This document shows, piece by piece, positions 1 to 64,000 of a stretch of DNA of 64,000 nt. The notes beneath the pieces were generated by a model. That model did not search any database. It worked only from the letters and a program-made list of their open reading frames with translations, and was not told the DNA's origin. The position numbers were made by a program, and so were the translations under genes. Source of the DNA: Mobula hypostoma (taxonomy: Eukaryota); NCBI RefSeq assembly GCF_963921235.1, contig NC_086108.1, forward strand, positions 61,134,001 to 61,198,000. The letters are read 5' to 3'. Each line of letters opens with the position of its first letter. Position 1 is the first letter of the stretch.

Positions 1-1050
1 TAGACAAAAGAGAGTCAGTGGATCTTGTTTATGTGGATTTTCAGAGGGCCTTTGACTTGAGGCTGCTAAACAAGATAAGAGCCTGTGGTATTACAAGAAA
101 GGTACTAGGATGGGTAGAAGATTGGCTGACTGGCAGGAGGCAAGGAATGGGAATGAAGTGGGATTTTTCTGGCTGGCTGCCAGTGTCTAGTGGTGTTGCT
201 CAGGAGTCGGTGTTGGGACCACTTCTTTTCATGTCATATGTCAATAATTTGGATGACAGAATTGATGACTTTGTGCCCAGCCAGGTTTGCAGATGATGTG
301 AACGTAGGTAGTGCTGAGGAAGCAGATACGAGCGTATTTTGCAGCCAGATTGGGAGAATGAACAAAGAAGTAGCAGCTGGAATATAGAGCAAGGAAGTGC
401 ATGGTGATGCACTTCGGTAAAAAGAATAAAGGTGCAGACTCTTTTCTAAATAAGGGGAAAATTCAGAAGACAGGTGCAACGGGACTTGCAAGTACTCCTA
501 TAGGATTCCCTAAAGGTTAACTTGTAGGTCAAGATGGTGGTAATGAAGGCAAATGCAATGTTAGCATTAATTTTTAGAGGACTAGAATATAAAAGCAAGG
601 ATGTAATGCTGAGGCTTTATAAGACATGGGGCACACCATATTTGGAGAATTGTGAGCAGTTTTGGGCCTCTTAGTTAAGAATAGATGTGCTGGCATTGGA
701 GAGGGTCCAAAGGAGGTTCACGAGAATGATCCTGAGAATGAGAGGGTTAACATATGGGGAGCATTTGTTGGCTGTGGTTTTATGTGCTCAAGTTTACAAG
801 AATGAGAAGGACGTCATTGAAACCTATTGAATATTGAAAGGCTCAGATAAAGTGGATGTGGAGGGGATGTTTTCTATAGTGGGAGAGTCTAGGTCCAGAG
901 GGCACAGCCTCAGAATAGGGAACCTCCGTTTAGAACAGAGATGAGGAGGAATTTCTTTAGTCAGAAGGTAGTGAATCTGTGAAATTCATTGCCACAGATG
1001 GCAGTGGAGTCAAAGTCATCGGGTATATTTAATGCAAAGATTGGTAGGTT
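1..1050 (+). mobile_element. CR1-clade LINE, degenerate 3' RT fragment
   Basis: [26 protein letters not shown] and FADD motifs, with frameshifts. Confidence 0.9.
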
Positions 1051-1394
1051 TATTTATTTATTTATTGAAATACTGCGCGGAATTGCCCTTTCGAGCCGCG
1101 TCACCCAGCAACACCCAGTTTAACCCTAGCCTAATCAGGGGACAATTTACATTTAACCTGCTACTCGCTACGCCTTCGGACTGTGGGAGGAAAGTACAGC
1201 ACCCAGAGAACACCTACGCATTAAACGTGGACGACGTTCAGACTCCTTACAGATAATGTCAAAACAGAACTCCGGACTCTAACACGGTTGTGCATTTAAT
1301 TCTTTTATTATACTTGAATAATCTTGTATATATCTTGTTTGATTAAGCAATCCTATTCCTTTAAATAATTAGTTAGGGGTTATATGTAAAAAAA

Positions 1395-1680
1395 TAACAC
1401 ACACAAAACACTGGAGGAACTCAGCAAGCCAGGCAGCATCTGTGGAAGGAGTAAACAATTGATGTTTCAGACGTAGACTCTTAAAGGAGAGAAGAAGTCA
1501 GAGTAAGAAGGTAGGGGTAGTGGAGAAAGAAGTACAAGGTGGTAGGTGATAGGTGAAACTGGGAGAGGGGGAGGTGGTGAAATAAAGAGCTGGGAAGTTA
1601 AATGGAGAAAGAGATAAAAGGCTGGAGAAAGGGGAATCTGATAGGAGAGGACAGAAGACTATGAAGAAAGGGAAGGGATA
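1395..1680 (-). mobile_element. Penelope-like element terminal fragment
   Basis: acacacaaaacactggaggaactcagcaagccaggcagcatc followed by the purine-rich tract shared with 10900-11260. Confidence 0.65.
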
Positions 1681-2427
1681 GTTGGAGTCAGCATAACATC
1701 ACAGTTAAAATATGAAAAAGTATAAAGAACATATCAAACAACAAAGGGTTAAACAGGTGGTAATGGTTTTAAAAATACCCAGAGGATGAAGGAAACAATA
1801 TGTGAACAGTACTGAACGATAAATTCCCAAAAGTAAATGGGAATCATATACTCCCAAGGATATTCATTAAAGTGGCTAATTAGAATCTGGCAGGGATTTT
1901 CAGAAATCATTAGAAATAGACCAAAAATTTAGGGAAAATTGAATTCAAAAGGTGCTATTAAAGGCTGCAGATGAACAAGCCTAGAATTTAAATAAGGTTA
2001 TGGTTGAGATGTTCAAAACATGTTGGGGGCATAAAAATTATATTATTAATATTGCAGAATATGTGTAGCCAGTGGGCCAAGTCTACTTAACTCTGCGGGT
2101 GTGTGTAGGGGGGGGGGCGTGTGTTCACAATTATAATCACTTTATTGATGCTGTAGTTTCAGGCTTTTGGTTCTTAAACTTTGGTGTTCCATTAATTCTA
2201 TCTGCCTCACTGCTTCTCTCTTCCTCTAACATATCTCAATCCTTCCTCTTCACTGTTTTGACTACTTTTCAGGTCTCTTACTCTGTTCTTCTAAATATCT
2301 TGAGATATTTAGTTACATGAAAAAAATGTATGTCCAAGTTATTATTACCTGTGTTGTTCGAACATAAAATTGGTTACAAAAATACGTAAACATATTCTGG
2401 GCATTAAAGAAGTTTTGCAATATTTAC

Positions 2428-2560
2428 CTCAGGGCTGTAGAATTCTAAGTTGTATGGTTTTCTGAATCTTATGTTGTTCACATAATATGGCGCGCAGCTG
2501 CCTCCGTAGTATCTGTTATCTAGAACAGTTCCCTCCAAAGTCCCAGTTAAAATATTGTAT
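2428..2560 (-). CDS. C8B: C8 beta exon 5 (start of MACPF region); gene continues left of the window
   Basis: ttacag|A TAC AAT...CCT GAG|GTAAAT, 133 nt. YNILTGTLEGTVLDNRYYGGSCAPYYVNNIRFRKPYNLEFYSPE resembles human VLDHRYYAGGCSPHYILNTRFRKPYNVESYTP. Not in the ORF track. Confidence 0.96.
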
Positions 2561-3620
2561 CTGTAAATGTATAAACCTGATTAATTAGATGACAGATTCT
2601 ATTCACTCACTCATACCATGCTGAGCTTTCTCTTATTAAATTGATATTCTGCTCACAAGTTTTCTCAATGCACCAAATTTATTGTCCACTCTTCATCTTT
2701 TCTGCATCACCTACCAATGTATTGGATCATGATTCACCTTACAGTGTCTGATGCTAACTCATTTTATCACAGAACTATGAAATCTTACATCACCCTGCTA
2801 ACATTAATCATTTCTTCCTTAACCATATAGTACTGATGTTTGGCATTACCTAGCATTCATGTTTTCATTTATCTCCCCTCAGAATAGTGTGAAGTGGGGC
2901 ATAACTCATTGAAGGGTCATCCTTTGGGTACAACATTAAAACGAGGGCTTATCCAATATCTAAAGAGGTTTGTGGATTGTATTATGCAGAGATACAGCAT
3001 GGAAACCATCAATCACCTATTTACACTATATCTTACATTCATTACATTTTTAATCTCCCCTAATTTTTGTCAATGTCACCCAGACTTCAACACTCATCAA
3101 CACACTAGAGGCAATTTACAATGACCAATTAACATCTGGAAGAAACACTCGTAGTCACAGGGGAAACAAGCAAAATCCACACAGAAAGCACCTGAGGTCA
3201 GAATTGAACCCAGTTTTCTGGCACTAGATAGATAGATTGATAGACATACTTCATTGATCCTGAGGGAAATTGGGTTTTGTTACAGTTGCACCAGCCAAGA
3301 ATAGCGTATAAATATAGCAATATAAAACCATAAATAATTAAATAGTAATATGTAAATTATGCCAGGAAATAAGTCCAGGTCCAGCCTATTGGCTCAGGGT
3401 GTCTGACCCTCCAAGGGAGGATTTGTAAAGTTTGATGGCCACAGGCAGGAATGACTTCCTATGACACTCAGTGCTGCATCTAGAGCAGCAGCTGTACAAA
3501 CAGTGTCACATATTGAGCCAAGCAGCGTAGATGCTGAAAAAAATTAAAGTCCATTGTATGGCAATATATACCGTTACATTGGCGTGCTTCTGGGATTTAG
3601 AGGTCTTCTAAGAAACATAC

Positions 3621-3762
3621 CCGCTTGCGATATGCTGCACGGCCCAATATTGTTCTGTCTCCCTGGAGCATGCATAGCTAAATCTCCGGCATCCTTTCTC
3701 ATCAGACTGATCTCCACAATCATCGTCTCCATTACACTTGACCCTACGAGGAATGCACCGAC
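3621..3762 (-). CDS. C8B: C8 beta exon 4 (LDL-receptor class A domain)
   Basis: ttttag|GT CGG TGC...GCA AGC GG|GTATGT, 142 nt. [47 protein letters not shown] contains the [13 protein letters not shown] motif. Confidence 0.96.
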
Positions 3763-3849
3763 CTAAAAAACTCCACAGGATATGCATTTTAGTCCAAAGC
3801 CTCAAAAATAAGGGACTTTACCTTGGTTGTCAGCTCTGTTTGGAGAGCT

Positions 3850-4370
3850 GTAAGTTAGATGGCCAGTAAGGATGTAGTGTGGAGAGCTTGCATTACTCTG
3901 GGGAGCATTCTAACTGGTTGCATCACTGTCCGGTATCGAGGGGCCACTGCAGAGGATTGAAAAAAGCTGCAGAAAGTTGTATACTCAGCACTAGCCTCCC
4001 CAGCATTGAGGACTCCTTCAAAGGGTGTTGCCCCAAAAAGATGGCATCCATCATTGTGGACCCCCATCATGCAGGATATGCCCTCTTCTCACAGCTACCA
4101 GTGGAGGTAAGGAGCCTGAAGACATACACAGGAACAGCTCCTTCCCCTCCGTCATCAGATTTTTGAAAGGGCAGTGAACCCATGTCCTACCTCACTATTT
4201 TTGTTTCATTTTTTGCTCTCTTTTTGCACAACTTAGTTAATTTAACTTTTTATATATACTTCTTATGGTAATTTATAGTTCTTTTATTATTATGTATTCC
4301 AATGTACTGCTGCTGCAAAACAACAGATTCCATGACATCCATCAATGATGTTAAATTTGATTCTGATTCT
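3850..4370 (+). mobile_element. Rex1/Babar-like LINE 3' fragment
   Basis: LPSIEDSFK..C.KKMASIIVDPHHAGYALFSQLP C-terminal motif and (GATTCT)n tail. Confidence 0.7.
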
Positions 4371-5897
4371 GGCCTTAATCCAGTGTCAGTTCCAGATTTC
4401 TGAGCTGAAGAACTGGATGCACTTCATCTCCCCTTCGGTTCATGTCAGCCATGGCTGGTGTACAAAAAACAACCTATTCACTTGAATGGAGGTTTGCTAA
4501 AGGGTAGGCTCAACTCAAGGTTTCTTGTTTATTTCTTCTTATTTTGTTTACATTTCGTTTTTTACTTACTTTAGGAGGGAGTGATGTATTTTAATTAGAT
4601 GTTTATTTTTATTTATTCTTAAACATTTAAAAAATTATATTAATTGCTCTTAAATATTATTGTCTATCAATAACATTTAAAACTAATGAGAACACTACTG
4701 ACAACAATGAACAGGGCCCAGCTCACGGGTGCCACAACACTTAAGATAAGCATGGGGATAAAGTGCTACATTGAGAATGATTTACCATAATTTCAGCTGT
4801 ATATATTTTTTAAAGTCTTAAAAGATTGGTGAAGCATACAGGGAAGCAACACCACTGCAAGTATCCACAGTATATTTGCTTAAACTTCAGAAGATTTTAT
4901 TGGTCCTCCTTTATTGAAAACCAAATTATTCAGGTAAACTCACTTGCAGGTTGGAGAAGGGAGGATGAGCTTCAGTCCACTATTTTATTAAGTTAAGTTG
5001 AGTCCCAGCCCTCTGCTTAAAAAGCATACACGGAAACTTTGGCAACCAAAATTTTTCTGCTACACAACAAACCTCAACAAATCAAGTTAGCGCAATGTAG
5101 AAGCAATGTGTGGACTATTGTAACAAAATTTTATGTCCATTCACAAACTCGCAAAGTGTTTTTCTAGGATCTCTCAATGTACCTATTCAATCGAAAGCAC
5201 TTTCAGTAAGACTAGTCAAGTAATTGGAATAAACATCCCTGACTGTCCAAAGAATTGCCTATAACTGGAAAGAACACGAATGAGTTCAGTTGGAAACTTG
5301 CTTGCAGATTGTTGGTAAATACACAATTGGATCTCTTATGCATTCTTGGGAAGGGAGTTAACATGTCTGCTATGCCCTATATGCAACTTCAATCTTACTT
5401 CTTAATATTTGAAGAATAACTAACAATTGGCAATAAATATTGCCTTGGAAATTTTATTCTGCTCACAACAAAATTCAATAAAAGAATGAAACACTACACT
5501 AGGTTTTAGAAAATAGATTTTCATCAGATTTATGTAGACTGTAGCTGCTAGGCTGTCACTTTTTTTTCTTTCTTTTTACTCAGCAATGCAGAAATCCATT
5601 TTTTTATAGGCAATAATTTAGTCTTGGCATCTCCATTTGTGATCTAATTACAGATCACAATAAACTTCAGTAGACTAACTACTGTTCTGTTCTCATTGGC
5701 TAGCCCATTGTGGAGGACAGGACAATAATACTTTAACTACAGACTGAAAACAGAAAAGTTATGGGAAAATCTTTATTCCGAATTCTGCTGGCATACAATA
5801 GGAACCTATTTCTTTTGTTAATAAACATCATAAATTTAAGTGAATTTCCACTGCTTTCAGAAAGGGAAAATGATATTTCACTGAAGATATTTGTTAC

Positions 5898-6033
5898 CTG
5901 TTTCTGCACATACAAAGCCCTCACACAGGTTTATGGATCGGCAAGGGCCTGTGCAGGCCTTCTCTTCCCTGTCGGTAGAGTCACATGATGCACCACCAAA
6001 CTGAGAGGGCGTCTCAAGTCTTGCATACCTGTA
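5898..6033 (-). CDS. C8B: C8 beta exon 3 (TSP1 end, start of LDLRA)
   Basis: ataaag|TAC AGG TAT...GAA ACA G|GTAACA, 136 nt. YRYARLETPSQFGGASCDSTDREEKACTGPCRSINLCEGFVCAET(G). Confidence 0.95.
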
Positions 6034-7785
6034 CTTTATAAATGCAGAAGGGGAACATTGATGATAGCAGATAAGTATCCAAACACACAACTAGTTAGAG
6101 ATTGAAGACACAATATGTCAATGACCAATTTAATTTTACTTTTCTTTCTCTCTAAGCTGCATGGAAGCAATATCTGAATGTGCATGACATATAAAGTGTT
6201 CGGCAATATCAGATCTTGGCCATGGCACTGTTCTTTTACAGACAGCATGAACCCAACTTCCTTCCCTGATCTCCTGCCAGGGCAAGCTCTCTTAATGGTG
6301 AAGTCCATATGCATTGGAACTACTTTACCTTGAGTGAGTTGGGGAGTGTGGAGGAAGGTGGTGGGGAGAAGTCTGCCATGGCTAGTTGGGACCAGAGCTG
6401 AGCCATACCCGGGCAGGCTGAGTGGTGGCTGGGCACACCAGGATGGCAGAGAACAAGAAAATGTTTTATCCCAGGAACACTCCCTGTTATCAACGAAAGT
6501 GGGGTCAAGTCCCTGGAGTGGGGCAAGATCCTGCAGCAAGACCCAGGCATAGATGAGTCTTGGATTTGCCATGAAAAGCTGTGAGAGTGGCATCAATAGG
6601 GAAATGAATGTCATTCACACGATTCTTTCATGCTCAACAGTCTCCAAGCATAGTCAATGTATCATATATCCAGAAGACTGTGATTTAATTTCCAGAATTA
6701 CGCCGTACATACATAGGGATCTGATCATGCTTAGCTTTTGGAATTTAGATTAAATTTTATCACATATCTCATGCCATAGAACTGCTAACCATCAGATGGT
6801 GGCAGAGAAACAGACTCTTCTGCTGACTGAGTATCAAGCACCCGTTTACATTAATCCAACCTTCGTTCATTTTGTTCTCCCACACATTTCCATCAATGGT
6901 TCTAATGCTCACCTACAGTGGCCAATTAACCTGCAGACACTGGGTTTGGCCCATGGAGGAAACCAGAGCATCCTGAGGAAACCCCCACGATCACATAGAA
7001 ACTCCACACAAACAGCGCCACCGCTCAGGATTGAACCCGGGCTGCTACTCCTTTAAGGCATCCGCCCTCCTATTAGAACTACTTTGCCAGCAAGCTTTCA
7101 TTTTCTTTAATACTATTGGACAGCAGCTGGAGTGATTTTTTTTTCACACAGCCACATAGCCTTAGAAATGTTGAACTCTTAACTAAATTACCTCAATATT
7201 ATTAAAACTGCATGGACCATCTGCAATCTTTGGCACCAACCCAGCTACCCTCAGGGTTTATACAATGGAGGCTGGGAAACCTTGGCCTTGGGACTGCTCA
7301 CCAGTACCAGGCTATATCAAGATTATTTAATTTGGAGTCTAGCCATGGCCGTGAGTGGAGCCCTGGATAGTGTGGAACTGGTCAGGAAAGGCATTTTGAG
7401 TATCAAACTGAAGATCTGGCTGAGAGGTGTGAGCATCTAGCAGAAGCAATGTGAAAAAGTTGTTTTAAGGGATTTTGGGTTGGTTTCCAATTACCTGAAG
7501 AAATAGTCTGCAGCGTGTCTAATTTTTCAATGGGAGACTGAAACCTGTGACAGAGGCTTGTCTGTCTGAGAGATACGTGAGGGAGACCCCTGGAGAAGTA
7601 TCTACAAACAAGGTGGTTGATGGTCTTTTGGTTTAGAATGGTTTTTCTTCTCAATGTATACTTTAGAAGAATGCAGAAGCTATCAAACTAATTGCTGACA
7701 CGTGATAACTAGCTCATGCAGTACAATCATAAAAATAAGATTGTGGGATCTTTGAATTTCTATCGACTTCCATTTCCATACTTAC

Positions 7786-7936
7786 TTGCTTTTTCTGGCA
7801 AGGATTGCAAGAACTCCATGAGGACCAGGTTGAAAGAATGCAATCAATTGGCTCTGATGGATTCCTTAATGACCTTTGCAGGCGTCCAATCAAAGGGACA
7901 AAGTCTTCTGTGTTCAATCCATTAGTTAACTCTTTG
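7786..7936 (-). CDS. C8B: C8 beta exon 2 (propeptide, RLQR furin-type site, start of TSP1 domain)
   Basis: tttcag|C AAA GAG...AAG CAA|GTAAGT, 151 nt. KELTNGLNTEDFVPLIGRLQRSLRNPSEPIDCILSTWSSWSSCNPCQKKQ resembles human C8B RQMRSVDVTLMPIDCELSSWSSWTTCDPCQKKR. Confidence 0.95.
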
Positions 7937-8344
7937 CTGAAATCAAATGGTGATTATAAAAAAAATTACAGACAGCATAAACAAAAATAAAATCCCTCCT
8001 TCTGATCTCCTATTCAATCAAGATTTGAGAAAAGGGTATTTTGACATAATTTGGACTTCACATAAAGTGGTTATTTCTAAAAGGGAAGTAAGTTTAATTT
8101 TAAGAAACAGAGAACATTGGTAATACTCAGCAGCTCCTCAGGCTTCATCCGTGAGAATGAAATGGAGTTATTTTTCAGGTCAAAGACCTTTTGTCAGAGC
8201 TGGAAAGGAAAGAAAAGAAGCATATTAAGCGGCAGGGAGGTTTGTGAGGTGAATGGCTATGATGGATTAACAACATGTGGATATGTGGGTAACCTGTCAA
8301 GGTTATCTAGTCAGTGATGAATGGCAACGGCCAGAGGCTAGAGC

Positions 8345-9050
8345 ATAATGGCGCAGCAAGTAGAGCCACTGCCTCACGGTGTGAGAGACCTGTGTTCCAT
8401 CTTAATCTGGGTTGCTGTCTATATGGAATTTGCAAGTGATCTGCAAGGTGAGTTGGAGAGATGTCTCTACCAAAGGAGGTGTAAGGCACTCCATCCCTCC
8501 ACTAGCCTGCAGGTCACCCTTAGGCAAGGTGGAGCACCTGCTTATCCCCCAGTCAGGGTCAAGTGAAGCCATGGGAGCAGGTGGTGGATGGTCATGTGAG
8601 CATGTGGAGCACATCGCAAGTCCCGGTTATACAACCACTGACACCAGGCAGACAATCTCGGAAGAGTATTTATAATGGCTGGGGTCACCCATCTTGTAAA
8701 GACATTGCCCAGAAGGCGGCAATGGCAAAACACGAGAACATACATGGTCATGAAACCATGATCACATATGGCACATGACACATAGGGATGACGATGGTCC
8801 TTGTGATTGCATGGATTTCTTCCAGAAGCTCCAATTTCCTCCTGCGTTCCAAAGTGTAGGGTTGGTAGGTTAAGGCCACTGTAAGTTGACTATAAAGTGT
8901 AGGTGAGTGAAAGAATTTGTGGAGAGATGACGAGAGTGGTCACAGAATAAAATGGGGTTAGTGTAGGATTGTTGTAAATGGTTGGGTTATGTGCAGTGTG
9001 GACTTGATGGGCAGCAGGACCTGTTTCGGTGCTGTCTCTCTCCATAACAT
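8345..9050 (+). mobile_element. V-SINE-like element interrupted by a second ~350-bp repeat (about 8436-8795)
   Basis: tRNA-like head tggcgcagcaagtagagc...ggaatttgca resumes as gtccttgtgattgcatggatttcttccagaagctccaatttcctcc after the insert. Related copies at about 1070-1290, 2980-3230, 6790-7080, 41140-41400 and 42320-42670. Confidence 0.6.
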
Positions 9051-9059
9051 ATGGTCTGA

Positions 9060-10850
9060 TGATAAAGACAGAAAAATCAAGTTGATTGAAGTTGTAGAAT
9101 TCAGTATTGACTCTAAATGTGCCCATCTAAAGATGGGGTGCTGTTCCTCAAGCTTGTGTTGGGCCTCATAGTAGCAGTCCAGTAAGCCATAGTCTGATAG
9201 GTCAGACAACAAATAGGATGGAGAGTTAAAGTGACAGGGATAGGTAACAGGATGCTGATTGAAACCCCTGCAGACTGAATACTTTCAGTCTCTGTAAAGC
9301 AGAGGAGGTTGCATTGTGAACGCTGACCACCATGCACTAATCTGGAATATGCACAAGTGAGGTATTGCTTGAGCAAGGAAGACCGGGACCCTGGTTGGTG
9401 AAAAAGGAAAATGTGAAAGGACTGGTTGTAAGGGAAGTGACATAAGGACGGGGGGAAAGAATGGGTTTTGGTGGAAATGGAAGACTAAACCAGGGTCCAT
9501 GTGAAATTCTGAAAGGCAAGAGAAGGATAGGGTAACTCAGCAAGGCAGGCAGCATCTATGGAGGGGAATAAACTCGACATTTTGGCCCTTTATTATGAGT
9601 GGAAAGGGGAAGAAGCCAGAATAAGAAAGGGTACAAGCTGGCAGGTGAAATCAGGGGAAATGGAATTTGGGTGGGTGGGGGAAGCAGATGAAGTAAGAAA
9701 CTGGGAGGTGCTAGGTGGAAGAGGTAAAGGTCTGAAGCAAATGGAATCTGATGGAAGAGGACCATGGACCATGGAAGAAAAGGAATGAGGAAGTGGACAA
9801 GAGGGAGTTGATGGGCAGGTGAGGAGAAGAGATGAGGAGGTGAGGGCTGGGAGGGAAAACAGATTGAGGAATGGAAAAAGAAGGTACAGGGAGGGGGAGA
9901 AATTAGTCAAAGCTAGAGAAGTTAATGTCCATGCTGTCAGGTTGGAGATTAACCAGATGGAATATGGGAAGTAGCTCCTCCAACCTGAGTGAGGCCTCCT
10001 CCTGGCAGAAGAGGAGGCCATGGACTGACATGGCGTAATGGGAACAGGAAGTTGAACTGAAATGGATGGCCACAGGAAAATTTTGCCTTTTGTAGCAGAT
10101 GGAATGAAGGGGTTCAATGAAGTGGTTCCCTAGTCGACCTTAGGTCTTGCTGATTTAGAGGAGGCCACACTGGGAGCACCGGATATAGTAGGTGACCCTA
10201 CTGTTTCCGAGGCTCCCTCCTCTACATCACATGGATCTTACAGGTAAGGCGACACTTCATCACCGGTGAAATGTCACCTCACCTGTAAGGACAGTTTGGG
10301 GTGCTGAATGGTGGTGAGGGAGGAGGTTTAGTGACAGGTATAACACTTGTCCACCTGCATGAATAAGTACCAGGATGGGAATCAGAGGGAGGGAGGAGTG
10401 GACAGGGGAATCATATAGAGAGAGCGATCCCTATGCAAAGTGGAGAGTGGTGGGGAGAGAAGGATGTGCTTAGTGGTAGAATTTCTTTGTAGCTGATGGA
10501 AGTTACAGAGAATGATGTGCTGGGTAGTGAGGGTCAAGGGGTGGTAGGTAAGGAACCCTGTCCCTGTAATGGTGACAGGAGGATGAAGTGTGGGAAATGG
10601 AAGAGATGCAGATGAGGGCAGCATCGATGGTGGTAGAAACATGCCCAGTAGTGGAACCATTTTGAAAGTGGCAGTACTTGCAGAGAATACAGGTGTTGGT
10701 GAGGACTAGGGAAACTCTAAATTTGTCCGGTCCTCGAGGAGAAGGAGCGAAAGTAGAGGAGGAAGAAATGGCTGAGATGAGTTCAAGGGTTTGTTAACTC
10801 TTGAAAAGGAGAATTAACAGTTCAGGAAGAAGGAAGACATTTCAGAAACA
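9060..10850 (-). mobile_element. Degenerate Penelope-like element fragments (GIY-YIG and RT-adjacent pieces, pLTR)
   Basis: KLEEQHPIFR (ORF 8958-9212) and LTYHP...QHIILCNFHQLQRNSTTKHI...PPLSTLHRDRSL (ORF 10382-10660). Confidence 0.75.
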
Positions 10851-10864
10851 CTGTACGATCCTAT

Positions 10865-11625
10865 CACAAACAAGAGAAAACCTGCAGGTTCTGGAAGTCC
10901 AAGCAACACACACAAAGTGCTGGAGTAACTCAGCAGGCCAGGCAGCATCTATGGAAACATAGTACAGTCGATGTCTTGGGCTGAGACCCTTTGGCAGGAC
11001 TGGAGAAAAAAAGATGAGGAGTAGATTTAAAAGGTGGGGGAGGGGAGAGAGAAACACAAGGTGATAGGTGAAACTGGGAGGGGGAGGGATGAAGTAAAGA
11101 GCTGGGAAGTTGGTTGGTGAAAGAGATACAGGGCTGGAGAGGGGGGAGTCTGATAGGAGAGGACAGAGGGCCATGGAAGAAAGAAAAGGGGGGAGGAGCA
11201 CCAAAGGCAGTCGATGGGCAGACAACGAGATAAGGTGAGAGAGGGAAAAGGGGGGGGGGGGCATTACCAGAAGTTCTATAAATCGATGTTCATGCGGTCA
11301 GGTTGGAGGCTACCCAGATGGAATATAAGGTGTTGTTCCTCTAACCTGGGTGTGGCCTCATCGCAATAGTCGAGCAGGTCATGGATTGACATATCGGAAT
11401 CGGAATGGGAATGGGAAGTGGAATTAAAATGGGTGGCCACTGGGAGATCCCGCTTCTGGTGGATGGAGCATAGATGCACGATGAAGCGGTCTCCCAATCT
11501 ATGTTGTGTCTCACAATATACAGGAGGCCACATCGGGAGCACCGGACACAGTATATGACCCCAAAAGACTCACAGGTGAAGTGTCACCTCACCTGGAAGG
11601 ACTGTTTGGGGCCCTGAATGGTTTG
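10865..11625 (-). mobile_element. Penelope-like element 3' part (GIY-YIG endonuclease C-terminus plus pLTR)
   Basis: ETQHRLGDRFIVHLCSI...DLPVATHFNSTSHSHSD...RLEEQHLIFHLGSLQPDRMNIDL, plus a decayed hammerhead at about 10966-11001. Confidence 0.85.
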
Positions 11626-13547
11626 ATCCCGTCAAATTTTATATCTGGTTACCTCTTTTGAAAGTAGAAGAACATGCAATTTAATAGCAGGAGCATTTTT
11701 CAGAGAAACTGTTAAAATGATTTTACTATTTTGTGCTACTATGCACTTTCTACAGCAACATTTATTTTCTTTATCTTGGGGAAATTCAAATGGTGTGAAA
11801 AGCATCAGTTTAATTAAGGGCTCTCCCTTTCCTTTTTCAGAGCTGATCATGAAATATATGAAGCACACAAAAGGAATGAAAATTAGAAGCAAAAAAATCT
11901 GAACTCTATTTAGCAATACACAATTATTCAGGCAACAAGGCAGATAAGTATGCCTGAAACCTGAAGATATGAGTGAGATAAAAATCCTTGTCACTTATTC
12001 CTGAATCAAGTTTGGAGGAAGAGTTTCTGACAGTTTACAGTATGCTGTTTCATCAGTTGTAAAACTCTCAAGCAGGTGGTGCTTGTACTGCTCCTTGAGT
12101 GAACTTGTGTTCACAGGTGCGCTACAGAAAGTCTCCACAATGCAAACCAAGAAGCAGGAAGTGTGTGGTGGTTCTTCAGTTGGGACACGTAGGCAGGATT
12201 CAGAAACTAAAGGCAATGAGATGAATGGAGGATGTTCACCTTTAGTGACCAAAGATTAACTTGCTAGTCCAAAAGCCACTACATTAATCATTGTAGAACC
12301 TCGTCAACTTCACCTCAAAGGCATTCAACTGAATGTTAACTCTTGTTTATAAAAATGGTGAAGCAAGTCTCAAAGTGCAGCTGTTGGCCTTCCAAAAATA
12401 CTGAAGGTCAACACATAACCCAATGGAAAGGGACATCTGATTGTATGACGACCATGAATGAACGAAGGACAAAGAACAGTGCAGCACGGGAAAAGGCTCT
12501 TCAGACTATATTGTCTGTATTGAACACGATGCCAATCTGACCAGTGCCATCTGTGTGGACATGGTCTGTTTCACTCTATTCCTTGCCTCGTCATATGCCC
12601 TGTCTAAAGGCTCAGAAGGAGGAGATTATGGGTCAATATCACTCTTTTGGCACCAACCAAATTTCTCAGAGGCCAGTGCTCCTGAATATTTAAGAAGTTC
12701 AGAAAGCTACAGTGATATCAAGTAGATACATCTGTGGGTAAGTTCATATCTTGGAGAAAGTATACAAGTGGTCCTTCAAAAGCCTTTAAAGGGTTTCACG
12801 GTCCTTAGATGTCTCTACAATATAAACCAAGAAGTTCCAGTGTATCGAGAATGTACAAGGCTTAGATGAGGATAGACTGAGTGCCTGTTATTGTCCTTCT
12901 TAAAAAGGGTCTAGGTCCATAGGCAGGATATTGCATTAAGAAAGCAGAGATGTTCACAGGATATTTGTAAAGCTGGTTGACATAACATTATGCACAGGAT
13001 GAGAGAAATGGATATACCTTACCGGCTCAGAGCAAAATGGGAGGCCTTACAATACAGCTAATAATAAAGTTCACTCATTGAGATTGGTTGCTGCATCCGA
13101 TCACGTAACCCATAAAAAATATAGAAATAGCAGCATATTAAAAAGCTGGGGTTATATGATGTTCCAGTTTCAGTTTTATAACTTAATAAATAGAAATGCA
13201 AACAGCAACAAAAGAAACCCTAAATTCTTAACCTACAATGTTTGACCTCCCATTTCTTTTCTCATTTGTAAATATTTCTGACACATGCAGGGTTGCAGTC
13301 TGTATAGACACAGCTCACTATCTGGAACTTTCTCCAAACCTTTAGTCTTTATATGCAAGTGATTGCCAGCAAACACTCAGAAATGTACTAGTATTAACCA
13401 AAGCTCATTCCCAACATTGCTTCACATGCATTTTCCCTGTTTTTCCCCTTTATTGTAGCTTAAGAATGTTAAATCCAATTGCCCTGTACTGTACCTAGTA
13501 ATGATCTATTGTTTTCTTCAACAAAACCTTTAAACAAAGGAACTTAC

Positions 13548-13633
13548 CAATAGCCATTGGGCTGCATAAAGTCTAATGCAACATAAAACAGTACGTAACT
13601 CACTGACTGAAACATGGTCTTGTAGATTTTCAT
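13548..13633 (-). CDS. C8B: Complement C8 beta chain, coding exon 1 (signal peptide)
   Basis: Minus strand ATG AAA ATC...GGC TAT TG|GTAAGT = MKIYKTMFQSVSYVLFYVALDFMQPNGY(C). 86 nt, phase 2, matching the phase of the next exon. Hepatocyte-type promoter motifs lie directly upstream. Confidence 0.75.
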
Positions 13634-13680
13634 GATATTCCAAATAGCGTATGTCAACCAGCAGGAAAAAGGACTTCAGA

Positions 13681-13734
13681 ATGATAAATTAACAGTGAAG
13701 CAATGTTTACACCTGCTCTTTGATCAATTGATTT
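13681..13734 (-). promoter_or_regulatory. Putative C8B proximal promoter with clustered liver transcription-factor motifs
   Basis: HNF1-like GTTAATTTATCAT (minus, 13681-13693), FOXA TGTTTAC (13704-13710), HNF4/DR1-like TGCTCTTTGATCA (13714-13726), ONECUT/HNF6 ATTGATTT (13727-13734), 50-100 nt upstream of the ATG. Confidence 0.55.
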
Positions 13735-15294
13735 TTGTTTTGATTTGAGCAAAGATTAAACCTTCCTGTGGGTCATTTAAAGGCACTGACGTAGCTTTAT
13801 ATCAATTTTTTCAATATTAATAATTCTATGACTCTTATAGATATTATTTCTATTTTCCTAAAACATGTATCACATTGCTTCTTCATTGCTCAGGAGGCTT
13901 AAATGATGCAACAAAATCATTATACAGTAGTTTTGCTGTGACATCGGAGGCCATGCTAGTGTTTTGGTAAACAACTTTACTCTGAGCAAGTACATGTTGG
14001 CGAATCAGCACTGGATTGACATTTGAAAGTAGGTTCAAGGACAATGCTGCACTTTAGAAGTGCTGCCTTTTGTATGAGACTTTAAATTCAGTTCCCAAAT
14101 CTTCTTGCAGGAAGTGTAAAATATCTGGTAGCATTCTTCTGAAGAAGAGTATCAAACCCATCGCTTATGTACTAATCAAAGTTATAGATAACATTGCTGT
14201 CTAACCATTGCTCCCATGGAGAATGGCCAGTTAGCTGCAAAGCATGGGCCAGATAACTGCCATGAGCTCCATGTCTTCTCATGGCAAAGCTGAAGACATC
14301 TGCTGCTAGACTTATCATTGAGTCTGAGGACCAGACTTAATCATGCTGTGCTGAGGCTCTATATACAGTCCCTCAACTCGATGTCAGCCATGATTAATGT
14401 TTAACATGTGGCCCCATACACCAGAATGGGCCTCCCAGCTTGGACTGAAAAATTAAATGCACTTAAGTGTTAACTTCTGATTATTTTGAACTTGGTATTT
14501 TCAATTCCTGTCCATAACTGAAAAGGGAGTGAACTGTTCAAAGGTAATCAGGGCAATTCTAGAGTGGGACCTAACGATTCACTGCCTGAGGCCCTGTTGC
14601 TGCTTGCAGATTGCTCTGTTTTACAGGATAGCTGCTTGTCTGGGCTCAATTTGACATATATTTCCACAAAAGATAAATGTAGCCACAGGCGAAGAACTAA
14701 AGGGGCAAGATTTTTCAGTGTACTGTAGTGAGCTGGATCTGGCTCAATGTTATTCCCTCGGTTAAATGTCCTAAAAGCTGTCATCAGATTACTCTTGTGA
14801 GCAAATTGACTGCCACCTTTCCCATGTTACACCTCAGAAGTGTACAATTCAATTTTGACTGTGGAAAAACATTATAAAGTTACAAGTATTATTTTCTTCA
14901 TTATTCAAAAGCCAAAGGTCTATCTTCAAACCACCTTCTCTTGTGTGGTAAGTTCACACTGGAATGGAGATTGTCTGCCAAGGTCTGCTGCCAGAGAATC
15001 TGGCCACAGGGAGATCTGTGAACAGCAGTCATTAACATTTAACTCTCAGTAAGTTGTTCACTATTTGGTTCCAGCTGCTAAATGTGATCCTACATATTGG
15101 CATTAAAAAACTATTTTAAGGGGGTAATAGGAGGTTCATGAGGCACAATTCTTCTGGTTTGTCCTCATTCCAGCATTGCAGAAGACTGAGGATAGAAAGG
15201 CTGGTGTGGGAACGGGAAAAGGAACTGAAATGACATGTAACTGGGTGTTCAAGATAGACATTGTGGGCAGAGTGTAGACATTCAGCAGTCACCA

Positions 15295-15399
15295 AGTCTG
15301 TGCTCGGTCTCACCTAGTCTGTGCTCGGTCTCACCAAGTCTGTGCTCGGTCTCACCTAGTCTGTGCTCGGTCTCACCAAGTCTGTGCTCGGTCTCACCA
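15295..15399. repeat. 21-bp minisatellite x5 inside a decayed Penelope-like fragment
   Basis: AGTCTGTGCTCGGTCTCACC[T/A] x5, last base T,A,T,A,A. Confidence 0.95.
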
Positions 15400-16149
15400 G
15401 ACTAGAGGCCACATCATGAGCACTGAAGCAAGGCTGGAAGAGGTGCATGTGAATCTCTGCCACAGTTGGAAGGTTTATTCAGGTCCTTGGAGGAGAAGGT
15501 GTTATGCCTCATACAGTTGCAGGGAAAAGTTGGGTGTGGAGGAATGAGTGAGCCAGGGAGTCATGGATAGAAAGGTCCCTGTGGAAAGTAGCAAGAGGTA
15601 GGGAGGGATTGATTGGACAGGCATTCAGATCAGTTGGGATGAAAAAGACAATAAGTGCAGTCTCTTACTGAAGGATTGAGTGTTTCTCTGCCTGCAGTTA
15701 TTTATCTCATTCAATTTCAGTGAGCCTTAAGGCTCAGTCGAGGAAGATGAATCTATTCTCACTAGAGATTAGAAGATTGAAAGGTGATCTTATTGAGATA
15801 TATGTGTTTCTGAGAGGGATTAACAGGGTAGATGTGAGAGGGAATTTTCTGTAACTGGAGAAATCTTGTGAGCCATTGACCCAATGTTAATTCTTTTTCT
15901 TTTTTTTAATCACAGCTGAAAGCAATTTCTGTTTTTATTTTGATTTCCAACAACCTGCAGCATTTTTAATTTTCAAATGGAATATTGGATTTTATTGCAA
16001 AGGGAATGGAGTATAATAGTAGGGTTGGCCAGCTACAACTGTACGGACATTGGCAAAGACCACATTTGGTGCCCTACACACAGTTCAGGTCATCTTATTT
16101 ACGGAGAAATATCTTGCACTGAAGACAGGTAAAGAAGGGAAGAGACATA

Positions 16150-16520
16150 AATAGACTATGCGAAGTTGAGAGCAGTGTAGAAAGAGATAACAAAAGTGGT
16201 GAAATTTCCAAATTCCATATGAGTACAGAAATCTACACTGCTAGAGTCACAGCCTGGGTTCATGTGAGTTCCCATAGCTCTCTTGAAATAGAGAAAACAA
16301 GTGGAGCTAAAGGAGATGCTGTTCAATGTGAGAACATGTTCAATCAAACAAATGAGCATGTTGCCAGAGGGAAAATGGTTGGGCCTCTGTACAAAGATGA
16401 AGCAGAAGGGTCTCAATCCATCCTGATGTGGGATGGAGGTGTGGAGATATTGTGCATGAGGCCACACTCAAATGCACAGCAGGATCCAACAGAGGGAGCT
16501 ATCAATTTGGGCGGTTCCTG
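16150..16520 (-). mobile_element. Penelope-like reverse transcriptase fragment
   Basis: LHTSIPHQDGL...LIEHVLTLNSISFS...AMGTHM matches the PLE RT pattern LYTSIPH...GxAMG. Confidence 0.75.
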
Positions 16521-17319
16521 ATGCTTCCTTTCAAATTGACTTTGGAACTTAAAGTGTTGCAGAGCTAAACATCACCATCTGATAATGTTATTTGAGCAAT
16601 AATTTGGAGAGATGTTTTTGTGTTATAAGTCAACAGTGCATAGCCTTCCCAGCATTTATGGGAATGAAGCAATGCCCTGAAAGTTATACATCAATTCAAC
16701 ATGAAATCAAAATCAACATAATGCAAATAGTGGAAATCTGAAATACAACCGGGAAATGCTGGAAACACTCTGCATCTGTGAAGACAAAAACAGAGCTAAT
16801 GTTTCAGCTTGGCAACCTTTCAACAGCATTCCCTAATGAGAGGTTATTGACCTGAATTGTCTCCTATCTTTCTGAGGTTTCTTATTTTCAACATTTTCTG
16901 TAATATTGTGTTTGCCAGTGGAAGGTTGACTGATTTGATAACAAATCCAGTCTCAGAATCATCTGCACACCCCATTAAGGCTTCTCAGCAGACAGGCTCA
17001 GTTACCAGATGCACGGTCAATTAGAATGATGGAATTGACTCTGTTGTCTTCTAATTCTTCTTAATTTTGGTGCTGTCCCATCCTTCAGAGTTTAGCTGGT
17101 CCCCTGGATTCTTTAATTTGCAAAGCAGTTGTCCTAAAGGGGAGTTTTAAAATTACAATGTTCCTGGAATATGAAACATTAAAATTCCAAGTCCATGTTA
17201 ACCTGGCTGATAAGTAAGCACAACAAATGCTATTGCTTTTCATTCAATGATGTGTAGAATGTATTTGTGCTATCTTGTTTACACATTTTATCATACTGCT
17301 CTACACTAATCAGGAAAGT

Positions 17320-19060
17320 TATAGAGTCATAGAAAAGTACAGCACAGAAACAGGCCCTTTGGCCCATCTAGTCTGTGCTGAACTGCCTGCTCCCATCGAC
17401 CTGCACTGGAACCACAGGCCTCAATGCCCCTACCTATTCAAACGTCTCTTAAGTGTTGAAATCAAGCTAGTATGCATTACTTGCGCTGGCAGCTCATTCC
17501 ACACTCTCACGACTCTCCAAGTGAAAAAGTTTCCCCTCACGTTCCCCATAAAATTTTCATCTTTCACCTTTGACCTATGACCTCTAGTTGTCGTACCAAC
17601 TAACCTCAGTTAAGAAAGCCTCATAATTTTGTACAACTCGATCAAATCTACTCTCAGTCTTCTATGCTCCAGGGAATAAATTCCTAACCCGTTCAAGCTT
17701 TCCTTATAGCTCAATTTCTTCAGTCCCAGAAAATCCTTGGAAATTTTCTCTGTACCTTTTCAATCTTATTTACATCTTCCCTCCGGAAATTTGCTGATCT
17801 ACTTAACCATATTATCATCCAGATCATTGATATGAATGACAAACAACAACGGAACCAGCAATGATCCCTGCAACACTCAACTAGTCACAGGCCTCCAGTA
17901 AGAGAAGCAACCATCTACTACCACTCTCTGGCTTCTCCCACAAAGCCAATGTCAAATCCAATTTACTACTTCATCTTGAATGCCAAGTCACTGAACCTTC
18001 CTGACCAACCACCGTTGCATAACTTTGACAAATGTCTTGCTAAGGTCCATGTGGACAACATTCACTGCCTTGCCTTCATTAACCTCCCTGGTAACTTCCT
18101 TGAAAAACTATAAAACTGGTTAGACATGACCTACCATGCATGAAGCTATGCTGATTATGCCTCATCAGTCCATGTCAAATACTCATATATCCAGTCCCTT
18201 AGAATACCTTCCAATAGCTTACCACAGTTGTCACACTCACTGGCTTATAATTTCCTGGCTTATTTTTAGAGCCTTTCTTATAAAGAAGAACAAAATTAAC
18301 TATCCTTCAGTCCTCCAGTACCTCAGCTGTCTCAAAAGATGATTTAAATATCTCTGCTGGTGCCCTTTCAATTTCTGCACTTCCCTCCCAATTTTGTCCC
18401 TTGCCACCCTTTTGCTTTAAACATATTTGTAGCATCTCTTGGGATTTTCCTTCACCTTGTCTGCTATGGCAACCTTGAGCCTTCCTGATTTCTTTCTTAA
18501 TTGTTCCTTTACATTTATTATACTGCAATAAACACCTCGGTTGTTCCTACCTGCCTGTATTTCCTATTCCTCTTTTCTTTTCTTAACCAGGGCCTCAATA
18601 TATCTTGTAATCCAAGTTTCCTAAAGCCTGTTATCTCTTCCTTTTATTGCGACACTATCCCATCTAGTCCTTTTGTAGTATGGGAGTCACAGTCAATATG
18701 TGGAAAGTTAAAATCACCTACTGTAACAACCTTATGTTTCTTGCACAGTCTGATGCCTCTACAAAGTTGTTTCTCTGAATCCCATGGACTTTTGGGTGGT
18801 CTGTAATATAGTCCCATTAACATGGTCATACCCTTTTTATTTCTCAAACCCACCAATAGAGCCTCATTAGATGAGCTCTCCAGTCTGTCCTGATTGTGTA
18901 CTGCTGTGACATTTTCCCTGACCAGTAATACCACCCCTTATCCTTTAATCCGTCCCACTCTACGGCATCTAAAACAATTAAACCCCTGAATACTGAGCTG
19001 TCAGTCCTGCCCCTTCTGCAACCAAGTCTCACTAATGCCTAGAATTTCATAATTCCATGT
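17320..19060 (-). mobile_element. CR1 LINE, internally deleted (endonuclease plus RT remnants)
   Basis: GLYYRPP and VGDFNFPHID (ORF 18644-18934), RT remnants, and CR1 3' end near 17320. Confidence 0.85.
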
Positions 19061-20419
19061 GTTGATCTCTAACTCGAACCTCTTCTTGCTGAAGTCTCAA
19101 AGATCTACCTAAAGCCTCAAAACCCCCTTTCTACCTCTCTCCATTCCAGTGAAGGCTGTTTCAATAGCTGCTCCACTTCCTTCTGCCTTTTTAATTTGTT
19201 CTTGCCAATCAATCCCAATCGCTGATTGTCCGCTGTTCGAAACACCAGGCTGCCGTGAATCGCTGCCTTATCTACTTAATGGGCGAACCTGAGGGAGCCA
19301 CGTCCTCTCAGGCTTCAGATCTCCAATTGACTGCTGCTCAGCATTCTCAGAAATCATCAGGACTCAGAAGGAAACCATTCATCCTATTAAATCCATTGAA
19401 AATGAGTCACCCCTCCGAATCCTAACTTCTACAGCTGTTCACATACACAATCTAATAACATTTTCAATGTGATGACTTTTCTCTACCTCTCTGGCTTTGA
19501 GCTACATTCATCGACCATCTTCTGGCTTATAAAGGGTTTCTTCCTTTCTTCTCTAATTCTTCTACCAATTATATTGCGTCTATGCCCCTTGCTTTCTTGA
19601 AACCTCTGCCAAAAGAAATACAAACATATAAATATGCTGATTAGGCGCAGAAGTCACATTCTGTCTAGCAAGCCTGTGTCTCTGTCCAGTAAATTTCTGT
19701 TTGATCTGACTAGAATCCCAGTTTTCCACTTACTCCATCCCTGAGCAACCTTTCATCCCCTTCCTGATTAAGAATTTATCTACATTCTCCCTAAAAATAT
19801 TTAGTGATTCTACATCCACTACCCCATTGGGAATTCAAAGACTCATGATTGTCTAAGTTTTGCTTCACTATGCTTTAAAGCTCCAAACTCTGTTACTTTG
19901 TGCTCAGTTCCCTTGGCAATAAATATTTGATTCTGTTAGTTTTCCTAATTACTTGCCATACTTGCATTCTAGTCTTTTGAGAATTATGTACAAATAGATC
20001 CATCTGCGTATCAGAGCTCTGCAATCACTCACATTAAGATAATGTTTTTTTCCTGTTAAAATGGACCATTTTACATTTTTCCACGTTATGCTTCCCACTC
20101 ATTTATAAAGATATATACATTTTAAGCCCGAAGTCCATCAATATATTTAGCAACCATACCTTTTGAGGTTTCCTAAAGGTCATTTATACAAGTAGTAATA
20201 AAATGGTGAAGCCCCACCACTGATCCCAATTACATACCGTTCGTTACATCCTGTTAGCTAGATCTCCTCCATATTATAGATATGGTTAGCCCTGTAGCCA
20301 TGTTACTGAACTAATTACAAAGAGGTTTGGACAAACAGATGGGAATCAGAGCACCAGGTCAGAAAGTGGGGGGATGGAGAGGAAGTACAATAAAAAAAGG
20401 CAGAAAAAAATTAATGCTG

Positions 20420-23300
20420 TAGATATGATGGGGTGGATCGTGTGTGTATTTTAATGCCAGGAGTATTATGGATAAAGGTGGTGAACTTAGTGCATGGATC
20501 AGTACTTGGAACTATGATGTTGTCACCATTACAGACATCTGGTTGATAGAGGGAGAGGAATGGGTGCTTAATGTCTCAGGGTTTTGATATTTTGGAAGAT
20601 AGATAAAGGTGGATTTGTACTTCTTCAGGGACAATATTACAGCTGCACTGAGAGTGGACATAATGAAGGGCTCGTCCACTGAGTCTATATGGGTAGAACT
20701 CAAAAATAGGAAGGGCACAATCACTCTGATGGGATTGTGCTATGGACCCTCCAATAGCCAATATGATATTCAGGAACAGGTATGCAGGCAGATTAAGAAA
20801 AGGTGTATAAATGTAAACAGGGACCTTAGTTCAAGAAATTTACATGGGGCAGAATTTGTTAGGTGCATCTAAGAGAGCCTCTTAAATCAAAATGTAGAAG
20901 GTCCAACAAGAAAGATGTACTGGATCTGGTGCTGGGTAATGAGCCTGGCCAGGTGACTGACCTATCAGTGGGTGAGCAGTTAGGGAACAGTGACCACAAC
21001 TCCTTAAGTTTTAAACTAGTGATACATCAGGATAAATATGGACCTTGTGAGGAAGTATTAAATTGGAGCCGGGCAAATCGTGAGAGCATTAGGGAGGAAC
21101 TAGGGAGAGTTAATTGGGAACAGCTGATATTGGTCAGGTCCATATCTGCCATGTGGAGGGTGTTTAAAGACCAACTGCACATAAACCAGGACAGGTATGT
21201 TCCAGTCAGAAGGAAAGACAAGGATGGCAAGGTAAGAGAGCCTTGAATGTCGAGGGAGGTGATGAATTTAATCAAGAAGAAAAAGGAAAAGTGTGTAAAG
21301 CTTAAGAAGCTAGAATCAAACAAAGCCTTTGAGAATTATAAAAAAGCCAGAAAAGAACTCAAGAAGAGTATTAGGAAAGCTAAGGAGGGGCCATGAAAAG
21401 TCCTTCGCAAGTAGGATTAAAGAGAACCCCAATGCATTCTATACATACATCAAGAGCAAGAGGATAACTAGGGAGAGGGTGGTATCATTCAAGGATAAAG
21501 GGAACATTTGCTTGAATACAAAGGACATGGGTGAGGCCCCTAATGGGTACCTTACATCAATACTTACTGGGGAAAAAGATGTGGAGGATAGGGAAATCAG
21601 TACCGACAATATTAATATGCTGGGGCACTTCGAAGTAAATGAGGAGGTAGTATTTGGGTTCTGGCGAATATGTCCTGGGGACTTCAAAATTCAAAAACTT
21701 TGAAAATATTTGAAAATTGATGTCCTCGGGGCCTGATGGAACAAACCTCAGGTTATTGAGATAGGCAAGTGAAGAGATTGCTGTGGCCTTGTCCAATATC
21801 TTTGTGCCCTCTCTAGCCATAGCTGAGACCCCAGAAGTCTGGCGAATATATAATTTTGTTTCATTGTTCAAGAAGTGAACCAGGGATAATCCTGGAAACT
21901 ATAGACTGGTGAATCTCATATCAGTGATAGGGAAGTTACTGGAAGGAGTTCTTAAGGATAGGATTTATGAGCATTTGGACAACCATGGCCTAATTAGGAA
22001 GAAACAACGTGGCTTATGTGGAGCAAGTAGTGTCTTATTAACTTGATTGAATATTTTGTCGAGGTGAAGAGAGTGATTGATGACAGGAGAGCACTGGATG
22101 TTGTCTACATGGATTTTGCCAAGGTCCCTCATGGGAAGTTCATCCAGAAGATTAAGGTGCATGGGATCCATGGTGAATTGGCCATGTAGATTCAGAGCTG
22201 GTCTGCCCATAGAAGACAGAGGGTAGTGGTTAAAGGGACATACAGTATTCTAGCTGCCATTATGTGATTAGTCCAGTTCCGCAGGGATCCGTACTGCAAT
22301 CTCTGCTGTTTGTGATGTATATAAATGACCTAGATGGAAGTGTAGATAGCTGAATTAGTAAATTTGCAGATGATACAAAGATTAGTGGTTATGGATAGAG
22401 TAGTAGATTGCCAAAGGGTACAGCGGGATATAAATTAGTTGCAGATGTAGGCAGAGAAATAGCAGATGAAATTTAGCTCAGCCAAATATATAAAGTGTTG
22501 CGCCTAGGTAAGTCAAATTTGAAGAGACAGTACACTGTTAAGGGCAAAACCATTAACAGTGTGGGTGAGAGCAGAAGGATCTTCAGATCCAAGTTCATGG
22601 TTCCCTGAAAGTGACTACACTGGTTGACAGGGTGGTTGAGAAGGCATATGGCATGCGTGCCTTTATTAGTTGAGGCACTGAGTTCAAAAGTCAGAAGGTT
22701 ATGATCAGCTTTATAAAACCCTAACTAGGCCGCATGTGGAGTGTTGCGTGCAGTTCTGGTCACCCCATTATAGGAAGGATATTGAGGGTTTGGAGAAGTT
22801 TCAGAAAAGGTTTACCAGGATGCTGCCTGGATTGGAAGGCACGTGGTATAGTGAGAGGCTGGACAAACTTGAGTTGTTTTCTCTGGAGCGGGAGAGGTTG
22901 AGGAGAGATCTGACAGAGGTTTATAAGATTATGAGAGGCATTGATAGAGTAGACAGATAGTTATCTTTTCTTAGGGTTGAAATGTCTAGTACCAGAGGGC
23001 ATGCATTTAAGATGAGGAGGGATAATTTTAAAGGAGGTGTCAGGGGTATTTTCTTTCACAAAGAGTGGTGGATGCCTGGAATGTGATGCCTGAGCTGGTG
23101 GTAGAGGCAAATACATTAGGGACTTTTAGAAAAGTTTAGATAGCTGCATGAATGTTAAGAAAATGGAAGGATATGGACATGTGTAAGCAAAAGGGATTAG
23201 TTTAGTTGGCCATTTGATCACTAATTTATTTGGTTTGGCATAACGTTGTAGGCCAAAGAGCCTGCTCCTGTGCTGTAGAGTTTATGTTCTATATTCTATG
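20420..23300 (+). mobile_element. CR1 LINE, near-complete ORF2 span, degenerate
   Basis: ESIWVELKN, LDLVLGNEPGQV, LGNSDHN, RIKENPNAFYTYIK and QFWSPHYRKDI motifs, with a (TTCTA)-type tail near 23290. Confidence 0.92.
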
Positions 23301-24132
23301 TCGTAATAGCTTAAAGATTTATGTTCAGTTGAATTTAAATTTTATTACTTACTTAAATTTGATTTTAAAACCAAGTATCAGTAATTAACCAAATATAAAA
23401 AAAACAGTTTGTTCACTTACTTTCTTTAGAGATGAAAACCTGACTCTAGTAATTGGTTCTTTTTGTGTCTTAGGGTGTCCTGCTAAAATAAAAGAGCTTT
23501 CCAAACGGTTGTTATTGTATATTGCTTCATAGAATGCAAGCAGTTCAGCGTTTTAATTAGGTGCCTCTGATAACTGCACTGTTGGACTCTTCTCCTATTA
23601 ACTGTTCCAATTTCTGTAGCTACAGAATAATCCCTAGGTTCCTGTTTGTATCCTAATTACGCCAACATTGTTATGACGCAGATGACCTTCAAATTAAAGG
23701 CACATAGTAATTGCCCTGCAATGTTGTTTCTAATTAAAATACTGAATATTGTTTGGATATTTAAAACAATTACAATGAGATTTTCTCATTAACTCACTAC
23801 AAGCCCAATTATTTTCAATCATTAATTTTTTTCCATCTCAGTTTTCAATTTTATTATAAAAACAACCGTAGTGGAAGACGAATAACCCTCCAAACAAGGT
23901 CTGATTTATTGAGATTCTATTATTTTGTGGTGTTTGTGAGTGTTATTCTCAGTCCTTCATGCAGCTTAATCAACACCTCCACTATATATCTCCAGAAAAT
24001 TGCTCATTCTGGTGAAAGGTCCAAATACCAGACGTCAGAGGTTAATAATTAAGATGTTGGGTGAATGTAGTTAGCACAAAATGGAAATAAATTGTGGATT
24101 AAATTATCAGAGAAGACTACATGTGTAAAGTA

Positions 24133-24199
24133 CAGTATGGTGCAAAAGACTTCGGCACATATATATAGCTAGGGTGCCTAAGATTTTTGGACAGTACCA
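24133..24199. mobile_element. ~66-bp Tc1/mariner-type MITE (copy 1)
   Basis: TA|CAGTATGGTGCAAAAGACTTCGGCAC...GTGCCTAAGATTTTTGGACAGTACCA|TA. Confidence 0.75.
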
Positions 24200-24284
24200 T
24201 ATGTTGGTTAAAATAAAAAAGTGATCGGGAAAGAGAAGCCAGAATACTCAGCTTTGTATTAGCTCAGTAGTATTAAGTATTATT

Positions 24285-24351
24285 TGGTAACTGGCAAAGG
24301 TCTTGGGCACGCTAGCTGTATATATGTGCCTAAGTCTTTTGCACAGTACTT
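24285..24351. mobile_element. ~66-bp MITE (copy 2, opposite orientation to copy 1)
   Basis: GCAAAGGTCTTGGGCAC gctagctgtatatat GTGCCTAAGTCTTTTGCACAGTACT. Confidence 0.7.
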
Positions 24352-26075
24352 TACAAATGTGGCCAAAAGACACAAACGATACATTTCAAGGGGAAGAAGG
24401 GATTGAGAGATGTGATCGTCAGATCTGTAATCCACAATAAAAGGATGACTTTTCATACTTTGAAAGATCTTAAGAACTGAAAAAAGGAAACTAGTTCCAA
24501 AACACCAAAAATTATACATTCAGCTTGATGGGCAAAACATGATGACAAAGCAGATGGATCAGATGTTCCTCTTATCAAAACACTTCCTATGGAAGCATTG
24601 GATTTTTGTGTATATGTTGCACAGCAAACAGGAACTAACTTGCCAATAATATAACTAAATCCCTGGAAAGAATGGACAAAGTATGGAACTGGGATATATG
24701 TTGATGATTCATAACCAATACCTCTGGTGGATTGGTTCAGTCTGACTATTGCTCCTTCTGCCATCAAAGAGCTTAATGGCCTCAACAGAAAGTTAGGTTG
24801 AATGGAAATTCACATGATTTAGCAACTGATAGTTTCCCTATGGAAAGTTCTTTTTACTCTCTGGACGTACAAGTTAATTTCAGCTACCTGGACAAGGCAA
24901 TAAGAGTGGAATGTACTGGTGGTGGTTTTAATTTAAAAAATTTAAGTATTTCAGTAGATAATGGAAAAAGATTGCATAAAAATTTGAATATGAAAGGTTT
25001 CAACAGAAACAAATGGCAATTGTTAAATATAATGAATTCCATGATAATGAGTGTTGTTTTTACATATGTATATTTGCCACATATTACACGGTGAATTACA
25101 GAAATCAATGTGAGCTGGCTTAAAAATCCATTGTATAATGTATTGTTTGATTAAGTTAAAAATAATGTGTAAATTCATATAAAGTGTTAGCTGAGGTAAG
25201 TTAAAATATGCAGAAACATAGTCATATCCCTTTAATTTCAATCTCAGGTTCAAAGTTTTAAATTCTGCAAATGCAGAAAAATCAATCTATATGAAAAGAA
25301 TGGTTTGAATACCAATATTTACAAAAAGAAATTAATGGCAAATCAATGATCAAACGCCTTAAAGCCACTTTACCAAAACACATTCAAAGTGTTCAATTGA
25401 ACAGTGAGAAAGAACTTCTGTTTTTTTTATAAAATAAAATTTGTGTTTTGATTTTTTTTCTTTTCATATTGTACAAAAGTGATAAGAGTTCTGTCTGTTT
25501 TGAAAATGTCAGAATTTGTACTCGGTTACAAATTCATGCTATTAATGTCCTGCTATAAATTATGTTGACTTTGCAGCTTCCTGAAAAAAAGAATCTTTTT
25601 TTTTCTGGTTTTGTGGGTGAATGATGAATGTACTTTTCATTAAAGGACATAGAAGAGAGGTTGATATCTGCATAGTGATTCAGCAGTGAGCACTTGGACC
25701 TTGGATGACAAATCCAAATTGCTATAAGATTCAAATACACTCTCTGTTTCTTTCTCAAGCAATTATTCCTAGCAGAACATGATTTCTTATTAAAAAGTTC
25801 CAAATCTGCAGCAAACTGTTAATGGGCCCTTTGGATAGAGAGCTCATCCCTTTCGACCTTGGCACAGTCAGCAGTTAATTCTTTAAATCAGCATCTGTCA
25901 CAATTGTTTGCACAAACGATAAGGCAAACCACTATTCCTTCATTGTTTTGTTTTTCTGCCAAAACAGAACGGCTTTGAGGGAGGTTCAGATGAGGCCGAT
26001 AGATTTTATTTTGCTCTCTGGTCCAATGTTGAACAGTTCACTGTTTTCCTGTAGCACACTCATGGCTTCAGCTGA

Positions 26076-26120
26076 TTATTTCTTGCTCTTCTTTATCTGG
26101 GCATAGAGAGGCTCTACTGC
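26076..26120 (-). CDS. DAB1: Cryptic in-frame DAB1 C-terminal peptide AVEPLYAQIKKSKK*
   Basis: GCA GTA GAG CCT CTC TAT GCC CAG ATA AAG AAG AGC AAG AAA TAA begins exactly at the acceptor in phase 0. Confidence 0.55.
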   Translation of the reverse strand, partial: AVEPLYAQIKKSKK

Positions 26121-27202
26121 CTGTGGGCAGACAGACACATGTTAAATTCAGAAACTTCTTTTTCCATCACACTGCACATGCACATTAATCTCTTTCACCC
26201 TCCTACACCAATAAATGCCACTAAACATATATAAATATCTGGAGGGATAAGGATAAAATTCATCTGCTTGGCCTGGGCAGTATTCTGAATTATGTTGTCT
26301 TGTTCTTGCCTGTTTTTGATTCCATTGAAATGAATTTAATGAAAGTTAGCCAAGTGCTATAAAATCTACGTGCCCTGATTAATGAAGTCAATCTACCTCA
26401 TAGTAATGTTTGTTCAAAAGTACTTTGAAATTCTGCTTTTAACAGTTTATTATCCATGATCCTAATGCCAGTGAGTGACATCATCAATATGTGAGCCAAT
26501 GGCTTCCTATTTCAATGCTCCTACTGGCATTAATGTGCTTTTACATTCTTATCAAACTGTCGCTTATTTTGTTTAGATGTTCTATCTGTCCGTCCTAAAT
26601 AGCTCAGGTTCAGTCTCTGTCACACTTGGCACAACGTGCTTTCTCACCATCCCTTTTTGCCCAGAGAATAAGCCTAATCTATTACCCCAGTTGAAGTCTC
26701 ACTGCCAATGTTTGACCTAATGAGTTGTATTTCTGCTCAACAACTTCATTTTCCTGACTTGTCACCAACCTAGGTTGCATTTCATTCATTCAGTCCTGAC
26801 TGACTTCATTAGCTGCAAAACTTTGCAAACCATTGATTTGAACTTTCAAATTTTAGTTTGGGAATGCTGATTCTTTATCTATTTTATTTTTAAAAAGCAT
26901 TCAGTAATAATGCAGTTTGGAGCTTAACAGACATCAATGAGTACATCCTTAGCAGGTCTACAGAACATAATGTCTAAAATGAACACGGTATGAATCCTGT
27001 TACAGTACATACATTCCACTGGTGCAGGCTCATGCAGTTATGAAGACTGATGAAAACAAGCCATGTTCAAAGAAAATATGCACACAAAAGATGAGAATAC
27101 AACCAAAACAAACCACAATCCATGGGTCGCAGTGATCAGCAGCAGTGAGATGCGTGCACACCTAGGAAAGAGAAAAGAGATACCTACCCCAACCTCTTCT
27201 AT

Positions 27203-27286
27203 CTAGCTACCGACCTGTGGGGTGAAAGAATCACCAAGCGAGTCAGCGACTGCATCAGCACTTGAAGGTGCTTCTGAACTAACAAG
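27203..27286 (-). CDS. DAB1: DAB1 last canonical coding exon (exon extends to donor at 27188)
   Basis: cttccacag|CTT GTT...GGT AGC TAG. LVSSEAPSSADAVADSLGDSFTPQVGS* versus human ...GDNISPQAGS*. Donor GGG|GTAGGT lies 15 nt after the stop. Confidence 0.92.
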   Translation of the reverse strand, partial: LVSSEAPSSADAVADSLGDSFTPQVGS

Positions 27287-29374
27287 CTGTGGAAGAGGAA
27301 AAGGAAATCTCAGTAGCAGAAATATCATAACAACACTGGAAAAAAATACAGTAATGCCAACAGTTGGCATGATTATTGATTTCAAATGACAAAATGCCAA
27401 TTTCCTCATATCCATCTTTTGTCCTTTTATCTCATCATATATCCTTCTATATTTCACTTGTACTACTAATCTAACCCATAGAATACTTCATGTGTTTGCC
27501 CTCTAATGGAAGTCTCTTCGAAACGTTTATTTCACTGCTATTTGTCGTGACTTGTGACCGCTGGTTGCCTATAATATGGGGGTGTTTACAGTCCCAAAGT
27601 CATCCATTAGCTGTATGTAGTTTTGTAATCTCTTAAAGCTATGGGAATCATTACAATATTGGAAGTATTTCCTTGAACTGTATCCATCTGCTGTTATTTC
27701 TTTTCAAAGAAAAATATAGTGTAATGCATCTTTTAAGTATTCTGCTGTGAGATCAGGAGACTTGTTAAATTCAGCACACGTCCTGTAACAGTATCCACTA
27801 CGGTTGGATTACTGACGTGATATGTTTTGTTATATTAAATAATCCATTGTATTATTCCAATATCCCAATTTTTAATACACTTAAAAACACAAAAAATGGA
27901 ATAAAGAATCCTCTCCAGTCTGCCCATCCCTCAACATGATCATGGTTTATTTAAGATGGCCTCAACTATTCTTCGGAGCTGATTGCCCATTGCTCACAAC
28001 ACCTCAGTCTTTCAAATATTTATCTGTAGGTATCTCCACCTTAAGCATATCCAGTGAGCAGGACTTGGGGACAGAGATTTCTAGAGGCTCACTACTCTCC
28101 AGAAGGAACTTATGTGTACTTCAGTTGTGAATGACTGGCCCCTTGTTTTGTATCCATCTTCCCTTGTTCATGACTGTCTCACGAGTGAAAGCATCTCAAA
28201 ATCGACCTTTTAAGCCCCTTTAGAATCTTATGATTGAGTATCATACTCAACATTCTCTTAAACTCGAAGAAATATACTGTCTAGCCTCTCTTGAAAGAAC
28301 AACCCTCTTTTTCCAGGAATTAGACTGGTGAATTTTCTTTGAACTGTTTCCAAAGCTCCCATATCGTATTTTGGACCAAAACACTGCACAGTACCCCAGG
28401 TATGGCTTCACCGACACTCTGTACAACTATAACAACACCTCTTTAATTCTCACATTCCACAACCTTTGCGGTAACGGCCTAGATATCTCAGCCCAAAACA
28501 TCTACGGTTTGCTCATTTTCATGGATGCTGCCTGACCTGTTGAGTTCCTTCAACATTTTTTGTGTGTGTTGCACTTGCCATCTTAACTACCTGTTGGACT
28601 TGCTTGTTAACTTTCTGCTTTGTAGTTCATGGACTAGAACTCTGAGATCCCTCAGAATTTCACACACTTCAGTCTGTGTCCATTTAGATAATAACCCAGT
28701 GCAGAATTTGCTGGGGGAAGGGGAATAATAAAGAATAAATCTCTCTGCACCAGTAATAAAATGCCCCCACATTACTGTTACATTGTTTAAACTCCTCCTA
28801 CTCAAGTATTTTTCATTGATTTTCATGATTTTCGCTGGTTTTTAATCTCACTTTCCCACATTTTCCTAACGCCTCAATTTATACTCTAGGATAGGAATTC
28901 TAGGAATTCGGGAGAATGAGAGAACCACCTTCTGTGCCATAAACTGTGGTGACAAAATATGCCTTTATGGTTTTTAAGCAATTCTATTAGTTATCAAATT
29001 ACACCTTCATTTGTCAGACTCCCATTCAAATTCAGCTCTGAATGACAATCAGTCCGTTCTCTGTTTGGTGAGAAGAATAATTTTAAAAGAGTCAAGGAAA
29101 CGCTCATAGTGGTACAAAATTACGGATTAAGAATCACCTACAGGGAGAACACAAGGATGCAGGTGTTAGTAATGAAAATGCCAAACCTACAAAGGGGAAT
29201 AAGTCTTCCAAGGTTAATTGCAGGTAGAGTGTGACACAGACTTTGTGATGCCTAACCTGAACACTGTTTACATGGGCCACTAAAACGTGACATCGTTCTT
29301 TAGTGCAGAGCTAACTACTATAACATTAATACAACCAAATGATGAAGCCACTCACTTGATGGCTTAATACTCAC

Positions 29375-29610
29375 AGCCTCTTGCACTCTGCTGCTGCTCA
29401 GGTTATCTGACTCAGCCTCCCCTTGGCCATCAGGTGCAGTTCCATCGGGGTGCAAGGCAGGTGACCTGGATGGGGTGTTCTGATGGCAGCATGAGGTGGG
29501 CGAGGTCTGATGGGGAGATGCTGCAGGTGTGCTCCGCTGAGAAGACGCCCCAGGTGTGTGGCGGTGTGGCGAGTCAGAAGGTGTGTGCTGATGTGGAGAT
29601 GAAGTTGGAG
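29375..29610 (-). CDS. DAB1: DAB1 penultimate coding exon with internal 27-nt repeat expansion
   Basis: ctcccag|CT CCA ACT...CAA GAG GCT|GTGAGT, 236 nt, phase 1 to 0, open throughout. Ends ...VQEA like human ...EEQEA. Not in the ORF track. Confidence 0.9.
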
Positions 29611-29909
29611 CTGGGAGGGTAAAGATAAATTAAAATACAGAAGGTATTAAATGAAGATAAATAGTTCTTGTGCAGGACAATTTCAATGACTTAGCCTAAT
29701 TGTGAAAACATTTCCCTAACTTTACACCCAAGAGGACAGAAAGATAAATTACCAGTGAACAAAATTGATTTTGTTAAAATAAATTCACTTAAAATTACAA
29801 GAAGTCACAAAACTCAATGCTCTGTTAATGATAATAATGAAAGATAAATAAAATATAATTCCACATTCCTTTCCTTTATGAACAAGCAATGAAGGGTAAG
29901 TTCTGATAA

Positions 29910-30138
29910 GTTGTGTGGGCACATGGCCAAGTGGTTAAGGTGTTCGTGAGTGATTTGTAGGTCGCTGGTTCGAGCCTCAGCTGTGGTAACGTGTTTGTGT
30001 CCTTGAGCAAGGCACTTAATCACACATTGCTCTAGTGTCTGTGCGATGAGTGGCGCCCCACACAGACTCCAATCTGTGCCTTGTAAGGCATGAAAATGTC
30101 CGATGCAGGCCTCTCATTTCTGAGTCAACGTTCCCCCC
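29910..30138 (+). mobile_element. tRNA-derived SINE with CORE-like domain
   Basis: A box TGGCCAAGTGG (29924), B box GGTTCGAGCC (29967), GTGTCCTTGAGCAAGGCACTTAA. Direct repeat TCTGATAA at 29902-29909 and 30139-30146. Confidence 0.8.
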
Positions 30139-30801
30139 TCTGATAATGGATAAATTGCTGTTCCTAACCATCCACAAGTGTATGGAACAACAATTCGTCC
30201 ATTACTATTGGATAATTGTACACTGTTCTATACACATTCTGGAATGACAGCAGTAGCTAAATTGCTGTTTCAAACAATCACGCTCCACAAGTCTGTTCCC
30301 TCACTCCATCTTGAACTCCATAAGCTCTTGTTGAGTCAGAAATGGAGGGAGAAAACATAGGATATGTTTCCTCTTTTCCAGCTTGCAATCAAACTAGGCT
30401 TGCAACGTACTGTATTAATTTTATTACACTGTAGCGCTATGCAAATAAAACAATTTTATGACATATGTGAGTGACGATAAACCTGATTCTGATATGGGTC
30501 TCTATTGTAGACTGGGAGTGGGAAGGGGGCCGGAAGACAGGAATCATGGTTAAAAAAGGGGAAGGGAGAAGAGAGGGAGTGGGAAGCCATAGAGAGATAT
30601 TCTGCAATGATCAATAAACCAATTGTTTGTGACCTTGCCTGGTGTCTCACAGGCTGGGTGTGTCTGCACCAAGGCCAGCCCCTGCCCCTAGCACTCCTTC
30701 CCTGCCACCTGTCCCACACCTCTCCCACAGTGCTCCACTCTCGCTATTCCCAACAACCTACCAGAATTACAAACTCACTCTCTGCTCCATGTTGACAAAT
30801 A

Positions 30802-30867
30802 CAGTACTGTGCAAAAGTCTTAGGCACCGTAGCTATATATATGTGCCTAGACTTTTGCACAGTACTG
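30802..30867. mobile_element. 66-bp MITE (best-preserved copy)
   Basis: TA|CAGTACTGTGCAAAAGTCTTAGGCAC-15 nt-GTGCCTAGACTTTTGCACAGTACTG|TA: ~26-bp TIRs and TA target duplication. Confidence 0.85.
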
Positions 30868-31808
30868 TAGGTCATTCTGGTCCTGAATTCACATCAAAAC
30901 CCATCTTTCCTAATTTGTCATGACAATATTTGGTGAAAGGTACTGTAAACGGGAATGTGAAATTGAGGATACAGTCAGAATAACCGTATTGAATAGAGGA
31001 AAAGGCTTAAAGGCCCACAAAGCCCAGTCCTACTCTGAATTCATACATTCATATTGAAGGGATTCATTGGATTAGCATTAGCAGAAAAGACAGTAGACTT
31101 GGAAATCTATGATATTCTGGAAGGCTATTTACTGGATGTTGTATTTTATTCTTTATTCTTCTCTTCCCTTCCATCAGGCAGGAGGTACGAAATATTGAAA
31201 ACATACTTCACCAGGCTCCAGGACAGCCTCAGACCTGCTGTAATAAGACAATTGAACAGGCATCTTGCATGATAAAGCAAAAATGTTAATCTCACAATCT
31301 ACCTTGTTGTGGCCCCTGCATCTTACTGTCTACCTGTTTTGCACTTTCTCTATAACAGTGACACTACATTCTAAATTCGTTAACACTTTTCCCTTTGTAC
31401 TATCTCAATGTTCTTATGTTTGGAAATAATCTGTGTGGATGGCATGCAAAGCAAACTTCAGTGCATACAAGAGACAATAATAAACCAAATATCAATTAAT
31501 CATTCAATCCATCTTTCAAAATTTTGTAGTTTTAAGTTAACCTTCTTTCCTCTGCAACCTGTTCACTTGAAAAAGTCCAGCAAACAGTTCATCAGCCACC
31601 ATTTCTTAATCTTGACATTGCTGATGTTCTACTTCATATAATCTGGCCTTTCCTGTGGACCCATGACTTACAAAACATATATTCTTCAGACATTAACAGA
31701 TCTAACAAACAAGATCTTTTCAAGCAGATTGTGCTATGGAAATCTGATCCAGTAGCACTACTTTTCTTTGTGCTACCCAAATAAGTGACATGTTGCTGCT
31801 CATTGGGG

Positions 31809-33641
31809 ATAGAAACATAGAAAATAGGTGCAGGAGTAGGCCATTCAGCCCTTCGAGCCTGCATCGCCATTCAGTATGATCATGGCTGATCATCCAACTC
31901 AGAACCCTGTACCTGCCTTCTCTCCATACCCCTGATCCCCTTAGCCACAAGAGCCATATTTAGCTCCCTCTTAAATATAGCCGATGAACTGGCCTCAACT
32001 GTTTCCTGTGGTAGAGAATTCCACAGGTTTACCACTCCCTGTCTGAAGAAGTTTTTCCTAATCTCCATCCTAAAAGGCTTCCCCTTTATCCTCAAACTGT
32101 GACCCCTCGTTCTGGACTTCCCCAACATCAGGAAAAATATTCCTGCATCTAGCCTGTCCAATCCCTTTAGAATTTTAAACATTTCAATAAGATCCCCCCT
32201 CAATCTTCTAAATTCCAGAGAGTATAAGCCTAGTCGATCCAGTCTTTCATCATATGAAAGTCCTGCCATCCCAGGAATCAATCTGGTGAACCTTCTTTGT
32301 ACTCCCTCTAAGGCAAGAATGTCTTTCCTCAGATTAGGGGACCAAAACTGCACACAATACTCCAGGTGTGGTCTCACCAAGGCCTTGTACAACTGCAGTA
32401 GTACCCCCCTGCTCCTGTATGCGAATCCTCTTGCTATAAATGCGAGCATACCATTCGCCTTTTTCACCGCCTGCTGTACCTGCATGCCCACTTTCAATGA
32501 ATGGTGTATAATGACACCCAGGTCTCGTTGCACCTCCCCTTTTTCTAATCGGCCACCATTCAGATAATAATCTGTTTTCCTATTTTTGCCACCAGAGTGG
32601 ATAACCTCACATTTATCCACATTAAATTGCATCTGCCATGGATTTGCCCACTCACCTAACCTATCCAAGTCACCCTGCATCCTCTTAGCATCCTCTTCAC
32701 AGCTAACACTGCCACCCAGCTTCGTGTCATCTGCAAACTTGGAGATGCTGCATTTAATTCCCTTGTCTGTCATTAATATATATTGTAAACAACTGGGGTC
32801 CCAGCACTGAGCCTTGCGGTACCCCATTAGTCACTGCCTGCCATTCTGAAAAGGTCCCATTTATTCCCACTCTTTGTTTCCTGTCTGCCAACCAATTCTC
32901 TATCCACATCAATACCATACCCCCAATAGTGTGCTTTAAGTTTGCACACTAATCTCCTGTGTGGGACCTTGTCAAAAGTCTTTTGAAAATCCAAATATAC
33001 CACATCCACTGGTTCTCCCCTATCCACTCTACTAGTTACATCCTCAAAAAATTCTATAAGATTCGTCAGACATGATTTTCCTTTCACAAATCCATGCTGA
33101 CTTTGTCCAATGATTTCACTGCTTTCCAAATGCGCTGTTATCACATCTTTGATAACTGACTCTAGCATTTTCCCCACCACCGATGTTAGGCTAACTGGTC
33201 TATAATTCCCCGGTTTCTCTCTCCCTCCTTTTTTAAAAAGCGAGGTTACATTAGCCACCCTCCAATCCTCAGAAACTAATCTAGAATCTAAATAGTTTTG
33301 AAAAATTATCACTAATGCATCCACTATTTCTTGGGCTACTTCCTTAAGCACTCTGGGATGCAGACCATCTGGCCCTGGGGATTTATCTGCCTTTAATCCC
33401 TTCAATTTACCTAACACCACTTCCCTACTAATGTGTATTTCCCTCAGTTCCTCCATCTCACTAGACCCTCAGTCCCCTACTATTTCCGGAAGATTATTTA
33501 TGTCCTCATTAGTGAAGACAGAACCAAAGTAATTATTCAATTGGTCTGCCATGTCCTTGTTCCCCATGATCAATTCACCTGTCTCTGACTGTAAGGGGCC
33601 TACATTTGTCTTAACCAACCTTTTTCTTTTCACATAGCTAT
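31809..33641 (-). mobile_element. CR1 LINE, 5'-truncated, relatively young
   Basis: ORFs 32827-33456 and 31880-32827 give KSPGPDGLHPRVLKE, NYRPVSLTS, YLDFQKTFDKVPH and KFADDTK with only a few disruptions; (TTTCTA) tail. Confidence 0.96.
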
Positions 33642-34306
33642 AAAAGAAGTTGTGCAACTTGAACAATTGGTGTGTTGTTGAATTTCCTGATTTTGGTTCC
33701 AGATTCTCCATTAATCTGTCAGATAGATGTACAGACAAGGCACATGAGCTTGCAGATGCTGAACTGGAGAAACTCAGTGGGTGAGCAGCATCTGTGGAGG
33801 GAAAGGAATTGTCGATGATGCGGTTTGAAATCCTGCTTCAGGAGTCAGAGGAGCCAGATCATCTAAAGTGGAGCTGAAGAGTATGCAGAATCCCGTCTGC
33901 GTTTTTCAAACATGTATGTGTTTTGTGAAGTCAGGTGGGCCACTTGCACTGACACAGATTTTCAGCGTCTTCATGCCTACTTGCATGTGACTAAAGGGAG
34001 TCCTATCTCAGCAGAAATGAGGCCAGCATTGGGAACTTTGTTCATCTAGCATTCCCTTTAAGGTAGTTCCATGCAGATGACTCCTTCTGACCACTCGAAC
34101 AATATCAAAACATTCCACCAATAAATTTAGCATGAAAGATTCTTTATAAAGAGATATTTTACTTGGTTACATTGTAACAGAGAGAAACAAAGTGCCATTT
34201 AAAAACTTTTACAACAGGAATTCTGCAGATGCTGGAAATTCAAGCAACATACATCAAAGTTGCTGGTGAACGCAGCAGGCCAAGCAGCATCTATAGGAAG
34301 AGGCGC

Positions 34307-34342
34307 AGTCGTCGTTTCAGGCCGAGATCCTTCGTCAGGACT
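34307..34342 (-). ncRNA. Second minimal hammerhead motif with mutated cleavage triplet (GUC to GAC)
   Basis: Minus strand reads AGTC-CTGACGA-AGG(ATCTCGG)CCT-GAAA-CG-AC-GACT. Confidence 0.65.
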
Positions 34343-34405
34343 ATTTGAAAGCTGGAGGGGGAGGGGGAGTTGCTTTCAAATCCCTTACTCACTCTTCCTT
34401 CAGTT

Positions 34406-34441
34406 AGTCCTGACGAAGGGTCTCGGCCTGAAACGTCGACT
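34406..34441 (+). ncRNA. Minimal type I hammerhead ribozyme motif (Penelope-associated), intact core
   Basis: AGTC-CTGACGA-AGG(GTCTCGG)CCT-GAAA-CG-TC-GACT: stem I AGTC/GACT, CUGANGA and GAAA boxes, GUC cleavage triplet, palindromic ACGU in place of stem III. Confidence 0.8.
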
Positions 34442-35029
34442 GCGCCTCTTCCTATAGATGCTGCTTGGCCTGCTGCGTTCACCAGCAACTTTGATGTATG
34501 TTGCCATTTAAAATATTGTGTTCTGATACTCCAACACCGGACGTGTTAATGCATCTTAAAGCACATGCTCAGAAATGTAGAATGATCCAACCCATTTTGT
34601 ATCCTGTTAATGTGTGCTCTCATTATAATGATCCTTCACACATTGACACAATTACCATTAAAAGCTGCTGAGTTATTTAAAGGGGCAACAATGGCAAGCT
34701 GAACAATAGTAATGTACAACTGCAACTATCTGGAATCATCATCAGTAGCTAATATGTATACAAGTTTGACCTTGTATAGCCACATTTGCCATTAAATCTA
34801 GAATTAGTTTGTGCTGCCTTTCAGAATGAACTTTCTGCTGATTTCTCCCTCAATGTGTATTGTTCAAGAAAGCTGATTTAGACTCCCAGGTGTCATATCG
34901 ATTAAAAGCATTTCAAAGCATGGTAGAAAACTAAAGGGAGATGGTTTTTCAGAGGTTTTGCCTTTGACTGAATAGTCAACATTCAATGTTCAGTTTAATG
35001 ACCTTAATGAAAATCTATGTGTGTGAGAT

Positions 35030-35720
35030 CGGGGATCAGCACCAACATCCTTTGTAATTTCTACGAGCTCCATCAAGGTTCCAACACTGACAATTATGCT
35101 TTTCCCCACAGCTTGCAGCATTTTGACGGGCCCATTCTCTAGGGAACTTCCTGGTCTGCACTACTCGTGTCCCTGCCTACCCTCCTGGTGCTTTCCATGC
35201 AATCCCAAGAGTGCTACACCCCATCTTTCACCTCTTCCTTTCCCATCATCCTGGGACACAAACATTTTTTCCAGGTGAAGCAGTGATTCACTTGTATTTC
35301 CTCCAATCTCAATGACCCAAAGCATGTACAGCATTCAGTGTTCACAATGAAGTTTCCCCTGCGATGGAGAAACTAAACACAGATTGAGAGATCCCCGTGT
35401 AGCATCTGTGCTCAGTCCACAGGTGTGACCCTCATCTTCCAGTTGCCTGCCACTTCAATTCACCATCCTATATCATTCTGAATTAATAATAGAAGCAACA
35501 TGTTACACAAAGTAGCTGAATATGATCTTAGCTGCCTCAAAATGCCTTATCTTGCCTGATTAGTCAAATTTTCTTGGTCCCATCGACTTTCTTCAGCTTC
35601 TCTGTTGCCTAGACCAACTTGTTTCTTTCCTGCTTCATACTGAGGAAGGGTGTCAGACTTGAAATAGTAAATATTCCTCTTCCCTGTTCTGATAATTTTT
35701 TTCAACATTTTCTGTATTTA
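35030..35720 (+). mobile_element. Decayed Penelope-like element fragment
   Basis: ccaggtgaagcagtgattcacttg...ggagaaactaaacacagattg...ccagttgcctgccacttcaattc GIY-YIG-region nucleotides, with a decayed CTGAGGA...GAAA near 35640. Confidence 0.6.
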
Positions 35721-35825
35721 TATTGGGAGAAATGGGTTCAACCGTGTTTACATTCTCAGATGAAAGAAAAACAGGCATTTGGATTCAGCTCTACTTGGAT
35801 ATTGACAGAAATTACTGGAAAACAA

Positions 35826-36200
35826 TGAGACCTGAAGAACCATGCTCATGTAAAGTGTGCTCGAGAGTGACAAAGACCTGTGAAACCATTCTCCAGTACC
35901 GTGGAGTGACAAGTATCTGAGAGTGACAGGGAACTGCAGAACCATTCATAGGATATGGGAAGCTCTGCAACGTTTAAAGTGTAAAGTGACAGGTCTGTGG
36001 AACCATTCTCCAGTGTGAGATATTGGAGAGTGACAGAGACCTGTGGATCCAAGCTCCAATACAAACTATAAGAATGAGAGACGATGTCTCAGTAGGATGT
36101 TACCGAGAGTGACAGAGATCTGTGGATCTTTGCCCCACAGACAGGCAAAATGTTAATAAGCCATTCTTCAAAACAATATGTTGGAGGGTGACACGGACTT
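35826..36200. repeat. Degenerate tandem repeat, core GAGAGTGACAGAGACCTGTGGAACCATTCT
   Basis: About 6-7 diverged copies (near 35863, 35920, 35985, 36026, 36105, 36184). Confidence 0.7.
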
Positions 36201-36331
36201 AGAGCACTAAGCAATGCAACAAGATTAGGGTGAATGATAGGAACACATTCTTCAGTGTCCCAACAAGAAACGCAGTTCTTAGAAGTTCACGTACAGTTGA
36301 AAGAGAAGATAGTAAAATTTAAGGAACTTAC

Positions 36332-36838
36332 GTGAATTGTTTGATGATGGTGTGGAGTTGGAAGTTGCTGGGGTAAGATTTAACTGAGAAATATCAAAGT
36401 CATCTGTATCGTCTATCTCCTGTGCCAAACCCACTTTGTTAAAGTAGCTTGAGAAGGCATCTGAGGTGCAAGAGAGAGAAGATTGCTCATTTTTTCTTGA
36501 TGGAATTGTTGGGGGTTTGGCCATTTGGAAATCTTTAAACATCTCCTTGCTCATTTTCTGTTTGGACTTCTCCTCTTGATGGCTGGCTATTGTGGGCTGT
36601 CCAGCAGATAAGGCTGCTTTGAACATGGCAGTTTGTAGTGGCATTGGAGTTTGTGCGGACATGAAGACAGTCGGCTGAAATGGGCTTCCAACAGGGGCCC
36701 ACTGCTGCTGTACAGCAAATAAAGTTGGCTGTCCCCATGCTGTCGGCTGGACTCCAGCTAACAAAGGATTGATGATGTTTTGGGCACCCGACTGCTGTGC
36801 CCAGACGGCAGGTGGTACAGCTCCCATTGTGACATACC
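36332..36838 (-). CDS. DAB1: DAB1 large Pro/Gln-rich exon
   Basis: tgacag|GG TAT GTC...AAT TCA C|GTAAGT, 507 nt. GYVTMGAV...[24 protein letters not shown]...[30 protein letters not shown]. Confidence 0.97.
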
Positions 36839-36959
36839 CTGTCAAAACAATCATAAAAAGGAACGTTAAAGACAAGTCTTGGCTGACAATTTGCCCTTAA
36901 TTGCTAGGGATATGTCATGTCAAATAAGGCAATCAGTAACAACCATATGTCTTAACGCC

Positions 36960-37680
36960 TTGGAATTGAATTGAATTGACTTTATTACTTACATCCTTCA
37001 AATACATGAGGAGTATAAATCTTTATGTTACGTCTCTGTATAAATGTGCAATGTGCAATTTATAGCAATTTGTAATAAATAGTATGTACAACAGGACAGT
37101 CAATATAACACAGAAATACGATTGTATCAGTGTGAATTAAGCAGTCTGATGCCCTGTTGGAAGAAGCCTGTTGGTCCTGGCTTTTATGCTGCAGTACTGT
37201 TCCCTGGATGATAGCAGCTGGAACAATTTGTGGTTAAGGTGATTTGGGTCCCCAATGATCTTTCAGGCCCTTTTTACGCACCTGTCTCTGTAAATGTCCT
37301 GCATAGTGGGAAGTTCACATCTACAGATGTGCTGGGCTGCCCTGCGGTTGAGGGAAGTACAGTTCCCATACCAGGCAATGATGCAGCCAGTCAGGACCCC
37401 CTCAAATGTGCCCCTATGGAAAGTTCTTAGGATTTGGGGGCCCATACCAAGCTACTTCAATTGTCTGAGGTGAAAGAGGTGCTGTCGTGCTTTTTTCACC
37501 ACGCAGCCAGTATGTACAGACCACGTGAGATCGTTTGCGATGTGTATGCCGAGGAACTTAAAGCTGTTCACCCTCTCAACCCCAGATCCATTGATGTCAA
37601 TAGGGATCAGCCTGTCTCCATTCTTCCTGTAGTCCACAACCAGCTCCTTTGTTTTTGCAACATTGAGGGAGAGGTTAGCA
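36960..37680 (-). mobile_element. Rex1/Babar-like LINE 3' fragment
   Basis: NLSLNVAKTKELVVDYRK...VERVNSFKFLGIHI..DLTWS.HT..VVKKARQHLFHLRQLK; (AATTG)n tail. Confidence 0.88.
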
Positions 37681-38249
37681 CCAGCTATATAGCTTATATA
37701 TAGCTTAACACCAACTCTCTTTGTAGATAAGACATAAACTTTGAAAGGTCTTGTTTCAGAAGATGAAATGAGGAGGGATGAAGTCACCATCCAGTTGATC
37801 GTATAAGGTCTCCAGAAGAAGTGATCTTAATGCACTGAACTTTTCATGAACCAGCAGGATTGTTAATTTCAATGGTGTTGACAGAGATGACACCACAGTC
37901 ACAGGACAAGTTACCACAGGCGACAAATCCAAGTACTATCAGTACTGGGAAGTAAACAAGCTAACTTAGCAACCCCATCCCCTCTATGTATTACCTCGGC
38001 CACTGCACAACACTGTAAACACTTAAAATCACTTTTTAGTTTGCTGTTTACATTGCAAATACATGTTGGTATTTATGTATTTACATATTGTACATTTTAT
38101 TCTACTGCATTACTAACTTTATTTTATATATTTATAATTGTTGAATATTGTTGCTTTTGTGGCATATAGCACCAATGCACCAGAGCAAATTCTTAATATA
38201 TGTAAATATACAATACATGGTGAATAAAGTTGATCCTTGATCCTCTGTC

Positions 38250-38810
38250 TACTCTGGTTGGCATCCGTCTGTCTTGAAGTACAATGGGTGATGATGATCA
38301 TCATCATGAGACTGGTGAAGGGTATGGAGATCTTAAGACGCCCAGTCGTCAAGATCCCCCTCTCAGCTTCACCAGTGTAGTGTAAAGGAAAGCTTATGAA
38401 GCAGTACATTTGGCACCAACTTGGCTGTAGGAGCTGCCAGAAGGATGTTAAATGATGCTCAGCTGCCTTAGGGACTCCACTCTGGATTAGAAGTCTGGGT
38501 TACTATAGCCTTTATCTCTCCTGAGGCTGACCACAAGGCAGTGGGACTATTTACCCACAGCTGGGGATCAGCTTCATGAGCACAAGGGCGTGTCCACACA
38601 CCGGTGGGCCTGTGTGCTACGTCTGCTGGGCCAGACCTCCTCCCTGTCCTCTGAAAGGAGTCTGAAAGGAGTCTGAAAGGAGTTCAATTTCCATGTGTCA
38701 CCAGCGAGGAGGCACTACATGAGGCTTGCGGTTGGAAAGGCTGTGTACTGGCAGGGAGAGACTTACACACTCAGCTCCCCTTTTTGCAAGACTGCTAGCC
38801 AGCAGTGGAA
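38250..38810 (-). mobile_element. Interspersed repeat, possibly RTE-related non-autonomous element
   Basis: GC-richer block with repeat-like content, including TCTGAAAGGAG x3 at 38650-38682. Family assignment from recollection only. Confidence 0.4.
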
Positions 38811-38881
38811 GCATTTTCCACTATATTACCGCACTAGGTGAATCACAACAACCATTTTGTCTACTCTAAAGGCTGGTTTAC

Positions 38882-39008
38882 CTGTGGGGACAGCAGCAGC
38901 ACTGAATGGAACAGATCCAAACAAATCTGGTCTCCCTGGTGGCTGAGCACTTAGAACTCCTGAGGCAAATGCATCAGGACCAAGGGCATTAGCTGGTGAT
39001 GCTGGGGT
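38882..39008 (-). CDS. DAB1: DAB1 exon
   Basis: ctcatccag|ACC CCA...CCC ACA G|GTAAAC, 127 nt. TPASPANALGPDAFASGVLSAQPPGRPDLFGSVPFSAAAVPT(G). Confidence 0.93.
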
Positions 39009-39825
39009 CTGGATGAGAGAGAAAAGATGTAGACTTAACAATGTTGATAACCACATACAACACAAGTGACTCTCTACCTGCTGAGCACAATTTTTAAAAT
39101 AAAAAAAATCCAAGCTTTCAATATTCTTAGCTTTTCAATAGCATTAAGAGCTTTATGAATGATGCCTGTGGTTGCAGAGAGATTACAAAAGTCACCTTAT
39201 CACTGTTACAGATATTTTTTCCATATGCCTAGAATTAAGTCTAATAAAGTAAAAAAAAATACATTGTGGGATTTCAGGACTTAAATATTTCCATTCATTT
39301 CGTCTTAAAGTTGCTTTGAAGGTTCACAGCAATGACCTACTTACTGTCAGCTTTGCTGCTGCATCACATCAAATAAATGGAAATACCTGATATGTTCCCT
39401 TCATGTGCTATAGTAATATAAAAATGGCAACAGCATTTTAAAGCTGCAACAATGTATCCAATAGGCTTGAATAATACAATCAACCATCAATAATAAGGAT
39501 TCTCAAAATCAAAATAAATACTATCCTTAACAATAGAATTTAATAGCATTTTCTGGAAGTATTATCCCAGGCAGCAGTCAAATTTGACTGTCCCTGCTCT
39601 CATCTAAGCCTTTAAGATTGTGGTGGAAATATTTGAAATAGCATTAATGATCTGATGTAAACATTTACATAAAAGTTTAAAATGTGACCTTGGATATCGG
39701 ATTACTCAACGTCCTTTTTTTTTTACCTTGACTAGTTCTCTGTGTAGTCAACAAACAAAGAGAACATAACTGTTGCCATCAAAATTTGAGTGATATTGAC
39801 AGACATTAAAAATGATGACACCTAC

Positions 39826-39888
39826 CCCAGGAGATGTGATGTCCGGGGGAGTTGACATATCACCAAAGAGGTCCAGTTGATTAATAGT
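39826..39888 (-). CDS. DAB1: DAB1 exon (QLDLFGDMSTPPDITSP)
   Basis: ccttacag|ACT ATT...CCT GGG|GTAGGT, 63 nt. TINQLDLFGDMSTPPDITSPG is a DAB-family signature. Confidence 0.96.
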
Positions 39889-42800
39889 CTGTAAGGAAAT
39901 ACACCAGTAAGACTATAAAGGTATTTTATACACAACCAAGATTATTGTAAGCATTAAGCTGTATAACATCTTTTGTATAAACACAGTAGTAGTTCAGTAC
40001 CCCACAGAGATCAAAGACAATCTGATCATTTAAAGAGCACAGAATAATCTGATAGCAACAGAATTTGCAAAAACTATTTTACTTAGTCACTGTAACTCCA
40101 GGGCATTCTAATCTTCTGATACATTAAAAGAGAAAGAAGGAAGATTTCTTTATCTGAGTGTTAATAGTTTGGGGTGCCTTGCTTGCACAAGGTTGCCGCA
40201 GACGTGTTACTGATTGCAAAACTGATCTGGAATACCAAAAATATTTTATGAACAACTCACTCCTTCAAGGTAGAAGGCCCAATCATGACTATACATTAAG
40301 AATGCAGGATGCTAAGAATTATGCGCCCTTTAAATTATTTCAGTAGCAAGAATGCTTCCTATTAATACATGTTTTGAGAAAGGACATCTTTCACATCAGC
40401 TGGCCAGCTCCAAGTGATCCTTCTCTCAGAAAACATTGATCTCATAATCCAGAGAACAACAGCTCAGTTTGAAATGAATTAGAAGTAGGAATATCAGCAC
40501 CAGTGACTTTATAAGCTTAGTTAGTTCACCTTGTGCTTTGGGAAGGAATCTTTCCATCTGTACCAGGTTGTGTGACTTCAAACTCACAGCAACATTGTTA
40601 TCACTTAATTGTTCTCTGAACTGTCATGTTAGAGGCACAGCTGTGTAAAGCCCCTGTTCTATATTGGACGTCCATCACCATCTCAGAAATTGTTACTTTC
40701 CACAAGTAGTAGGGCTGATTATCACCACTACCCACTAACTCCACCACTACTTTATTGCTTCCTGTCAGTCACCATATGTACAGCATAATGTCACTTTAAG
40801 GACACAAAACCAATTTATGTATATAAGCTATCTTATGTATTTATATTTATCGTTTGTTTTATTATTGTTGTGTTCTTTATCTTTTGTGGGTTTTCTTGAG
40901 ATCGAGAGTAACAATTATTTCATTCACGTTTACACTTGCGTACAGGAAATGACATTAAACAATCTGTATAGGGCAAATGTGAATGATAGCCTTGCTACTC
41001 TGCATCCTTGCGATGGATAGAATAAACTAATTTTGTTCAACATGCTTCCTCACAAGATAGTTTTCCTTTGTTACGCTAACATGATGCAATCAGACCCACT
41101 GCAATCACAAAATAAAAAAGATAACATTTTTCAGTAGTAGTTGGTACAACACTTTAGAGCCAACTGTAGGATGGGGGTTCAATTCTGGCTGCTGTCTGTA
41201 AGGGGTTTGTACGTGATCCCTGTGATTGTGTGGGTTTCCTCCAGGTGCTCTGGTTTCCTCCCACATTCCAAAGATGTGCGAGTTAGGGTAGTAAATTGGT
41301 GCAAGAATGTGGCTGCTCCAAGACATCCCTGATGCAATTGACATATTTCACTGTATGTTTCGCTCTGTTGATGAATATGTGACAAATAAAGCTAATCTTT
41401 GATGCAAATAGACCATCTCAATTTGATGGAAAAGAACAAGGACAAGGAAAGAAAGGCAGTATGAATCACTAAATCTTAGTGTGTGGAGTGAAAATGCTGT
41501 CAGAATTTTCTTCTCCTTTGCTGAGGGAAGTTGAGGTCATATGGATCACTTCCGACACGGCTACAGCTTCATTGGAGGTCAGCCCAGTCACAGAAGTTCA
41601 AACGCTTTCATTTTGAGGCACAAGAAAGGAGCAAAAGTGTCTGGAAATTAGACTGCTCAGTGTTAGTTTCTCTAAGTTCTCTGTGATTTATTGCATTTTT
41701 GCCCGGAGTAGATAGTAATTGCAACCATCTCCCAGTCACATGACACCAAATGGCAATTCAATGGGGTGATTCCTGGTGTGATTCACCCTTGTGACCCTGA
41801 CATAATTTACACATTGAGAAGCACAGCACGATGTCATTCATTGTGCAACGTTCTTTTAGAACATCTCAGGGGAATCTGGACTACTGAGTGCCGAGACACC
41901 CATTTTTCACAATCCCTGGATTGCACTGTTTTACTTCCACAGTGTCAGACTGGGAGGTCTGCAAGGTAAGTAAATTATGTACAAAAAATCTGCTGGAGGG
42001 GATCATTGAGTTGAGCGGCATCTGTGGAGGAAAGTAATTGGCAATGTTTCAGGTCTAAACTCTTCATCAGAACAATTCCTCCCCCGACCCCCACCCCCAC
42101 AGATGCTGCTCGAACCATTCAGTGGATTTCTCTTTTTGCTCAGGATTCCAGCATCTGTATTCGCTTATGTCTCCAAGTAGATTACGTACCTATATTCAGA
42201 AAGGTAGGTGACTAGAGAATGGCAATGATCAGGGGTAAATGAACAGCAGCTCATGAGACTCTGCATCACCTGACCACTTTTGTCAGGTAAATATAAATGT
42301 ATAGTAGTGCAGTAATTAGTCCCTCATAGTTAAAGGGACTGGGTCTGACCATGACCCTGGTTGCTATCTGTTTAGAGTTTGCATATTCTCTCTATGGATT
42401 TCCATTGGCTGCTCTGCTTCCCTCCCACATCACATGTGTGGGTAGCTGAATTGGCTAATAGACTATACGTTTCCGCTTAGTAGGTGGCAAAAGAGTGAAA
42501 ATCAGAATTATTGTGTGCATATATGTTTGTGCTGCAAGTACAAAAGAAAAAGAGATAAAGAGAATACGTGTCTGGATCAGAGGGAAATAAGGAAATTAGG
42601 AATGGAACAGACAGATTAGCTCTTCTGGCATGAACTTGGGACTGAACTGGCCTCTACTGATTCATGATGAATAAAACTAATGCTGATTATGAGCCAACAA
42701 ACAGCTGCCTGCCTCAGAGAAAATTGCTTGATGGTAGAATTCTCCTGGTTATAGCACTTATATACAGAAAATACCTGATAGTTGATTGAGGAAAGAAAAC

Positions 42801-44769
42801 CAGACGTTTATTCTTGGATCTTTACCAAGAAAGCAGGTTTACACATCAGGGCTCAGCCATCCTTAAGATATTTCAGCCAGCATCAATGCATTTAAGTTGC
42901 ATCTAAAACTACATCATCAGTAGTCACACCAGGATGACCTCCGTTAGGTCAATCTACCCAGGTATAACACAGCGAAGAGGTATTTCAAGGCAGGCTATTT
43001 CATAATGCTGCCTTTTGCATTACGTAAATATACACTTATTTGAAATCTCATATATGAATATTGAAGCTCATAAGAGTCGGCCTAAAGCTTCAAAGGTTTA
43101 TTTATTATCAAAGTATACAACTCTGAAGTTCTTCTTCTCCAGATAGTTATGAAACCAAGAAAGAAATGGAAAGCAGCACGATCATCAGCCCCCAAATCTC
43201 TCCTACCCGCACAAAAAAATGAACACAAATGGAAAAGGCGCATCGACCCCCAAATCCTCTTCCCCCACACACAAAAAATGAGAAAGATCGAGTGAGAAAC
43301 ACAGAATACAAAAGCACTATAAAACTGAAAGAAAGTCCACATCCAAAACACAGAAAACCTGGGCAACATTCTTCCTCTCTGTAGCAAACGCCATTGAGAA
43401 CAATTATGGCAACAAAATCTCGATCGAAAGTGTGCCATACATAATTACAATTGGCAAATTTTGCATCAAATTAGTTAAGTGCAGCTAAAAAAAGGCATAG
43501 CATTAACTAGTGAAGGTATGTTGGTTTACTTTAAACATCATAATATTAATCCAGTAAAATATTATTCTGTGATATAATTACACCAGATCGCCAACAATGT
43601 TTTTGACTTTGTGTTCTTAATGCTGGAATAGATGAACAATTTAAAACCCAAGACGCTGTAATCTAAATATTATTAAAATATTATGCTAACTAATTTCTCT
43701 ACAAATTGTAATAACCTAATATCTCAAAGTTTAATAACTAAATCAAACAAAAACACCATTTGAAATACTCTACTCTTTCAACATTTTGATGGTCTTAATC
43801 CCAAGATTATCACATTTGTCTTCCTCTTTTGTTGGTTTCATCTGTCCACTGACAGATTAATCAGATGACTAACAAAAGTAGATAATGGAGTTGTAATCCA
43901 GGATTAGAACAGAAGGAAGATCTGCTTGTATTAATAGTTACTAAATTACAGACCAATATCTCTGAATTTCCACACAAATCATCTTCATTGTTTATCTTTG
44001 CTCTCTTTCAATTGTGCAGATTAATGCATAGTAGGAATACTTCTCAGAAGATTCAAGAATAAAACACCCGACTGTACAAAAGCAAGTTAAGTTTGGTGAG
44101 AATTTTAAAAAAAGATGGAGCTCTGTCCCCGCACACTGGCATTCCACTGTATTTTACTAGCTACAATTAAAATGTAGGGCAAGGTTTTACCAAGTATTTC
44201 ACCTGACAGATAATACTTCTATAATAGTTAAGAAAGCTTTCTGCGGTTGTACAGGCTGCAAACGTACTGGATGATTGTGAAGGTGCAGGAGGTAATGGAG
44301 TAGGAGCACACACAGGGCTGCTGTTTATTTCCCAGGTATAGAGTGGCAAGGGCAAGCCTATTCACCTCAACAGAGAAGACTGACTGTGAGGGAGAAAATT
44401 GTAAGATTTATTCATTTTATAATTTTTATAAGTTAATTACAAGTACAATTGTTTTAAAGCAGAAATTACTGGAAATACTTCGCAGCAAGTTGTCTATAAT
44501 GTTTGTGTTTTCTAATTTTAAAAAACTTGTTTAAGAAATTTTAATTAAAAATTGCTAATCATCTGTAAATGGGAAGGGGGAGATAGAGGAATTGGGAACG
44601 GGGAGCAATGGAAAAAATCGATTAGGATGATTTGGATCAATGGGAGTGATGTTGCATTTGAAAGCTGGGTCTCATTAGAGTAGAAAGAGTCGGGTTTGTG
44701 TAAGGTGGGGATGGGAGCAGGAGATTCTCATTGAATTCTTTGTGGGTTGTCGAAGGATCAAATATAAAA

Positions 44770-45720
44770 TTGGAATTGGAAATGCAATTGGTTCATTACT
44801 GTCACGAGTGCCACTGTATAGCGAAAAGCTTGGCTTGCAGACTATTCACGCAATGCAGAGTTCATTGACATAGGACAGAACGCAGAATGAAGTGTAACAG
44901 CTGCAGGGAACGTGCACTGCAGGTAGACAATAAGGTCCAAGGCCAAAACGAAATAGATTGGAAGGTCAAGAACCATTCAATAATCTTATAACAGTGGGGT
45001 AGAAGCTGCCCTTGATTCTGTTGGCACATGCTTCCAGGCTTTTGTATCTTTTGCTCGATGAAAGAGGGGAGAAGAGAAAATCTTTGGGCTGATTAAACTG
45101 GTCGCTTTACTGAGGCAATGATAAGTACAGAATCCATGAAGACGAGGCTAGTTTCCGTGATATGCTGAGATGTGTCTTGCATTATCAGCAGAGCAGTTGC
45201 CATAACAAACTATGAGGAATCCAGATAGGATGTTCTTTTGGTTACATTGATAAAAATTAATAAGGATTGACAGGGACATGCCAACTTCCTTTTGTCTCCT
45301 GAGGAATTAGAGGCTTTCGTGAACTTTCTTGATCATGGGATCTACATGGTTGGACCAGGGCATTCTACTGGTGTTGTTCACACCTAAGAACTTGAAGTTC
45401 TCAACCCTCTCAACCTCAGCACTATTGTAGTCAGGAGTATGTACACTATGCTGCTTTCTGAAGTCAATAGCCAACTCTTTAGTTTTGCTGAAATTGAGTG
45501 AAAGGCCCTTCTCAATGCACCATCTTGCTCTCTATCTCCTTCCAGTACTCCGACTCATCGTTATTTGAGATACGGTTCACCACGGTGGTATCATCTGCAA
45601 ACTTGTGGATGGATTTAGAGCAGAATGTGGCCATGTAGTCGTAAGTGCACAATAATACAGTAGGAAGGCTGAGAATGCTGCCTTATGGAGCACAGGTATT
45701 GAGTATAACTATGGCAGAAG
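44770..45720 (-). mobile_element. Decayed Rex1/Babar-like LINE
   Basis: Minus strand carries aagtttgcagatgataccacc (KFADDTT), ttcaagttcttaggtg (FKFLG) and gacttcagaaag (DFRK). Confidence 0.7.
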
Positions 45721-45829
45721 TGCCGCACACACGGAATCTCAATCTATCAGTTTAAAATGTTGTTATCCTGAGACTGCCCAATGACAGTCACTCTTCTGGA
45801 AACAAAAGTCAAAGCTAGGATGACTTACT

Positions 45830-46705
45830 CCAAGACTTCCATGACTCCCTTTGTCCACTTGCCCTTCCCCATTGATCCCCCTCCAGGCACATCCCTGCAA
45901 CCATGTGAAGTGCTATACCTGCCCCTACACCTCCGCCCTCACCACCATTCAGGGCCCTAAACAGCTTCACCTGCGAATCTGTCCGTGTCTTGTACTACAT
46001 CCGGTGTCTCAGTGAGGCCTTCTCAGTGAGACCCGATGCAGAGAGGGGGGTTGCTTCATAAAGCAACTTTGTTCCGCCTACTGTAACCACCAGGATCTTC
46101 CAGTGGCCAGCCACTTCCCATTCCCGCACTGACATCTCTGTCAATAACGACATTATTGCCAAGTTGAGGCTAGACACAAATTACAGGAACGACACTTTAT
46201 TTTCTCCAGCCTGACAGCATGAACATCAATTTCTATAACTTATGGTAACATTTCCCTCTGCTCCACCCCTTTGTTTTCCCTTAACCATCTGGGCAATATC
46301 ACCCCTTCTTTTTACTCTCCCTGCCACTCTAAATTGGTCTATCACCTAGACATTCCTCCCTCTAGTTCCCCTACTCATCTCATGTATTATTTTCTTCAGT
46401 CCACTGTCCTCCCCAATGAGATTCCATCATCTTCAACTCTTTGTCACCTCCACCCATCACCTCACAGCTTCTGACATCATTACCACACTCTCCCTGCCTC
46501 ACCTGCCTGTTTTCCCTCCTCACCTCGAACCACCTATTGCCCGTCAGCTCTTACACTGCTCCCTCTCCCAACCCTTTTATACTGGCTACCTCCCTTCTTC
46601 CTTTCCAGTCCTGATGAAGGGGCTGGATCTTAACATCAGCTGGCCATTTCCCTCCATAGATGTTGCCTGACTCATGGAGTTTCTCCAGCATTTTGAGTGT
46701 TACTT
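45830..46705 (+). mobile_element. Penelope-like element 3' fragment
   Basis: ccagtggccagccacttc...cagcctgacagcatgaacatc, a pyrimidine-rich tract, and a pLTR with CTGATGA at 46611. Confidence 0.75.
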
Positions 46706-47089
46706 CTCAGCGGTCTTGTTCCAGTGTTGGTGTAACATGAGGTAACCTGGAAATGGTTATTAACACCGAGTCAAGGGTTCATATGGCAAGGAAGCAGACC
46801 CAAAATGTCCATGCCAAGTGAATTGCCGAGAGATCAAGTCCCATCTGCTCATGTTTGGCTCAGGGCCAATGTCTCCCATCCATATACTTCACTTAATAGT
46901 TTTTAGAAGTTGCTAATGCCGCTATTTCTGGCAGCTCACTTCAACTATGTAGCACCCTTTGTGTGAAGAAGCTGTTGCTGATGCCCCTATTAAATCTCTC
47001 AGCTCTGATCTCAAATCTATGACTTCGTTTTTAGCAACCTCTCCCTGGAAAAAGGACTACACACTTTCACCCCTCATGATCTTATATAT

Positions 47090-48600
47090 CTATCAGGTCA
47101 GAATCAGAATCAGGTTTAACATCAATGGCATATGTCGTAAACTTGTTCACTTTGCGGCAGCAGTACAATGCAATACCTGACAATATTAGGGAAAAAACTA
47201 TGAATTACAGTATTATATATACATCCGATGTTCTCAGTGTGGCCTTCTCAATGAGACCTGATCCGGACAGGGGGTTATAAAATAGTTAAACTAAATAGGC
47301 AGTGCAAAACAAAATAAAAATGCAGTGAGGTATTGCTCATGGGTTCAATGTCTGTTTAGAAATTGGATGGTTGAGGGGAAGGCGCTGTTCCTGAATCGCC
47401 AAGTGTGTGCCTTCAGGCTTCTGTACTTCCCTTCCAGATGGTAACAATGTGAAGAGAGCATGTCCTGGGTTGTGGGGGTCCTTAATGATGGATGCCACCT
47501 TTTTGAGGCATTGCTCCTTGAAGATGTTTTGGATGTGATGGAGACCAGTGCCCCATGACAGAGCTGACTAATTTCACAACTATCATAGCTTACTTCGATC
47601 CTGTGTGGTAGCAACCCGCCCCCACCCCGACTCCATACCATGCAGCCAGTTAGAATGCTCTCCACAATACAGTTGTAGAAATTTGCGAGTGCTTTAGGTG
47701 TGATAGTAAATTTTCCTTAAACTTCCAATGAAATAGAGCTGCTGTCTTGCCTTCTTGATAGCTGCATTGATATGTTGCAATCAGGTTAGGTCCTTAGAGT
47801 TATTAACACCCACGATCTTGAAATTACTCACTCTGCACTTCTGATCCCTCGATGAGGACTGGAGTGTGTTGCCTCATTAGAATTAGAATTTATTTATATC
47901 TTACATCCATCCCACAATGTAAGGGAGTAAAAATCTTCATCGCAAAGTACGGACATGTAAATTTAAAAGTCTAATGGCTTGTAGAAAGAAGCTGTCCCGT
48001 AACCTGTTGGTCTCAACTTGAATGCTGCGGTACTGTTTGTCAGACGGAAGCAGTTGAAACAGTTTATGTTTGGGGTGACTGGTGTGACCGATGATCTTCC
48101 AGGCTTTCTTTACACACCTGCTGCTGTAAACATCCTCAGGGGAGGAAGTTCACATTCACAGATGCACTGGGCTGTCCATACCACTCTCTGCAGAGTGGAG
48201 ATGCTGTTTCCAATCCACACAGATTGTGGTCTTCCAGTTAGGAAGTGGAGGATCCAGTTGCAGAGAGAGGTACAGAGGCCTAGTTTCTGTAGCTTTTTCA
48301 TCTGGACTGTAGGAATAATGGTGTTAAGCACTGAGCTGTGGTCAATAAACAGCATCCTGACATAGGTATTTGTATTGTCTAAGTAATCCAAGGCCACGTG
48401 AAGAGCCAATGAGATCACCTCAACCATAGACCGATTGTGGCGAAACGCAGGTTGCAGTGGGTCCAGGTCCTTGCTGAGGCAGGAGTTGTTTCTAGCCAGG
48501 ACCAACCTTCCTAAGCACTTCATCACTATAGATGTGAGTACTACTGGATGATCTCACACTGCTCTTCTTGGGCACTGGTATAACTGTTGCCCTTTTGAAG
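47090..48600 (-). mobile_element. Two adjacent Rex1/Babar-like LINE fragments
   Basis: [10 protein letters not shown]...[13 protein letters not shown]...[18 protein letters not shown]...[21 protein letters not shown], and a (AGAATC)n tail at 47100. Confidence 0.88.
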
Positions 48601-49620
48601 TGTCACCCTCAATCTCTTACATTCCAGGGAATTAAGTCGTGGTCAGTGCAACCTCTCCTTGTCACCTGGACCCCCAAATCCTGAGAGCATCCCAGTAAAT
48701 CTTTCTCTGCACTCTTTCTATCTTAATAATGCGATCAAAGTGCAGCCTCACCGAAGTTTTATATATATATAAATGCAGCATTACTTCCCAACTCCAATAC
48801 TCAGCGCCCTGACTGATAAAGGTCAGTGTTCTATACACCATCTTCACCACCCTATCTACCTATGCCACCACTTTCAGTGAATTATGCACATGCACTGAGT
48901 TCCTCTGTTCCAGAAAACTCCTCAGAGCCCTATCATTCACTCTATAAATCACACCCTGGCTTTCTTCACTCTGGGCCAAATCAACTTTTACTTGTATAGA
49001 ACTGAGTGTACTATCTTAGACCATGAGACCAACAGACATATTTGCAGAATTAGGCCATTCAGCCCATCAATATGATCCACCATTCCATCATGACTGATTC
49101 CTCTCAACCTCATTTCTCTGCCTTCTCCCTGTAACCTTTGATGCCCCGAGTAATCAGGAGCCTATCAACCTCCGAGCTAAATATACCAATTGACAGCCTC
49201 CACAACCATCTGTGGCAACAAATTCCACAGATTCACCACTCTCTGGCTGAGGAAATTTTTCCTCATCTCTGTTCTAAAAGGGACGTCCTTGTATTCTGAG
49301 GCTGTGTCTTCTGGTCCTAGATTCTCCCATTAGAAGAATCATCCTTTCCAAGTCCACTCTATCCAGGCCTTTCAGCATTTTATAGGTTTCAAGGAGATTT
49401 CCCCTCACTCTTCTAAACTTAAATGTGTACAGGCCCAGAGCCATCAAATGCTCCTCAAGCATTAACCCTTTAATTCCTGGGATCATTCTTGCGAATCTCC
49501 TCTGGACTCAGTCCAATGCCAGAGCATCTTTTCTTAGAAAAAATAGACAAGGGCCCAAATCTGCTCACAGTACTCCAAGTGGAGTGTGACCAATAACTTA
49601 TTTAGCTACGGCACTACATC
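48600..49620 (-). mobile_element. Two CR1 3' fragments
   Basis: IPGIKGL...LGLYTFKFRRVRGNLLETYKMLKGLDRVD...SRTRRHSLRI. Confidence 0.85.
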
Positions 49621-51804
49621 ATAAACATGGGAACATAATTGTAATTGGACTAGCCAGTACAGGACATTTGGTTTTTGAACCATTACTGGTTGGTTTATCT
49701 CCTGGAAATTGGGCCAAGTCATCAAAAGGAAAGGTGTTATCTGTAGTAAGTATTCACACCAATATTACCAGTGTAATATTACGTTAATTTATTAACACTC
49801 AATTGCTATTCAAATAAATGCAGATTGAGACCAGGCTTTGATGCTGTTATTGGTTCAACCAGCATGAGACCCAATAGGGCTGAATTACATTCTCATGTCT
49901 CTGCTACATTTTTGGTCGGGAAACTGCCCATGGGTGGTTAAATACACTCATTGAGCTCTGCTCACCAGCATGCAGATGCTCATTAAATGTTAATAGCAAC
50001 ACAGAGTTGAGTGCATCATCTTGACACCTCGAGGAAATTACACAGCCGGAACCATTTTGCAGTGCTGCAGACAGTGTAAGCTGGCTTATTAACATACCAT
50101 TACATACTGTCTACAAGTCATATGGAATCATTGCCGAGATAACAGAGTAAATAATTTGATTAATAAATCACTGCCATTTAATTTCAGAAAATTTCATAAA
50201 AGTCTGACAAAAAATAGACATTATTGATGGCTAAAAGTACTCCCACAATAAAACACCCACTTAACAATCATGTCCTCTAAGAATAAGTAATAGGTACACA
50301 GGGGAAGAATGCAGAAATACCGTACATACCTTAAAAGAAAATGGCCAACTATGAAAGCTTTTTCCAAATTGCAGTTAAGTAGAATGTACTTTCATGTGTA
50401 GACCACCAGGATATCAGTTCCACTGAGCTAACTAGAATACGTATCTTCTTTTATATAGTATGGCATTACCAACAGAAGCTTACAGCACACATAGCTTCAC
50501 TTCAAGCTGATGTAAAGTGAACCTTGCTCATTGTAAATGAATCTATAGAATACAGTCACAACTAATGTAAAAATGAGGAGAAATACAAGATCTACGTTTG
50601 ATAGTTGCTTTAATAGATACTCTGACAATGGATTACAATGGAATAATGTGTGGTATGTGAATTCTTCACATTTTTAAAAGAATTAAATTGAATCTTCTTG
50701 CCCCATATATCAGCTTTGATCAAGAAGGAGGCTGGGGGACCTGCCTGAGTTATTGGAAGGTGCACAAGACCAGTCTGTAGCATTCCTTGAATATATAATT
50801 TAGTTTCAAATGATACCCCTCAATGGAACAAAAGCTTAGCAAACATCAATCTGGGATATCTGTACGGCCACTGTGTATGTGAGGATTCATTGCTCCATTT
50901 TATCTATTCAAGATATATATTTTTGCAATGTTCATACTGATATAGTAGAATTATAGATGCTTCAGTATCTTTTTGCATACTTCCTCTAAAATTACAACCC
51001 AACAAGACATCATCCATGCATACTCCACACTCCACCATATACAACTTTCACCGCTTTATTTCAGATCTATACATCAACTCCTGATTTAAAAAAAATGCTG
51101 TTCCCATTTCTTTAGGTTAGATAATGAATTGTTTCCTATGATATACTGGTACATTGCTATAAACTACCAACTTTTTTTTGGATTCTTGTATCCCAAATGG
51201 AACATATTTTCCTTGGAATTCATTTCTATTGCGGAAATTCCTTAAAGGTTTTGTAGCTTCCCAAACTTAAGCCCATTTTACTTGCAACTGCTTGGCTGAA
51301 TCCTGAAAATGGCCTAGATTTGGCCAAGCTTTTGGCCTTGTCATAGTGCTGAAATGCTTACATTGCTCTGTGATTAATCTATGGTGATCTATGCCTCTTT
51401 GCTCTTCTCAACCTCTTTGCAGCTTCCTGACCCCCATTTTCCTCCAGTTGTGCTTCAACATCATCTACAAACGTAGATTAGGGAATCTCTCTTACCTGGT
51501 TCCATTCTTATTTTACCAACTGCAGTCAAATATACTTGCTTCTCCACCATTACCACTGGAGTTAACGAAGGGACCTCTACTGTTCCTCACTGACATCCTG
51601 CCTCTCAGCATTATTCAGTAACTAAGTGGTTCACTCCATCATCACCTCCACTGTACCTATGTTGCCAGAACTGTTTAGCAAACACACGGTACAGAATAGG
51701 TTGAACTGCTCTCCAATTGAAGATGTACAGTTGAAATCCTGACCCACGCATCGTTAGCATTATACTTGACGTGACTTGCTAATCCACCTGCTCAGCATCA
51801 TTTT

Positions 51805-52440
51805 TTTTAGATTATGAAGACATGCAGTCCTCTTTTTATTGTCATTTAGTAATGCATGCATTAAGAAATGATACAATATTTCCTCTGGTGTGATATCACA
51901 AAACACAGGACAGACCAAGACTGAAAAAAATTAACAAAACCACATAATTATGACATACAGTTACAGCAGTGCAACAATACCATAACTTGACGAAGAAGTC
52001 CATGAGCACAGTAAAAGTTCAAAGTCTCTCAAATGTCCCACATCTCACGCAGACGGGAGAAGGAAGAAAAACTCTCCCTGCCATGCCCGACCGCAATCCA
52101 TCTCTGAGTCATCCGAAAACTTCGAGCCTCCGAATCAGCTCTCCAACACCGAGTACTGAGCGCCATCTCTATCTGAACGATTCAACCTTCATCTCGGTCA
52201 CAAACAGCTGGCAAAGCCGGGGATTTTGAGGCCTTCCCTCCGAAAGATTCCCGATCACGCAGTAACAGCAGCAGCGAACTGGCATTTCAGAAATTTTTCC
52301 AGATGTTCCTCTGTTCTTTCACATCCGTCTCCATCAAATCAGAATTGTCCACGGCCCCTATTTAATGGATATGATATCATTTTTCACTGGAGGGCTGCGC
52401 ACGCATGGCGCGCTGCTCTCTCTCCTCCCTCCTTTTGATT
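51805..52440 (-). mobile_element. Unclassified CpG-rich interspersed repeat
   Basis: Sharp compositional shift with intact CpGs. LINE-like 3' end (aataaaaagaggactgcatgtcttcataatctaaaaaaaaa on minus). Confidence 0.45.
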
Positions 52441-53187
52441 CAAAATTATCTTTCTCCTTTTTTTCCTTGGCCTTGTTCCCTCTCTCTTTCTGTAACGTCA
52501 TCTGGGCTTACCATTTGTTGACATATCTACACTGTTCTATCTGTTGGTTAACCCATTATATGTTGGTGCACTTTGTCTCACCGATTAAAATTTTCCATTG
52601 ACTGTTCTACTAATTTTTTTCTCTTCACCTTTCCACTGTAATACTTCCTCACTCTCAGCTGTTACATAAAGACAGTTCTTCAGGTGCAATTCCCCTATCT
52701 GGATAATGGTGAAGCACAATTAGAGGAACTGCTTGCCTTTAAACGAGGGTCCAACAAGTTTCTTTACCTCTCACTGAAAGGATGAATTACTAAAGGACTA
52801 CTGGCCTATCTGCTGGTAGATTTATCAGATTTTTCAGGGATAATTGAAAACATTTATACTTTACTCTCCAAAGTTATGATTGAAAAGTTATCGCCAAAGC
52901 ACTTTACAAAATGACAAAATGACAATTCATTGTAGCAGATCAAAATGTACTGTAAAAGTTAGATGATTTTACAAAGGAGACAAAGTTCAGTATGCTATAC
53001 CTCATGCAATTAAATTCCAATCCAGGATTTTCAACTTGAATCATTAACTCTTCTTCTTTTCTCATATATGTGGCCTGACATACTGATTATATCCAGCACT
53101 TTCCATTTTTATTTTAACTTTCCCTACTTATATGTTTTCCCAATGCTACAAATAGCCACATCCAATCTATTTACTGGCAGCACATAC

Positions 53188-53238
53188 CTTATCAGTTTTG
53201 TTCTGTTCCTCATCAATCTCCACCACCAGTCCGACATG
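53188..53238 (-). CDS. DAB1: Candidate DAB1 alternative cassette exon (positional equivalent of 9b/9c)
   Basis: ccttactgttacag|CAT GTC...GAT AAG|GTATGT, 51 nt, phase 0/0, open: HVGLVVEIDEEQNKTDK. Confidence 0.55.
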
Positions 53239-54139
53239 CTGTAACAGTAAGGTCATTTTCATGTTTGACAGATGAGTCCCATTTTGTAAGGAGAACTGTC
53301 CACCGATTATTGAAATTCTGGAGATGACTGGATGCCATTACCTTAATTGCTCAGAAATGAAGCTATTCTTTATTTAAAATGAATTTAGTTTGGTAGTAAA
53401 TATAATGTGACTTTATTCAAAATTGATTTTTCATCTACAATAAGAAGTCATGCTACCCTGTATTGCCTTGCAGATTGAAAGGACACACCACTCAATTATT
53501 CTTGTCATCCTCCTTTTAGTGTTCACCGTTTCCTACATGCAAGAGCAGCTGCTTGTTTCTTTTGGTAAAGACGTGGAGAGCGTTCTCAGAAGGTTAGGAA
53601 AAATAAGACAAATCTACAACCAGATAGGTAAAAGGGAGCCTTATGAAGGTCTGGAGAACCTTTGATCTGAGGAAAGCTTGCTAAGGTATGGATTGTCCTC
53701 AAGGAGGCTGAGGAGAGGTTTTAATTCATGAGGTATAAAGTCATGAGAGGCCAAAATAGAGTAGATAGGAAGAAATTATTTTTATTAAGGGAAAGTGTAT
53801 ATACCTGGCAAATGGATTAGCAGCAGTTGAAGAAAGAATCTCAAAACATTAAGTTGCATTTAGTGTACATGCAATGAGGATTTCTATGTTCTAGAATCTA
53901 TAAATTTATAGACCAAGAGCTGAAAAGTGGGGTAATGCTCAGAGCTCTTCTTTGACTAATACAAAGACAAAATACCCTCCTACTGTGTCCATGTTTTATG
54001 GAGAGTTGTCAAACTTATTCCACCTGACGACAGTAAAAATGCTCAAATTGTTTAAAAGAATGTTATTATTCCCAATATCCGAAACATCAGTAAAAGATCT
54101 AGGTATCTGAATTGTAAACTTCCAAGCACAGTGTAGGAA

Positions 54140-54790
54140 AATACAGACAGCAAGATCCTGGATTGAACATAAAATGTGGTGTGTTACATTGAAAGAAAGC
54201 AGAATACCAGAGAAACTGTGTAGAGCTACTGTGTAGAGACACAGCAAGATGCTGGATTAATGTTCAACACATTGCTGTAGAGCCAAAAGGACAGCAAAAT
54301 CCTGGATTAACGGCATTACTACGAAGTAAATGCCAGAGCACAGAGACAGCAATCTCTCAGCAGGAACAGTATGGCGTGGCGCAGAGCCAAAGAGACAGCA
54401 ATATTCCAGATAAACTACAAAATGTAACTTGATGCACATTAGGAGCATAAAGACAGTAAGATCCAAGATTAAGTGGTGTGTGTTTTGGAGTCAAAGACAG
54501 CAAGATCCCAGTTTAAATGTATGGTGTGACCATTCACACTGAAGCACAGAGACTGCGAAAACTAAAATAAAACAAACGGTGTGATGCATGTGGGAGCCAG
54601 AGAGACCATCAGGTTTCCTGGTTTAAGAGTACAGTGTGCTATGCTGCATGCTAGAACACAGAGACAGCAAGATCCCAGCTGAAATGTGAGGTGTGTGCAT
54701 GTGTTGGAGCTAAAGAGCAACATCCCAGGTTAGATGATGTATCTGTTTGACCTGGAGAATGACAGATGCTGGGCTAAACATACTGTGTAC
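54140..54790. repeat. Degenerate tandem array, core AGAGACAGCAAGATCCTGGATTAA, about 12 copies
   Basis: Core recurs roughly every 45-95 nt (near 54145, 54238, 54289, 54342, 54391, 54450, 54495, 54549, 54601, 54660, 54714, 54760). Confidence 0.8.
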
Positions 54791-57129
54791 ATCGAATCAT
54801 AGAGAAGGATAAAGCAAACTTTTTACGTCATCTCATTACAATTTGCCCCTTATTACAGAGCAGGATATTAGGGTTTCTGCCATATTCTCCTCTTCCAGCT
54901 GAAGGTCGGTGGGAATGCACAAAATTTGGATAAGACATGAGGAGGAGTCACTTGCAATATGTCCAGAGACCGCAGATACCCGTGGAAGGCCACTGCTGCT
55001 CAAGTCACTGAAATTGAAAGTTTAGAGAGAGGAGAAAATCCTAACAATATCTCAATCTGTAAATGTTAATTTTATTTAATAACACCTTACTTTGTACTTT
55101 AGTAGTTTAAAAATATTACGTAGAAGACTGAATTTTAAGTTACTGCTTATATGCAGGAAAGGAAATAACTTGCTCTTCTGCTTTATAACTGAAGAAGCCA
55201 TTACCTTGAGATAATCAAAATGTAACCATTAGTTTTAATGTCCTCAAACAACAGAACATTTGCACACAGCAACAACAAAGGCTTTGAAGTTCCAACACCT
55301 GGCTGGAAAAGTATTGGAATGAATACTTAAGGCAAAGAACAGATTCACAGGTTCATTCTTTGTCAATAGAATGAAAAAAATCATGACAGCTATGAGGATA
55401 CACATTTATTACAGGAACTTGAGAACTCAGGCAGAGGTCTGAAACAAAAAACACAAAAAGTACTGAAGGACATCAGTGAGCTCTTGTGGAGATAGGAACA
55501 AATGAACAAATGGCATGCTGTTGACTGGGCAACAGGTCTAGACAGAACCATTTAGCCACAGGCAGCAGATACAGAGAAGCTCTCTCATTGCTTCTGCTCT
55601 CCCCAAATCCGCTCGCCTTAACTAATGCACCAATGTTTTGAATTAATTGTAAGTACTAATTTTTTTTAACATAGGTTATTTTTTATATTTTGTTTCAACT
55701 GCTTGAAAATGTCTCTAACCATCAGTGGTATTCTAAAAGCCATCAGTAGGCCATGAAAGAGACCTTAACCTCCTGTTGTCTGTTGTCACTTACAGCTTGC
55801 AGAATGATTACAGCAGTCATACTAGAAGAAGCCACACGGCTACAAAAATTTTGTTTCCCTTTGATCTGCCATGGATGGTGATCACCAGATGTGGAAGAGG
55901 CTCAGTATGATCCAGCCCGTTTAATTCTTTCTTTTTTTACAGATGCTGCCTGCCATGTTGTGCATTTCTAGCTTTCTATTTTTTCAGATTTCCTGCTTTT
56001 TAAAACAATCACATTTTTCTACCAAAGACTAACAGAAATATGAGAAAGCATTTGTCTAGATAAGTCTGTTGAAGCAGATCAGTTTTAGACAGAGGAGTGA
56101 AGAACTTGCAAAGATGGGAATCTAGAGTTCATGATCAACAAAGAAAAGTACTGTACAATACTTTTTCTGTTCCTGCAATGCATTTTTATTCCTAATTGCT
56201 GGAATTGAGCATATCTAATAGAGTTTAAATAAGACATAATATGTTAGTGCTTCATTTTACAGAAATATTTTTGATTCATTTTTTACCTTTGTTAACTTCT
56301 ATATTTATTCAGCCTGTGAATACATCTCTTCACCATGGTGCTATGTTTATAAAGTACCAAAGAGCACTGAAATTTGAGGGATTTGTCGGAGGGGTGAGGG
56401 CACATTCATGGAATACTTGAAGAGGACTGAATGAACAATATTGGAACAAATCCATTTTTGAAATAGGATTTTCAAAATGGAAACTTTATTCTTTGCTTTC
56501 TCTATTATCACCAGGGTCATTCAGCTTAGCTGGTTTCCCTGTTAGGTTTCATACTGATCTTCATGCTGATAATAAGCAGCACAGGGATTATTTTGTATCA
56601 CAAACTAACAGGTGGTTATCCCTTTTATGATCCAGCATTGAATTTTCCCTCAAAAGCTGATTGTATCATTTAGTATTAATGCACTGTTCTTGAAAATTAT
56701 ATATAACTGAATGAGGTAGTGCTCATTTAAACAGAAACGCTTTCAGAAAACAAATATGTGTTGTAACAAACTGCTTAATATCTGGACCCATGTTGGATTA
56801 TTATTATAATGTTACAACTAATAAAGGACCTTTAAAGAAAATGTATCTAATTATTGAATGGAAGTTTTCAAAATATTAATTATATTTTATATGGTTATCT
56901 GTCTTTCTCATTTAGATCACTTCCCTTCCATCAGCAAATCATGATTCTAATATGTCCTATCCCATTTCTATCTCTCTGTTATCCCGCTGGATCCATTGGC
57001 CATTCTCAGGCAGCCAGAGAGCTCGCCCACTCTCAACATGTACAATATATTCCAACTATGTTTGGGAAAATAGAAGGCACAGACTAGTACCTTATACAAT
57101 TCTGTTCCTTGAACACCATTGCCATTCCT

Positions 57130-58084
57130 CTCTGTGGGAAATTTCAGCCCTGGGGGAAAGCCTCCAACTATCCACACGATCAATGCCTCTCATTATCTTG
57201 TACACCTCTGTCAGGTCACCTCTCATCCTCCGTCGCTCCAAGAAGAAAAGGCTGAGTTCACTCAACCTATTCTCATAAGGCATGCTCCCCAATCCAGGCA
57301 ACATCCTTGTAAATCTCCTCTGCACCCTTTCTATGGTTTCCACGTCCTTCCTGTAGTGAAGTGACCAGAATTGAGCACAGTACTCCAAGTGGGGTCTGAC
57401 CAGGGTCCTATATAGCTGCAATGTTACCTCTCAGCTCTTAAACTCAATCCCATGGTTGATGAAGGCCAATGAACCGCATGCCTTCTTAACCACAGAGTCA
57501 ACCTGTGTAGCAGCTTTGAGTGTCCTACGGACTCAGACCCCAAGATCCCTCTGATCCTCCACACTGCCAAGAGTATTAACATTAATGCTATATTCTGCAA
57601 TCATACTTGAGCTATCAAAATGAACCACCTCACACTTATCAGGGTTGAACTCCATCTGCCATTTCTCAGCCCAGTTTTGCATCCTATCAATGACCCACTG
57701 TAACCTCTGACAGCCCTCCACACTACCCACAACACCCCCAACATTTGTGTCATCAGCAAATTTACTAACCTATCCCTCCACTTCCTCATCCAGGTCATTT
57801 ATAAACATCATGAAGAGTAAGGGTCCCAGAACAGATCCCTGAGGCACGCCGCTGGTCACCGACCTCCATGCAGAATATGACCCGTCTACCACCACACTTT
57901 GCCTTCTGTGGGCAAGCCAGTTCTTGATCCACAAAGCAATGTCCCCTTGGATCCCATGCCTCCTTACTTTCTCAATAAGACTTGCATGGAGTACCTTATC
58001 AAATGCCTTGCTAAAATCCATATAGACTACATCTACTGCTCTACCTTCATCAATGTGGTTTGTCACATCTTCAAAAAATTCATT
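57130..58084 (-). mobile_element. CR1 LINE RT fragment
   Basis: EFFEDVT...[15 protein letters not shown]...[14 protein letters not shown] and LYRTLVRPHLEYCAQFWS. Confidence 0.93.
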
Positions 58085-59135
58085 CAGGGTTGTAGCAAAT
58101 TGGATGAGACATTGGTTTTGTGGGAGAAGCCAGAAAGTGGTAGTAGATAGTTGTCTCTTTGACTGGAGGCCTGTGACTAGTGGTTGGCCACAGTGATTGA
58201 TGCAGGGTCTGTTGTTGTCTTCTATATCAACGATATGGTTGACAATGTGGTAAACTGGATCAGCAAATTTGCGGCTGACACCAAGACTGAGGGTGTAGTG
58301 GACAGCAAAGAAGACTATCAAAGCTTGCAGAGGGATCTGCTCCATCTGACTAATGGCAGATGGTATTTAATGAAGACAAGTGTGAGGTGGTGCACTTGGG
58401 AGGACAAACCCACATAGGACTTATACAGTCAGGGGTAGAACACTGAGGAGTGCATCGAACAGAGGGGTCTGGGAGTACAGATCCACAATTCACTGCAAGT
58501 AGCGTCACTGGTAGATAAGGTCATTAAGAGAACTTTTGACACATTGGCCTTCATAAATCAATGTAGTGAATACAGGAGTTCGGATGTTATGTTAAAGTTG
58601 TATAAGGCATTGGAGAGATCTAATTTAGAGTACTGTCTGCTATTCTAGTCACTTGCCTACAGGAAAGATATCAATAAGATTGAAAGCATTCAGAGAAAAT
58701 TTACAAGATGTTTTCAGGACTTGAGACCTGAGTTACAGGGAAAGGTTGAATAGGTTAGGACTTGATTCTCTAGAGCGTAGGAGAATGAGGGGAAATTTGA
58801 TAGAGGTATACAAAATTATGAGGGGAGTAGATAGGTTAAATGTAAGTAGACTTTTTCCATTGAGGTTAGGTGAGTCTAGATCTGGAGGTCATGGGTTAAG
58901 GGTGAAAGGTGAAATGCTTAAGGGGAACATGAGGAGGATCCTCTTTACTCAGAGGGTGGTGAGAGTGTGGAACAAACTGCCAGCAGAACTGGTGGATGTG
59001 GGGTCGATTTCAACAGTTAAGAGAAAGTTGGACAGGTACATAGACGGGAGAGGGATGAAGGCCATGGTCTGGTGCAGGTTGATGGGACAGATTAGAGGGG
59101 CTGAAGTGCCTGTGTCTGTGCTGTAGTGCTCCCTG
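58085..59135 (+). mobile_element. CR1 LINE 3' fragment abutting the previous one in opposite orientation
   Basis: ISKFAADTK and LERRRMRGNLIEVYKIMRG...FTQRVVRVWNKLP. Confidence 0.92.
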
Positions 59136-60588
59136 ACTCTCAAATAAGGAGAAGAGAAAACTGTAAAGGAGAACAAGCATCGTATGAAAAATCAAAGCTT
59201 ATTTTTGCAAGCTGACCACAGGACCTAACTCCACACAATGTTTATGACAATAAGAAGAGAATGTCTAGGAGAAGGTGGTGCTATATGCCAAGCACAAGCA
59301 CCGAGCTCCTGAGGTATGGACAGATTGTGAAAAGATACTTCACAACAGGAGAGTCTGCATGACTTGCCATTTCTTAATTATATTGGGAAAAACATTATCC
59401 AACATTGCTTCCTTAGACCCTAAGAGACCTGGTTGTTTCAGAAAGCAATTCCAAATATTTGAGCGCTTTCCTTGGCATTGATTTCTCCTGCTTTTTATAT
59501 CATCGCTTTTTTACCTGTCAGTTAAATTTCCAACATTACTATGTTGGCTGTAATAGATCTCTTAACAATAAGATTCCTGAATCAATTTGGATCTTTTGTA
59601 TCCTTTGAAACAATTTCAATATGAAGCTGGGTAGGGAACTGAAGAAAGCATTTGGTATGCTTGCCTTTATAAACTGGAGCTTTTAGAAGAGTTGAGAGGT
59701 CATATTAGAGCTGTGGAAAATGTTTAGACTACACTTGGAGCATGGTATACAGCTCTGGTCATCATACCACTGGAAGGATGTGGTTTAGAAAACAGATAAA
59801 GTACTGAAGAGATTCACCAGGATATTGAAGTGTCACTGACCTGAAATACCAACTCTGTTCCTCTTTCTACGTGCGCTTTTACAGCACATTTTCTGTATTT
59901 ATTTCAGATTTTTGCATTTGCATTTTGATTTTCAGTTAATGCTTTCCTTGCACTAAAAGAGTTGTTTCAATATTTAGTTAACTGTTACAGCATAGAAGGG
60001 GGCCATTCAGCTAGTGGAGTTCATACTGGATCTCTCTGAAAGCAATTCAGTCAATCCAGTGACTTCAGGCTTTAGTCAATTCAGACCTCTCTCCATAACC
60101 CTACAGATTCATTTTGTTGAAAAACTAGAGGCGTTAGTTTCAGAAGTAGGAAATTCAATAGAGATTTGAGGTAGGATTGTTTCACCCTGAAGGTGGTTCA
60201 GAAATAGAATTTACTTCCTAAAATGGTGATGGCAGATATGTTCACAATATTTAATGTATTTAGATGAGAAGGGCCTGGAAGATAATGAACTTACTGTGAG
60301 AACACAAATTATTATGGATCGGTAGTTGATGGCCAACATGAACCCCATGGGCTGATGACCCTGTTTCCCTGCTGTAAGTCTATGACATTAATGAAATGGA
60401 TGCTAAAGTTAAACCCAAAATACCGGAGATCAGATGAAAACATATTTTAATAGAGTTTAATAAACTGACAAACTGAAGTTCAAAAACAGGATTATGGAGG
60501 CAATATATAATATCTTGTAATAAAAACTCTATAAATGATCATAAACACAAAGATTGCTATCTTAGAACCAGATATAGGTTTGACTCAC

Positions 60589-60642
60589 TGGTTGACTTTT
60601 TGGCACATCATAGACACCTTCCTTCTGATGGCTTGTGGGCAC
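60589..60642 (-). CDS. DAB1: DAB1 exon carrying the YDVP (Y232-equivalent) motif; upstream exons lie right of the window
   Basis: atttag|GTG CCC ACA...CAA CCA|GTGAGT, 54 nt. VPTSHQKEGVYDVPKSQP versus human VPTSQKKEGVYDVPKSQP. Confidence 0.96.
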
Positions 60643-61619
60643 CTAAATATAAAGTAAGCAAATAGATATTCCAATTAATACATGCACAAACAGGGATGAG
60701 AAAGAGATGGACCAGGTGCAGGCGGATGGAATTAGTTTAGATTGGCCTCATAGTCAATGCAGACACTGCAAGTCAAAAGGCCTGGTCTTTGCAGTATTGC
60801 TCTATCTTCAACATTCTATGCAGTCAGAGGCATTAGAAGTCTGGCATCTCTTCCTGGAAGTACAGTAGCACTTAATTGGCAGCCAATTTTGCCCCATTCT
60901 CTGTTACAGATTTGGCAAAAATGGGGCAGATGTAGACTTTAAGGTAAGATACACAGAAGCTCTGCCTAAGAAAATGTATGCAACTTACACTTAAAAATGT
61001 CAGTTTAACTTCAAGCACTCTACTAACAGCTGTTGATAAACACAGTGTAAATCGTCTCTGGCTCTTTGCTCTTAAACCACGACTTGCTTCCAATTTCCAA
61101 CAATACTTTTTTGAAGAAGTGCATGAAATGAGCCTGGAATAATTTTTATCGCATTTTCCTTCAGTAAGAAAATCAATTCTCAACTCAGTGATCCATTATA
61201 GAGAAGTGGCTAAGGTCTGGGATTTATCAGTCCTGGGGAGCAGAGTTATATTACTGTGTACAACACCAGGGTGTAAAACATAATGCTGGTCTTTTATTAT
61301 TAGATATATAGCTGAAATCAATCCCAAATCTACGTAAAATATGGTTCCCAGAAATATTAATTTAATTCTTATCAAGATGATCTTAATAAAATTGATTTCT
61401 AATATTCTAATATTTTAATTACATTTTCTAATAATAAAGAAATGCAAATGGTGGCTATTATCAATAGGTAATTATCCAGTTATTCATAAGTAGAGTATAA
61501 TATATTAAAGGTATACATTGTTAGGAGTTCACCCTGTGATAACCTGGTTTCAATAGTTCATACCAACGCAATAGTCACTCCAACACTTCATTCAGGCCAA
61601 ATGAACCACACATGCTAGT

Positions 61620-63290
61620 CGGTAACAAAGGACTAGGTTGCAGGAGGCGGGTGAATGGGTGACTGTCAGGAGAGGGAAATGGAACAGGCAGAGAGTGCAG
61701 AGTACCCCTGTGACCATTCCTGTCAGTAACAGGTATACCATTTTGATTAATGTTGGAGGGAGAACAGGATGACCTACCAGGAGAAAGCCGCAGAGACAAG
61801 TTCTCTGGTTCTAGATCTGGCTCTGAGGTACATTTTGCTACGAATGACATAGGCAGGAAAAGGGATGAGATCCTTAAGAGAGACTTTAGGGAGCTAAGTA
61901 GGAAGCTGAAAAGCAGAACCTCAAAGGTAAAAATCTCTAGACTGCTGCATTAGAATTTAGAGCATGGTTCAGTGTAGGGAATTATGAAGTTGTAGCTATT
62001 ACAGAGACATAGCTGACACAGGGAGAGGAATGGCTACTGGATTTTCTGAGGTTTTAGTGTTTCCAAAGGGACAGGGAGGGAGAGAAAAGAGATGGGTGTG
62101 GCATTGCTAATCAGGGATGCTATCACAGTTGCAGAAAAGGAGGCTGTCACGACTACTGAGTCACTGTGCGTGGAAGTCAGAAACAGGAAGGGAGCAATAA
62201 CTCCATTGGAAGTATTCTACAGATCCCTAGTAGCAAAACAGACACTGAGGAGCAGATCAGGAGACACATTTTGGAAAGGTGCAAACATAACATAATGTTG
62301 TCATTGGTGACTTCAACTTCCCTAATATAGATTGGCACCTTCTTAATGCAAAAGGTGTAAATGGGGCAGAATTTGTTAGGTGTGTCCAGGAAGGACTCCT
62401 GACACAGTATGTAGACAGGTTGCCATGCTGGATCAGGAAGGACTCCTGACACAATGTGTAGACAGGTTGATCAAAGGAGAGGCCATACTGGATCAGGTTC
62501 CAGGCAATGAAGCTGGTCAGATGACAAATCTTTGGGTGGATGAGCATTCAGAGAGAGCAATCACAACTGCCTGATGGTTACTGTAGGGGTAGGAACAGAT
62601 GGCATGGACTTCAAGGAGTCCTTGGAGAGTAGGATTAAGGAAAACAAGGTTTTCTACAGAATGTAAAGAACAGGAAGATGAGTAAAGTGAGGGTAGAACC
62701 GATCTGCGATAAAAGGTGAAACGTGCCTGGAGTCAGAAGTGGTAGGGATGTCCTGAATGAATACTTTGCTTCAGTATTCACCAGTGAGCGGGATCTTGAC
62801 AAATATGAGGACAGTGTAGACCAGGCTAATATGCTGAAACTTGTCAATGTTAAGAAATAGGATGTGCGGGAACTTTTGAAAAACATTAAGATAGTTAAGT
62901 CACAGAGACAGAGTGGATATGCCTTCAGGTTACTATGAGAAGTGAGAGAAGGGATTGCTGCACCTCTTGTGATGATTTTTGCATTTTCACTGGCCACAGG
63001 AGCGGTACCAGAAGACTGGAGGATGGCAAATGTTATTCCTTTGTTCAAGAAACTTAATATGGATAGCCCTGGGAATTATAGATCAGTGAGTCTTACTTCA
63101 GTGGTGGTCAAACTTTTGGAGAACTTTCTTAGCGGTGGGATTTACAAGCATTTGCAGAACCATTGTCTGACGAGGATTGCCAGAATGGGGCACGTCATAC
63201 CTCACAAGCCTGATTGAACTCACTGAGGAAGTGACAAAACAAGTTGTTAATGTTAGAGCAGTGGATGTGGTAAACAGATTCAGTGACGGG
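61620..63290 (+). mobile_element. Decayed CR1 LINE (ORF1 end, endonuclease, RT start) with a 47-bp local duplication at about 62387-62468
   Basis: TNDIGRKRDEILKRDFRELSRKLKSRTSKV, ESLCVEVRNRKG and VPEDWRMANVIPLFKK...GNYRSVSLTS. Confidence 0.9.
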
Positions 63291-63383
63291 ATTCCAAAAT
63301 TTAGGGTTTGGAGATCTTGAATGCAGAGCCTTCTGAAGTGGAGTGAATATATTCGGAGATGAGCAAGGGATCTTATTTGGAGG

Positions 63384-64000
63384 TGTGACAAGAATACACA
63401 TAGATTACGATGTAGCTGTCCTGTGCTGGCACCAGTGGAATCAGCAGTTGGTCTGCCACCCAGGAGAGAGAGAGATAAGGAAAACAACGGAGCAGCATGT
63501 GGAGATGTTAATGAAGGAAGGAGAGCTGTCAAGATCGGCTCCCCCTTTGAACCCTGAACTGTTTGAAGTGATGGACAGGCGATACCCCAGCAGGGGGATA
63601 AAAAGGAACTGGTTCGCTAAGGCAGGACACACACGACACCCGAGGTAACAAGACCCTGGAAGCGGTGCGTGTCTCACAAGTCGGTGGGAAGTATCACGCC
63701 ATAAATGCACAGGGTGGAAAGGCACGATCGGCGGGAACCTGGTGTGTGTCCACCCTTGCCTGGGTGCCAGGTTCAGCGCAGGGAAACGATCGTATCTGGA
63801 AACGGAGGGGTCACGGTCAGTGACCTCAGATGATATCACAAAGGACTCACCCGACAGCTGACTGCGAAGGTCTGTGTGTGGAAGCCGTTTGAATATTCAT
63901 TCGTTTTTGCTCTTTCTCTCTTTCCCCCACATTGTCCATCTCCCACGGCAGCGATTACTGCGAACTGAACTGAACTTTGCGTCACTTTGAAACTGATCAT
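63384..64000 (+). mobile_element. Probable LTR of an LTR retrotransposon or ERV, running off the window end
   Basis: Begins TGTGACA, CpG-rich, TATA-like GATAAAAAGG near 63597, (GAACT)3 near 63962; no coding motifs. Confidence 0.5.

Follow-up and report, generated by a model that had tools for sequence, protein, structure and literature searches.

The C-terminus of DAB1 in the ray Mobula hypostoma is almost certainly governed by a splice switch, in which two GT donors are used with one shared acceptor and the choice between them decides whether the protein ends at its canonical stop or continues into a 14-residue, EPIYA-like tail. Both junctions occur in assembled contigs, and the tail is conserved and carries a coding signature. 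The window, by which we mean the whole 64,000-nucleotide stretch analysed, is by sequence and synteny the 3′ part of the DAB1 orthologue, on the minus strand, and its large exon is 99% identical to DAB1 of Mobula birostris. For transcript evidence we compared the window with Logan contigs from 4 of 21 listed runs, whose status as RNA is a guess. X2 and X3 belong to organism A, and X4 belongs to organism B, from a separate study. Logan contigs keep the main path and drop rare forms. Papers are cited below for the parts of their text that were available. The features are as follows, with positions given in the window.

13675-2428, minus: C8B exons, downstream of DAB1 (tblastn)
25056..26075, minus: 3′UTR part of the last exon, reaching 25056 or beyond (jointless X3 contig 26119-25056)
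26076..26120, minus: coding start of the last exon, 14-residue tail AVEPLYAQIKKSKK plus TAA (sequence; in-frame splice in X3 and X4 contigs)
26121..27187, minus: last intron, distal form, 1067 nt, GGG/GTAGGT...CAG, whose mRNA retains VGS-stop (X2 joint)
27214-26121, minus: last intron, proximal form, 1094 nt, donor CAG/GTCGGT (X3 and X4 joints)
27188..27214, minus: 27-nt alternative extension between the donors, reading VGS-stop-IEEVG (sequence)
27215..27286, minus: invariant 72-nt segment of the penultimate exon, in phase 0 at both ends, finishing in ...DSFTPQ (joints 27286-29375 in X2, X3 and X4; tblastn)
29375..29610, minus: upstream exon ending ...VQEA, with a phase-0 donor (contigs, tblastn)
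about 36836-36333, 39008-38880, 39891-39826, 53238-53188 and 60642-60589, minus: more DAB1 exons (tblastn)
G000:C50:61215201-61268884, beyond the window end, same strand and contig, upstream of the tail: DAB1 PTB exons (search matches)

The last acceptor (...CCCACAG/GCA) lies at 26120 and opens the 14 codons of AVEPLYAQIKKSKK, closed by a TAA that ends at 26076. The proximal donor lies 27 nt upstream of the distal donor, within the codons for PQ/V, and is formed by the first bases of the 27-nt extension. The extension also holds the canonical stop, TAG at 27205-27203, with 15 nt between it and the GT at 27187. Use of the proximal donor drops VGS-stop and joins ...PQ in frame to AVEPLYAQIKKSKK and its stop, and a skip from the phase-0 donor at 29375 to 26120 would keep the frame as well. 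The arrangement is that of an alternative 5′ splice site, with the proximal junction in frame and the distal stop less than 50 nt from the last junction; since that stop is only 15 nt away, both mRNAs should escape nonsense-mediated decay. An earlier note on this DNA had the coordinates of the tail, acceptor, phases, stop, 15-nt spacer and VQEA donor at 29375 right. It proposed two in-frame routes to the tail, skipping the stop-containing exon or bypassing the stop; a third, the internal GT donor, was missed, and it is this one that is seen in the contigs. More AG dinucleotides follow the last acceptor at 26120-26110 (CAG GCAG TAG AG), and in several models from birds and mammals the last exon is translated in a different frame and finishes with DQQT-stop.

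The proximal junction was found in X3 at a depth of 29.1, in a single 2859-nt contig with zero mismatches, and at a depth of 15.4 in X4, the second organism and second study. Each of these runs has one contig that joins 29610-29375 to 27286-27215 and on to the last exon. The distal, stop-containing junction (27187-26119) was found in X2 at a depth of 31.2, with a short side of 28 letters. The tally is therefore two of four runs for the proximal junction and one of four for the distal, X1 contributing unspliced pieces only. The two donors meet the shared acceptor in different runs, giving 1094- and 1067-nt joints, and the main path differs between X2 and X3, which have the same organism code and no tissue labels. 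Since contigs represent the main path, the tail product in X3 and X4 is probably more than a trace. The skip joint 29375-26120 was found in none of the four runs, in contigs that lose rare forms. Exon skipping, which the earlier note took to be the simplest route, is what placental mammals use, as a pig cDNA attests; in the ray the route observed is the internal donor.

Several other properties of the locus were recorded. Downstream of the DAB1 tail, ~12 kb away, there are C8B exons, and DAB1-C8B fusions make up 7 of the 11 top shark and ray models (P0001, P0002, P0003, P0005, P0007, P0010 and P0011); because the X3 contig covers 1064 nt of the DAB1 3′UTR with no C8B joint, the fusions resemble annotation or read-through artefacts. 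At 53238-53188 there is a 17-codon exon (HVGLVVEIDEEQNKTDK), placed as the tetrapod 9b/9c exons and present in two ray models only. The exon at 29375-29610 holds HTPAASPxQ-like repeats of variable copy number with many S-P sites, found in sharks and rays, including the shark homologues P0003, P0004, P0007 and P0011, and not in tetrapods. The introns carry a highly repeated short element, marked by a very deep contig pile-up, and reverse-transcriptase-like LINE fragments (28500-28570, 31883-32950 and 57095-58366).

The tail is widespread among vertebrate DAB1 proteins. The motif was present in 26 of the 120 first protein matches, and after a search seeded with the shrew tail region EPLYAQI was found in 69 of 219 fetched proteins, with 14 close variants; both sets contain many isoforms and were selected in part, and they indicate range, not frequency. 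The range spans sharks, chimaera, lungfish, caecilian, frog, lizards, turtles, birds, marsupials and placentals. The route through ...PQ is taken in 7 of 15 chondrichthyan-type top matches, and chimaera gene models include all three endings: VGS-stop, the PQ route and the skip route (P0310). Bird and turtle models include both the PQ and skip routes, and placental models use skipping, with P0178 as the single exception. By hand comparison, human primer P6 (PMC3232236) has GC in place of the ray GT donor, which would explain the placental reliance on skipping. Frame, length and core are the same from chimaera to mouse, which rules out chance. The conservation suspected in the earlier note goes far deeper than it guessed, into invertebrate Disabled proteins as described below.

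The tail behaves as coding sequence. Silent third-base differences were inferred at E, Y and I between ray and bird, and at A and I between ray and mammal, with the amino acids of EPLYAQI unchanged; the third positions come from models that read the exon off frame, and off-frame and in-frame models are from different species. The +2 residue is variable in mammals (Q, K, H or R), the terminal basic run NKPKK/KKSKK is as conserved as the tyrosine, and the region before the tail is Pro/Ser/Thr-rich and poorly conserved. Rhinolophus models P0173 and P0177 have a frameshift inside the tail, and Rousettus models P0125 and P0126 have lost its stop. In the duck model P0074 an extra exon is inserted ahead of the tail. 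Among the fetched proteins none from human or teleosts carried the tail, in searches that were not aimed at those groups.

A tail-bearing transcript is already known, and the earlier note's description of the isoform as overlooked does not hold. The pig sDab1-Li clone published by Long et al. in 2011 (PMC3044655; EF444935) skips exon 16 and stops after 45 nt of exon 17, ending in the same tail; its protein, ABR15760.1, is P0234 in our set. The last-exon tail is shared by pig and ray, reached by exon skipping in the pig and by an internal donor in the ray. RefSeq predicted DAB1 "X" isoforms with the tail also exist for mouse (X3, X8 and X10), rat, macaque, gibbon, chicken and sharks. In its available sections, PMC3044655 states that sDab1-Li "only carries Y185 and Y197" and makes no mention of the tail tyrosine, the motif or its conservation; the sites probed were Y185, Y198/200, Y220 and Y232, GFP was fused at the C-terminus, and tissue measurements used primers in other exons. 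The tail is likewise unmentioned in the available parts of PMC12681528, PMC11048185, PMC4030455 and bioRxiv 10.1101/244905. Within the literature searched, in which Dab1 coverage was incomplete, we found no paper linking Disabled to an EPLYA/EPIYA motif, and the motif and its age apparently went unrecognised. Splicing of exons 7, 8 and 9b/c, regulated by Nova2, produces Dab1-E and Dab1-L (PMC3232236, PMC3044655, bioRxiv 10.1101/244905). As is proposed for the tail, splicing there determines how many SH2-docking tyrosines the protein has and of what type; the tail tyrosine is a separate C-terminal site and not one of the five tyrosines changed in the 5F mutant.

The same C-terminal motif occurs in invertebrate Disabled proteins. 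A profile built from 15 tail-bearing DAB1s gave 145 new family representatives, four of which carry a C-terminal EPLYA, against 0.002 expected, in every case no more than 14 residues from the C-terminus. The four are Glandiceps (a hemichordate), Branchiostoma floridae, B. lanceolatum and one unnamed protein; EPLYA is absent from the other 141, among which a spider entry has the weaker ESPYATIV. In a second search, seeded with the unnamed EPLYA protein, the motif was C-terminal in 9 of 75 entries and absent from 66. The nine are the query, the hemichordate, the brachiopod Lingula (EPIYATVNKPKK), the nemerteans Lineus and Tubulanus, three oysters and another unnamed protein. Entries without the tail are insect-type together with most from molluscs, ticks and echinoderms. 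An ESM Atlas search with the amphioxus tail returned no usable match. The ray tail is very probably homologous to the invertebrate tail. The switch itself may be equally old: B. lanceolatum models from two annotations end FT[QH]Q-VG-stop or FT[QH]Q-EPLYATVNKPPK.., diverging at the same point as the ray FTPQ, and oyster entries end ..VQNGS-stop or ..VQNGS-EPxYA, without or with the tail. A single inherited with/without switch is likely; we put it no higher because the comparison draws on gene models, because reading through a GT always gives Val, and because most invertebrate entries are tail-less.

The paralogue DAB2 ends differently, its representatives having C-termini with NPF-type motifs, and in this genome no EPxYA was found in 30 kb (three 10-kb stretches) downstream of the large DAB2 exon. 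At L001:6930-6840 (G000:C12, minus) the last DAB2 coding exon ends ...RNPFL-stop, with a candidate donor 6 nt past the stop; a stop just before the last junction is an architecture like that of DAB1.

The tail fits the consensus E-P-[ILV]-Y-A-x-[VI]-x-K, and the earlier note was right to call it EPIYA-like. Among bacterial effectors, BepE has EPLYATVNK at Y37, BepD has EPLYAQVNK and CagA has EPIYAKVNK (Table 1, PMC2999339). The BepE pY37 nonamer is letter-identical in 14 fetched invertebrate tails, and BepD and the lungfish tail are one residue apart. The Disabled tail thereby fits the EPxYAxV pattern of the bacterial "KK motif" class (CagA EPIYA-A/B, BepD/BepE and AnkA; PMC2999339, PMC3593179), with I for V in vertebrates. 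The proteins are non-homologous, and in contrast to the effectors the tail is one host-encoded copy, splice-switched and at a free C-terminus. Pragmin (EPIYA) and p140Cap/SRCIN1 (EPLYA, EGLYA) resemble it in placing the five-residue core in a Src-signalling adaptor, but their sites are internal and constitutive and are without the +3 V/I and the N-K continuation, which leaves the Disabled tail nearer the bacterial consensus; Pragmin is itself noted as not matching EPxYAxV (PMC3593179). What appears to be new is the age of the tail, as the ancestral end of bilaterian Disabled, together with the with/without switch in amphioxus and oyster models and the identity of the invertebrate nonamer with BepE pY37. 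From its sequence context, the tail tyrosine is a good candidate for a phosphotyrosine docking site for SH2 domains, and Csk, by analogy with the effectors, is predicted as its main reader at slightly better than even confidence.

We propose, and favour without great confidence as a whole, that an ancestral bilaterian tail is selected by splicing in DAB1 and that its putative phosphotyrosine binds an SH2 protein, with Csk the most likely one. The tail would be the ancestral C-terminus of bilaterian Disabled, retained in vertebrate DAB1 as a splice option. In the ray, the two GT donors 27 nt apart would compete, the proximal giving the tail and the distal giving the stop and turning the tail into 3′UTR; in placental mammals, the tail comes from skipping of the whole stop exon. 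Src-family or Abl kinases may phosphorylate the tail tyrosine, and the phosphorylated tail could then dock its SH2 partner. The DAB1 PTB domain binds receptor NPxY tails and phosphoinositides. PTB-anchored DAB1 might in this way carry Csk to membrane receptor tails and damp Src/Fyn, and the membrane recruitment makes such a brake the likelier outcome. The tail form would probably be favoured in cells that are non-neuronal or progenitors, and the VGS-stop form in mature neurons, in which Reelin depends on active Src/Fyn.

A lesser but serious possibility is that the same switch and putative phosphotyrosine serve another reader (SHP2, Crk, RasGAP, PI3K p85 or a Src-family SH2 domain), or that Csk is held in the cytosol and Src activity rises. 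EPIYA-type peptides are promiscuous and bind many SH2 proteins, and Pragmin sequesters Csk (PMC3593179); the EPLYA motifs of AteA have RasGAP and Crk as partners (PMC13753828). Against this, Csk is the reported partner of BepE pY37 and CagA EPIYA-A/B (PMC3593179), the two nonamers nearest to the tail for which a partner is on record, and the EPLYA of p140Cap, an Abl substrate required for Csk binding, brings in Csk and lowers Src activity (PMC3561454).

It is unlikely that the tail works with no phosphorylation at all, as a basic/aromatic C-terminal signal for binding membranes or lipids, for nuclear import, for endocytic sorting or for degradation. The equal conservation of NKPKK/KKSKK and the tyrosine would suit such a role, as would the total phosphotyrosine of sDab1-Li, far weaker than the brain form's (PMC3044655). 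However, sDab1 and sDab1-Li shuttle alike (PMC3044655), and the acidic -3, Pro -2, aliphatic -1, Ala +1 and V/I +3 positions make up a kinase/SH2 pattern, complete in YAxI.

Readthrough or editing of the UAG on the long exon form, which would also yield the tail, is very improbable, as the earlier note had judged. UAG followed by A is a poor readthrough context. The ray has UAG-AUA, not UGA-CUAG or stop-C, the region around the stop has no stable fold (z -0.62), and splicing accounts for the tail already. For editing, neither the spliced X2 contig over the stop nor the unspliced X1 contig has a T>C change at 27204, or in X2 any other letter, in contigs that hide minor alleles. What speaks for readthrough is that the in-frame spacer is kept, the pig stop exon of 111 nt comprising 31 codons, the stop and 5 codons (Table 1, PMC3044655), and that ray and human P6 (PMC3232236) agree, by hand comparison, at 17 of 18 bases around the stop, but overlap with the two donors explains the conservation of the 15-nt spacer. 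Finally, that the proximal joint arose by reverse-transcriptase template switching at the 8-mer CCCACAGG, present at both ends of the proximal intron, and that the frame follows incidentally from conservation of the UTR, has a negligible chance of being right, given canonical GT-AG ends, main contig paths in two organisms, recurrence of the route in models from shark, chimaera, bird and turtle, an independent pig cDNA by skipping, silent-site bias and the motif at the end of invertebrate Disabled.

Returning to the switch itself, cells other than mature neurons probably favour the tail form. The pig tail form was cloned from liver and the stop form from cortex (PMC3044655), and exons 7-8 are missing in all seven Logan-sourced tail proteins against one of two Logan-sourced canonical ones, a comparison of few, short-read sequences. 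Across RefSeq models overall the tail is not coupled to loss of exons 7-8 (65 with and 46 without, against 69 and 88), the trend being slightly opposite among models that are not independent. The earlier note set the isoform in Reelin signalling; the available hints point to non-neuronal or Dab1-E-like transcripts, not to the Reelin-responsive neuronal form. A scan for Nova and Rbfox elements near the donors was not clearly above background. Seven YCAY lie in the 200 nt below the distal donor, a count that 10% of windows reach, and TGCATG, the Rbfox element, occurs on the minus strand at 27036 and 26182, one near each end of the last intron.

DAB1 structure-function work has been built on the cDNA ending in VGS/AGS and on five tyrosines. 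If the tail docks SH2 proteins, DAB1 would have a sixth, far older tyrosine, and the non-neuronal or progenitor form would be a Src brake, not an inert dominant negative. Csk matters in cortical migration (PMC12681528), and the tail form is a candidate to recruit it there. The tail also bears on the question of what host proteins serve as models for bacterial EPIYA effectors. Depletion of EPxYAxV in mammalian proteomes has been reported (PMC3593179), and the use of canonical-isoform proteomes would bias such a count. As a tentative extension, the oldest output of Disabled may have been a splice-switchable C-terminal EPxYAxVNK phosphotyrosine that recruited Csk, predating the protostome-deuterostome split and later turned off in vertebrate neurons, letting DAB1 activate Src/Fyn for Reelin, and it may have been the host template for the KK-class EPIYA motifs of Helicobacter, Bartonella and Anaplasma effectors.
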